Positions 1-64,000 of a stretch of DNA of 64,000 bases are shown piece by piece. How positions within the stretch are numbered: position 1 is the first letter of the stretch; each line of letters opens with the position of its first letter. Origin of the DNA: Mytilus trossulus (taxonomy: Eukaryota); assembly GCF_036588685.1 (NCBI RefSeq), contig NC_086382.1:48236001-48300000 (forward strand), written 5' to 3'. The notes under the pieces are model-generated. The model saw only the letters and a program-made list of their open reading frames with translations. It was not told the DNA's origin and made no database searches. The position numbers and the translations under genes are program-made.

Positions 1-1626
1 AGGGACTGCAATATCGTCCTCCATCTAAAATAGATTGGAAACAGTGTTGTCAGGTCACCAAAGATGCTCTTTCCTCGTTTTGTGAAAATTGTTGTAAACG
101 GGAAAAATCTGATAAAAAAATATCTTGATTCTTATTTAAATAAAGGTATGGAAGGTATGCAATGTGGTTGAGGTATGCAGTAAATACTACATAAACGTTT
201 GTATGGATGAAATTTAAAATTTATCTACTTTCAAGTCATTGTGCTCCTAAAAGCGTCATAGAGTAAACAAACATATCATAACCACATCACAAATTAAGGC
301 TTCTTCTGAACATTTGATTGTCCCTACTATGTATTGGTTACCTACACTACACAACAAAAACAGTAAAATAGTTTGTAGGTATTCCGAAGGACACTAATTT
401 CACCCCTTTTCGTACTGTATCTCGAACTTATTAACCCGCTGTAAAGTTGGGGTTATTTTTACTTAAACTTAATCTGGCATGACAAGTTATACACAATCTT
501 TAAGAAGTCCCTAATCGAATCGGGGGGAAATGCGACTAGTGAAATATAATAATTTACAATTTCAAAGAATCAAAGCGCCATTTGTTGATTAAATCTCTGA
601 CTCTCGTTAATAATTAGAAACGGTATTTTATATGGTTTCAATAGACATAATTTCTTCAAGTATAGGTAAGACAATACTTGGTCATTTTTAAGAAGACTTA
701 ACACTGGCACAAAGCCTAATATCTGAAGGACAAGGATGCATTAAAACTGAACCCGTTGAAGAGCTATCGGAACGAAAAAGGACCTTAACCAATATTCATA
801 CGTTGATCTGACTTTCTGGAAGGATTGACAAACACACAGAAGATCTAATATCCTTGTTATATACCATTTGTTGTCTCCTGTCGTACAATTGTGTAAAGAC
901 AGAGTAAATAACTGTTGGATTCTATATCAATCTAACCACTTTCCCTTGATATATTGAATATAGCGAGTATAGACGAGTGTCTTGATTACGAGAATTACAC
1001 AAATTAAATTAAAACTTGGGAAATTCAATAGAGATTCAATATCAAACACAAACAACTTTGAGAAAGTAATCTTGTAACCTTCGTGGATAGCAGAATGTTA
1101 ATGAACTTATATTTCCTTGGTCATCTGTTTGTAAGAACTCTCATTATCATTGAACGATTGTCAATAATACATTTTTTCAAGGTAATTACAAATAATTTTA
1201 TTGCAACATTTAAATGATTGCTATGCTACCAACTGGTTTCACTTAAATTTATATCAAATAACAGGTTTTATCCGTTCATAGCTTATTACTCAGGTGAAGT
1301 GAACTTTGTGCCTATCGTGGCATTAACAACCTTGAAGCCTTAGTACACCTTCAGCGTGTGGTATTTTTTTCTTCTATACTGTATTGAATACAAAAAATAA
1401 TACAGACTTCGTCTAGTAAATAAATTTGCCGGTGATGTTTTGCTCCCATATATGGATGACGTCGTAACATATGTTGCAATGTAATTACCCCCCTTGTTGT
1501 GCTCTTCTAGACATGCATGCTCTAAAAAGAGTCCAGGATTTCAGTTTTTATTATTTAGTTTTAGATTTCAGTTTTCGTATTCGGATATAAGTTCATGTAG
1601 TTTTGTTGTTTAGCACTTTTAAGGTA

Positions 1627-1842
1627 AAAAAGTAAAATCACACAAATACTGAACTTAGAGAGAAATCAATTCGGAAAGTCCATAATCACATGGCAAAATC
1701 AAATAACTAAACGCATAAAAAACGAATGGACAAGAACTGTCATATTTCTGACTTGGTACAGACATTTTCCAATTTAGAATATTGTGGATTAAACCTGGTT
1801 CTATAGCGCTAACCCTCTCACTTTAATGACAGTCTCATCATA
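1627..1842 (-). repeat. Penelope-like element 3' terminal fragment (family C; also 5770-6140, 7221-7337, 16147-16375, 49520-49810)
   Basis: Shared motif ggaaaattcaaaacggaaagtccct...atggcaaaatcaaa...aactgtcatattcctgacttggtacaggcatttt. The 16147 copy is contiguous with an RT remnant. Confidence 0.7.
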
Positions 1843-2444
1843 ATTTATCTCTGAATGTGTTCCACTTTTTTCGGTCAACCCTTGGATAAGAAAATATTCA
1901 CTATAAACTAAAAACGGAATTCGAAATGAATTATATCAAATTCAAGCATTTAGTTAAGTTTTGAATTGCTATTCAACATGTTGTACCCTAAGGGTTAACA
2001 AGTAAAATAAAAATAAATTCATCCATGAAATTCCTCCATCTGGCAGATGAGATTGCTACACAATAATGTGCAGAATTTACAAATACACAAACGATCAGTA
2101 CAGTCACATATATTCGTTATAGATAACACACCCTTTCACCCGTAGACCTGTTCCCTGTTGCAATATCAGTCAACGAGAGTACACGTGACTTGGCCACATA
2201 TATCATCACAAAAAAAACTATTTCATAACTGTCTTTATGTAATAATTATTCATCTTAACACCATTGATTTCTTAATTCACTGAATACCTCGGGTTATTGT
2301 TCTAAATGTATGCTAAGTCTGACATATATTTTTGAAAGTCAAGGCAGACAAGTACGGAATATTGCTTTGATCTGAGAGAGACTACTGCATTTACTAATTA
2401 TATATATTTGCAATACAGTTTTGAAAAATGAAATGTATTCCGTA

Positions 2445-2535
2445 CTTTAACCTATAATGGTTTAATTTTTAAATTGTTATTTGGATGGAGAGTTGTCTCG
2501 TTGGAATTTACACCACATCTTCCTATATCTATATA
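2445..2535. repeat. High-copy unclassified interspersed repeat (family A; also about 18250-18310, 20915-20975, 26130-26320, 31155-31365, 61160-61345, 62375-62590, and inverted at 6710-6820, 39830-39980)
   Basis: Recurrent end motif gatagttgtctcattggcaatcataccacatcttct with variable truncation on the other side. Confidence 0.8.
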
Positions 2536-3924
2536 GTCACGGCAAAGCGTACTGCGTATGAGTTTTCGTCGATTTACGCTTCTTAGTTAAGTATGGGTAA
2601 AAGTCAATAAAACCAAATGTTTAACAAAGATTAATTTATATTATTTATCTATTGTTGTTAGCTGTGCGTGTAAAGTGGCCATATTTCCTGCATGTGAAGA
2701 AGGATACCCCAATGGGAAAACAAACCAATATTAAACCCTGTGAATACTCTTGCAGAAAAAGCAATATTTAAACATCGTAAATATTCGATGTTGATATTGC
2801 AAATACCAGAGAGCTGAATTTGTATGTGCCTCTCTGAATTATATCGAAAGTGGAAATAAAACTGATTTGCATATTGTTGTCAAATAAGATGACCTTGGTC
2901 ATAAATAAGAACAATGTCTATTTATTCACACATTTCTTTAATGTAGAACAATGAACACGGTCATCTGAAATGAAACATAAAACATTTTAAGCAATAATAG
3001 GTACAGTTCAGTCCATAGTTATAAGTAGCAAATGTACATGACAATTATAACCCTCTAGTAGTTCTATGAAGTACGCTGGTTATCACTTTGCTCCTAATGA
3101 TAATTCTGTATTAATAATTATTGTATTATCATTTGTTTGGGGAAGAGATGGAGAAAATTGGGATTTGTACGTTCTTCAATTTCTTTTCTTTTCATCAAAA
3201 CTCATAAAAAATCACCTTTTTGTTCTTGGTTAATATGCAGTAAAACTTTGTATTCAAATGACAGAGTTTAACTTAGCTGACAATATGAGCAACTCTACAT
3301 GTTATTGAGTACAAATTCCAATGCTACCGTATTTTTTCATGTATTGTTATCAAATTCCAAGTCACATCTATGTGTTGGTTATATGATCGTGAAAGGTTGC
3401 AACTCTTAATGAATATTGACTATTAAATACCTTGAACTATAATTTCTTAATTAATTTTCACAAGTTCGAAAATATGATCCAGTTTTGTATCATGTATATA
3501 TTATATGATGTAATCTAGATATTTGAAACCGTCGTCACAAATGAAGCTGAACTAAAAGACTTCAAACATTTAGACTTGTATATTGCACCCAAAAAAAATT
3601 AACCACAATATATTATAATTTCGTACTGCTATGAATGTCTTGTAAATGAAATATATATATAAGGGCATTCAGGAAATCCCGCATACAAAATCTTTTCATT
3701 TGACAAGAACGCGATTTTAGCAAATCATAACTCGTTTATGACTTCAATGAACATTTCTTTATATTGAACAGCAAATCTGAGGACCTATCAAGTTTGTTTT
3801 TGGATCCCTAAGCTTCACAAAACAAAAGGACTTTACATAAGATTCACAAAAAAAAATCTAGTCGCTATGAAAGACGGTCTCCAGAAATACTATGACACTG
3901 TTCAGTTGTGAAGTGATATATACC

Positions 3925-4475
3925 ATATATGGATTCTTATAATATAAAACAAAGAACTTCTTAATAATTATAAATCTCGATCTGAAAATAGTTATTTTGT
4001 AACTTTTGATCATTGAATCCTATCCCATTCCCAAAATGAAATTGGTAAAAATCGCATAAAATGAATTAGCTAATATGTTTTTCAATTAAAAAATGACATT
4101 TAAAGATTTATAGCTTTGTTTAGGCAAACAGTCATTCCTATCATACCGAATTGTGCGCCTCGCACTGTGGACCTCTTTTTATTTTCATATGAATTGGAGT
4201 TCCTTTAGACACTTGATAAAACGAAAAAAAAACAAAGAAGCCCGATCATTTAGTTTTATATTCATTAATATTGATGATTTTCTCTTCATTAATAATCCAT
4301 ACTTTTCTGATTCGGTTCCATTAAAATGTTAACCTCCAGAACTAGCCATAGATATTGAAGAAACAACAAACACGACTTACTCCATCTTAATTCTAGACCT
4401 ATGCGTCGAATTTGACATAAGCTGTCATTGCAATACCAGAATCTATAACAAGCGAGACGATTGTAATTTTAAAAA
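3925..4475 (+). pseudogene. Degenerate Penelope-like reverse transcriptase fragment
   Basis: Frameshifted translation pieces IPIIPNCAPRTVDLFLFSYELEFL, SFSFIFINIDDFLFINNPYFSD and TRIYNKRDDCNF. Homologous to the 17-kb fragment. Confidence 0.8.
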
Positions 4476-5500
4476 GAACTATCTTTAAAAAAGATATCCG
4501 ACGTATTTAAATTTGAGTATAATATGTTTAAAATTATCATGTCGATAACCTTTAGAAGCACAATGACTTAATGATGCAGGACCTCTTTAATAAAACCTCC
4601 ATCTGAATGTAACTACAAGAAATTATTTACTAAGTCTGGTTATGTTAAGGCAATATAATATATAAGAATATTGTGATAACACATAAAAAAAATATTTGTC
4701 AAAAAATCCAGTGCAAATAACAAGAAACAAATATAAATTTACTACTATTTACATTTAACCTGATTCATGGTTAACAAAGCTAGAAACTATTGATAGTATA
4801 AGTAGTATCTTTCTATTTAAATTCACAAAAAAAACCGCGGAAATCTCACATGCGTAGGTGCGTTCTAAAAGTCATGTACCTTCGTACAAAGTTAACATCA
4901 AAAATTATATAATTGTCCCGAATAAATAGCTGTCATGGATGCAAAGAGCTATTGATGAAACAATTATTTTAATAAAAATATAAATCTTTGTAAGATCTAG
5001 TTCAATTATTTATAGTTTTTCACTTGCTTTCCATCACGATATAACTTTCGAGACGTTTTTTCAAACACAACCAAATCACCCACCACGACAGCATTTTGTC
5101 CAATCACAGAAAGGATTTTCGAGCATGCGTATTCCGTTGCCATAGTTAAGCGTCCTTAAGTTCAAAGTGCACAAACCAAAACTATACCGACTACGTCGGA
5201 AAAATATAAATGTTCCCCACCTTATAAGCACTACATTTACTATTTCATTCGATATAAATGCAAGAGCTTGCAGCTGCTTTTCGGACTCTTTGAAACGTAA
5301 CCAGGGTTTGAGCAGAAATTTGATAAGCAAAATGTATGTAAAGTAACGCGTTCTGTCCCGTTTCTGAAAAGATTATTGGAAGATACCAAGACCTTGTTAA
5401 TGACTACTCAGTAATAACTACAAAAACAATACATAATAGTCTTGTGGTATAAAATCTAGGTACTGAGGTGGATTATAATGTTGATTAAGTGTAAGTCTAG

Positions 5501-5678
5501 AAGAGGGGCGAAATATACCAGAGGGAGTCCAGCTCATAGATAGAAAATAAACTGACAACGCCATGGCTAAAAAAAACCAGACAAATAAGAGAACACAATA
5601 CACAACATAGAAAACTAGACGTCTAAGCAACACCCCCCTCCCAAAAAAAAAATGGGTGATCTCAGATGCTCCGAAAGT
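5501..5678. repeat. High-copy interspersed repeat (family B; also 6835-6953 and 15758-15933 inverted, 45925-46062)
   Basis: Shared aagagggacgaaagataccaaagggacagtcaaactc...aaataaactgacaacgccatggctaaaa...ggtgatctcaggtgctcc. Confidence 0.8.
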
Positions 5679-7834
5679 TCCTGATTTTTTAAAATTTTTG
5701 ATTATATCCTGATGGTGTGGATCTGTACTTAAGCGTCCTGCAATTGTGCCATGATTAATGTTGAGTTATCGTCTTTCATATTTGCGTATACTTTGTGTGT
5801 ATGCCATCTTGCGTTTCTTTGATGGAACAGTTATTTGTTTTTAAAGGCTATAGCGATTAAAACGATATTACAAAGTTGACAGATGCATCCGAATTTTTGA
5901 CAGTTTTACCTATTATGTTGGTTTTGTATTTGCTCACACAATGGTGTCAATATAATTGAATTTCTACTCGACTGTCATTTAAACAAAGGTAAATACATCT
6001 ACCAATTTGGGAATATGACAGTTGTACGTGTATTTTATTCGTTAGGTGTGTTTGTGCTTTTGATTTCGCCTGTTTATATTAAAAGAACTTTCTGTTTGCA
6101 ATTTCCCTGATAGTTTTTTTTTTTTGTAAATTTACTTTTTATACACATTACGTTAAAAACCCTTAAGAGATATGTTTTCTGTGTGCATATTAATTTTTGA
6201 AGCCTTAAAATTGAGAAATCTTTTTCAATACAACCATATACAGAAAAGTGTTATTAAAATATATTATGGGGGTGTTGTTTCTTTTAAATCTACTAATATT
6301 TCTACCACTCTCATAATTCATGTCTTATCCGTTTTCTTATTGAGTTTTGAATTTGGAAAGTTCGTTGTAAATGAATGTTACCCGATCGATTGCATTAAGA
6401 TTATATTTTAAGGAAAATTAAGCTTAACTATGTATTATTATACTTTGTTTTAAACTTCTTGTGTTGAGAAGATGTAACAAGAGTTATTTTCAACACAAAG
6501 AAAGGTAACTAAGACAAGAATGATGTATTGTATTGGACTTTATTGCTAACTGAATTGGGCACATGAGTTAACATAACATGATACGTCTATAATGTTAAAT
6601 ATATAATTGCAGACTGTTACTATGTAGTATAGTCAAGAATTAATAAAACACTGTGTTTTGCGTTGTATCGGATACATGTATATAATTACTTAAACTGCCG
6701 TGATGTGTTTGTGGAATGTTTGCCAATGAGACTAATGCCCATTCGATTAATGTGGATGTAAAAAAATTTAGACAGTCGTATCGCCTTCAATAACGAGAAA
6801 TAAACATACTGTTCGGCTATAAAAATTAATTTTATATGTTGTGTCGTGTGTAGTATTGTTTGGGTGTTTGTCTTTTTCAGTTTTAGCCATGAAGTTGTCA
6901 GTTTATTTTCGATTTATGAGTTTGACTGTCCCTCTGGATATTTCGTCCTTCTTTTAATTTGATTTATGGACAACTTGTACAAAATAGTCTTTTAGCTGAC
7001 AGTTTAATTTCTCAACTCTGAAACCTTAAATTTTCCTAATCGGAAAGGAACTTATATTAATCAACAAGCAACACTGTATTTATAAATTTCGACCAGCGGT
7101 ATTCTATTGTTGCCTTTATTTAATGTTTAAATATTATCAATCCATGGACACTCAGTTAGCATGTTATATGTTAACTATTAGTGTTACTCTAATTCTTAAA
7201 GTCCTTTTACTCTGGAACAACAAAAAGTAAATAACAATAATATTGAACTTCAAGGAAAATTTTAAACGGAAAGTCCGTTATACAAAATCAAAAGCTCAAA
7301 CACTTCAAATACATCAACAACAAATGTAATATTCCTGTAATATTATAGGGGACATTACTTTATTCATTCATGTTTCATAAAATATGATCACGATTAGATT
7401 TCCATTGGGTTTGTTTTTTTGACGTCTTGACGAACATTGGATATTTGGCAACATAAGTTCACCGATGTCCAATCTCGTTTAATTGATTAAGAATTCAAGA
7501 CAAAACAAGACAAGACAATTTTATTCTTTGAAACCTCTGTAAGCACATTGGTAAAATAAATGAGTTAATCATCCTTATACCAATAATTTTATTTTATCAG
7601 TTTTTGTGGACAGAAGCACATCAATCACATATGATGGGGAGTTTGAAAGCCAAACAAAGAGCAACCAGTCATGTGCCAATCTCACGTACTCAAGTTAACA
7701 CCGTAAATAGAATATAAAAACTTAACAGGAGATAAGGAAGTACTAAAATAAGAAAATAGAAGAGAATATGTCCAACATTTGCTTTAATGATTTAAAACTT
7801 TCACTTGTTTGGCTTTATAATTATTTTGATATAA

Positions 7835-7878
7835 GCGTCACTAATGAGTCTTATGTAGATGAAACGCGTGTCTGGCGT
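7835..7878 (+). ncRNA. Minimal type I hammerhead ribozyme motif of Penelope-like repeats, mutated (G5A)
   Basis: GCGTCA-CTAATGA-GTCT(TATGT)AGAT-GAAAC-GCGT-GTC-TGGCGT: stem I, core, stem II, GAAA, short stem III and GUC site. The core reads CUAAUGA instead of CUGAUGA. Confidence 0.75.
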
Positions 7879-8814
7879 ACTGAATTATAATCCTGGTACC
7901 TTTGATAACTTTTTACAAACTGTATAAGTCGATCATACTCTGTATAATCCTGTACTCACATTGAAACAATCACTGGTTGGAGATGGTTATTTAGTACAGG
8001 GTCTAGTGATACTCTTACAACAAATTCCGTGTTTATGTCATTAAAGAGAAAGGCGAATGCAACAATTAAAGTATTGCTTAAAATTACTGTCCAATTCATC
8101 GAAGTATTGTACTACAGCATATGTGGTATCTTGCCACAACTGAAGTTGCTGTTTAAATGTTACATGTGATTGTTATAACTAAATTATTATTAACTCTGTG
8201 ACCTTTGCAAATTCACAAAAATAACAAAATAACTTATAATATTTCCTTGCGTCATGATCATAATATTCCACTATTGGAGAACAAGTTCAGGTTATATTGG
8301 TCCTCTCTGGATAGTGGCATTACAATACATGATGTGATTGAGTTAAAAAGAAAAGTGTCACAATCATTCGATCAAACTTTACAAGGTGAACATTATTCTC
8401 TTTATTGTATTAAATGATTTGTTGGATAGTCTAAGAATACTAAGAATCAACAGATCACTCACATTGGCAAGAGTTGAAGAACATCATAATATTTGATGAG
8501 ACTTATATTATTGGATATAAACATGACGTAATTCGTCATTGGCTAATTAAAATCTGTCAAATGAATGCAATCGGACAGCAGCGCCGAAGCTATAACCATT
8601 ACACAAATATTTTAAATCTTAACCATTATTCTTAATTATATAATTCCAATTTCAAACTGCACAGGTCACATCAGCTCAAAGTATGTAATGAGTAAATATC
8701 TACAAGTCTTGATAGCTCATTCAGGTGAACAAGTTACATCTATAGAATAAATTACTCGTCAACTTGTAGCTATAACAGCCGTCAACATGTTGTATCGACA
8801 GCATGTTCAGGTAT

Positions 8815-8965
8815 GCCAAAAAAAGGCAACAGTAATATACCGCGGTTCAAAACTCATAAATCCATGGACAAAAACAAAATCGGGGTAACAAACTAAAACT
8901 GAGGGAAACGCATTTAATATAAGAGGAGTAAAACCACACAACATTAAAATGTAACACACACCAAC
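8815..8965. repeat. Interspersed repeat (family D; also 15040-15235, 40068-40200)
   Basis: Shared aaggcaaca..tataccgc.gttcaa...ataaatcgattgagagaaaacaaa...acaaactaaaaccgagggaaacacat. Confidence 0.75.
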
Positions 8966-9289
8966 ATCTGCATTGATTAAATAAATACTCACAATGGATA
9001 TCGACAGCAGGTACTGTAGATTAGTATTAAAGTCAATGGGAAATGTTTTACTGAATGTACCTCTATATATGTATTGATTAAATTTGAGCATAAATATATT
9101 GAGTTATTATATTTGATGTAAATAGCACGTGATTTTTAAAGTGCGAATATTTTTCATATTTAAAAAGGAAGTTATGGAATATTGTCCGAGCCAGTCCTCG
9201 ATTCTAACGAAGACAATTTGTTAAGGAAATCCCTTGTATAGTCAGTCCGAATGTCATAATGCTTCAAACAAGTCAGCAAAATCGTGACA

Positions 9290-11030
9290 GTAGACACTTT
9301 TGGGCTTTTCAAACATTTTTTAGATTAGAATCGCCTTCATTTAAAGTCATTTTATCAGAACACAATAATGTGTCAAAGAAATACAGAGATGAGGCCAATA
9401 TTTAATTTTAATCAGAAGGGAATCGTTTTAACGAGAGGATTGTGGATGGTCTTAACAAAATCCACAAGGATCTTGTATCATTTGCTTCCCTCTTTTTAAT
9501 TGCTGGTGATTTGGTTGGTATACCCAAAGAAAGAAATAAACGCATCAGGATTGCTGATAACGTCTCTGGGTAATGGGTTACTGTAAAAGATTACGAGTTA
9601 TTATATCACCGACAATAATGATGACGAGAAAAAGATTCGTCAGGACGAGACTAGGGTCCTTAAAACTGCCAAGGAGTGAAAGAACCGCCCTATGCCATGT
9701 ACAGCTAGACCAACTCAAGCAGTTGAACGTACCGCTACTGTCCCTGTTTCCCTCCAGCTTACGATTTCAGTTGTGCTCCATTGACATCTGTCACTACTGT
9801 ATATTATATTGTCAACTTAAAGTTAGCCACAGCTTCTGCATCCAGTAACCAGCCATCCTAACAACAATGATCAAGTTAATGTCAATGATAAGTACCTAGC
9901 TTTATATTTTTATCTAGATCTTCTGGCTAAGAAACCACTTATGACAAAATTAGCCGAATTTATGACACAAGTTAATTTTTTGGGAAAATTAGATTTTCCT
10001 TCCAGTCATAACTTTAAAGGTGTAAATGAACCCATCATAGATACCAGGACTAATTTTTGTATATACGCCAGACGCGCGTTTCGTCTACAAAAGACCCATC
10101 AGTGACGCTCGAATTTCAAAAATATTTAAAAAAAAATTTGGGGTTTAGATTGGAGCTAGTGATCTTGTTTGAGATATATTAAAAACGGTTAACGGTTATG
10201 TAATTATATGTTTAGTGTCTCTCCAAGTATGCACATGAAAAACAATACATCTGCTTTTATAACTCAGACTTTGTTGATAAACCCGGTTTGGAATAAGTTG
10301 TTCTGGATGTCCATACGTAGTTCCTTTTATGTCTTATATTGTAAATTGTGTTGTGAGTAGCCAAGAAAAATCGTTGTAAAGGCTAATATTGGATCTTTTC
10401 AATTTTTAATAAATCTGTCAAAAAAGAGAGATTTAAATTTGGAAATGGAAAACAGCTATTCAAATTTTATTTGTTTAAGTTTGATTTAAAATCTGGTTAT
10501 CATCATTTTGACATTTGTCCAGATCAACTTTTTTTGTGTGCCTTGAATAACAAGTATTACTGTTTTTCAGTTTTTGTTTTTGGTCTTGCTTCTAGCCCTT
10601 ACTTGCTCACAAAAGGTTTGAGATTTATTGTCAAATATTGGAGACAATTTCACTTGATATCGACTTGTATTTAGACGACTGTTTCGGAATGGCTTCAAAT
10701 TACGAGTTGTCGAAAAGATTCCAATTTTGTGAAAATATGGTGTTGTTTTAGTCAATATAGAAAAATCTGTTTCTGAACCTACCCCCCAAAAAAGAATGAT
10801 TTTAAAGTACTTGGAATTCTATTCAATTTTGCATATCAATTCCCGAAATAAGATTAATTAAATGATTTGATACATACAGTCTATAGATGACATATTAGAG
10901 GGGGGGGAATGACATTGCCGACAATGTTGCTTTACTATTAGCTCAAGATACTCGTGCGATTATTTCAGTGTTCGGAAATTTGACTAGATTGATGACAAGA
11001 TATTGTTACATGCGATTTGAGCTGAGATAG
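9290..11030 (+). mobile_element. Decayed Ngaro/DIRS-type (tyrosine-recombinase) retrotransposon: gag and RT remnants
   Basis: Gag-like KERNKRIRIADNVSG*WVTVKDYE at about 9525-9600. RT motifs RLILDL (10380), FKFDLKSGYHHFDI, YYCFSVFVFGLASSPYLLTK and LYLDD (10665-10679). Many frameshifts. Confidence 0.8.
10065..10108 (-). ncRNA. Minimal type I hammerhead ribozyme motif, variant (A9G), in a Penelope-like fragment of about 10029-10115 inserted in the Ngaro relic
   Basis: Minus strand reads GCGTCA-CTGATGG-GTCT(TTTGT)AGAC-GAAAC-GCGC-GTC-TGGCGT. Predicted cut between 10071 and 10070. Confidence 0.8.
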
Positions 11031-11461
11031 ATTATAACAAATACTTTATCTTAATATCTAGCTGCAATTTTTAAATCTATTCATTCGAAGCTCGTATACA
11101 GTACTGTGTATTAAATTTAGGTGAAGACCTCTCCCCCTAATGAATATTTGTATTTTTGAAATGTTTTTATGAAAAGATAGATAGATAGATATAATACCGG
11201 TATGACATGGTTTGGTTGATCATTGAGACCTATATATTTATATATGAATTCTTATTTTGATTTTCTATAGTGTATGCTGTCTTCGGGACTTTTTAATAAA
11301 ATTATCAACGTTAGCTGCAAATGCTGACGGGCTAATTCCTTTTTTTTTATTTTATAGATCATTTCTTAAATTGAGAATGAAAACGGGAAATGTTTTCGTT
11401 TGAGGCAACGAATTAGAATATAAATGTGAATATTTGTTATGTGAGATGAAACAAGATTCAA

Positions 11462-11668
11462 ATTGGATTATCTCCCGTTTAATGAAAATTTCAATCAACA
11501 TTTTACTGAAAGGTAATCTCCCATTACAAAGGCATAATTGCATGTTTTAGAGGTCTGTTAACAAATACTCATTGGATTATCTCCCGTTGAACGGAAGTTT
11601 ACTAATATATAATATCCCATTACAAATGCATCACTTGCATGTTTAAGAGGTCCGTTAGTAAATACTCA
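11462..11668. repeat. Diverged tandem duplication, about 100-110 bp x2
   Basis: attggattatctcccgtt...cccattacaaa.gcat...gcatgttt.agaggtc.gtta..aaatactc occurs twice. Confidence 0.8.
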
Positions 11669-13590
11669 TCAAAGTTATTAGGCTTATAAAGTATACATAC
11701 TGTTGATAGTCAAATGGCGATGATTATATTGCGAATGTTGTCATTTAAATTAACATGTTTTACAATGTTGGTCCCTTTTAAATAATGCTGAATATGTGTG
11801 TTAGTGCTTAACAATGCAGTTTTCTTTTAATTTCGCTGCTCAAATATTGAAATAAATGTTTACTTTTAAAAATTGGATATACATCAGAATACTATCTCAA
11901 AAGGATTACAAAATAAAATAGGGAAAGATTATCGATGTATTGAAAACAACATTGGAAGTGTTTAACATAATCTTGAAAAAAACTGATATGAAAAAAAAAC
12001 AAAAAATATTATAAAATTGAAAAACAAACTTTATTGGTAAAGGTAGAACAATCCAGATATCATGTCATATCAATAATGAATTAATTTTTTAACAATGCTG
12101 ATACCGTAGAATTCTTGTTGCCATAGAAATATTATTTTCTCTTTAGATTTCTATTTTGACAGGCCGTTTTTATTTTTGGTCGAGGTAAAACTTTATTGGG
12201 CATTATTTTTATTCTTTCCTCGGTATATATTCTCTCCTAAAAACACATCACTATTTATTCTCTAGGATATGAAGGTGGACATAGCACTATAAATATCGTA
12301 TGTCTGAAATCCTTTTCTGGATTTCCCTTCACTGGGAACGCTCAATCACAAACATTTGATATTCATGAATGTCTAGGAGAAGAAACGTTACAAACTGTAT
12401 GTTAAAAAAAGAAATAACCAAATTTATCTAAGATTGTGTAAATTATATGTGGCCTGTTGCAATACCAATATATCTATCTAATCAAATTCAAGACGGTTAC
12501 TTCAATTAACCATTAACCAGAGGCAGTTGAAAATTCCGTCTTTCATCCTAATCGACCAGCTTTCCAAAAGTAACGTGATGGATGAATTATATCGTAAAAG
12601 TTATAAAGCAAAAAAGAAGAAAAAAAACAAAAACCAAGTTTTTTTAGGATTATAAAAAACTTCAAGCATGTTGAAAGAAATGTAAGCAGTTACTACTACA
12701 CAAGAGGTAACCTATCGTGTTACTCATTGGAAAAAAATCTTGGTCTTTGAGTAAGGAAGGAATTGTAGCTACGTCGTGTTATCTTTGACAAATATGTCAT
12801 ACCGGTCAAACAAATCATGCTGGTTCCCGTAAAAAAAATAAGGAAAACTTCTACTTCAATCTTAGTCTAAACAGCTCCTTTGTAACCTTAAAGGTTGGAT
12901 TTACTAAATTGCGTTTTTTCGATTAAGTAAGCACAATTAAACAATTAAACAAATCGAAACCGGGAATTAATATTTGTTTCTTTTTTTTACATTTTTTTTT
13001 TTTGGCAACAAACAAGGAATTCATCAAATGAAATAGATAACCATGAGAAGATATCTCTTGTTCCTCCACGATTTCTACAAATGTATAGGTACAAAAACAA
13101 ATCATTCAAAGGACACTCCAACCAATAATACAACTAGTTCCTCTACAATTCAAACTTCTTCTTAGCAACCATTTTAGATGACACCAGTAAAATTCATAAT
13201 AAATTGTCTGCCAACATCACTAAGATATTCGGAAGTCGTCTAGTGTAAGCATGACGTTGCATCTGTGAAAGTTGGCAAATAGGAAGATTCGTTAACAGTT
13301 TGAAAATATAACAAGCTTGTCCTTGTTGACACTCTTTGAGTCTTCATCATTTTTCATTGGCACTTTGTATATTATTCAGAGTGTACTGCCGATATTCTCC
13401 ATGATATTTACTGGTTTTTGAGAGGACAGTTTGAGGTCTTTGTCAAAAGATGAATTGTCTTATTCTTTGAGATATGATTTGAGTCCCAACTGCCGACGAC
13501 TTGTATTTAAGAAAATCATGGATGATTAAGTTATAATGAGTCGACTGACTATATTCAGAAATATGTATGCAAGATTTCAAACGTCAGCTC

Positions 13591-14990
13591 TACGGGGCGC
13601 CGAATGGGACTCTTGTGGTTTTGTACAAAATTCAATTCTGTCATAACAAAATCATTTTTGTCTTACAAAACTATGTGCTACAGACTTGTTTTGTGAGAAC
13701 TTCAATTTTGTGATGACAAAATTCATTTGTGTAGACAAAATTCATTTTTGTCATTACAAAATTCATTTTTGTAGACAAAATTCATTTTTGTAGACAAAAT
13801 TCATATTTGTCATGACAAAAGTCAATTTTGTCTTAAAGGTTTGCAAATATAAACATATTTGCATACAAAATTGACTTTTGTTACCTGATATGGAAATTAA
13901 ATCACAAAAGTCAATTGTGTACGGTAAGATTCAATTTTGTGAGACAAAATTGACTTTTGTGAAACAAAATTAACTTTTGTGAGACAAAATTGACTTTTGT
14001 GAGACTAAATTGACTTTTGTGAGACAGAATTGACTTTTGTGAGACAAAATTGACTTTTGTGAGACAAAATTCAATTTTGTCATTTTTGTGGAGACAAAAT
14101 TCAATTTTGTCATTTTTGTTGAGACAAAATTCAATTTTGTCATTTTTGTTGAGACAAAAGTCAATTTTGTTAATTTTGTTGAGACAAAAGTAAATTTTGT
14201 AAATTTTGTTGAGACAAAAGTCAATTTTGTGACGACAAATTTCATTTTTGTGATTACAAAATTCAATTTTGTAACAACAAAATTGACTTTTATGAGACAA
14301 AATTGACTTTCGTGAGACAAAATTGACTTTCGTGAGACAAAAATCAATTTTGTTGAGACAAAATTCAATTTTGTTAATTTTGTTAAGACAAAATTCAATT
14401 TTGTTGAGACAAAATTCAATTTTGTCAATTTTGTTGAGACAAAATTCAATTTTGTTAATTTTGTTGAGACAAAATTCAATTTTGTCAATTTTGTTGAGAC
14501 AAAATTCAATTTTGTCAATTTTGTTTAGACAAAAGTCAATTTTGTCAATTTTGTGTAACAAAAGTCAATTTTGTGTAACAAAAGTCAATTTTGTGTAACA
14601 AAAGTTAATTTTGTGTAACAAAAGTCAATTTTGTGTAACAAAAGTCAATTTTGTGTAACAAAAGTCAATTTTGTGTAACAAAAGTCGATTTTGTATGCAA
14701 ATTAGTTCACAGAAACCAAACTAAACTAATTTAAATACAAAATTGACTTTTGTCGCTCAATTTTCAAATTAGGTAACAAAAGTCAAGTCTGTGTAACAAA
14801 AATGAATTTTGTCATGACAAAAGTGACTTTTGTCCGCTGATAGATAATTTTGTATGACAAAATTTCAAATTTGTAGTATGATACAAATTTTGTTAAACTG
14901 AACTCATTTTTGTTGAACAAAAGTCACTTTTGTCCGTACAAAATTGAATTTTGAGTACAAAACCACAAGAGTCCCATTCGGCGCCCCGTA
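13591..14990. mobile_element. Unclassified non-autonomous TIR DNA transposon (1400 bp) filled with a 20-bp minisatellite
   Basis: Perfect 36-bp TIR TACGGGGCGCCGAATGGGACTCTTGTGGTTTTGTAC. 5-bp TSD AGCTC at 13586-13590 and 14991-14995. Confidence 0.92.
13930..14695. repeat. Minisatellite with 20-bp unit (GAGACAAAATTGACTTTTGT and variants) and 30-bp derived units
   Basis: Directly visible array; each unit is quasi-palindromic (ACAAAA-n5-TTTTGT). Confidence 0.95.
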
Positions 14991-16146
14991 AGCTCTCCTG
15001 ATAGCATTTACTGATTTTGACAACAGATGTCTACAAAAATAAAGCCAACGTTCAAAAGTTATAAATCGATTGAGAGAAAACAAATCCGGTTTACAAACTA
15101 AAACCGAGGGAAACACATCAACTATATAAGAGGAAAACAACGAAACAACAGAAACACTAACAGTTGTAAGTGCAACAAAAACAAACGAGAATGCAACACA
15201 CACGGAAACCAACTATAAGATAACAACTGCCATTTACTCGATAGGTACAGTAAAAAAAACTGGACTGATGAATTCAGCCAGTATGCAAGGAATGCCGTCC
15301 ACATACAAGCAACGTTTTTTTTTTTACCCAGGATCATACTGAGGAAATGCTAGCAGAGTTGATCAACTTCAATCTTTATTTGTAGAAATTTTGAACTATC
15401 AAGCTGATGACCTCTACTTGAGTATGAACTGAAGACGATTTTATCCTGAAGACGTCAATGTTGCATTCATTTCATCAATGAGTAGAAATCGCAGTGATTA
15501 TTTTGTAAGTGTCAAATGCATTGCCATGGAGGTTTTTCAGTCGAATGAAACAAGTAAAGACTTTGGTTGAGATATATATTGCACACTAGGTGTTAATAGT
15601 ACTTCACTCGAGAGTGCTCAAGTCGTATGAAACAAGTTAAATCTTGTTTGAGAAATAGGATGTAAAACAAGTATCAATGAACCTTCATTCAAAAGTAAAA
15701 GAACACAATTAGTTTCGTAGGTTATTATTCGCGAAAATACACAACTCGCAACTAATAAGGAGCACCTGAGATCACCCCTAGTTTTTGGTGGGGTTCGTGT
15801 TGTTTATTCTTTAGTTTTCTATGTTGTGTCATGTGTACTATTGTTTTTCTGTTTGTCTTTTTCATTTTTAGCCATGGCGTTGTCAGTTAATTTTATGAGT
15901 TTGACCGCCCTTTGGTATCTTTCGACCCTCTTTTAATAACAAATCAAATGCTAATGAAAATCGTTGGCAAGCACCGTATAAGCGTTATGTATACACACTA
16001 AAATATTTGGTAGAGATTTTTTTCATTCTGTTATGCCTTGGTCAACACTTATTCGAATTGGCATTAGAAACGCGCTGTCATTAATTCGAATAAGTTAGTT
16101 CGCTTTAATTCGAATTTAACTGTGGTGTTGACGCTTTCTCAATTGT

Positions 16147-17790
16147 GAAGGAAAATTCAAAACGGAAAGTCCCTATGCAAATAGCAAAATTAAATGATAC
16201 AACAAATCAAACGAATGCATGGAGAACAACTGTTGTGATCGTGACTTGGTGCAGGCATTTTCAAATATAGAAAATGGTAGATTGAACCTGGTTTTATAGC
16301 GCTAATTTAAACCTCAGTCTCACTTGTATGACAGTCGCATCAAATTTCATTATATTTACAACGATGCGTGAACCAAACAGATATAGGTAAAATTGTCAAA
16401 ATAAGGTTAAGCAGTCATCACCGTGTCACAATCTCAATTAGAACAAAAACAAACATATATTTAACAAAGAAGCACAAAAAAAAATCGATCAAATTTAACA
16501 ACCACATTCATTGCTTACTTATATATGTATTTTAAATCAACTGTGACGTCCTGTGACTGAATGGCAAGGTTCACATCAACTCGCGTGTTTGACTTCAGAA
16601 TGTAAACTTCACACAGGAAGATATATAAAACAATTGTGTCGTTCAAAGTATTTTCAAAATTATAATAGAACAATAACATGATGGCGGGATTTTTAAAAGT
16701 AGAGCCACCGTGACGTCATTTATACCAAAGAAACACAAAAAGTCGCACATAAATAACACACCAGCAAAAATTAGAGATAGTACAAACAACACGTTAACGG
16801 GATGTATGAGTACCGAGCCACGTCAAATGGACATAACCGAAAACAGACCAAATAGTAAAAGTAATAGATCAAAGACAAATAAGAGAACTATATAACACGT
16901 TATTAAATTGATTAACAACGTCAGTACGCAGAATCTATACACCAAGACCATCATGTATTATTTGTAAGTTGATACGAAATATTTATCAACAAGGTTTTGT
17001 TACCTCCCGATGATTTTTTTTTTTTAGAAAAAGGACGAAACGTTCTTTGACATACCCCTGGTTCATCAACTTTCTGCGTAGACACTGGTGACGTTTTAAA
17101 AAGTCTGAGTGGGAGCTGCAAGCTCTTGAATATCCAAAAAGGTTGGAAAACGTGTATCTGATATGCAGGTGAAGTTGGTATATTGCTACTAAGGTGGGGG
17201 AATTATAAAAATAAAATCGTATTCTGGTACTGAGATGTGTGTGTATGCCAAATTCGAGGTATAATTATTAAAATGAGGCGGATTTCATAAAATGAGGCAG
17301 AGGATGCCGTGTCTGTTGTTTCATTAATTTGTAGGTCTGGGGGATATATCAATGGAGCCAATCAGAAAAGTTCGGATTGTTAATGGCGAAAACATCATCA
17401 GTATATCTGAAAGTGAAATTAAATAATATGGCTTCTTCGATCTTCTAATTTTTTACAAGTGGCTGAAGGAACTCTGATTCATATGAAAATTAGAAGAGGT
17501 CGACAAGGAGAGGCGAACAGTTCGTTCCTATAGGAATACCGACAATTTGTTGAAAATGTCTACCTCCAAATTCAACAAATATTTTGTTGATAAGAAACTC
17601 CAGCATACTGATCGCTTGTTTATCTGTGTTCACTAATAACAAAGTATGCCTTATGATATCCCAAAGTAATGCGTATGCTTCCATTTTTTATTTTGAAAGG
17701 CATTGTGGATTATTTCTTTCATGCGATTTTTCAATTTCACATGGGGAATGGTGGTATACAGGGTTGAAAAATCATATTTTGATAGAATTG
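16147..17790 (-). mobile_element. 5'-truncated Penelope-like retroelement: RT C-terminal remnant plus 3' region
   Basis: MLEFLINKIFVEFGGRHFQQIVGIPIGTNCSPLLVDLF, FNFTFRYTDDVFAINNPNFSDW, PHLSSNIPTSPAY and RHQCLRRKLMNQGYVKER, with stops and frameshifts. Ends in the family C repeat. Confidence 0.85.
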
Positions 17791-20751
17791 ATTTCAAAGT
17801 TCAACACTGTAATTAGATCTTTGAACATATTTTTTTATTGGGATTAATAAAGATTTTGTTATCAGTAAATAGGAAACTAAATATTATAATAATTGTTATC
17901 TACATTTGCAATGTTGCATATTCATGGATCTACAATCTGTCGAAATATGTATCTTGGCATTATATGCATTGCACAAGGTCATGTTTTACACTGACAATTT
18001 ATGGCTTCTTTACCCTAAATCCATTTGATGTTTAATGTATACTGATTAATAATTTATTTTTAGATGTATGATTATTGTATTAGTTGTAATTAGCTGTTAA
18101 CTAATTATCAGGAACTACAAGTACTCTCAGTAACTGTCCTTAGTGTCTTTTTGTTTGTTGTTGGCATTTACAAGTATCTATCCACGTCCACTCTGTTTTA
18201 GATGTGTTTTTATTTGTATCTATATACTAGTAGTTGTTTATTTCTGTGTCATTGTGGTCACTTGTGGAAAGTTGTCTCACTGGTAATCATTACACCTTTT
18301 CTTTTTTATATTATATGTTCGATTTAGTGTTTGTTTCCACTAATAAACTAAGGTGTGCCGAAAGTAAATCACATCATTGCCAGTATTATAGAATCGAATC
18401 GTAACCCCGGACAAAGTGAATGACACTCAAGGTGATGTTGTCATATAAAGTTTTGACGTACCAGTCTTCTATTTAAAATCCTAAACTTTGTGGCACTTTT
18501 TTTATCAGGTAAAATCAAGATTTAGTCCGGCGGTTTTCAGTGCTAAATTTGGAGGTAAATTTGATGCAGGATATATTTACCTTTCCGTAATTCTGATGCG
18601 CTAAACTTGCTTGTAATTTAAACATCTATGGTTGAACACAACATTACTTTCTAAGGAGTGTACAGTCTTTTTGTTGATTCTCAGTGTATTATGAAGCTAT
18701 TGCTGCATTCGAAATGAATTAGAATATAAAAAAGCAAATAAACACGAATCAAATTTCAAGGTTAACCCATTATTTCAGACTCAAATTACCCATGAATGCG
18801 ATAATTTAGAGTATTCCCTAATAGAAAGAAAGGGGCATGACGATGATCAATTTAGTCGTTACATTCCACGTCATAATTTATCAGCAATTAGCGCATTAGC
18901 ACAAAAGATAATAATTCATCCTAGACAGGCGACAAATTAATGCAATACTTTGGCATTAGCCACAATTAGCTTTGCATATTTTTCGACTAGAGTAGTTATC
19001 AAAAGACGTTCCGCGACATATATCTATGCCAAGTATACAATTTCTTAATTTTCAGTAAAAATGTGTCCCATTCTTCAAATCTGAATTCTGGTATTTGGAC
19101 TTAATTGGCTTCTGTGAGGAAATTCTCATTCAGGCGTGGGAAGATATTTTGGGAATTCTTTTTCTATATTTTATGACGAAAGTTCTGAAGTAAATTTTGC
19201 AATTAATTTGACGCCTATTTTCTCTTTAAATGATTTTACAAAAGGAATGTTTATTTAAAAATATAATCTAGAGAAAGAGAGAATCATGTACGACTATATA
19301 TTTTAAACTTTGTGGAGGTACATGAGATTTACTCTTCCAATATTTCAAAATGTATGCAATGCATTGCGCAGTTTTAGTGATTTTATTTACCTTATCAAAC
19401 GAAAGACATGTTTACAAATTAGATTCTGTCATTACAAAAAATCGAAATAAAATATTTAGGTAAGACAAACTCTTGTCTACAGAATTTTCAAATATATCTT
19501 TCATTCTGACAGTTTATTAGGTCTATGGAATTTCTACACGTTTCTTTTTCATATAAATAAATGCATCCAAGACAATTTATTTTCTACAGAATATGATTAT
19601 TTCTATTTAATAGCATTCCTCTCCTTGATTGAGTTGAAATGCAAACATTTTCCCGTAATTATTGTATCTCTTATATTCGAATTTGTTTAAGCATTACTGA
19701 TGGCTTTAGCGGATTTGTTAATCGTCTGTGTCGGCAGAGAAATTTATTTAACTAACACAAGGTTCTTTAATTAAAACAATAATGATATAATGTCAAAACC
19801 ATAGGCTCCATTAAACAGTCTGATGATATTTCTATTATTATGAATTATTATTGAGTCTAATCATAAGTGCATGGTTTCTCATAGAAAAAGAGTTGTTAAA
19901 ATGCTTTAAAAAATCAATCAATTGTTCAAAATTACACAATATGCTGAGTTTTGTGATAGACCATGCAGTCTTTTATAGGATAGAAGTACCATTGCTGTCC
20001 ATGGCGCGTTAATTATAACTTCTACAATACATCAAACGGTATGTGTTACATCCAATTTCGTTGTTTGATTTTACCAGTTGTAAAATTGTCAAACATTAAA
20101 AAAAAAACAGATTCTGCTACAAATGTGGCACCCGTCTTGATGCTCATGGTAGTACACATTCAGTAAATAGTCTAATTCGGTAGGTCACTATAATTTATAA
20201 TGTTTTAAACGATGCTAATCCGGTAGGTGTGTATAATAATCTCCATAATTTCTCCGACTATGGAAGTAAAAAATATTAATTCATGCATGCTCCGACTTTG
20301 TATATGGAAAATATGTCCAGCTCAAGATCGTCTTAATTTTATAAAGTTGGTGATTATAAATAAAATTAAAGCATTGACATATATATCACGAACACATAAT
20401 TATTCAAATATCATGACATAACACAACTGTAGACCAGGGACCGTGATTGGAATGTAACACGATTAGATGGACTATTATCGTTATTCATAAAATAAAAAAA
20501 GAATTTAAAGTTATTCTTTCTTCTAAAAGTCTGATTATTTCAAACTCAATTACTGGTCTTTAATAATCACTTCATGAAATCCTTTAGCATAATTTTGACA
20601 GCTGTGCGGCTGAAAATATTTTGACTCGGCTTTGTAAATGTCTCTGGTAAGTATTGGTCATCTGTTGGTAGCAGGACTATGTTGTGTTGATTGTTTTTCT
20701 TTTAGGACAAATGGTCTTGAATGGTAAATGTTAAGTATACTCGCTGTATAG

Positions 20752-20850
20752 GGCCGCTACAAGACAGCACTCGCATTTACAAAGTGGAAAGGACTAATAT
20801 AAGTTGCAATAATTTGTTTCTCATTCCTCTATAAATAAATATGTTTAAAT
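20752..20850 (+). mobile_element. SINE 3' fragment (same family as 48566-48818)
   Basis: gccgctacaagacagcactcgca...caaagtggaaagg.actaatataagttgcaa...aaataaatatgtttaaa matches the reverse complement of the 48.6-kb copy. Confidence 0.75.
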
Positions 20851-22382
20851 TATAGGGTTGTGTTGACCAATTTGCTGCCTTTACTCATTTTTATTCTATC
20901 TAAATATACTTCATTTTGGTCTTTTGTGGATAGTTGTCTCATTGGCAATCATACCACATCTTCTTTTTTTTATATATTCGGTGGATTATGTTTGTATGAT
21001 TTGATTGTCTTAAACGATTCTAGGATGAAGTGACAGTTTTATACTGATTTAAGCTGTTTATTGTTTATTTCATTGTCCTACTGTAATACATTGTATTTTT
21101 GAACTGCTTTGAAATTTTGCAGAAGGTTTTGTCTTAAACAAATGAATCTGCTTGATATTCAATATGGACAGGGTGGAATAGTGGTTTCATGAATTATTTA
21201 CATCATAGCTATACTTGATAAAAAGTTCAACAGTAAATGTAATTGTGAGGTTAATTGAATTTAATATAATATTTAAATATTTTTATTGTTATATATTTAG
21301 AGTTTTTCTTTTCTTATCTTAGACACAATTTTAAATAAGAATGTTGCACAATTCAGTACATGTATGAAGCCACATGACCTACATGATACAAGTATATGAA
21401 ACGGATAAACAGCTATATACGTTGTTTTTTTTTTTCTTAAAGAATAGACAAATTTTACAATTTGCGTTATTTTTTATTATGTATAAAACAATAATTTGAA
21501 TTAAACGAGTTTTATACATTTCATGTTGGTGTTACATATTATTAATATTTCATTAATAATATTTCATTGATGCATCATACTAGTTCTTTTAATATTGCGA
21601 AGACTGAATTGATGAGAGAAATTTCAAAAGTTACAGTTGACATTTGTTTGTTCCATCAAACATAAGGTCGATCTAAAAAGTTCTGTTTTACGAAATATAT
21701 AACAGATTTTGTACAAACTAAGAAATATACGTATTTAAAGGAATACGATATACTGTTGTAGGTTTAAAATACACATGATATGTGTACGTATTTGTTTGAG
21801 GTAAATCCATTAAACTGAATTCTTCAGAATAGTAGGAAGTGTCAGCAGTGTCAAATTGTGGGTATGCGGTGAAAAATAATATTAAACCTGTTTGTCGGAT
21901 TTATAATCAAATTCGCGAAAACTTGAAAGAATGAAAATCTCATATAGAATGTTGATGAACCGTATTAAAGATGTAAATAGAGAATCAAGCTGTCAATTAA
22001 TTTTTACCAAAGTTTTTACGAGTTGTTACGTTTTTTGTCTGCCGCCATTGATGACTATTGACACGTTGTTATTGGTGGAGAAGGGAAGCACGCTTCAAGT
22101 AACTTACATGACGCTTTAAACAAACTAATTTACGCCAACTTTTCCATACCTACTTTTTATGACTACAAGTTAATTAAGATACTCCTTTGTGCAATGACAA
22201 TAAAACGAAGCGAAACAAAATGATTAATTATTTCTTTGCTTTTTGTAAACTATTTTTCTTGGCCTGAAAGTTACTTTTTTGAAATGACACAGAACAAAGC
22301 TAAAAACCAGATACGTGAAAAATATTTACCTCAATATGTTCTAGTAACTGAGCGAATTTCATTTCAGATATTGTTGTTTTAA

Positions 22383-22760
22383 GGTTCCACTAAAGTCAAA
22401 ATATAGGACACTTCATAAACATCTAAACTTTGCCTGTATTTTTCAACCTATAATGAATAAAGTCATAAACTATGAGAACATATGTTCATTTAAACATACT
22501 TTATATATACACATTGTGTAAATTGTAAATAAACTTGAAATTGTTATGTTGTGGCCAAACCGGTTCTTGGGGTGAACACTAAATTTTCAAAAAAATCTAC
22601 AGGCCTGCAAGACGACTTAATTTGCTTAAAATTGGTATGGACGAATACTGTTACATGTAATGCAGTCTCATAGTTTATGACTTTATTCCTTATAGGTGGA
22701 AAAATACAGGCAAAGTTTAGATGTTTATGAAGTGTCCTATATTTTGACTTTAGTGGAACC
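22383..22760. mobile_element. Kolobok-like MITE (378 bp)
   Basis: 95-bp TIRs (22383-22477 and 22666-22760; 2 mismatches), GG...CC termini, TTAA on both sides. Confidence 0.88.
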
Positions 22761-22924
22761 TTAACAATGACGATGCTAAATTGAAGAACACAGCAATATC
22801 AGATGTTGGGCGACAATTTCATAATCCAATTTAGGACATCCGAAATATATGTTTTGAATCCCGAGATCACACTTGCAATTTTTAAACTGTGATCCCGGAT
22901 TAAAAATCGTTGTCATAAATTTTG

Positions 22925-23100
22925 TAGTTCTTTATCATGGATAAAATAGAAAGAAAAAAAGGAAATGAAGAAAAACTTATTACAAAATATTGTAATCCAT
23001 GATCATCAATTGTATAATTCTTTATCACGGGTAAAATAAGAAAAAAAACGAATATGAAGAAAAACTTATTATAGAATATTGAAATTCATGATCACAGATT
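22925..23100. repeat. Diverged tandem duplication, about 90 bp x2
   Basis: ttctttatca.gg.taaaata...atgaagaaaaacttatta.a.aatattg.aat.catgatca occurs twice. Confidence 0.7.
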
Positions 23101-23419
23101 GGATTCTTCGTTTTTCACGAATTTGAGAAATCTTTATTACAAAATTGGCAGTGAATTTTCCCAGATATAATCCCTGATTTTTGTTTTGTAGGTATGTTAC
23201 GAATTTGATACGTCAGAGAAACTTTGCATATCGTTGGATCGAATTATAGAATAAACAAGTGTACCTGATTCGCCGAAGTTTGCAAGACCACATTAAAACC
23301 GGTGGTCTCGAATTACAGGAATATGGACCAAAATTGCTACTTTGGATTTAATCCGTGACAACGAAATATAAGATTCGTAATCTCGGTTTTAGTCAAGAAC
23401 TCTGCATCTATTTTTTTAA

Positions 23420-24204
23420 CGGGAGAGATCCGTTTGCGCCAAAAATGCGTCCTTTTGCGCCACAACCTTTTTTGTCCAATGCTACGTTTGCGCCACCTGT
23501 TTTTAAATAACATGGTATCATTTGCGCCAAAAATAAAACATACGATTACGCCAATTAGAAGAAAAATAACTTCCCTCCTCCTTTATTCGGACTTGGAACC
23601 GGCAGTTTACACGGCAAATGTTTTCTTTTCTGAAACATACTTTCTTCTTACCGCCTTAATACTTTCCAATGTAATGTATGTAGCAGCTTGTAACTTCACT
23701 TTATTGTACAAAAAGACAAACATTTAAGGATGAAATGCATAAAACAGGTCATAATAATTCATGTGGAATATTTCTGTTCCATTACTGATAGATAAAGTTT
23801 TAGCCTAAACGGGTGGTGGGAACACAGCACTGTGTCATCAACATATGTGGCTAAAAAATAATCAGCAAAAGCTTCTATTTTCTTTTCTTTTTGACATATC
23901 TTGTATTAGATGATTAGCAAAGCAATAATGTTTGTCTCTCTCTGTACATGGACTTTCTAATGTACTTCAAGTCATTTCTCTCCAGATGCTCATCTTGATG
24001 GTGAAATATATCTCCGAACACATGATACTTTTCAAGCCAAACATAAGAATAAATATTAATAATTAATATTTATAATATACATGTGTACAGGTAAATTGGC
24101 GCAAATGAGTTCCGAATATTGGCGCAATTGATACATTTGGAAAACAAAATTGGGCGCAAATGATACCCCTGAAAAACAGTAATTGGCGCAAAAGGAGTGT
24201 TGCC
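23420..24204. mobile_element. Non-autonomous DNA transposon with subterminal TTTGCGCCA repeats (possibly PHIS group: ISL2EU/Spy-like)
   Basis: About five TTTGCGCCA motifs at the left end and about four inverted TGGCGCAAA at the right end. Imperfect GG...CC termini, no TSD seen. Confidence 0.7.
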
Positions 24205-24999
24205 TTTTTAACATTACAGTGTTACAGTTTTATGTGTCATTTATGTTGTACTCCAATAAACGTGCAGATGAGAGTTTTTTCATCGATAGCCTTATACATT
24301 TTTCAATTATATATTAACTCGATTTGTTTTGTTTTGTCTTAAAAATATGAATCGTTATGTTGTATTTATCTTTGAAATGTGGGTCCATAATATTGCTGAT
24401 TAATTTAATAAATTATACCTAATATTTTAGACATTCGTGACATTTCACTCACTCTGCAATGCAAGAAAGATAACCGTACCTTAAACTTTAAATGTTATAG
24501 ACAGAATAAACTAGTACAAGTTAGTCAAAAAATACCACACTTTGCATTAGATTTATTGGCTTCATGAATGGTTTTCGCATTCAATACTTCTTTTCTAAGA
24601 TGGTCAGCAGGAATCTCAATACGTTTACAACATCAAAAGTTTGGTCATTTTTCCAGACATTTTAAATGATTTGTATCATGGTCAGGCACTCGATAAAAAC
24701 AAAGACGCGTGTCTATCTACTACCTCACTCCAAGGGGTGCTCCATAAATTATTCTGCTAAAGAACAGATAAATTTTTCACGAAAGAAATAAAGTACAAAG
24801 TTACTCGATGAACTTGTATTTTTCTATCAAACGTAAAATTTTGAAATTAAATTGTAAAATGGAAATTAGGCAAACATGTATGTCAAAGATACAACAACCC
24901 GACCAAAGATTAGTTAACGAGGGCAAATCAAATCATTTTATTGGTGTAAAATCCAAATATTGGATTGTTACCAAGACAAATATAACAAATTTTTACAAT

Positions 25000-25340
25000 A
25001 AAATTGAAAATGGAATTCCGGGGGATGTGTCAAAGCGACACCAACCCGACTATAGAACAGACAACAGCAGAAGGTCACCGACAGGTCTTCAATGCAGCGA
25101 GAATTTCCCGCACACGAAGGCGTCCTTCAGTTAGCCCCTAAACAAATATATATACTAGTTCAGTGATAATGAACGCCATACTAAACTCCAAATTGTACAC
25201 AAGAAACTAAAATTAAAATAATACAAGACTAACAAAGGCCAGAGGCTCCTAACTTGGGACAGGCGCAAAAATGTGGCGTGGTTAAACTTGTGTATGAGAT
25301 CTCAACCCTCTCCCTATACCTCTAGCCAATGTAGAAACAT
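25000..25340. repeat. Interspersed repeat (family E; partial copies at 24855-24905 and 25655-25750)
   Basis: atgtgtcaaag..acaacccgac and ggcgcaaa.atg.ggcg.ggt.aaac...gagat.tcaaccctc motifs recur locally. Confidence 0.6.
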
Positions 25341-26542
25341 TCAATAACAACATTCATATTCTACGTGTATAATACTATATTTAGATGTTTTAGAGGAGGT
25401 GATACTTTTGCAAATTTGAAAGTTCAATTACAAAAATGTTTAATGCATGCAATTGTTATAAAATATATCATAACAAATATTATAAGAAAAATATAAAATA
25501 GTCAAAACTTTGGTACATCGACTAGTTTTTCTTATCAGCTAGGTTATTTTTGAAAACATATAAATCATTTGTTCCCTGTACAATAATTTTAGTTTTGTCA
25601 TACTCATTAAATGTATCAGAAATGCAAATTTTCCCTCATCAGACATTTTGGTGAAATGAGGGCAAATGGCTTCTAGCTTAGGAGAGGCGCAAACATGCGG
25701 CGAGGTAAAAACATGCATTTTGAGATTTCAACCCTCCCCATAACTCTATCCACAACACTACTTACATTAAAAATCTCTTTAAAGCTAGGAAGAAAAGAAT
25801 TTCAAGTCGGTAACAAAAGAAACTATAGTAAACAAAATGACAATGATACATAAATTAACAAAGACTATCAGCTGTTACTGACATGCAAGCTCCAGACCTA
25901 AAAAAAAAAAAAGGAATTCCAAATTACGACCTTCAACAATGAGCAACATTCATACATATAAATCTTTTTAAAATGTTAAAAGTTCTTTTCTGTATGCTTT
26001 TTTCATTAACGAGTCTTCAGTTTTCCTCCATTTAGCTCACAAGAAATGTAGCAAATCAAGAATATCCAATGGTATTTATCAGTAAGGATGCGTGACTTGA
26101 CTGTTTAATCTTGCGTCTTCGCTTATTGTTTTGTACATACAATAGGCTGTCAGTTTTTTTTTTATTCGTTTGTATATATTGTTTTAAGTTTATCAGTTCG
26201 TGTCCTTTATTGTAAAGCTTGCTGCACGTGCGGTTTTAGTTTTGCTCATACAATGACCCATATAGGTGCTTACTTCGGTATTTGGCTGTTTGGTCTCTCT
26301 TGGCAATCGTACCACATTTTTTTGTGTTTATACTATAAACATTACGGCATCAAAAGTGGGTCGGGCCGTATGTGTTGGAGGTAATTTCGCTTCTTGTTTT
26401 TCTTAACGAACGAAATAATTAGTTGAATGCTTCTTTTGTGAAAATAATAATCAGAGCAAATGCATTGTATAGGCTTTCCTTATATTTACTGAGTTTATAG
26501 AACGTCATTTTATATGATTTTGTCACAAATGAATCGTACAAA

Positions 26543-26972
26543 GGAGTAGGGCCAGTAAGGGCCGATTTTGGCTTCAAATATCAGGTTCATCTAACAAAAG
26601 TTTTTGGACACTTTTTAAACACTTAAGTGTCTATTTCAATTGATTCGATTAGTTAATGTGAAAGATTTTAACTGATTAAGTTATAAAAAACGCTCTGATT
26701 CAAGCGTAAATATGAAAAATCTATCAAATATGCAAAAAAAGGTCACATTTCAGATGGTTTATATATGTTTTGCATTATCACCAAATACAGCTTTCATTTT
26801 CAATTTTATGAATGAACACAATATGTGTGCATTGTATTGTAAAAAACAGCTCATATTTATGTAGCAGAAGCATTTTGCTTTCCAAAATATAAAAGCTTAA
26901 AGATTACATTTTCACAATTTTCAAAAAATGCTATATTTTGGTGCCAAAAAGGGGTCTTACTGAACCTACTCT
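26543..26972. mobile_element. Spy-like non-autonomous element, internally deleted copy
   Basis: TIR GGAGTAGG.CC.GTAAG...CTTACTGAACCTACTC. Flanked by AAA and TTT with no TSD. Homologous to 33993-34590. Confidence 0.8.
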
Positions 26973-28654
26973 TTTCATTTAAAAGTTTCATGTAATAGTT
27001 ATTTTCAATTTTAAATGTTTATTACGAATGGCGGACGTTAACCACACAAATGGAATATATATATTTTTAAAAAACTAATATTTAACACATTTAGTAGATT
27101 GAACTGGTAAATCTCACTCTCAACCACAATAAATAAAAAGCAATTATTCTTAAAAATAAAAATAAAAGTTAGAAACCTCAAACTAAAGTACTTTCTCAAA
27201 TTCAGTTAACAAGTACAGGTTCCGTTAACACATTATATTATAAAAAGAAAAAAATCATGCAATTTTAATGTCGAAAGTATACAGAGTAAAACTTGTACAG
27301 TTAAAACAGAGAGGAAAAAATACATTTAAAAAAAATTTGAATAAAAACGCTTAAAAAATCAAAAATATAAAAAAAAAAATGAATTTGCACTTATTGTAAG
27401 CCTACAGTCAGTGCATTTAAATGGAAAATATTGTATGTTTGTTATCGCAACAGCAACAACTCTCACAGGATACATCATAGTGTGGTCAATAAGATGGATT
27501 GCTGATCTTTTTTTTAATAGAATGTTGCCACCCCAACTTGTTGTCACTTAAAGTGTTCCCTTATTCCAATTGTTTTGTTGTTATTTGCTCAACCTCTAGT
27601 GGAGAATCGTTATTGCATATTTAGAACGAGAATAACTCAACAATCTTAAACAATATAGATATGGTAAGCGTGATGACTGCCACTTGATCTTAGAAAAGGA
27701 CAGAATGTTTCACTTACTTACAACACTCAGAGTTTGTTATTGATATGCAGACTCGTTAACCCTTCATGTGTTTTAGGATTAAACGTTCAAAATAAAATAT
27801 AATGCTCTCTTTCCGAGGCCAAGGGTGAATTATTTTGTAATATTTACTATAAAATGCCTTAATTCAAGAAAAGGATGATGTCTTTTAGGTGTAACTATAT
27901 ATTGACAAACAATGCGTTGCTACACAAACACTACGTAGAAAGGCAACTTCAAATGACTGATGACTTGATCTCTATGGAAAACAATTTAGTGAGATTCCAT
28001 CAATGTTGACGGTCTGTAAAACTTATCAAATCTTTATTCTCAAGATTATGATAAGAAAATCTAGACATCATATTTTTATGGTTTGGACATTTGTATGAAA
28101 TACTCATTTTTATTGCCTGCTGTGTCGCTGGTAAATTACTATTGGTCTGCCACTAAAGAAATTAGTTACTATAATTAACTATACTATATTAAAATCTCCT
28201 TCGGTGGACGTCTTCAAAGAAAAGTAATAATTATAATGTCGGCCAGTTCACGTGAGATTCTCGCACGAATAAGGTTCCCATGCTGTAAATAGAATAATTA
28301 AATATAAGTGTTCAATACATAAATGTGATAACAAATTCATGTAACAAAGTATCATAAATAAAGAAAACAAGTATGTAAAGCAGTACAAGTGGAGAAATAA
28401 AAGAAGCTTCACTAGAACCCCAAGGATAATGAGCAGTTAACATTATCATTAGATTTTACAGAAAAACATAAATTAAAATTCCACATGTGCTTCAGAATAT
28501 CTAAACAATAAAAGTATGCAATAAAACATTTATTTTTCAACTTTCACAGAAAATATAGAACAAGATAGAATTTAGATCATACAAGTCAATGAAAATAAAG
28601 CACTTTTCCATCCTAAGGTTTTCGTGAATCTACATGAGATGTATGCAATTGCAA

Positions 28655-28960
28655 ATCATTCGTTATAGATCTACTTGAAATACATGCCACTGCACAACAC
28701 TTCACAACCATACGTTATGATAGATCTACAAGAAATATTTGCCACTATACAGAATTCAATCCAAACATTCGTTATAAGGAATGTAAGTGAAGTAGTTGCC
28801 ACTTCACCATACAATTCAACCATATATAATATTAACGAATAAACGTAAAATAGTTACCACTGCACTATACATTTCAACCATATATTATAATGAATATACT
28901 CAGTAAAATACATTGTAGTTGCCACTGCACTATACAAATTATATATTATAATGAATCAAC
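28655..28960. repeat. Degenerate tandem repeat, about 55-65 bp x5
   Basis: Recurring ttgccactgcac.ataca.ttcaaccata core at about 28687, 28741, 28798, 28856 and 28921. Confidence 0.7.
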
Positions 28961-31602
28961 ATAAAACAATTGCCTATGTCAAACAACTAATCAACAATTT
29001 TTGAATAAAATAAATCATTGAAATTTTGAAATTTTTGTCTTTTTTATTATTCACCAATTAGATACTTTTTGTCCAGTGATAAATATGTTATGTACAACAA
29101 CAGGTTGTTTTAAAATAGACCATTTTAATTCAGTTAGATATTATCTTCGAATGTGTCGACACTAGCGTGAAAGGCGAGAAATTTTGACGGCCACATACAT
29201 TTTAAAGTCATCTATTTCGTCGGAGCATTTTTAAATGCTCAATTACAGCCGATTAACCGTCTCTTTCTATGTTTTCAATCCTAACAATTGTATTATTTAG
29301 TTTTACTTATTTTTTTAATCATGGATCTCATGTGCATGTATGGGGAAATCGGTTTATGATAAAAGTTTAAAGTTAATACTAGAATTCATTGAACATTCGC
29401 AAACCTTATAATAACATTCATTTGAGAATGGCACTGGCACATTTTTATGGCGGTGGTTACGGATAATACTGGTTATGTATATTGTGATGCAATCAAAAAA
29501 TATATTGGAATATAGTGTTTCTTTAACCGGAAATGAAAGTGTTCTTAATAAATATGTTGGTAATGTTGCGTTTATTGAAACTGTTATGAATTAACCACAT
29601 AAGTTTGCCACTTCAGTCGTCAACCGGAACTCATCATGCTCTACTTGACTCTGTGTCTGACTTCTCTAAAGTGTCTTTTCCCGGAAGTCGTTACCAAAAA
29701 AAGATTAAAACGAATGTCTTTTCATCACAGATACAAGGATTTAAACTCTTGAAGAGAAGTCCCGAAAGGCAAGTGGTAAACTCTTCGAAATGTAATAGGG
29801 TATATTGGCAAATAACCGTCATCTTAAAAGACCGCCCATTGGTTCTAGTTAATTAAACACCATTAAGGAACTTAATTGCGTCATGGGAGAGATGTTTTAA
29901 TTCTGCTGCTGATAGTAATGCGCCGTTATTCTTGTTGATGGCTTCCTTATGGCTTTGATAAATTGTCAACGGAATAGAAGCATTTCTTAATTTGCCACCA
30001 ATAAAAGAAACAGCGCTAGTTATCACATGAAGAGCAATTTTCCGGTAATGATATTGATTAAAGGCTCACGGAGCTCTAACATATCTCTATAATAACTTGG
30101 TTTATTGTGTATATGTTGTATTATATGCATTTTTAAAAAGACAGATATCTTCGAGTAATCTTAGATTCAAGTCTGCAAAAGATGCATCGTAAAAAAAATC
30201 AAAAGAACGCAACTTTATTACTTTGATTACAAAAATCTCTTTTAATGCATTTTGCAAAGAGATTTAGTAAGTCTTTTATACGTAAGACGGATGAATATAT
30301 ATTATTTTAAGTATCCGTGATGAATTGTAACCATTATAATCTGTTATTAATTTATTATCATGAATTCTGAGGAATTATTAACACAAAGTGTTCATAAAAT
30401 TGTAGTGCATTGAATTTGTTTTTGACTTTATATCTGATGGCTACGCAAAGAAAACTATTATATTAATTTTGGAATAGCTGAAGTAATAAATCCCAAAGGG
30501 TTGACTAGGGTTTAGAAATATAGAAGCCATGTCTTCTCTCGTCTGGGATAAGAGACTTTGTTTGAAGGGTGTCTGTTTGGTTGTGCGGAATAAATATTGC
30601 GTAGCTACGTCATCAAGAAAGGGAGTTAAATATGAAAAAATTAACGGTCTCTACTATACAACAACTCGAGGTCCATTTTTATTACTTCTTATTTTCTGCT
30701 ACCCCTTTTTCTTACAAGGAAAAACAATGTTACATATCATGCATGTGAGCTCATTTTGTCCTAATAGGAGAACAAAACGTGATTATTGTCATTTTCATAT
30801 TTTTTTTATATATATATTATTGCGGGATATACTAGATTCTTGGTCTTAAAGATAAGACGGCATACAGGAGCAATTGTTTGACCGCTGACATTTTGTATTG
30901 GCTTTGACATTGCTTTTGCGTCATAACTATTTTACAATAGACACATATTTGACAAGACAAAACTCAAGCAACGAAAAATGTGGCCTGATTATATATTATC
31001 AAAAATATAAATAAGTCCATGATATCCTAACGAAACACATGTCTCAGGAAGACCATCACTATTAATGGCAGTGACTAAAAAATTTTAAAGCAAAAATTAT
31101 AGAAAGAAGAATACAAAAAAGAATTTAAACAACATACAAAACTTTAATATGCCATTTTTTTTACATTAATAAGGCCGTTAGTTTTTTCGCTTGAATTGTT
31201 TTACATTGTCTTATCGGGGCCTTTTATAGCTGACTATATGCGGTATGGGCTTTGCTCATTGTAGAAGGCCATACGGTGACCTATAATTGTTAATGTTTGT
31301 GTCATTTTGGTCTTTTTGTGGATAGTTGTCTCATTGGCAATCGTACCACATCTTCTTTTTTATATGTTACCAAAAGTTTGAAAATCGAAAGACATTTGAA
31401 TGCATGGAAGGACAAAAAGCAAAATATAACAGCTCGTAAGGTCTAACATTACAGACGGTAGTTTCAACTCTACCGTAAGTGCAGCTTCATTACAAACTTT
31501 TGAAATAGAAATTCACAAGGAAAAACACAATATTTTACAAAATTCCATATAGAACAGTACCAGAAATACAGATCTTTATTTTGAAATATAAAAGTAATTA
31601 TA

Positions 31603-31912
31603 CACTGTAAAAATGGTGTTCAGATCCTAAACACAATGCTAAGCACATCTTTTGTGCACTTTTGTTTACATGTAGAGATCTAAACGTGTCTCAGTACAAT
31701 GTGTTTAGGATTGTGTTTAGAATCGTGTTTAGCTTAGAAAAATGTGTTTTATTTCTATACACTTTCATTTTTAAACGTGTTTAAATTCACGTCATGTTTA
31801 AATATTATTTGCTTACTGAAAAATGTGTTTAGAAATTAAACACAATCCTAAACACGTTTAGATCTAAACATGTATCACAAGTGTTTAAATTCTAAGCACA
31901 ATTTTTACAGTG
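31603..31912. mobile_element. CACT-ended (EnSpm/CACTA-like) MITE, 310 bp
   Basis: CACTGTAAAAAT...ATTTTTACAGTG, TA on both sides, many internal TAAACAC/GTGTTTA motifs. Confidence 0.85.
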
Positions 31913-33001
31913 TACCTATTATACAAGTAGCCAATAAGAACATTCCTGTGTTCAAGTTGTATCAAGTAGTGTAAGCACTAAACTATTTTTCTATCTTTTT
32001 CATGAAATTCTGATCTTGTCATTTGGCACGTGGCGGAACCGTCCTTAAATTTCAAAAAGGTTATCGGCCATAACATATGATTAATTTGGTTGTTAAAACA
32101 TATCGATGATAAAAGCTACTATGATAAGAAACCGTATTGCTTGAGAGAAGACAAGTACGTGATAGAAACGCAAAAAGAAGAAAACAATATCAAGTTTTTA
32201 TACGTTGAAACCTGCAACTATTTCGCTATTTACAAGAAATATCACATTTTTCATATCAGCCCTATAAATAAGTGTCTACTACTGAATCTTTTTACCACAA
32301 ATACTGTTTTGAAGAACACGAAAAACTATTACTTACCTTAGTCTTGATGATCAGGTTAAAAGATATGTTCTATGATCTTCTATTTTGCTATCATAGTGAT
32401 TATAACTAGTTGGTGAAAATTGTCAGTCTAGTTTGATGTTTTATACCTCACATAAACCATGATTATTCATTTCCATTTTAAGCCTTAAGCGTCCGTTTTA
32501 TCCGTTGACGTCCGTTTTGTTCGATGGAAAATTTTGAGCATGTTCAAAACTTTGAACGGACGTCCAACGGATAAAATTTCCGTTGAACTTCCGTTAAGCG
32601 TCCGTTAGGCGTCCGTTTTGTACGGTACTCGTCCGTTTTGTATCCGTTACGTGTCCGTTATGCATCCGTTGGAGATCCGGTAGACCAATTCACCAACGAA
32701 CGTCTACCGGACGCCTAACGGACGCCTAACGAATAAAACGGATGTGAAACGGACATTAACGGAAGGATAACGGATAAAACGGATGCCTACTGATAGTTTA
32801 TTCTCATAAAACCATGCAAGTTCAAAGGTTACAGAGAAGTTGAAAAATAATATACATCAAAAACAAATATGCATTAGAAATGCATAAAATTCAAAAATAC
32901 TAGATGTAAAACGGACAAACGCCAATTGAAATTTCGCGTCAGAAATGCTAATATATGGTATGTTAGATTTTCGTGAGTGTCATGACTATTTATTATTCGT
33001 T

Positions 33002-33185
33002 ATGGATCTTGGAGTAAGAGCACGTCTTCGCTACCAAGCAGCTCTTATTCAGGCCAGACTCAACTTAAATGTAGCAAATATAACCCTTATAGCTGTCGAA
33101 AGGAGAAGACAAAGGAGATGGTGGACACGACCATGGCTTAGTCCTGAAAGACGACGCAGTTTTTGTCTATATGACCAAATCATGA
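33002..33185 (+). pseudogene. Harbinger-type transposase N-terminal remnant
   Basis: ERRRQRRWWTRPWLSPERRRSFCLYDQIM resembles the RRWWVRPW...LY..LM N-terminus of Harbinger transposases. No DDE core follows. Confidence 0.7.
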
Positions 33186-33320
33186 AGAAACGTAAAAACA
33201 AATCGGATAAATTGTTCAATTTGTTTGGTACGTGTGACCTTGATAACTGTCCTACTGACCAGACTTTCCCAGAAGCAAATATTATAACATATATACTAGA
33301 TACCATGTCCATCTGACGCG

Positions 33321-33412
33321 CCTTTAATTTTCAGATGGTTTATTTCTTTTAATTTTCAGATGGTTTATTGCCTTTAATTTTTAGATGGTTTATTGCCTTT
33401 AATTTTCAGATT
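33321..33412. repeat. 25-bp tandem repeat x3.6 (cctttaattttcagatggtttattg)
   Basis: Directly visible inside Harbinger copy A; a shorter inverted version lies at 33930-33986. Confidence 0.85.
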
Positions 33413-33992
33413 ATTTTGTTCATCCGTTTTATCCGTTACGCTTCCGTTAGGTGTCCGTTTTATCCGGTACTCGTCCGTTGGATGTACGTTCGACGTCCGT
33501 TCTGTCCGGTATGTATCCGTTTCACGTACGTTCAATGTCCGTTGTGTGTCCGTTAGGCATTCGTTACATGTCCGTTAGTACACCAACAGACTCCCAACGG
33601 ATAAAAATTTTGTCAACGGATAACTTTTTTTTATCCGTTAGGCGTCCGTTTGAGCTATCCGGTAAGGTGTGACCAAGGCTTACCGGATAGCTCGAAAGGA
33701 CGCCTAACGGATAAAAAAAAAGTTATCCGTTGACCAAATTTTTATCCGTTGGGAGTCCGTTGGTGTTCTTACGGACATGTAACGAATGCCTAACGGACAC
33801 ACAACGAACATTGAACGTACGCGAAACGGATACGTACCGGACAGAACGGACTTCAAACGTACATCCAACGGACGAGTACCGGATAAAACGTACACCTAAC
33901 GGAAGCGTAACGGATAAAACGGATGAACAAAATAATCTGACAATTAAAGGCAATAAAGCATCTAAAAATTAAAGGCAATAAACCATGCCAAA

Positions 33993-34590
33993 GGAGTAGG
34001 TCCGGTAAGCACCGATTTTGGCCTCAAATTTCAGGTTCATCTGACGAAAGATTTTGACAACGTGCCTATTTCAAATGTTGCGATTGATTTATGTGAAAGA
34101 TTCTCTTTTAATTCATTCAATTACTTTTTGTGAAAGATTTTAACTGATTTAATAATTAAAAACGACCCGATTCAAGCTCAAATTTGAAAAATCTACCAAA
34201 TATGCCGAAAAATGTAACTTTTCAGATGGTTTTTTTCAAAAATGAAAGTGGCCGCATCCGTGTTTATCCTCAACCTTTACATATGTTATGTATTATCCTC
34301 AAATATAACTTACATTTCAATATCAAGGATGAACACGGATGCGGCCACTTTCGTTTTACACGGAAACCGTCTGAAATTTAACTTAAATGCTAGAATTTGG
34401 AAGATTTCAGTAATTTAGCATGACTTTGTGGTGCTAGTTCCCGATATATGTGCATTGTATTATAAAAAAAGCCCATATTTATATAGCAGAAGCATTCTAC
34501 TGTCCAATAAATAACTAATAGTTTACATTTTAACAACTTTGTAAAACTGCTATATTTGGGGGCAAAAAGGGGTCTTACTGAACCTACTCC
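33993..34590. mobile_element. Spy-like non-autonomous element (598 bp) nested in Harbinger copy B
   Basis: GGAGTAGGTCCGGTAAG...CTTACTGAACCTACTCC with AAA|TTT flanks. Internal inverted repeat at about 34238-34358. Confidence 0.85.
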
Positions 34591-37500
34591 TTTCAATTGG
34601 CATTTGTCCGTTTTGCATCCGTTTTATCCGTTATCCTTCCGTTAATGTCCGTTTCACATCCGTTTCACATCCGTTTTATCCGTTAGGCGTCCGTAAGGCG
34701 TCCGGTAGACGTCCGTTGGTGAATTGGTCTACCGGATCTCCAACGGATACATAACGAACACGTAACGGATACAAAATGGACGAGTACCGTACAAAACGGA
34801 CGTCTAACGGACGTTCAACGGACATTTTATCCGTTGGACGTCCGTTCACAGTTTTGAACATGCTCAAAATTTTCCACCGGACAGAACGGACGTCAACAGA
34901 TAAAACGGACGCTTAACGGACATGCAACGGATAGTGACGGACGCCTAACGGATAAGAACGGACGTCTAACGGACATGAACGGATTGAAAAAAAGTTATCC
35001 GTTAGGCGTCCGTTCGAGCTATCCGGTAAGGTGTGACCGAGGCTGTAAGGTGTGACCGAGGCTTTATAAATGGAAGTTGAAGTTTTCTATAGATGAAGCA
35101 GTAGTCGTCTTCAATACATGTATATCAGTTTATATCTTTTTCATTATAAGCAGGTTTTTTTTGTGGTTTGTAATATGTCAACTTCTAAATCTCAAATATG
35201 ATATGCATGTCACATAAGATTACCCCTTTACATGTATGGAAAGCGATTTGGTTCATTAGAAAAGAGTCAATAAAGCAATTAAACATTTTTCAACAGATTG
35301 TGCGTTTCTGTTCAGACCTGCCATTTTCTTGCACCGAGCGTAGTCCTGACTAAAGTAATCATTACCATGAAAGCATGCAATCGAAATGAATGAATCTTAA
35401 AATGTTATTATGCTAGGAAATCATATATATGAATATATAAGTTATATGGAAATTGCTACAGAACTAGCAGCTCGGCAATTTTTGAAAGGCAAGATTAAAG
35501 TCGAATCTTCTGATGTGAATGTTCCAAATGCATTTGCCTGGCCTTTACGCAGATTACCACGTTGCCGTAATGAATAATGGGCCATTGCTTGAGTGAACAC
35601 TGGCCTTTGGGACTCGAAATAGCTTCTTTTTCTAATTAAAAATTGTATTGAGTATAAAATGGTGGCTTTAAATTTACCGTCGACAGTTGACGGCAGCAGC
35701 AGATACTATGGCCTGGTAGCCGTGTCCTATCTCTGCTAAACTTCGGTCGAACAGAGGGCCATAGTCCAAGGCTACAGATATTATAACAGTTTCACAGACT
35801 GTAAATATGATTTCTCTTGCGGAATGCTAGATTTTTTTCGGTAATGTTATTATAAGAATCGTAAACTTTTATGGTACCCCATTAATGAAGGAATTCGTTT
35901 TGTTGTGTAATGCAGATGGAAAATTATCACTAGGAATGATCAATTAGTTTCGTATCCTTGTCATCGCTTCATCTTGTCTACGTTAAAGCTTATCAGTGCA
36001 TCGGTGGTGAGGTGACCTGGCGGTAGCATGCAATAATTTGCTTCAGAAGATGTCTTTAATTGTGTTTTTTATTTTCGTATTCCACTTAATACACGGTTTC
36101 AAAAATGTCTTTAAAAACTCCTGGATGATTCGCAGCGTGTTTCATTAGTTACTCTACGTTATAAAAATGATAAAATCAACGTTATCAAAATGTTTTGTCG
36201 TTTGAAGAAATTCGAATAGAGCACGTGCGCTTTTAACATATCGTCTGTACGTTTCATTTGGATGAAATGTTATTGGAATTTCAAAGTGCCCATAATTATT
36301 TGTTTTCAGTTTGCAGCTGCAGGGCTTGGATATTTCAGCATATATTCTTTTCGGTATCTTTATCAAGATATAGCATAATAAACTTTTAAAAAGGTACATT
36401 TCTTTTGATGAGCACATGAATACTTAATAAATCAATATAGTACATCTTTAGAGAGCTATTTTCAAGAATAAATTTCCTAATAATATAGGAAAATTCATTA
36501 AAGTTTTTAATTGAACAATTTTACACGTGTGCTAACATTAAAGTTTGTTTTAAACATTTGAAGATAATGTTAACTGCTTCCTAACAAGTTAATGCTGTAG
36601 TTTTATTACTTCTCTCAATTGAACGACAATAAAAATGAAATCATTTAGTTCAAAGAAAATATAAAATGTATTTATATAATATAGTTCTTACACTTGTTTT
36701 ACAGATGATGACAGCATTGTTAATTCTATATCCTAAAAAGTCATAGATATGGATTTCATATACATTGTGAGTGGTATATGTATATCAGACGCTCGAATAT
36801 GTCTCTTTTTTTTAATAAAGGTGTAAGTGCCTGCTTAGGCCTATCCGTCTCAAATAGACCATGTTGTTACCATTTGAAAACAGTCTATTTATTCTGTGGC
36901 ATCTGTTCGCATTTTTTTTTTTTTCTTTTTCTAATTTAAGTATTTTAACACTCAAGACTCCTAAGTTTGGTAAATACGACCATAATGTTGTATAACAGTG
37001 GTGTGTATAGAAAAGGGGTGTATCATGCACCCGTCGAATTTGTGCATGTATGAACTTTTTAAGTCTATTACGATTGCTTTATTATATAGTTTGATCTGTT
37101 TTGATGTGTAGTTTTCATTTTCCGCGCCGAATGTGTTATGCTCACTTCATCTTTATTTCATCATGTATATGAATATTCATTATGCAATTATTAATTGCTT
37201 ATTTGCATGAAATATGTATATGTAGTATAATTATGCATGATCTAAGTGTCCAGTCATCTTCTTTCACTTTTTTCACCAGCAAAACCATTATGACTTCATA
37301 CTATATAGTTTTACTTATTGTGTTATTTGTTTTACTCGTTGGAATCATATGGTAAAACACATACATGTATACACAATTTGTTAAAATAAGTAAATTAACT
37401 GGCTTTATTTTTATAATTATACCATTTCAGTTACCAGTTTATTTATTAAAGTAATTTTCATCATCATTTTTAACGTTTAAAAAAAATGCTGTTATTTCTT

Positions 37501-39223
37501 CGTTTTGTAATTTTGTTTTGGAACGCCTTACTTCAGCTAAAGACTTATTGAAAACTCATTAGAGTTCGTATTGTGAGTGATCATATTGCCTAAATCAACA
37601 AACTCGTGTCAAAGTGTTTATTTTGGATTGTTATATTGGTATATAAGAAAAGTATTTGGTGATAGCTTATTTACTTTTTTATCACCAATTTCCTCTTATT
37701 AGCCCCTCATTAATAACGAGAGACGGCTGACAAACATTCAGTTACTTCTTATTAAAACTTCTTCTTTCGCCAGAAATCCAGATGTTTCTGATCCCCTTAT
37801 CAAATTAAGTTGATTCCTCGTTTTCAAAATAATAAAAAAGAAATATATTTTATATTTAGCAATTGTCAGGTTTTGATTTGGATGATTTCGGATGAGATTT
37901 TATCAACATGAAAGGATGCATGCGGTGCTTATTACATACAAGTGAAAAGTTTAAAAATTAATATGCAAACGTAGTAAGCTACTTTACATAGAATTCTTGT
38001 TTTATGTTTATATCCAATTCTTGCGATTTTAGATATGTAAAGTATCGAAATGCCTTGCAACATTTGGTTGCTGTTCGAGTTACGAGTCTTGCAACTGACA
38101 CAAGCTCGGTATATACATGTATTAGTTAAACATTTGAAGTTTTGCAAAATTAACTTTAGTCAATAAATAAATAGAAAAAAAACCAAATACAAGAACAAAC
38201 ATTGCATAATGGATTGTAAATCTTTGGTTATGTCATTTTGGACGTAGACGAGTTTAGTTGTTCCGTATATCTTATAAACTGTCTGTTTACTGGCTGTATC
38301 ATCATTGTACTTCAGCGTATTAGTTGACTGTTTTCGGACAATGGATGTGAATGTACAGCATTCAATAGAAATAATGTGCTGTATATATGATTTTTTAGGT
38401 GCTCTTTGGACCAACTATGATGTTTTTTTAAAACAATTATTGTAAATAAATGTTTTTCGAGTGTCTGAACTTGTCAAATATAGGTCATACGTTGTACTTA
38501 ACTGATACTTTTGCTGGGTAACCCCAATAAGAATGCAAAATTTGACTACACGGTGACTATAGTTAAAGGTTACTCGTCCCTGGAACCTTGTATAATAAAT
38601 TTGTTTTTACATTTCATCTACATTTGATAACAGAAGGAATGGTTTGGGTGTTCACCAATTGAATCTCGTGAAATTTTAACATTACCAATGTATCATAGAA
38701 ACATATATTGTACTATGTTCTCGGTTGCGAGGTAAAACCTTAAAAGTAGCAAAAGGGTCAAAAGATAGCCCCCAAAAGTCAATTAATTGTATGTATATAT
38801 TATACAATTGTATTTCTAGAAAGTATTTGATATTTTTCCCGCGGAAAAAGGGACTTATATATCCAGAGACCATAGGATGAAATGAAGAAACCTTTAGGCC
38901 AATGTACAGTCTTCAACAATGAGCATAATAAATGTAAATGATTTGATTTGAACACAAAATTTGCTTAATTACAATTCTTTAACGTAAGACTATGATCGTA
39001 AAATCTAAGTCCCTACTTTTATCAAGCAAGATCAAAATTTAAATGCTGTTACCTCTATTGCCTCATTAAAAAAATCAAGCCATAGATTATTTAATAACTA
39101 CACAATACCACATTATTTTGTCTGTTCAAATTCGTGTAAGGCGAACTAATTATATGCACTAAAATTAAGAATGCACAATGTAATGTCGCTCAACTACAAA
39201 TAAGAAGAATTACAATTGCGAAC

Positions 39224-39229
39224 TTTATT
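39224..39229 (-). promoter_or_regulatory. Candidate MyoD polyadenylation signal AATAAA
   Basis: First AATAAA I see on the minus strand after the stop, about 400 nt downstream. No transcript evidence. Confidence 0.4.
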
Positions 39230-39391
39230 GAAGAAACGAAATATAAAAATATTATATCTAAAATACAATTTAACAATCTGAACCTATTAGGTACAACGAC
39301 TAAAATATTCACTGACATAAAATATCAAAACATAGATACAGCTATACACAATAATATCAGTTTGAAAGTATTAAAATATAGGCACCAAATT

Positions 39392-39477
39392 GTACATGAG
39401 TCAATTTTAAGCACTTGTGGTTGTCATATACACAAGTCCGTACATGAGTCAATTTAAAGCACTTGTGGTTGTCGTAT
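39392..39477. repeat. 48-bp-period tandem duplication in the putative MyoD 3' UTR
   Basis: gtacatgagtcaattt(t/a)aagcacttgtggttgtc occurs twice. Confidence 0.85.
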
Positions 39478-39628
39478 TTCAGATATATGCTGCCTTCGAT
39501 AGCGAATAATACGTATTGTAAAGTGTCCCTTTCATCGCACTCGTGTCTGAAAACATATAATGTGTTCATTCGTGTTTCCTTTTATCCATATTTGCATAGT
39601 TTTAGTCCAATCAACAACGGTGTAACAT

Positions 39629-39771
39629 TTACAATGGCCGCTCAGCAGACGACATAGTGTTTAAGTTCATAGATGATGCTGCGTTTGGGCTGATACTTTC
39701 TACTATTAATGACAGACAGTCCAGACTTGATACGCTGCTGGAGTGTTGTTGTTGCTGTTGCTGGTCGTATG
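39629..39771 (-). CDS. MyoD: MyoD coding exon 3 (helix III; (A)YDQQQQQQHSSSVSSLDCLSLIVESISPNAASSMNLNTMSSAERPL*)
   Basis: SSLDCLSLIVESIS is the MRF helix III signature. Acceptor tttttttcttacAG at 39773-39772 (phase 1). TAA stop at 39631-39629. Confidence 0.95.
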
Positions 39772-42142
39772 CTGTAAGAAAAAAACATACATAACTTAAA
39801 AACATGTTCGTGAATAACAATAATTAAATATAAGAAGATGTGGTATGAGTGCCAATGATACTCCATTCAAGCATAGATGTATTACATCTATGATCCAAGT
39901 CACAATTTGTAAAAGTATACGATTGTAGGTCAAAATACGGTCTTCAACATACAACCTTGGCTCACACCGAACAGCAAGCTATATGAGTTTTTTTTTGTTT
40001 TTGGTAAAAAATAACAAAAGAATTATTTGCAGAAACCAAAACGTAATCAAGGTTAATATATGAAATTAAGGCAACACAGTATACCGCTGTTCAAGTCATA
40101 AATCGATTGAGAGAAAACAAAACCCGATTACAAACTAAAACCGAGGGAAACACATTAACTATAGAGGAAAACCACGAAACAATAGAACACTGAAGTCAAC
40201 ATTCTCGTGTATACATGTGCATTTGTACATGTTCATGTAACAATAAGTTATATATTTAATGTAAAACCATTTTACTTTGTTTTGGTAAAAATAACAAAGA
40301 ATTATTTTCAGAAACAAAATCGTAATCTTGTTATAGGATAAGGTGTTGAATTTGATAATTGACTCCCTATGAAAAGAAAATATGAAACTTTAAAAAGTAA
40401 GGCGTATCATTTCAGTAGTAATACAGGCAATATAATTAGACCCCCTAATGATTTCACTGTTTGATCATAATGTTTGCACTCAAATTGTGAACCAGGTGTG
40501 AAGAAAGTGATCAGAGTAAATCCCATAATACATCTGGACTACCTCCCAGCATCCTTCTTGCACGTGGTTAATTTACAAATATGAAAATATTTTTAATTAT
40601 TGATAAGATCGTTGTATCTGTAACTGGCACTGAGTGCCCGATGATATTACATGATGAAACTAGTTACTTCTAGTGCAAAGAATCACCAAGATGATGCTAA
40701 TTTGCTTTTAATTAATTCGAGCACTTTGGGTTGGAAAAAAATGGGTGCTACAAAGTTAAATTTTGATTAGGTTTTTCTGTGGCTTCAAAAAATCGTATTC
40801 AACAAAACACATAAATAAGTTTATATTAATATGTGCTTGACATTGATTCGTTACAGAAAATGGATGAATACAAACATAAGAACAAGTTTTTGTTTCTTTT
40901 AAACATTGTTTCACATAAAAAATACTTTGAACTGTTTAGGGATAGAAAAATAAAATAGATTTATACATGGGTTTTTTAGCTAGCGTTTTGTATGATTTTT
41001 AAAAATTTAAAGTTTTTCATAAAAAATTGTTGTCTTAAAATTATATACATTGTTGATCAGATGGCTTTGGTGACTTGTTAATTTTGTGGTACGTGAGTCT
41101 GAAACTGTATCGTTTTACTTTAGACTTTCATTATGTTAAGTATAGAGCTTTCAGTTCCACAAAAAAGACTTTTCTCATTATTTACATTTGAAACAACCAG
41201 ATGTTCTTGTAATGTCATTTTATTTAAAGTGCATAATTAAACAACATATTACGTCTTAAATCCTTATCAGACCAAATATTTCATCTTTTATTTACTTTTA
41301 ATAAGATCCACATAACATTCATCGTTTCATCATTTCATGCTAGATTGTAAGTAAAGATAATATCATTTAAAAAATATGTTAAGTTCAAAACACGTTTTCT
41401 ATTCTATTTCTTATTTTTGTTGCTTCGTATACACATAGATGGGTATAACATCTACGGTATACATGTTTTAAGAGCTGGCTTTAAATCGTTGTATTCACTT
41501 CACTGAATAGTAATGTAGAACAAGTGATAATTTGAAAATTGTAAAACTAACAAGAAAAGCAGCCAAAACAAATTATCACTATGAACTATTTATATTATTT
41601 TACAGTTCCCGTTGACAACTTAAGTTGAATCTGTTATTCTTTGACAAACAATTTGTCATACTGTTGCAAAGGGAAAAAAATCATCCAAGTTTTCTGACAT
41701 TTTACATTTCTCTTAAACGACAAACTGGGGTTAAATTGTTCTGTTGAATTATTGAATGTGTTCTGAATGTATTTGTAAATATACTTATCTAAAAAATGTG
41801 CAAGTCCTATCTCAAATTTCCCCAATTTGACGGTTAAAACCACAGTATGATGTATCTTTCCCCATACCAAGCATGGCGAACTATTCATCATGTTCGCACG
41901 TATTACTTCAACATTTCTCTTTATTTTGAAAGAAGCCATAAAGAAAACAGGAAAATTAATTCAAATGTTGATATTTAGCGAAAGAATATTCACTAAAATG
42001 TTTTGCAATAAATAACACGTACAGGCCCTCCCTTGCTATAAATTGCTGAGGTATCAATAACAGAATTTCTCTAGAAGTACAACCTCATGGGATTTTAGAT
42101 ATGTCTATCTGGCATCATAGTAAAGAACTTTTCCTAAAAGTG

Positions 42143-42254
42143 TGTGTGGGGGGGGGGGATGGCGCTCCAGTCATGCTCCAATTATCCCCTATATAATCAA
42201 CCAAATTTTTCCCAGGAAAACCCCATCCCCCACCCACCCCTGGATCCGCCTATG
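42143..42254. mobile_element. MITE remnant, one end only (…CCCCTGGATCCGCCTATG)
   Basis: G/C-run-rich stretch ending in a GGCGGATCCAGGGG-type terminus. The partner end was not found. Confidence 0.5.
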
Positions 42255-42475
42255 CCTGTTATAGATGTAAAAGAAATTTGCATGGATTTTCTAAAGCACT
42301 TGTCTCTAAAACAAAATCCTATATACATTTACATAACACATGTATATATGATATTTTATAGAAACAAGTGTGGATGAATAAAAAATACTACCTTGACTAG
42401 GGTAAGTAATAAATTTTGGTCCTTGTATTGAGGAATAACACATTAAAAATAATGAGAACTAATTCTATGAATTAC

Positions 42476-42554
42476 CTCTATTTTGTCCAAAGTTGTTCTG
42501 TGATTCTCCCATCTGATGGAATTTGTCCTGATAATAATGTGGACTGTTTACTGT
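42476..42554 (-). CDS. MyoD: MyoD coding exon 2 (79 nt; TVNSPHYYQDKFHQMGESQNNFGQNR + G)
   Basis: Acceptor cctttatatttttcAG, open frame in phase 0, donor AG|GTAATT in phase 1. These phases exactly bridge exon 1 and exon 3. Found by manual reading; too short for the ORF track. Confidence 0.88.
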
Positions 42555-44633
42555 CTGAAAAATATAAAGGCTACGCTTATAAGATCATCTAAGTTCAAAT
42601 TGGTTGAGTTAATAATTTACATAGGAAGATAGATTTGAATGTGACAACAACATGATCAAAAGGTACACGATCTTAAAATTCAAAGAAAATAACAAAATCT
42701 CAAAATATTCTAAATTTCAAATAATTTCAAGACAAAAATTAGTCAATTAAATTGGTTAAATAATTTATCATTTTTTTTTATACACATATATCACTTGTTA
42801 AAAAAAATACCTGTCAAATGTGTGTCTGTTTTATTGTTTGGTGGTTTTCAATGATCGAACCTTTTTATAAAAGGCTATATTAACCATGACCATCTACTCG
42901 TCAATACAAAATTATTTTTAATTTTGTAAGGTCTTCATGATTACTCTAATGGGGGTTATATGGAGTTTAAGATTCTTGGACTATATGGAAAGGAACAAGA
43001 ATGAAGAAAAATCTGCATCACACATAGATTTAATTCGAACAATTAGGCAAGAAAGAGGACTTATTAGGAAAAAGGACATAGTGGTCTGATTTACTTTTTG
43101 TTTCATTAATTCAAAAAGTCCACCCAGTGCATGTCAACATATATACCAAAAGCCTACAATGACCGGGTCACGGTTAAATATAAAATTGATATCATGCACT
43201 TATATCATTTAAATACCAAACATATTTCTAGAGAATTTAGCGATATGCTTCATTTGAGTTCGTTTCTCTTATATTTCTCTTATCGTTCACTTTTAATGAA
43301 AATCTTACTTCATGTACACATATGAAGATAACGAAAATTTGTGAATTATTCATTGAGCATATTTTATTTTTTTATATTATGGAAATATTCAATATTTTAT
43401 ACATATTGCAAAAAATCAAAAGATAAGATAATATCTACTATTTTGACAACTTGGATCAAATTTTAATTTAATGTTACCATTTATAACAATCAAGTTATGA
43501 CAGTTAACATATTCCATGCACAGATACGAAATTGATTAATTATTATAGTTTATACAATTTTCTTTACATTGAAGACGCTATCATTGATGGACTGGACGAC
43601 GCTACTATATGTTTATTTTTAGCATAAAAATGTACATCTAGTGCAATATTTGCTGTTTTATACATACAGTGGAAATGCCATTTTTTTAGAGTCATGAAGC
43701 TTTGGTATAGAAAACAATTACTTAATTAATTACCAATCTTACAAAAACATATTGGTATGTAACAAAAATATGTATACAGGACACCTTGCCCCGCACTACC
43801 ACATCGACGAACCTTCCCAATGAAAAATGAATTCATTAAGAAATGCAGAATTTGGCATATATCTTTAGATTACTGATATCGAACATGTATAATAAGCTCA
43901 AAGATGATTATACTATTAATAACTTCAGCGTACATGTAAGCTATATCAAAAAAACATATTGACATATATATACTAAAATAAAAACTTTAACCTGGGTGAA
44001 CAGTCTCATTTGGCATAAATTTTTAAAAGCTATAAGTAATAAACCGCACTAAATTTTGAGTTGATTTGACCCAACTACCATTTCAACTTCATAGTCAGTT
44101 TTTGATCGCAAAATTTGAATTTTTAACCGTTACGGTTGTTTTTTTTGTGTAATTATCTTCCATTCCCTGTGCTGTCCGCGATTCTTGTGTCAGACTTGCA
44201 TAGCTTATATTGTCCTCTCTGATTAGTCATGATATATATAACCTTCTACATGTTTTATAGAATAGAACTAATTTAATTCTCATTAAGCATGCTAAGGTAA
44301 CAGGACAATCTCAAGTAATTTTATGACTTTTTTCCAACAACTAGAGCTGGTACTACTGCATTAGAACACCGACAAAATAATGCAAGTACTCAGAAATAGA
44401 GCAAAGTGTTTATACTGTAGAAAGAAGGAGACGATAATATATATATACATCGCAAAAAGTAGTGCCTAATTCAACTTAAATAAGTTTTTATCAAAACCTT
44501 ATTCTAAGAAATTTCTTTAAAAATGATACATCACTGCTACTACTATTTCCGTTTTATTTATATTAAATTGAAAGAGTGTCGCCAAATTCGTTTAAAATCA
44601 TTTATAAAGTGTATATGAAATATCTAAAATCGA

Positions 44634-44689
44634 CTGATTGATTGTTGGTTGCTTTACGCCGCATCAGCACAAAACGGCTAATCGCGGCG
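44634..44689 (-). mobile_element. 56-bp 3' end of a SINE/LINE with (CAAT)n tail
   Basis: 12-bp TSD ATCTAAAATCGA at 44622-44633 and 44690-44701. Minus strand ends gcggcgtaaagcaaccaacaatcaatcag. Confidence 0.82.
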
Positions 44690-47600
44690 ATCTAAAATCG
44701 AAGAAAAATACCATTTCGAAAACATGTTGACGACTTCATTCTTTTTCAATTATCTTATCTAAAAATATAAAAAGCTATTCGTTGACCCCTTTTTGTATAA
44801 ACTTAACACCAATAAAAGGGATTTTTAGGTAGAAACTACATATTTTAAGGGGACATGAGCTTTTATGATTTGTTGTAAGCCCATGCTTTGTTAGTTGTTC
44901 CTTCGGAACTGGATGTGATTTGGATTGATGTTTTAGTATGTTATAAATAAAAATGAGTAAACAAAAAGAAAATAACAAGGATTTGGCTGATATGTGTAGT
45001 ACGATACTATATGACACTTTAAGAGACTTCATCAGACATCATTTCGACAAATAATCATTAGGAGTGCAGTTAAAAGTCAAAATCTCCGAAGATGTTTGCT
45101 AAACTATAACGCGCATTTGATGCATTACGTAGAATTTCTTTTTTACGGCTATTTTATTTGCTTATATATATGTATATCTTGCAATATTTTAAATTAGCTG
45201 AACCATTTTCGTTATTCATAAAATAAAGATAATGTTACCTTGAGTATCCATTATATTTATAGGGAACTGTGTGTTTAAGATTTGACCTTTTACTTCAGTT
45301 TTCATTCCATTTTATTTAAATTTGATTCGATGACTTGTGAAGAGCCCGGTTTGATTTTTTATATGAATCTTATGACTTGAAATACAAAATATAAATGGAT
45401 GTTGTAAATTATTGTTTGTGTTTTTGAATACAATAAAAACTAAATGAAATGGACATCCATAAATAAGAATTAGATGAAAATAAATACGAACTTTGAACTC
45501 AGCCTAATTCACATAATTATTCTTGCTGGCCCAACAACATGTCACCCAATATTAAAAATACTATCTGCATCATATTTTGATTTCCATTACATTTGATTTC
45601 TTTTTTCCATGATATTATATAATATAATTGTACATTTTCTGTCCATTGTAATTGATTTTGCCATTTAAAAGGAGAGGAATTTGTATTGTATTTATATTCG
45701 CATTTATTTATCTGTTTCTGAATAAAATATTGTTTACACTAACTCAGCCTAACAATTTTCATATATTTTTTTTTACTAAACGTTAGTCATGTAAAAAAAA
45801 ATATACTTCGTCCCTTTGTATGTGACAGATATCATGAGCGAGTTTTGTAAGGAAAGTATAGGTTTCAAGACAATTTTTTATAGAATTTCAACTTGACAAT
45901 ACTTGTATATTTTTTAAATGAGATAAAAGAGGGACGAAAGATACCAAAGGGACAGTCAAACTCGAAAATAAACTGACGCCATGGCTAAAAGTAAAAAAGA
46001 TAAACAGGCAAACAAAAGTACACATGACACAACATAAAAAAAGAATAAGCAACACGAACCCCCATATAAAGGCCGCATATGATATGGACTAATTAAAAAA
46101 TTCAAAATTAATTTCCTGCTCAAAACAAATGAATATGTTTATCATGACTTTTGAATTCAGTACAATCGTTATTTTTATATCCATAAAGCTTAATGTTTGT
46201 GCACTCCCTTGCACAAGATAAATGTTGCCAATATATTTAAGAGAAGGTCATGGTTTTTGTGACCAATAATACTTCTGCCTAATAGAGTATTTTCTCTCTC
46301 TCTTCGGCTATTTTTTTTATTATCTAATTTCAAATTTCAATTCAGTACTATTCTATTTTTTCTCTCAAATTTTAACTTTATCTTTACAAGACATGCAGTA
46401 ATCGTAATTATTTTAATGTTTATAGCATAAGTTATATTTGTTATTGCTAATTGTATCAAAATCCTGTATATAGATTCTGTTTGGTTTTATCCGGTTTTCT
46501 CTCTTTTTTTGTGCAGGAGTTTTTTTTTCTGTATTATTTTTTTCTCTCACATGCTGCATACCTTTCAAGATAGGAAAACATGTTCTTGACGAGTAGATTA
46601 CATAAAATAAGTACTTTTGAAAGTCCTAGAAAATAATGTGTTAATGATGATATACAGGTTAAGTGTACTGTAAACAATAATGAATAAATAACTTTATTTT
46701 AAGATAAAGGTTGAGAGTTATAATAATGCAAATTCATATTTAATTGTGTGAAAATGATATAATTTTGTCAGAACAAAGTGCCTTATCTTATGGTTGTACC
46801 TGCCTCTAAGAAATTTCTGTAGAAGAACATTTGATGAATTCAACAGCATAGTTGTTATGTGAAAAAGGTGTGTTAAATTTACAAACATTCCCATGAATGT
46901 ATTTGTGAGAACATAGTTCTCTTTTACATCACACGAGCTTATCCTATAATTATAAAGGACTGCAAACACTTTGAAAATTAATAGAAAAATCTGACAGTAA
47001 TGCATTCAATTAATATAACATAAGAGTAGAAATATTTATGATGATTTTAATAGAATCAAAGAGAGCAAATATATTCTTGATTGGTTTTGATTCCGTATCA
47101 AAATTGTTTCGCCGTTGGGTCGGTTCATGGTAAGATTGCATGTTAAGAAACCCAGTATTTAATTGATTTGGGAAAGTTTTCCGTAAGAATCTTATATAGT
47201 TTGGAAAGGTCTTCTTTTGTAAATCGTAATATAGATTTTAAAACGATCAACTGATTATTTGAAAGGTTTAGACCAGTAGCAAATATTTCATACAGGATCG
47301 GAGCATGAAAATTGTTCGGTTGTGATTAATAAGTAGTATCAAATATTTGGGAGGCAAACCATTTGGTCTATAAGTCGGATTCTAGAACAAAAATACGAAT
47401 GTGATAGCGTCAAATACATATCTACATAAAGGTGTCTAAATTTGACTCGGGTATTTAGAGACATTTAGATCCCAAACAAAATCGGTGTAAATGTGTGCTA
47501 AGACACAAAATCTTTATACGCAATGGTGTAAATACACAAGGAAACTTCCAAGCATTCACATCTTATAAACATGTACCCACTTTGTTAGATCTATTGAAAA

Positions 47601-48565
47601 TACTTTGAATTGTAGGTCTATTTATAAAGATATACGAATTTTGTCTTTTTATATTTTAAAATCAAAATGATTGATATTAATTATTTTATTTTAACTACAA
47701 AGAAAAATCTATTAAGATCCCTAATGTGTTCATTTTCTAAAAACACGTGTACTTTTTTGTCAATTAATGTTCGTAACGAGCAACAAATTGTACGATTTCT
47801 AAAGAAGTTCGCCGTCTATAAAATATTCCAGTACAGATTCACAGCAAGAGACAATAAAATTACGATTTTAATAGATTTTACAGAAAAATATTATTATAAA
47901 GATATGAAAGCCTTTTGACAGCATGATATAATGCAAGAAACAGATCTCATTAAAAGCATTACCAACAACGATTAGGAGTTTTTTCATAGCTCTTGACCAT
48001 AACTTTGTAAGATTAGACCTTAATACTTCCATCAAAGAGGCCTCCTGGTGCCTGTTTGATATTGACCCCTAGAGAGAAACATGACCCATATATTCTAGCT
48101 CATAATATGTCTCGGTAAATATCGAAAAAGCACATGGTGAAGATAAGGTTGCGCCACACGAAAAAGATACAATTTGAAGATTATCACTGATAATATCTGA
48201 TAGACTGATAGCAAGAACACACTTCCTTAGTCGAATTCGATGATTTAAAGTTAGATTTATGTGTATGACACGTCGACTAAGTGTTGAAATCTTGAAAAGT
48301 TAGATAAAACGTATAGTAACTTATCATTAAAAATAAGTAGCAATTTCTTTGTCATCGTATGTCACTTTTTCCACGTGTTATTCGAATAGAAAAACAGATA
48401 ATAGACAAAATTCTCTACACCAACTAAATACCTGTAGTCTTTACGGATATTACTTCTGGAATAAATGACATAACGCATTAGGTTTACCAGATTTTACTCT
48501 GTTTTTTGTTTTTTATTTAGATGAGTTTGTGATATTATTGTGCACATGAGTTTGCATGAAGTTTT

Positions 48566-48818
48566 AGTTTAAACATATTTATTTAGAGTGGATTGGGAAA
48601 CAAGTTTTACAACTTATATTAATCCCTTTCCACTTTGCGGGTGCGAGTACTGCCTTGTAGCGGCATTAGCCTACTCTTTTTCGAAATCTACAAGGGTGTC
48701 TTTAACGTGCAAGAGGCATGGCTCTCTCTTAACACGGGTCAGCCATTTATCGTCCCCTTCCGACGGACTATCATCGTTTCCTTATGTTAAGACCATACTC
48801 GCAAATGGTGTCAAGGGA
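48566..48818 (-). mobile_element. 5'-truncated Meta/MESC-type SINE
   Basis: Minus strand has gtccgtcggaaggggacgataaa...cttgcacgttaaagacaccc (Meta-domain-like). 12-bp TSD GCATGAAGTTTT at 48554-48565 and 48819-48830. Confidence 0.82.
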
Positions 48819-49173
48819 GCATGAAGTTTTGTTTATGTCCAGGAGATATTCATATTTTCTAAGATATGATTGTATTCTTTAAAAAAATTCAGAGAAAATT
48901 GAAGATGAAAATTATTGAATGAATAATTTACTATGGAATGTATCTTACTCTGATATTTTTACTCTGATATACACTATATAATTATGTCATGTATGTAGTA
49001 CGGAAACAAGAAAAGTGACACCCCTCCCCCTTTTTCGAAACAAAATAAAATATCGTAAACCAATTAAATTTATATAGTCCAATTTCTTCTACGTTTTTTT
49101 TCGCAGAAACAAAAAACCTTATTCCAAAAATTATTAAATATGAAGTAGAAATGTTTTCAAATCCTGTCATATT

Positions 49174-50845
49174 CACTGTGCTTAAACGGCCGTGGGTAAC
49201 TTAAGTTACACACAGCCCAAAATGGAGCCGCCTGGCTTCGGTTAGGAAGTTTGCTCGTATATAATTACAATACCATGAATACAAAAGAAATGTTCAGCAA
49301 TTAAAAAGTTATATAAATCTTTTAGGGAAACTCTGCAAATTTTTTACAACAAAATAAACGATTACAGCACGATTTTCCAAAACACTTATGATGTCCGTAA
49401 CTTCAAAACAGCTTGTCCGTAACTTTTTTCCTTATACCAATAGGGATGTCCGTAACTTTAGCATGATGTCAGTAACTTTCAAAGAATCTTTATTCATAGA
49501 TGTTATTATAAAAAAAAGAAATGATAAATAACACAAATACCGAACTCCTAGGAATATTCAAACAGGAAGTCCTCTATGGAATGGCAAAGCCAAAAGCTCA
49601 ATTTAACACACCAAACGAATGGAAAACAAAGGTCATATTCCTGCCTTGGTACAGGCAATTAAAAAAAGTTAAATTACAAAAATGCTGAACTCTGAAGAAA
49701 ATTCTAAAAGGAAAGTCCCTTATCAAATGAAAAAATCCAAAGCTCAACCGATTGGATAACCACTGCCATTTTCCTGACTTGGTACAGGCATTTTCTTATG
49801 TAAAAAATTGTATGGCAAAATTGATTTATCTTACATTCTACTGGCTTTATAGATTGTACTGCTTAAGTTTTAAATGATAAATCATGACATGCAGGTTATA
49901 GATCTCACCATTTCCAACTTTAGAAATTACATTAATGGTGAACATATGAAAATCACCTATAGTAAGGAGAACAAGTTCGGAGGTCAATCATTAGCAAAAA
50001 TACATAGATGAATCAGTCCAAACCTCTAAAGAAGATATGTATGATTTGATACCCGATCTTATTGAATCCCTGAGGTCAATGAAACTTTCAGAAGATTTTA
50101 AATTTACTTTTATTTCTATAATAAACTGACATCTGTTCAACAATATAGCCTTCCATCTGTTCCTAGATATCGTCATTTCCCCCCTCACAATCAACAACAC
50201 ATCACACTAGATATAATGAAGAGACCATACATTTTTGGCTAACAATTCAGAAATTATTTAAAGGAAAGGATATCAATTTTCCGCGGCTACACCGACTAAG
50301 GACTCATCAATGAACAATCTATAAAGCTAGAAGAATGTTAGATAAATTTCGCCGTACCGTAAGATCCCGTTTTATCCCGGGAATAATTTTTAAAAATTTA
50401 ACGGAAAATCCGTGACACTCTGGTTTGCTTTTTTCTCTTGTTTAGTTTGAAGCATATCGTTATTGTATAAATCTATGTAATAATTAAGGGGTTTGATAGT
50501 GTTTATTGTCCTTTAAGTGTTGAAATTGTTAATCTTAAAATTTGGAAAAAAAGTTACCCACATCCGAAAATAAAGTTACGGACAGTCTGATTATTTTTGA
50601 CTTATAAGTTACGGACATCTTATGCATTTTTTAAAGTTGGCCTTGCGCTAAAGTGAAGTCAAAATTAACAAATTTGTAGTGATGGTAAGTGATTTCTTTA
50701 TTCAAAAGTCCTTTCAATATTTACATAGATCAAGAAAAACGTTGCAAAAAGTAGATTTCTTATCAACTATAATCTCAACGAGTTTAGAGTCCGCCATCTT
50801 GGGCTGTGGGTAACTTAAGTTACCCACGGCCGTTTAAGCACAGTG
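49174..50845. mobile_element. Non-autonomous DNA transposon with CACTGTG...CACAGTG termini and 5-bp TSD (Transib/RAG-like candidate), 1672 bp, in MyoD intron 1
   Basis: 52-bp TIRs with 2 mismatches. TSD ATATT at 49169-49173 and 50846-50850. Subterminal TGTCCGTAACTT repeats (4 left, 2-3 inverted right). Superfamily call is inference. Confidence 0.85.
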
Positions 50846-51387
50846 ATATTGAGATGAGATACGTGTAATTATTAAATATCTTTGTCTGTTTATCGTTTTA
50901 ATCTAAATGTATTCTACATGTAAAGCCATATTAATGAAAACAGCGAAAAGGGTTATAAATCAAAACCATATATTTGAAAAAAGTTTTGTTAGTTGAACTT
51001 GTATGACAAAGAACAGGACAATTTATAAGTTTGGTTCGTCCGAAGCCCTTAACTGGGTGAACCTAGAATGCTAAAATCCAAAATATTGAAAGTCAATTAT
51101 GTATATCCACATGAAAAATTGAGGAGCTACATGTATATAACCTAAAGGGACGAAAAACGAATTGTCAAATACACCTCAGATCAAACATATTTGTAATACA
51201 ATGTTTATAAATATATGAATGTAAAATAACATGTGTTGCCTTTTTTTGGCACTTTAATTAACTCTTTCAACCTTTTTTTATATGAATCTTCGAATATATT
51301 AAGTTGTTTTGTTTTTCAAAGGATTATTAAGTTCTGTACAACCACAATTTTTATTTTAAAAAGTTTTGTTTACAAAGTGAATCTATC

Positions 51388-51554
51388 CTTGTTAATATCT
51401 TTATTTCATATTTTCAGTAAACTATAGTAATGTTTTCTATTAAAGTTGTGTGCAGCCACAATTATTATTTTTAAAAGTCTTATTTACAAAGATATTCTAT
51501 ACTTGTTATTATCTTTATTTCATATTTTCTTCAGTAAACTATAGCAATGTTTTC
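51388..51554. repeat. Local direct duplication, about 50 bp x2
   Basis: cttgtta.tatctttatttcatatttt...cagtaaactatag.aatgttttc at 51388 and 51502. Confidence 0.75.
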
Positions 51555-52850
51555 CAGTAATATGACAAGCTAACGATTGTAAATAAGCAGCATCTCACTC
51601 TATCAACACTTCTGGTCAATCTTCCCAATTAAACAGTTGTAAATTGTCATTTAGTGATGTGAAAGAGGTGCTAAATAGCTCCTGTAATCACCTAAATGGT
51701 ATACATCTGTCAATAGGACTTATAATAATTCACAAAATCTTTTGGAAGTCTTGCTATTCATTAAAAGTTTGCCTCTATCCGCACGTGCAAAAATACATAT
51801 GACTGACTTTTCTTCTCTTTTTTTTCTTCTAAAATTGGTTCATGTAATTTCATGAGTTTAATGCTTTCTGTCAATTTCAGAGTTCTTCAAATATTTTTTC
51901 ATTTTTTTCTCTCAATATCCTTATGTTTTTTTTTGTAAATTTTCGAACGCTTTATTCTAAATCTTTCTACATGGTTTACACTATATTTTGGGCTGCTTTG
52001 CTAGTAATTTTTATAATCTGTCGAAAAATAAATTATTTTCTTATTTTATTAATTATTCCTTAAGGATTAATTGTAACTTAAGTTAAGGGTTTTACCCCCA
52101 CTTTTCCAACACATAGAAATTTTGAATACAGAGGAAAGGTATACTCATATGTTTATAATTCGTCTGTGTTTGTTATTTATAATAAATGTAACAGTAGGAC
52201 AGAATTTCCTAACAAATTCCATTCGACATTAAACGTACAAACGTGTTTATAACTATTTTATTACATCAAATTATAAACCCAAATAAATCATCTTAATTGA
52301 AAACAAATTTCTGAGAAATTCGAGGATTTCTTATGTTATAATAATGTGCAAAAACTTTTGAGTTGTGGTAGGTTAGAATTTCAGGATCTTTTCAACGTGA
52401 GAAATCTTTATTTACAAACTTAGTTTATTATACCCCAGGGAGGTTGATAACTTGACAGCTCATACTAATCAAAATACTACCAATACATTATTTTTTATGA
52501 AAATTTAACACATGTTCATGTAATGTCAACAGGTTAATAAGTTCAGTTTGTTTATTATGATCCAACAGACTTATTTGAAATAATAAATGTACAAACTTTA
52601 AAAAAAATAAACATGGGAATGACAGTAAAATAAGGAACACCATTATAAATGACTTTCAAATTACAACTCAAGTTACCACTTTATAAAGATAAAAATTAAT
52701 TTGACATGACTATTGTCATTCCGTTTATTTAACTTGATGCAAATGTACTGAAATTTCCTCTTCTTCCACAAATTTTCGAAATTTTATATTTTTGTGTTTA
52801 AAAGTCCACGTAAAGATATAAACAAAAATACATGCATTTCATCTACCTAC

Positions 52851-53672
52851 CATATAGTCGGAACCACTGCTTGTTGATCCGTTGTCATTTATATGTTCAT
52901 CTACATTTCTTCCCATTCTGTTGCCATGTAACATTTCTTCTAAACTTTCTATATAATCGATGGCGTTTCGTAAGATCTCTACTTTCGGAAGTCTTTGATT
53001 CGGATTTGGACATGTTCGTCGTTTTAATGTTTCAAAAGCTTCATTCACTTTACGCAATCTCCGCCTTTCTCTCATTGTAGCTGCTTTTCGACGATCAATT
53101 GTTACTGTCTTGCGTTTACAAGCTTTGCAGGCCCACAAAAGACATCTCCTGTTTGGTCCATGAAATCCTGGTGCTAAAACATGCTGAACAGGGTCTTCTC
53201 CATCTTCAGAAGTATTTAAATCCATATCATCATCTCCACATAACGACGAAGAATTTGAATTTTCATTCACAATGTTATGATTTTTATCTAGTTCACTTTC
53301 ATTTCTTTCTTCCTTAATCATCATTTTTGGGTCGGATTCCTGTCTTTTTTGTTCCGTTTGTTTTTCTTTTGCAGACGACAGACAGCGCGTGCGATTAACG
53401 TGCGAGTTAAAGTAGTTCCTTGAAGTGTTGTTGGCAGTGTTTTGATATGGAGAATAATGATCGGTGTAGGGACGCTCAAATGGACGATTGTGATATGATA
53501 AGGAAGCGGAATTGTAGAATTCATGAGTTGAACTACCATGGGAATAAGATAAATCAGTTAAATGTCTAGATTCCGATAAATTAGTGTTACTACCAGCAGA
53601 CGAGCTTCCAAAGGAGGCAAAATTATTAGGTTCATATCGGCAGCTTCTGTATTCTGCCGTCATCATCATCAT
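52851..53672 (-). CDS. MyoD: MyoD-family myogenic regulatory factor (bHLH; SUM-1/nautilus-like), coding exon 1
   Basis: Translation contains the His/Cys motif [26 protein letters not shown], the basic region [14 protein letters not shown] with the myogenic Ala-Thr, and the [44 protein letters not shown]. The first true ATG is at 53672 (ATG x4). The exon ends ...SDYM| before a GTAGGT donor at 52850 (phase 0). Confidence 0.97.
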
Positions 53673-54029
53673 GAAATGTTTTCTTTTTTCGAAATTAATA
53701 TGAAAATGTTTATTCAATGTGATAAAATCAAACTTTACCTAAGAATCAAACGGTAGTTTTTTTTCTACTTAAACTCGTAGCATTCCATTTTAAATCATTT
53801 CGAAGCACGATGACCTCCCGTAGTTACGATGAATGCCTTCACTTTATATCACAAAAAGATAACGACAAAACAAACTTAGAAATTAACTTGTACAAATGTC
53901 AACAAATTCTGTTTTAAAAAGATCAAAATCTTCAAATCTGTACGGCGCACTTGGCAAAACTTTCGCTGTAATTGATTAAAAGTGGATTTTTTTCAAAAGT
54001 ACTGCGTGTCAGCTCTTGGCACTCCACTT

Positions 54030-54230
54030 TACAATTCTGATTGTCCTATAGAGAAGTTTGATAGTGATTTGCCATATTAATAAGTATTGCAACATGTTAT
54101 ATATGATTGCTATGTTTTCATGAGCTGTTGACAAGAGAAACCTCCCCTCTCATTAGGATGTTAGTCGACCAATCATGTTTCAATATTAGCCAGATGATGA
54201 GAATTTCAAAGACACCCACCCCAATATTGG
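54030..54230 (-). promoter_or_regulatory. Putative MyoD proximal promoter with CArG, CACCC, CCAAT and E-box motifs
   Basis: Perfect CArG CCAATATTGG at 54221-54230; CACCCACCC at 54213-54221; E-box CAGATG at 54191-54196; CCAATCA at 54169-54175; TATA-like TATTAATA near 54075-54082. All lie 360-560 bp upstream of the ATG. Confidence 0.5.
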
Positions 54231-55897
54231 CTTCTAATACTTTCTCACATAAAATGAATTATGAGAAACTTTTAAGGTTAAAGTTGCAGGGTCACCGACT
54301 GCAGTCAAGTGAAAACACATGTGTTCCCGCCAAATTGAGATCTGAAATGCATTCGGAACTAAATGTAATACACTCGTTTGAAAAGTCTTTTGCAAAAAGT
54401 AAAAACTTTGGTGATGCAACTTTAATTAGAAAAAATGTAAAATTGTAAATGAAATATGTCATGCTTTATTAAGTGTCCGCGAGCGTAAAATTAACTCTCA
54501 GTATTACATTAACCAAAGATATATTATATATGTTTTGTAAAAGATGAAAGACATTAAACGAAGCAGAAGAGGCGACTCAATGATGGAAGCCTAATGATAA
54601 AGACAGTTTTCTAAATTATACGCACATGCTAATATGAGAGGGAATCTCCCAGTTTCGAGTGGACCCCTTCAAACTAATGATATTGGCAACTTAACCTAAA
54701 TCGTCCCATAATTCATTGCTATAGACAACTTATTTTGTCCAAGATTCATTCATGTATTGTATAATTCTTCAATTATTAATTCCAGAATTCCTCTCTTGTT
54801 TCATAATTACGAAAGGTCGTCTTATTTTTCATCTATTATCTTTGATCTTTGCTAAATGATATTGCCCATCTTTGATATATGAACACGTTAATCATAATTT
54901 GTATATAATACATAGATAATAGAATATTTTATAACGCAGAATATTTCTAGAAAAAGTCTTTGAATATACCTTGTGTTTGAACAGTAAGCCTTGTGATAAA
55001 GTTATCAGTAAAAGATAAGAATGATTTATTAGAAGGAGTCAAACTTTTGACTTTGAGGAATCAAGGAAAAGTTACCAATATTTTCTTTACGGTTTGTTTA
55101 TTTAGATATGACAAAGCAGGCAGCTCTACTAAAAAAATCTTGATATTCAATTTTATTCTGAAAAGTAATTACCTTCACTATAAACTGCTGTTGTAATAAC
55201 AAATGCAAACTGCAAGTTAAGCACATTTTTGTTGTTTTGGCGTATTGCAAATGCAATTTTACAGTGATGCAATATACTAACTTTCCTTTAAATATTTCAC
55301 ATTGTTAATACCATGATACTTTACACGACATTGTATATCATTGATGAAACATTTGTTCTATTTACAGATGAACATTTCACGTTAACTTCATCTGTAAAGT
55401 TTATACATGCAGCTTGTATGATTTCATGCAATGACAAAATAAGACACAGTTGATTACGGTCAATAGTTAATTAGTGTCATTTAAACTGTGACCAATTAAA
55501 TTGATAAGATAAAACTATCTGACCATACGGTTTTTATATATTCTTAAATCCCGAAGAGCAAATGAGTTATCATATCGTAACAAGTCTCGTGAGACCAGCT
55601 TGAGCCTGATTCTCTTGAGACAGGTTCTGCAGCTAAATGAAATTAACACTTTCTATGTCAGATCAGTCATGAGCACTTTTTCGGATTTACCTTTGAATCC
55701 TGCCCTGACAACTACAAGTTTGAAATCAAAGGATTTAAACATATGTGACGAGCTAAATAAGTGAATATGACTAAATATATGTGAGAATGCTGGTAGCAAC
55801 GTTTGTTTATTCGATGTTAATTTGACATTTTGTATCGCTGTTGTGCGAGTTTTGATCGATTTACTCGGAGCTCACCAAATCTAAGGAAAATGTTTGG

Positions 55898-56026
55898 ATA
55901 CATTTATTGTTATGTATTATTTGATTGGTTCATGTTTATACATTTATTGTTATGTATTATTTGATTGGTTCATGTTTATACATTTATTGTTATGTATTAT
56001 TTGATTGGTTCATGTTTATACATTTA
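55898..56026. repeat. Perfect 40-bp tandem repeat x3.2
   Basis: ATACATTTATTGTTATGTATTATTTGATTGGTTCATGTTT repeated without mismatch. Confidence 0.97.
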
Positions 56027-56862
56027 GAATATTCATTCCCAAAACTTGCAGCAGAAATGTTATATTGTAACATTTGAGTTCATCAAACTTTCCATCAAGC
56101 TACTTGTTATTTTTTCGAATGTCGGAGCCCAGCTTGACAGTCTCCCGAATGACAAAAACATGAACAGAAAAAACACCGTACAGTTCCGTTCCCACACTGT
56201 TGAACATGACTGTATAAATATCGTTTAGACTTTTCAGATAAAAATGATATTTTAAGACATATAATATACAATGTATTATATGTCTCTGTATCTACCAATG
56301 ATACAAAAAAATGTTGCGGAGGTGATCCGTCGTATGATGATATCGTGATGGGATTGTGTTGGGCTACATACACACGATATATACAGAACACTTGAAAAAT
56401 CTTTTATGGTTCTAAAAGGTTGGTCTGTCGTTTATGGCAAAATGTCTGTCCTATCTGTATAACTACCAATTCCTACTGCGTTAAGCAATCAAATCACTAA
56501 TTATCAGACTATTCCTTTTCGTTGTTTGAATAAAAGTCCGAGAAACTTTAAAAAAAAAAAATAGGGTCCAGTATCACTACAGTACTCTTAGACTATTTTA
56601 TAGATATATGGACACTAATGTATATTGTTTAATTTAGCCTTACCTGCATTTGAAGAAAAAAAATGCAAGTATTTGAAAATATGGGAAGCAGTATTTTTAA
56701 ATTTTCGTAAACTTGTCCCGATTGTATTACCTCAGACTTCAGATATATTTATAATAAAAGGAATATGCATAGAAAGGAGATTTTCAAAAAGGACATACCT
56801 AAGTCATCCTATATATATATAGTATCTTCAATGCTGTTTCTCAATTGCTTATTCCACATCTC

Positions 56863-59800
56863 TTTTTATGCCCCACCTACACTGTAAATAAAAGTGTTAA
56901 GAATCTGAACACTTTTTGAACGCCCTTTTGTAACACTTCTGGAACGCGTAACGGTGTTCTCAATATTAACATTGGTGTTCCAGTTTTTAACATTATGTGT
57001 GCATCTTTCGAACGCTATGTGTGTTATTTTTGAACGGATAGTGTGTACTCCTTGAACACCTAGTGTTTGAATCTGGAACGCGTAACAGTGTTCTAGATAT
57101 TAACTTTCGTGTTCCAGTTTTTAACATCATGTGTGCATCTTTCGAACGCTATGTGTTATTCTTGAACGGATAGCGTGTACTTCTTGAACGCCTAGTGTTT
57201 GAATCTGGAACATGTCCTTGTGAGCAAAATTGTATGCCGTTACGCGTTCTAAGCCTTGTAACACTTCTGGAACGCTCGGACTGTGTTCCAGAAATATATG
57301 TTAATATCCAGAACACATAGTGTATATTACTGGAACACAATTTTACATGTTCCAGAAAAAGTGTTATATTCTCTGAAACATTATTGTGGTTTTGTAAAAC
57401 AAATATTTTAATTGATTAAAAACGTCTTTAATTGATTAAAAAAGGCAACATTTAAAAAAAAAAAGTACAATAAAATGTGAAATATTGAAGCAACTTTAAA
57501 ATGACAAGTTAGACAAGTTTTTGTAACATTTGTAATTTGCAAAATGTGTCCAAATATTTACTCATAAACAAAATGTTCGTCATATATTTAAAATTATTAT
57601 GTTACAACAAAGTCAAGTGTCTTATGTTTAACTCATCGTTTGCAACTTCCTAAGTCAAGAACTGTTCTGAATTTCTTTACAAAATACTGATGCCACTGAC
57701 TCTTTTATCACCAAAATGTTCCATAATCCACTGGCTGCATAGCACTCAGATAGTCAATATCAAACATAAAATACCCTGTGTATATGATGCTAGTAGTCGA
57801 GTCGGTGTTCATGAAACACTGCTTCCTTGGACACTTTTAAACATGATTTGAGTCGTTTACAACTGATTTTGAGCTTCCATATTTTAGAGGATTCGTCTCC
57901 TTGGGTTATAATTATTCTTTAACCTTGTTATCCATCAACCGTAAGTTCTAAAATGTGAAATATGAAGTGTATGAGTAAAAAAATTATTCATCATGTCGAC
58001 ATTCCTTAAGAATATTAGAAAATCTTATTTCGTTTTTGTAATTCCATTATACTTGTCAGCATTATAAGATAAGATGCATTTGCCAATGAGTGGTAATTGA
58101 GTGGTCAAATGTGCTCTCGTGTTCTATATCTTTTTTTAAAAAATGATAGAAAGTGTCCAGCAAGTGCTATTATGTTTTTTAGGCAACACTTTATCGTCAA
58201 CTTAGACTTGTGACTAAATTAACTGCTAACATTTCAAGAAACTAATTACCATTTGCCTTTATTTTGAAAGATATTTAGTAATTTTTTCACTTATGATCTG
58301 TATACGGATAATTGACGGATGATGTAATTGCATCAAATTTAGCTCAAATAGCTTTCTGATTAATGTAAACAAGTGAATGGTGCACATTTTATTGATAAAT
58401 CTGCAATAACAACACTTGTAACAAGTCAATGGACATGCACTCCTATTCAAATTCTTAAACTTACTTATAGTACTTTTATGGTGCAGGATAAGTAGTCATC
58501 TCTTGAACTGCAACATGTTCTCTTTATTCTCGAGGTATGCACGAACAATTACCCTTAAGTACAGTATAGTTGGGTTTGTACCCTATAAAAGTAACATAGG
58601 AATACATTACAATACATGAATGCAGTGCACAAGGGTGGACATTTGCTAAAATGAATTACTAATTACAAAGCTATTATAAATAACATATACATGAGAAATT
58701 TAAAATTAGTGTTGCAGTATGCCTTTTTTTACAAACTTCTGTCTTGACATTGCAATGTCATGACAGTTTTTGCATTTGTGAACAAATCTTTATGCATTGG
58801 TTTTATTTAATTAAAAAATGTACATCCTCAAAAGTGCAGATGATCGTTTGATCTTCTTAATGCTTTCTATACACCATGTTTGAGTCGTGTTAGGAATACA
58901 TGGCGTTCGGAGAAAACGATTAGCTTGAACGCATCATGTTCGAGACCAGAACACATTTACAATAGCAACGATATCATCATTTACGTATAAATTTACAGAG
59001 GTTATTTTTTTTTTTAAACATGATAATTTGAATGTAATCTCTCAAAGAACCGCTACTTTTTTAATCGAATTATGACAGCACAGTTAAGTGGAAGTGGAGG
59101 GGGCAGTTTTATGTTCGAACAAAACGTTCTTCCATTTATACTTCAGTGTGTCCTGTCCAAGTAGACATTTGTTGATTTCATGACTAAAAAAAATATTTTT
59201 TATGTTCGTCATGTGTAGATAAATATAGATAAACATACCTATTATATCAAGTTTTGTTGTTAATTTTCTTCAGTGAAGCTTCTTCAATCACGATCAAAAA
59301 CCAAACTTCCGGTACATTAATACGTCACGCGCTATTATGTACGCGGATATGTTTGGAACACATGGCGTTCAGGGAAAATGGTAAATTTGAACGCATCATG
59401 TTCGACACCAGAACGCTTTTACAAGAGCAACGTTTTCATGAGCATTTACGCATTTACATTGTTAAAAAAATTACCGTAAGAACTTAAGTCGTTTAGAAAA
59501 AGATTCATATTAAAAATCAATCATTTGCACGCTTATAAATACGCTCTTGTAAAATGTTTCATTTTTTTTTACCAAACTATAATTTGCTTATATGCCGATA
59601 CAGCTAAAATACATTTATCGTCAAATCATAGTACGAATCACCCTTATTCATCGTCTGTTTGACTCTGAAATGATGAAATATTTTTTCACTCCCCATTACA
59701 ATATAAGAACATTTTTAGTGTTCAATTTAGAACACTTGTCTTGAATATGTGCGTTAAAAGACTGAACACAATGTGTTATATTCTTTAACGCAGACGTTCA

Positions 59801-60240
59801 ATGTGGAACACTAATGTTAATAACGTAACATATTGTGTTTAAAATTGGAACGCGTCTAGACGCGTCAGGCGTCTGCAATATTTGCAGTGTACGATAGTAT
59901 AGGGGCATTATGTTTTCTGGTCTGTGCGTCCGTTCGTCCGTCTGTCCGTTCGTTCGTTCGTCCGTCTGTCCGTTCGTTCGTTCGTCCGTCCGTCTGTCTG
60001 TCCATCCGTTCGTTCGTCCGTCCGTTCGTCCGTCCCGCTTCAGGTTAAAGTTTTTGGTCAAGGTAGTTTTTGATGAAGCTGATGTCCAATCAACTTGAAA
60101 CTTAGTACACAAGTTCCTTTTGCTAAGATCTTTCTAATTTAAATGCCACATTAAGACTTTTTACCCAATTTCACGATCCATTGAACATGGAAATTTATAG
60201 TGCGAGTGGGGCATCCGTGTACTTTGGACACATTCTTGTT
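56863..60240 (+). mobile_element. HINE/DINE-1-like (Helentron-associated) element, split into 56863-56879 and 59890-60240
   Basis: Joined sequence TTTTATGCCCCACCTACGATAGTATAGGGGCATTATG, (GTCC/GTTC)n microsatellite at 59925-60035, 3' subterminal GTGGGGCAT at 60205 plus a short GTGT..ACAC hairpin, T-rich flanks. Confidence 0.82.
56880..59889. mobile_element. CACT-ended (EnSpm/CACTA-like) element, 3010 bp, decayed
   Basis: CACTGTAAATA...TATTTGCAGTG with TA duplication. GAACAC/GTGTTC-rich ends, a 135-bp internal tandem at about 56936-57210, and a duplicated block at 58885 and 59350. Confidence 0.85.
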
Positions 60241-63200
60241 ATTTATATTTAACAACATACAAGTGTCTTTGACCTATATACTATGCATGCATTTAAGTGC
60301 CCAAAGTAAGGTCAATTTGTTTTAAATTTTCACGGAGACTAAAACACATGGGAATGTAAGTTAGAATAATTTAAAGCTTTCACTGTTATTATTCCTAATT
60401 ATTAAATGGGCACTCTGAATTCAAGAGCTTTCGTGTATTAAATCTTAAAGTATAACCCAAAGGAACATTTGCTTAAGTTGTACTTAAGTATTTGGCAATG
60501 TTATGATATTTGAACATTTTGAGTACCTATTATCTTAAAATCCATTGTAGCAGATAGAAATTGTTAACAGAAATTATCATAAAGGCAAAATATACAAGTA
60601 AATTTCATGCCCGAAATTGTCATGATTTATTGCCTCGATGGCTATTTTTTTTCAACCATATTTTTTTGCATTTTTGTTTCATAGACGTCACCTAGGAAAA
60701 TCTTAAATTATACTTTTTGTGCAATTTGAGCATTAATTTATTGTCTATATAATCTTGACAACTACATGTATATTGTGTATTTTATTTGCCTGGTGTCAAG
60801 TGGCATATACTTTATGCATATTCAAGACAAGCTATAATTGTTGGACACATACTGAAAATTGCAATAATACAAGATCTCGTAAAGATACTATGTTGACCCC
60901 TTGATTCTTATGACCATTTGTACCCAACCAAGGACGTAATTATGCCACATTTAAATTTTAAATTGAAATTTAGAATCCGTGTCCACGCTCCGCTTACGCT
61001 TATAAATAACTGCCAACTTTGTTTATACTATCTGTATTGAAAACCCTGCATTTTATTTTTAAATATGTAAGGCAAGCCATATGAACAACTAAGTCAGAAG
61101 ACTGTTGTTCAGTGGTTGTCTTACATGAAGGTCAGAATTTGTTTTTCGTAAATGGTTTTGGTAGGCTGTTAGGTTCTCGATTGAATTGTTTCATATTTTT
61201 TATACATTGTATGTCGGAGCTTTTATAGCCGACCATTGTTGAAAACCGTACGGTTGCTTATAATTGTCTATATATACGATATGCATTTGAACTTGGGTAG
61301 ATAGTTGTCTCATTGGAAATACACTATACCGCATCTCCCTATTTTTAAAATGCAGTTTAGAGTCTCAATTTTGTTTTCTCTGAAGTACATGTACATTATC
61401 GGGTTCTGTTGTTTCAAATATTTATCCCTTCTATTGCTCTATTTAAAGTATTAGTTTGAAGGCAGTGAAGACAAATTTATTACTTTAAATTTACTATACT
61501 TCTATAAGTGAACTATAATTAAAATGCCCTTGTGTAGTCAATTTTAGTTTTAAATATACTACACTTATATACAAAAGCATTTATTTACAATTGATAAACT
61601 ATACAATTTGTTGATTTCAATAGAAAAAAATATTGTTAATGTGCATGAGTGTGAGGTTAAAGAATATGTGTAAGAATTGATATATTTTACAAATAATTGC
61701 ACTTCCACATGAAGTTTCTGTATAGATTTTAGTAAAATAAAATATGAGCATATTTCATTACCCTTATAAAAATATCAATCTCGTATAACATCTTTGTTAA
61801 AAATACTTTGTGGCTTGAAAACGTTTTACGTATGTGGGGCTGTAATTTGAAAACCTATATCAAACATGCAGGGTAAACTTATATCATAGTTGATATCCGA
61901 CATTTTCATTAAAAACCAAAATATTTTTACGTTTATAAAAAAAAATATGCGGGCGGGTATGTCGACCAAGGAACTAATTTGATGTGGCCTTATATTAATC
62001 ATGTTTTGCTAGGAATGAAAAAATGGTACCGTATTTGAAATAGCAGTGGACGAAACTGTAGCTCGGTATTCCCATGAATTAATAAAGTAAAGAATTAAAC
62101 CTATCTATGACATAATCTACTTTTTTTCTGTGTTAATATACTTTTAATGTACAACTGTTTACTCTTGAGAGTGAACCATTCTTTCTAAAATTATCAAACG
62201 AGAAAAAAATTGTACTTCAGGATATCATTGGTCAACATTTTTGTATAGACGGCATACCGTCATATAATGTATGTTAGTTTGCTTCGTCAAAATGGTCATT
62301 GCAGAGTGACCTTCAAAGGACCATTTAAATCACACATTATTCTCTTGTCGTTTGAACCGAACTCAAAAACTCGTTTTTTATATAATAGACCTGTAAGACC
62401 GTTGGTTTTCCCGTTTGAATGGTTTCACAGTAGCAATTATTTGGGCCCTTTATACATTGTAGCTTGCTGTTCGGTGTGAGCCTAGGCTCCGTGTTGAAGA
62501 CCGTACCTTGACCTATAATAGTTTACTTTTATAATTGTTACTCGGATGAAGAGTTGTCTCATTGGCACTCATACATCATCTTCCTATATCTACTTACGAT
62601 TTCGATCAAGTCTATAGACAATTGCAAGTATGACAATGTAGAAAAGCAACCAAATTGCGTATTATGGCTTGTATACGTGCTAGTTTTATACTCATTTAAA
62701 ATCGACTGAAACAATATGTGACACAGATCACTAGTATCGAACACAGGCGCACAGGACAAGCTATTCAGAAATGAGAATGTGACTTATTATGAAAGAAGGT
62801 GGTGAGTTTGTATAATTTTATTCCTGGATACCTCCAAAGATATGTTTCAAGTTCAAGTTCTTGTAAAGTGTGGTAACTTGCAAAGAGTGATTATATATAC
62901 TAGTATATCATTTCTGAAAGCAGCAAGGTAGATAAAAAACAATAGACAACTTTCGAGTTCGATGCATTTCCGTCAAAAACTCTGGTTTTAGTGAACATCA
63001 TTTGTGCGCTTAGGGGCGTCGTCACATCTATCCAATGTTGAGCGAGTGGTTGGAAAACTATAATTCTATATTGTACAGATTATTCGGCAAATTGAATTCT
63101 CAAAATAGAAAATCAGCATTGCTGTCATTAGGGAATTGTCATTTTAAAAGTGCTTACAGAACAACCCTTATTTCTAGTTTATCCTGCACAATGACGATCA

Positions 63201-64000
63201 CTAAGACGCTTGATGAACGTAAATATATAGTGCAGTGATACAGGCGACCCCGCTATCTGGTAAATGACGTCATAAAGCGCGTATAATTGACGAGTTTTTT
63301 TCCGGTGACGGATGAACTCGAAAGTGATCTATTGTTCAACAAATGCAACATTGCAAAAACAGTTCTCCCATGTCAACTTCACTTGAGCAAAATGAAAATA
63401 AAACGTTATTAATTTGGTGAGTCCTGAGCGCTTTTTGGATCAACTTTAATCAGAAACGATAATTACAACAAAACTATTTAAGCCTACTCTACAAGGAAGC
63501 TGAAACTATTTTTATAGTTTATGATAGCATTCAATTCTTCTCAATAAGTTACCTTAATTCAATAGACAGTACAGTAAGAGAATTGTCAAATTTAATCAAT
63601 TATATCTTTATGATACAGGTGAGATAAGAATTAAGGTTTAGACAGCGTTTTCAAGTACTTACCGATAGGCAATTATGAAAGCTATTTGACATGCTAATTT
63701 TACCATTGAATGAAAACCTCTATGAAGACGTCAAGAAAAGATATACAATGCTCATGATGATTAGGGTATTTAACGCATCAGTTGTATGAAAATAAGCATT
63801 GAAAAGATATTTTTCGAAGTTCAGTGAAATCACTGCACGCTTTTATGACAACAGAGTACAGTTTCATATAGCATGAAAGTGACAACATCTTTTATATAAT
63901 AGGCTCAGGGTGCAGTTTTATTTATTGAAAACCAACATATTTTCACACGTAACAATCTAATTAGATCTTAGTAAGATATAAATCTCCTTGGTCGCTAGAA

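Follow-up and report, generated by a model that had tools for sequence, protein, structure and literature searches.

Terminal structure of the element and its host gene

What kind of enzyme moves a transposon whose ends resemble the heptamer of the RAG recombination signal sequence (RSS), and does this resemblance reflect kinship with Transib and RAG? The question is raised by an insertion in a MyoD-like gene of Mytilus trossulus, which we analysed within a window of 64,000 nucleotides (the whole stretch of DNA studied; Table 1). The initial annotation had described an exact ATATT target-site duplication (TSD), 52-bp terminal inverted repeats (TIRs), a 22-bp palindrome and oriented subterminal repeats, and all of these were found again: the two TSD copies are exact, the TIRs are identical at 50/52 positions, the palindrome is perfect at the right end with one mismatch at the left, and four subterminal repeats on the left are paired with three in inverted orientation on the right. 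The proposed likeness to the RSS held in part, as both tips read CACTGTG inward, a 6/7 match that is one base off the heptamer CACAGTG. The host gene encodes a myogenic bHLH protein on the minus strand (Pfam Basic and HLH), and its coding exons 1 and 2 flank the element, which therefore lies in intron 1, as had been stated; such an insertion is by itself ordinary. Among the contig joints listed for other animals, none ran across the element as an empty site, and none of the RNA datasets listed contained this stretch of the window.

Table 1. Positions of the element, its parts and the host gene in the window
Feature	Position	Strand	Remark
Left TSD, ATATT	49169-49173		
Whole element	49174-50845		1,672 bp, between two exact ATATT copies
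Left TIR	49174-49225	+	52 bp, CACTGTG start
Palindrome copy in left TIR	49192-49213		one mismatch
ATG (element position 49) and GT (68-69)	49222-49242	+	likely remains of a first mini-exon encoded in the TIR; splicing inferred
Four GATGTCCGTAAC-type subterminal repeats, left	49390-49476	+	likely (predicted) binding sites
Segment absent in 1.17-kb subfamily	49486-49979		core kept in 45/66 aligned copies
Captured very-high-copy repeat	49560-49810		direct repeats spaced 133-146 bp
Inverted 34-bp copy of 50314-50347	49824-49857	-	likely template-switch filler
Transposase N-terminal remnant	49965-50383	+	frameshifted, with stops; tblastn, corresponds to C5 sister aa 118-259
Three subterminal repeats, right	50553-50619	-	inverted orientation
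AAGATGGCGG	50791-50800	-	ATG at position 49 counted from the tip, as on the left; straddles inner TIR edge
Right TIR	50794-50845	-	52 bp
Palindrome GTGGGTAACTTAAGTTACCCAC in right TIR	50806-50827		perfect, 22 bp; hairpin -13.2 kcal/mol, z -4.5
Right TSD, ATATT	50846-50850		
Host MyoD/SUM-1-like gene, coding exon 1	52851-53672	-	exon 1 ends at 52851
Host MyoD-like gene, exon 2	~42476-42554	-	homologue mapped
Host MyoD-like gene, exon 3	near 39630-39772		

Copies, target-site duplications and targets in the genome

A search of the assembly with the TIR had been proposed in the initial annotation, and the terminal 40-mer gave 177 exact genome matches compared with 0 for a control; at least 100 of these ends were listed. 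The window element is one of approximately 90 or more non-autonomous copies, mostly 1.1-1.9 kb in size, with a median identity of 92% among 66 aligned copies. It is 99.3% identical with a copy on another chromosome (L002) that has a different TSD, indicating that the family moved recently. Examination of 102 loci yielded 73 distinct two-ended insertions, in which the TSD was 5 bp in 56, 6 bp in 14 and absent in three, against a background of 0.8% of mismatched flank pairs giving a 5- or 6-bp match. Thus the expectation of 5-bp TSDs across copies was borne out for 56/73, with 6 bp found in 14/73. Two of the 14 insertions with a 6-bp TSD have common flanks and are probably one event.

The TSD lengths bear on the suggestion that the element is a derivative of EnSpm/CACTA or Chapaev (CMC) transposons, to which its CACTG tip and oriented subterminal repeats would point. 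CMC TSDs are 2-4 bp long, whereas no 4-bp TSD was called here and 70/73 were of 5 or 6 bp; furthermore, no CMC Pfam family was found on six transposases of the lineage described below at E values up to 1. Largely because of the TSD length, this reading is refuted in the main, and we regard it as extremely improbable.

The TSDs were AT-rich, with 22% GC compared with 31% in the flanks, and the 5-bp TSDs of 14 sister elements (see below) together with that of the window copy (n=15) had 19% GC. The target consensus was c-AWWWT-g, with A at position 1 in 82/112 symmetrised sites. As initially noted, no nonamer or 12/23 spacer was seen: the best nonamer match at spacers of 11-13 or 22-24 was 4/9, and the two ends are symmetric.

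A transposase remnant and its full-length sisters

A recurring protein motif was observed in the translated interiors of many copies, and a genome search with one natural remnant piece led to two long open frames. The open frame of the sister element C5 was matched by the window remnant in three frameshifted pieces with 34-59% identity (tblastn, E 6.8e-22); the match to the sister C41 had an E value of 5e-6, and those to the other sisters were likewise weaker than that to C5. The remnant, a feature absent from the earlier description, stops short of the first catalytic aspartate. The C5 gene is enclosed in an element of 11,059 bp whose tips read CACTGGG and whose TSD is AGTTT. A common TIR plan was found in the window element, C5 and a further sister, C6c, consisting of the CACTG tip, a GTAAC..GTTAC palindrome, CCCAAGATG at an equal position and GATnnCCGTAAC repeats, with GATGACCGTAAC repeats in C5.

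We fetched 27 transposase-bearing loci, and the ends were resolved in 16 and not in 11. All 16 resolved sisters start with CAC (CACAGTG in four, CACGGTG in three, CACCGTG in two and seven other heptamers once each), and 15/16 have a 5-bp TSD. An open frame of 1,331–1,494 aa is present in six of the 16, and 13 carry at least three C2H2 motifs on the opposite strand; the five convergent ORFs scanned against Pfam were all C2H2 arrays, none of them a kelch RAG2L. Full-length sisters measure 7-13 kb, and two copies of 11.4 kb share 98.7% identity and have different TSDs. Among the non-autonomous relatives of C5, three were resolved, one with a 5-bp and two with a 6-bp TSD. The six long-frame copies and the insertion pairs of 98.7-99.3% identity offer a probably active transposase with two nuclease centres that can be put to the test.

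A direct autonomous parent was not among the 38 unpaired and two paired ends fetched, all of which were non-autonomous or one-ended. No transposase sequence extended past the remnant in L001-L100, L112 and L113, and two protein searches (42/42 and 150/594 candidates scored) gave no closer full-length transposase gene. As no autonomous element with the TIR of the window family was found among the ends listed and the candidates scored, the mobilising enzyme is deduced from the remnant and the sisters. For the C41 transposase, most of the frame is covered by contigs from a run that was guessed to consist of RNA, and two other runs gave no cover; the contigs have two GT..AG joints, seen in one contig each at a depth of ~2.5, one joint having a short side of 26 letters. 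This gives a weak hint of C41 expression.

A putative start codon within the terminal repeat

A YY1-like motif had been reported to close the right TIR. The motif AAGATGGCGG is indeed present there, yet it more likely represents a start codon. C5 and C6c both carry AAGATG with its ATG at position 49, and a GT at position 68; in C5, the phase from ATG to GT agrees with the acceptor that precedes the transposase frame. At the left end of the window family, the ATG was found in 66/66 copies, G68 in 63/66 and T69 in 66/66; the window GT at position 68 fails the donor pattern used. With that pattern, a splice-donor-like site was detected in the first 220 nt of 19/30 lineage ends compared with 8.3 in shuffles. 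As the ATG and GT have common positions and a common phase in the window family, C5 and C6c, the motif likely supplies the start codon for a first mini-exon encoded in the TIR. YY1 sites are known to overlap start codons.

A predicted P-type core with a nested exonuclease

Conservation was read from an alignment of 150 homologues. The candidate catalytic residues were highly conserved (first Asp 79/81, second Asp 132/137, DxxH 124/125 each, Glu 107/111), as were those of a nuclease (Glu 117/120, Asp 123/125, Glu 123/125, Lys 122/126, Gln 122/125; range 102/105 to 123/125). A profile search of PDB sequences returned lambda-family exonucleases (E 1.8e-7), the Pfam family YqaJ scored above the cut-off in 5/6 proteins from the same genome, and TIGR03033 matched 5/5 proteins below the cut-off. 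In an AlphaFold2 model of 1,184 residues built with 60 sequences (pLDDT 85.6, pTM 0.76), the first Asp lies on strand 1. There follow ~490 residues comprising a helical stalk and the exonuclease, and after these come strands 2-4 (second Asp), a large insertion, strand 5 (DxxH motif) and the Glu helix. A lambda-type exonuclease is therefore predicted by the model to be nested after the first catalytic Asp and before the second. A nuclease within another nuclease is also found in IscB and Cas9, which carry HNH within RuvC.

Comparison of the model against 48,161 chains gave the P-element transposase 6p5a as a match with Z 29.9 (rmsd 3.1 Å over 324 residues, chain 204-569), followed by LHK-Exo (Z 15.2) and lambda exonuclease (Z 14.7), with Hermes at Z 9.2. 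Foldseek likewise had 6p5a as its top match (E 2.4e-4), and the Pfam P-type RNase H family was above the cut-off in P0040. PF21787 was absent or below the cut-off in 6/6 own-genome proteins, profile-profile comparison with the canonical P transposases of the same genome gave probabilities of 4% and 14%, and the match of the remnant region to the dimerization/HTH segment of P (Z 4.7) was within the noise range. Kinship to P is thus weak at the sequence level, and the P assignment rests mainly on one predicted model. Foldseek with the N-terminal model gave no match at E ≤ 0.001, and nothing informative came from searching the PDB with the C-terminal piece as a single sequence or from an initial Pfam scan. 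In the ESM Atlas, a single uncharacterised YqaJ cluster scored 0.85, which is no more than a lead.

The N-terminus departs from that of P transposases. A THAP motif pattern was found in 0/39 proteins with a long N-terminus and there was no THAP Pfam match, and 22/39 of these proteins have a C2H2-like finger. P transposase contacts GTP through eight residues, D528, K385, K400, V401, S409, F443, D444 and N447, as given in the available part of PMC7776569. We mapped these contacts from Drosophila P through the local P transposases, a bridge over a weak profile alignment that makes the mapping rough and, for F443, D444 and N447, ignores a gap placed there by HHalign. In this weak alignment, S409 was kept in 98/122 sequences and was the only contact identical in most of them; D528 was replaced by Leu in 87/111, K400 by Ser or Asn in 99/123 and F443 by Tyr, and K385 and D444 were variable. 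Most of the GTP contacts of the P element appear to be lost. Canonical P elements coexist in the same genome (20 matches); among eight examined, two had resolved ends with TSDs of 7 and 8 bp, and one starts with CACAGGC, showing that P-type ends can come to bear a CAC tip.

The fold comparison weighs directly on the reading proposed in the initial annotation, by which the element would be a non-autonomous Transib/RAG-like transposon moved by a RAG1-type transposase, with the P-like piece as cargo. The CAC tips, the 5-bp TSD in 56/73 insertions, the exact CACAGTG of four sisters and the convergent second gene of 13/16 sisters, as in RAG-like transposons, all agree with it. So do the RAG-like elements known in molluscs (in the part of PMC7204232 available) and the similarity of the target consensus to the cCAWTGc of Transib-N2_AG (PMC1131882, in part). 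However, the RAG-side fold matches were RAG1 (Z 10.0, 5.1 Å), BbRAG1L (Z 10.1, 4.7 Å) and HzTransib (Z 8.8, 6.5 Å), compared with Z 29.9 for P. In addition, 16 elements with such ends enclose intact non-RAG transposase genes, two of them in elements with the TIR plan of the window element, and the second gene encodes C2H2 arrays. The targets are AT-rich, a minority of TSDs are of 6 bp, there is no nonamer, and the TIR departs from CACTWMCAAACK, the consensus for protostome RAGL, as far as this is given in the excerpted source. Between the second Asp and the Glu there is no conserved zinc-type Cys/His set, only the DxxH His and two isolated Cys being conserved, and PF12940 (RAG1) had no match on the six transposases in Pfam. 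A search of the whole genome with PF12940 carries no weight here, as neither the genome nor the controls gave a match. We therefore consider a Transib/RAG origin very unlikely.

Proposed mechanism of mobilization

Taken together, the sequence comparisons and the structural model lead us to conclude that the window element is very probably a non-autonomous, internally deleted transposon that retains both ends and a broken piece of a transposase gene, and was likely moved in trans by the cut-and-paste activity of an enzyme with a predicted P-type fold and a predicted nested lambda-type exonuclease. It would work like a P-type cut-and-paste transposon, while appearing to differ from P in the THAP domain and the TSD and from Transib/RAG in most of the features compared. 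In the mechanism that we propose, both genes of a full-length element would start from an ATG and a splice donor within the terminal repeats. The transposase would bind the subterminal repeats and the TIR palindrome, with the zinc-finger protein a likely helper that replaces the THAP domain. The DDE core would then cut at the CAC tips and join them to an AT-rich target with a stagger of five, sometimes six, bases.

The exonuclease may have one of several roles. The most likely, which we favour tentatively and at slightly less than an even chance, would be resection of the 5' ends at the broken donor site, with the gap refilled from the sister chromatid. Such refilling would add copies and, when aborted, would give deletion derivatives with filler like the window element. 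Indirect support comes from traces suggestive of synthesis-dependent repair, namely a fold-back duplication at one TIR, the inverted filler in the window copy and 22 nt of filler where the edges of a 520-bp deletion were joined. A search for excision footprints with at least 14 TIR bases per side gave one match, which is the fold-back duplication; a short tip-to-tip pattern had 28 matches compared with 42 for the control, with a TSD in 0/15 of those checked. Repair fillers occur also in transposons that have no exonuclease.

Alternatively, in the same lineage, the exonuclease may trim the non-transferred strand of the transposon ends and so replace the 17-nt staggered cut of P. The GTP requirement of P and its staggered cut (PMC7776569, in the part available) and the failure of most GTP contacts to be kept in the bridged alignments are in keeping with this; however, the residue mapping depends on a profile alignment that is weak, and end intermediates were not observed; we consider end trimming doubtful. 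A role other than donor resection or end trimming seems rather improbable.

Distribution, novelty and significance

Homologues of the transposase were found in 1,990 cluster representatives at E values up to 0.001, and in 430 at 1e-30. Those with names belong to bivalves (nine genera), the snail Batillaria, the annelid Owenia and amphioxus, and none was labelled as a transposase; one homologue, filed under a bacterial symbiont bin, likely derives from host DNA. No description of the lineage was found in the main texts of the literature searched (Repbase and Dfam lay outside this search), nor was any literature found that combines YqaJ, P element and transposase, in line with the initial suggestion of a possibly undescribed family. 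A bivalve survey with superfamily HMMs recorded a single Transib element in the part available (PMC10294476), and the accessible text of the Kodama/Nozomi preprint deals with a Drosophila Transib of 648 aa and contains no description of the lineage.

It may nonetheless be that the lineage is real and already catalogued, for example as a P, Transib or unclassified DNA5 entry of Repbase or Dfam, or in a paper outside our search. That it occurs in amphioxus and in oysters, two groups with intensively curated repeats, would favour this, as would the 1,990 matching cluster representatives. Against it, the literature searched contains no description, and NCBI and UniRef give only the names 'hypothetical', 'uncharacterized' and 'YqaJ viral recombinase domain-containing'; we regard prior cataloguing as somewhat unlikely. 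The lineage is possibly a new superfamily. Our fuller proposal, put forward with less than even confidence, is that of an undescribed, still active animal lineage at superfamily level, having a P core with neither THAP nor GTP use, a phage-type exonuclease, a zinc-finger reader of the ends, gene starts within the TIRs and convergent RAG-like marks, to which misfiled lophotrochozoan 'Transib' families would belong.

If this is true, ends reading CACAGTG, TSDs of 5 bp and a layout of two convergent genes arose independently of RAG/Transib, and these marks are therefore not diagnostic of such ancestry. Many gene-less 'Transib' families in lophotrochozoan genomes would then be misfiled. The working rule that a CAC heptamer with a 5-bp TSD means Transib/RAG is broken by finding such marks on a predicted P-type enzyme, so that claims of RAG kinship made from the ends alone need to be re-checked in invertebrates. 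The proposal also suggests a function for approximately 2,000 protein clusters now named only as hypothetical or 'YqaJ domain-containing'. The lineage further lets one ask how a transposon steers break repair at the site it has left, and whether the GTP need of the P element is dispensable.

Comparison with known transposon systems

The closest likeness is to the P superfamily (6p5a/6pe2, THAP9, Galileo; PMC7776569, in the part available), which has in common with the lineage the predicted RNase H core with a helical insertion domain, the order D, D, DxxH, E, a CA tip, TIRs with internal repeats, and deletion derivatives. The lineage differs from P in the ~490-aa stalk and lambda-type exonuclease between strands 1 and 2, the lack of a THAP motif, the second convergent C2H2 gene, a protein of ~1,500-1,600 aa, and a TSD of 5 or 6 bp in contrast with the 8 bp given for P in the same source. 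Transib and RAGL elements, as described in the available parts of PMC1131882, PMC7204232 and PMC10629977, resemble it in their CAC(N)GTG tips, mostly 5-bp TSDs and two convergent genes. The much weaker fold match, the AT-rich targets, the C2H2 second gene and the nested exonuclease set the lineage apart from them. Transib and RAG favour GC-rich target sites (PMC1131882, in part), and the available part of that source makes no mention of 6-bp TSDs, which form a minority in the lineage.

Other transposons also combine a transposase with an exonuclease. KolobokE and ISL2EU are, like the lineage, DDE transposons that encode a PD-(D/E)xK lambda-exonuclease-like domain (PMC9587614 and PMC4482050, each in part). 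In KolobokE the nuclease is downstream from the transposase domain, and the superfamily has TTAA TSDs and RR tips (PMC9587614, in part); in ISL2EU it is a separate ORF and the tips are GG (PMC4482050, in part). The nuclease of the lineage, in contrast, lies within the catalytic core, and the CAC tips, 5/6-bp TSDs and nested nuclease led us to reject an assignment to KolobokE. Dada-1_LB and Dada_ES (PMC3706591, in part) are alike in having an exonuclease nested in a DxxH-type transposase core. The Dada enzyme is of the DEDDy 3'-5' type and follows the second Asp, and according to the available part of the same source Dada has no TIRs and makes 6-7-bp TSDs in small-RNA genes. Assignment to Dada was likewise rejected, on its lack of TIRs, its small-RNA gene targets and its DEDDy domain after the second Asp; the lineage has long TIRs, and its lambda-type domain, of the 5'-3' kind, precedes the second Asp.

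Repeats in the window outside the element

A short distance left of the element lies a short repeat of very high copy number, over which the summed contig depth was far greater than over its flanks in all four runs (4/4), and the repeat looks SINE- or MITE-like. Further away, the window contains a long array of TTTTGTGAGACAAAAT-type repeats with units of 19-21 bp; similar units were seen at locus L131. TCCGTT/AACGGA repeats are also clustered in the window, in opposing orientations, an arrangement like that of the subterminal arrays of another DNA transposon or of two such elements.

Coordinates of repeats, remnants and element copies (G000, same genome)
Feature	Sequence	Position
TTTTGTGAGACAAAAT-type array	window	13624-14933
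TCCGTT/AACGGA clusters	window	32579-34984
Short high-copy repeat	window	48564-48820
Second transposase remnant	G000:C10	48323265-48323432
L144, derivative	G000:C7	73522948-73526835
L194, fold-back copy	G000:C1	86463919
L207/L208, canonical P-type element	G000:C11	~4354034-4362481

Related sequences outside the window

Another remnant of the same transposase region as that in the element was detected ~23 kb past the window end. The N-terminal transposase segment of the window family is also retained, ending at approximately the same residue, in a second non-autonomous family of 2.0-2.7 kb (loci L164-L166 and L107), whose TIRs are of the type of sister element C5. The 3.9-kb derivative L144 has a 609-aa frame including the exonuclease region, with seven zinc fingers present and the C-terminal catalytic half lost.

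At L194, the TIR and ~40 bp of flank were copied inverted through the palindrome, and this fold-back duplication produced the perfect 58-bp hairpin at its end. The insertions L043 and L044, both on contig C5, share identical flanks and the same 6-bp TSD and are probably a segmental duplication, one of them holding an additional 7.9-kb insert. The family protein P0193 is encoded on a 5-kb contig filed under a bacterial symbiont bin; the contig is likely to be host DNA within that bin.

The genome of the window also contains a canonical P-type element (L207/L208), which has perfect 286-bp TIRs starting with CACAGGC and an 8-bp TSD.
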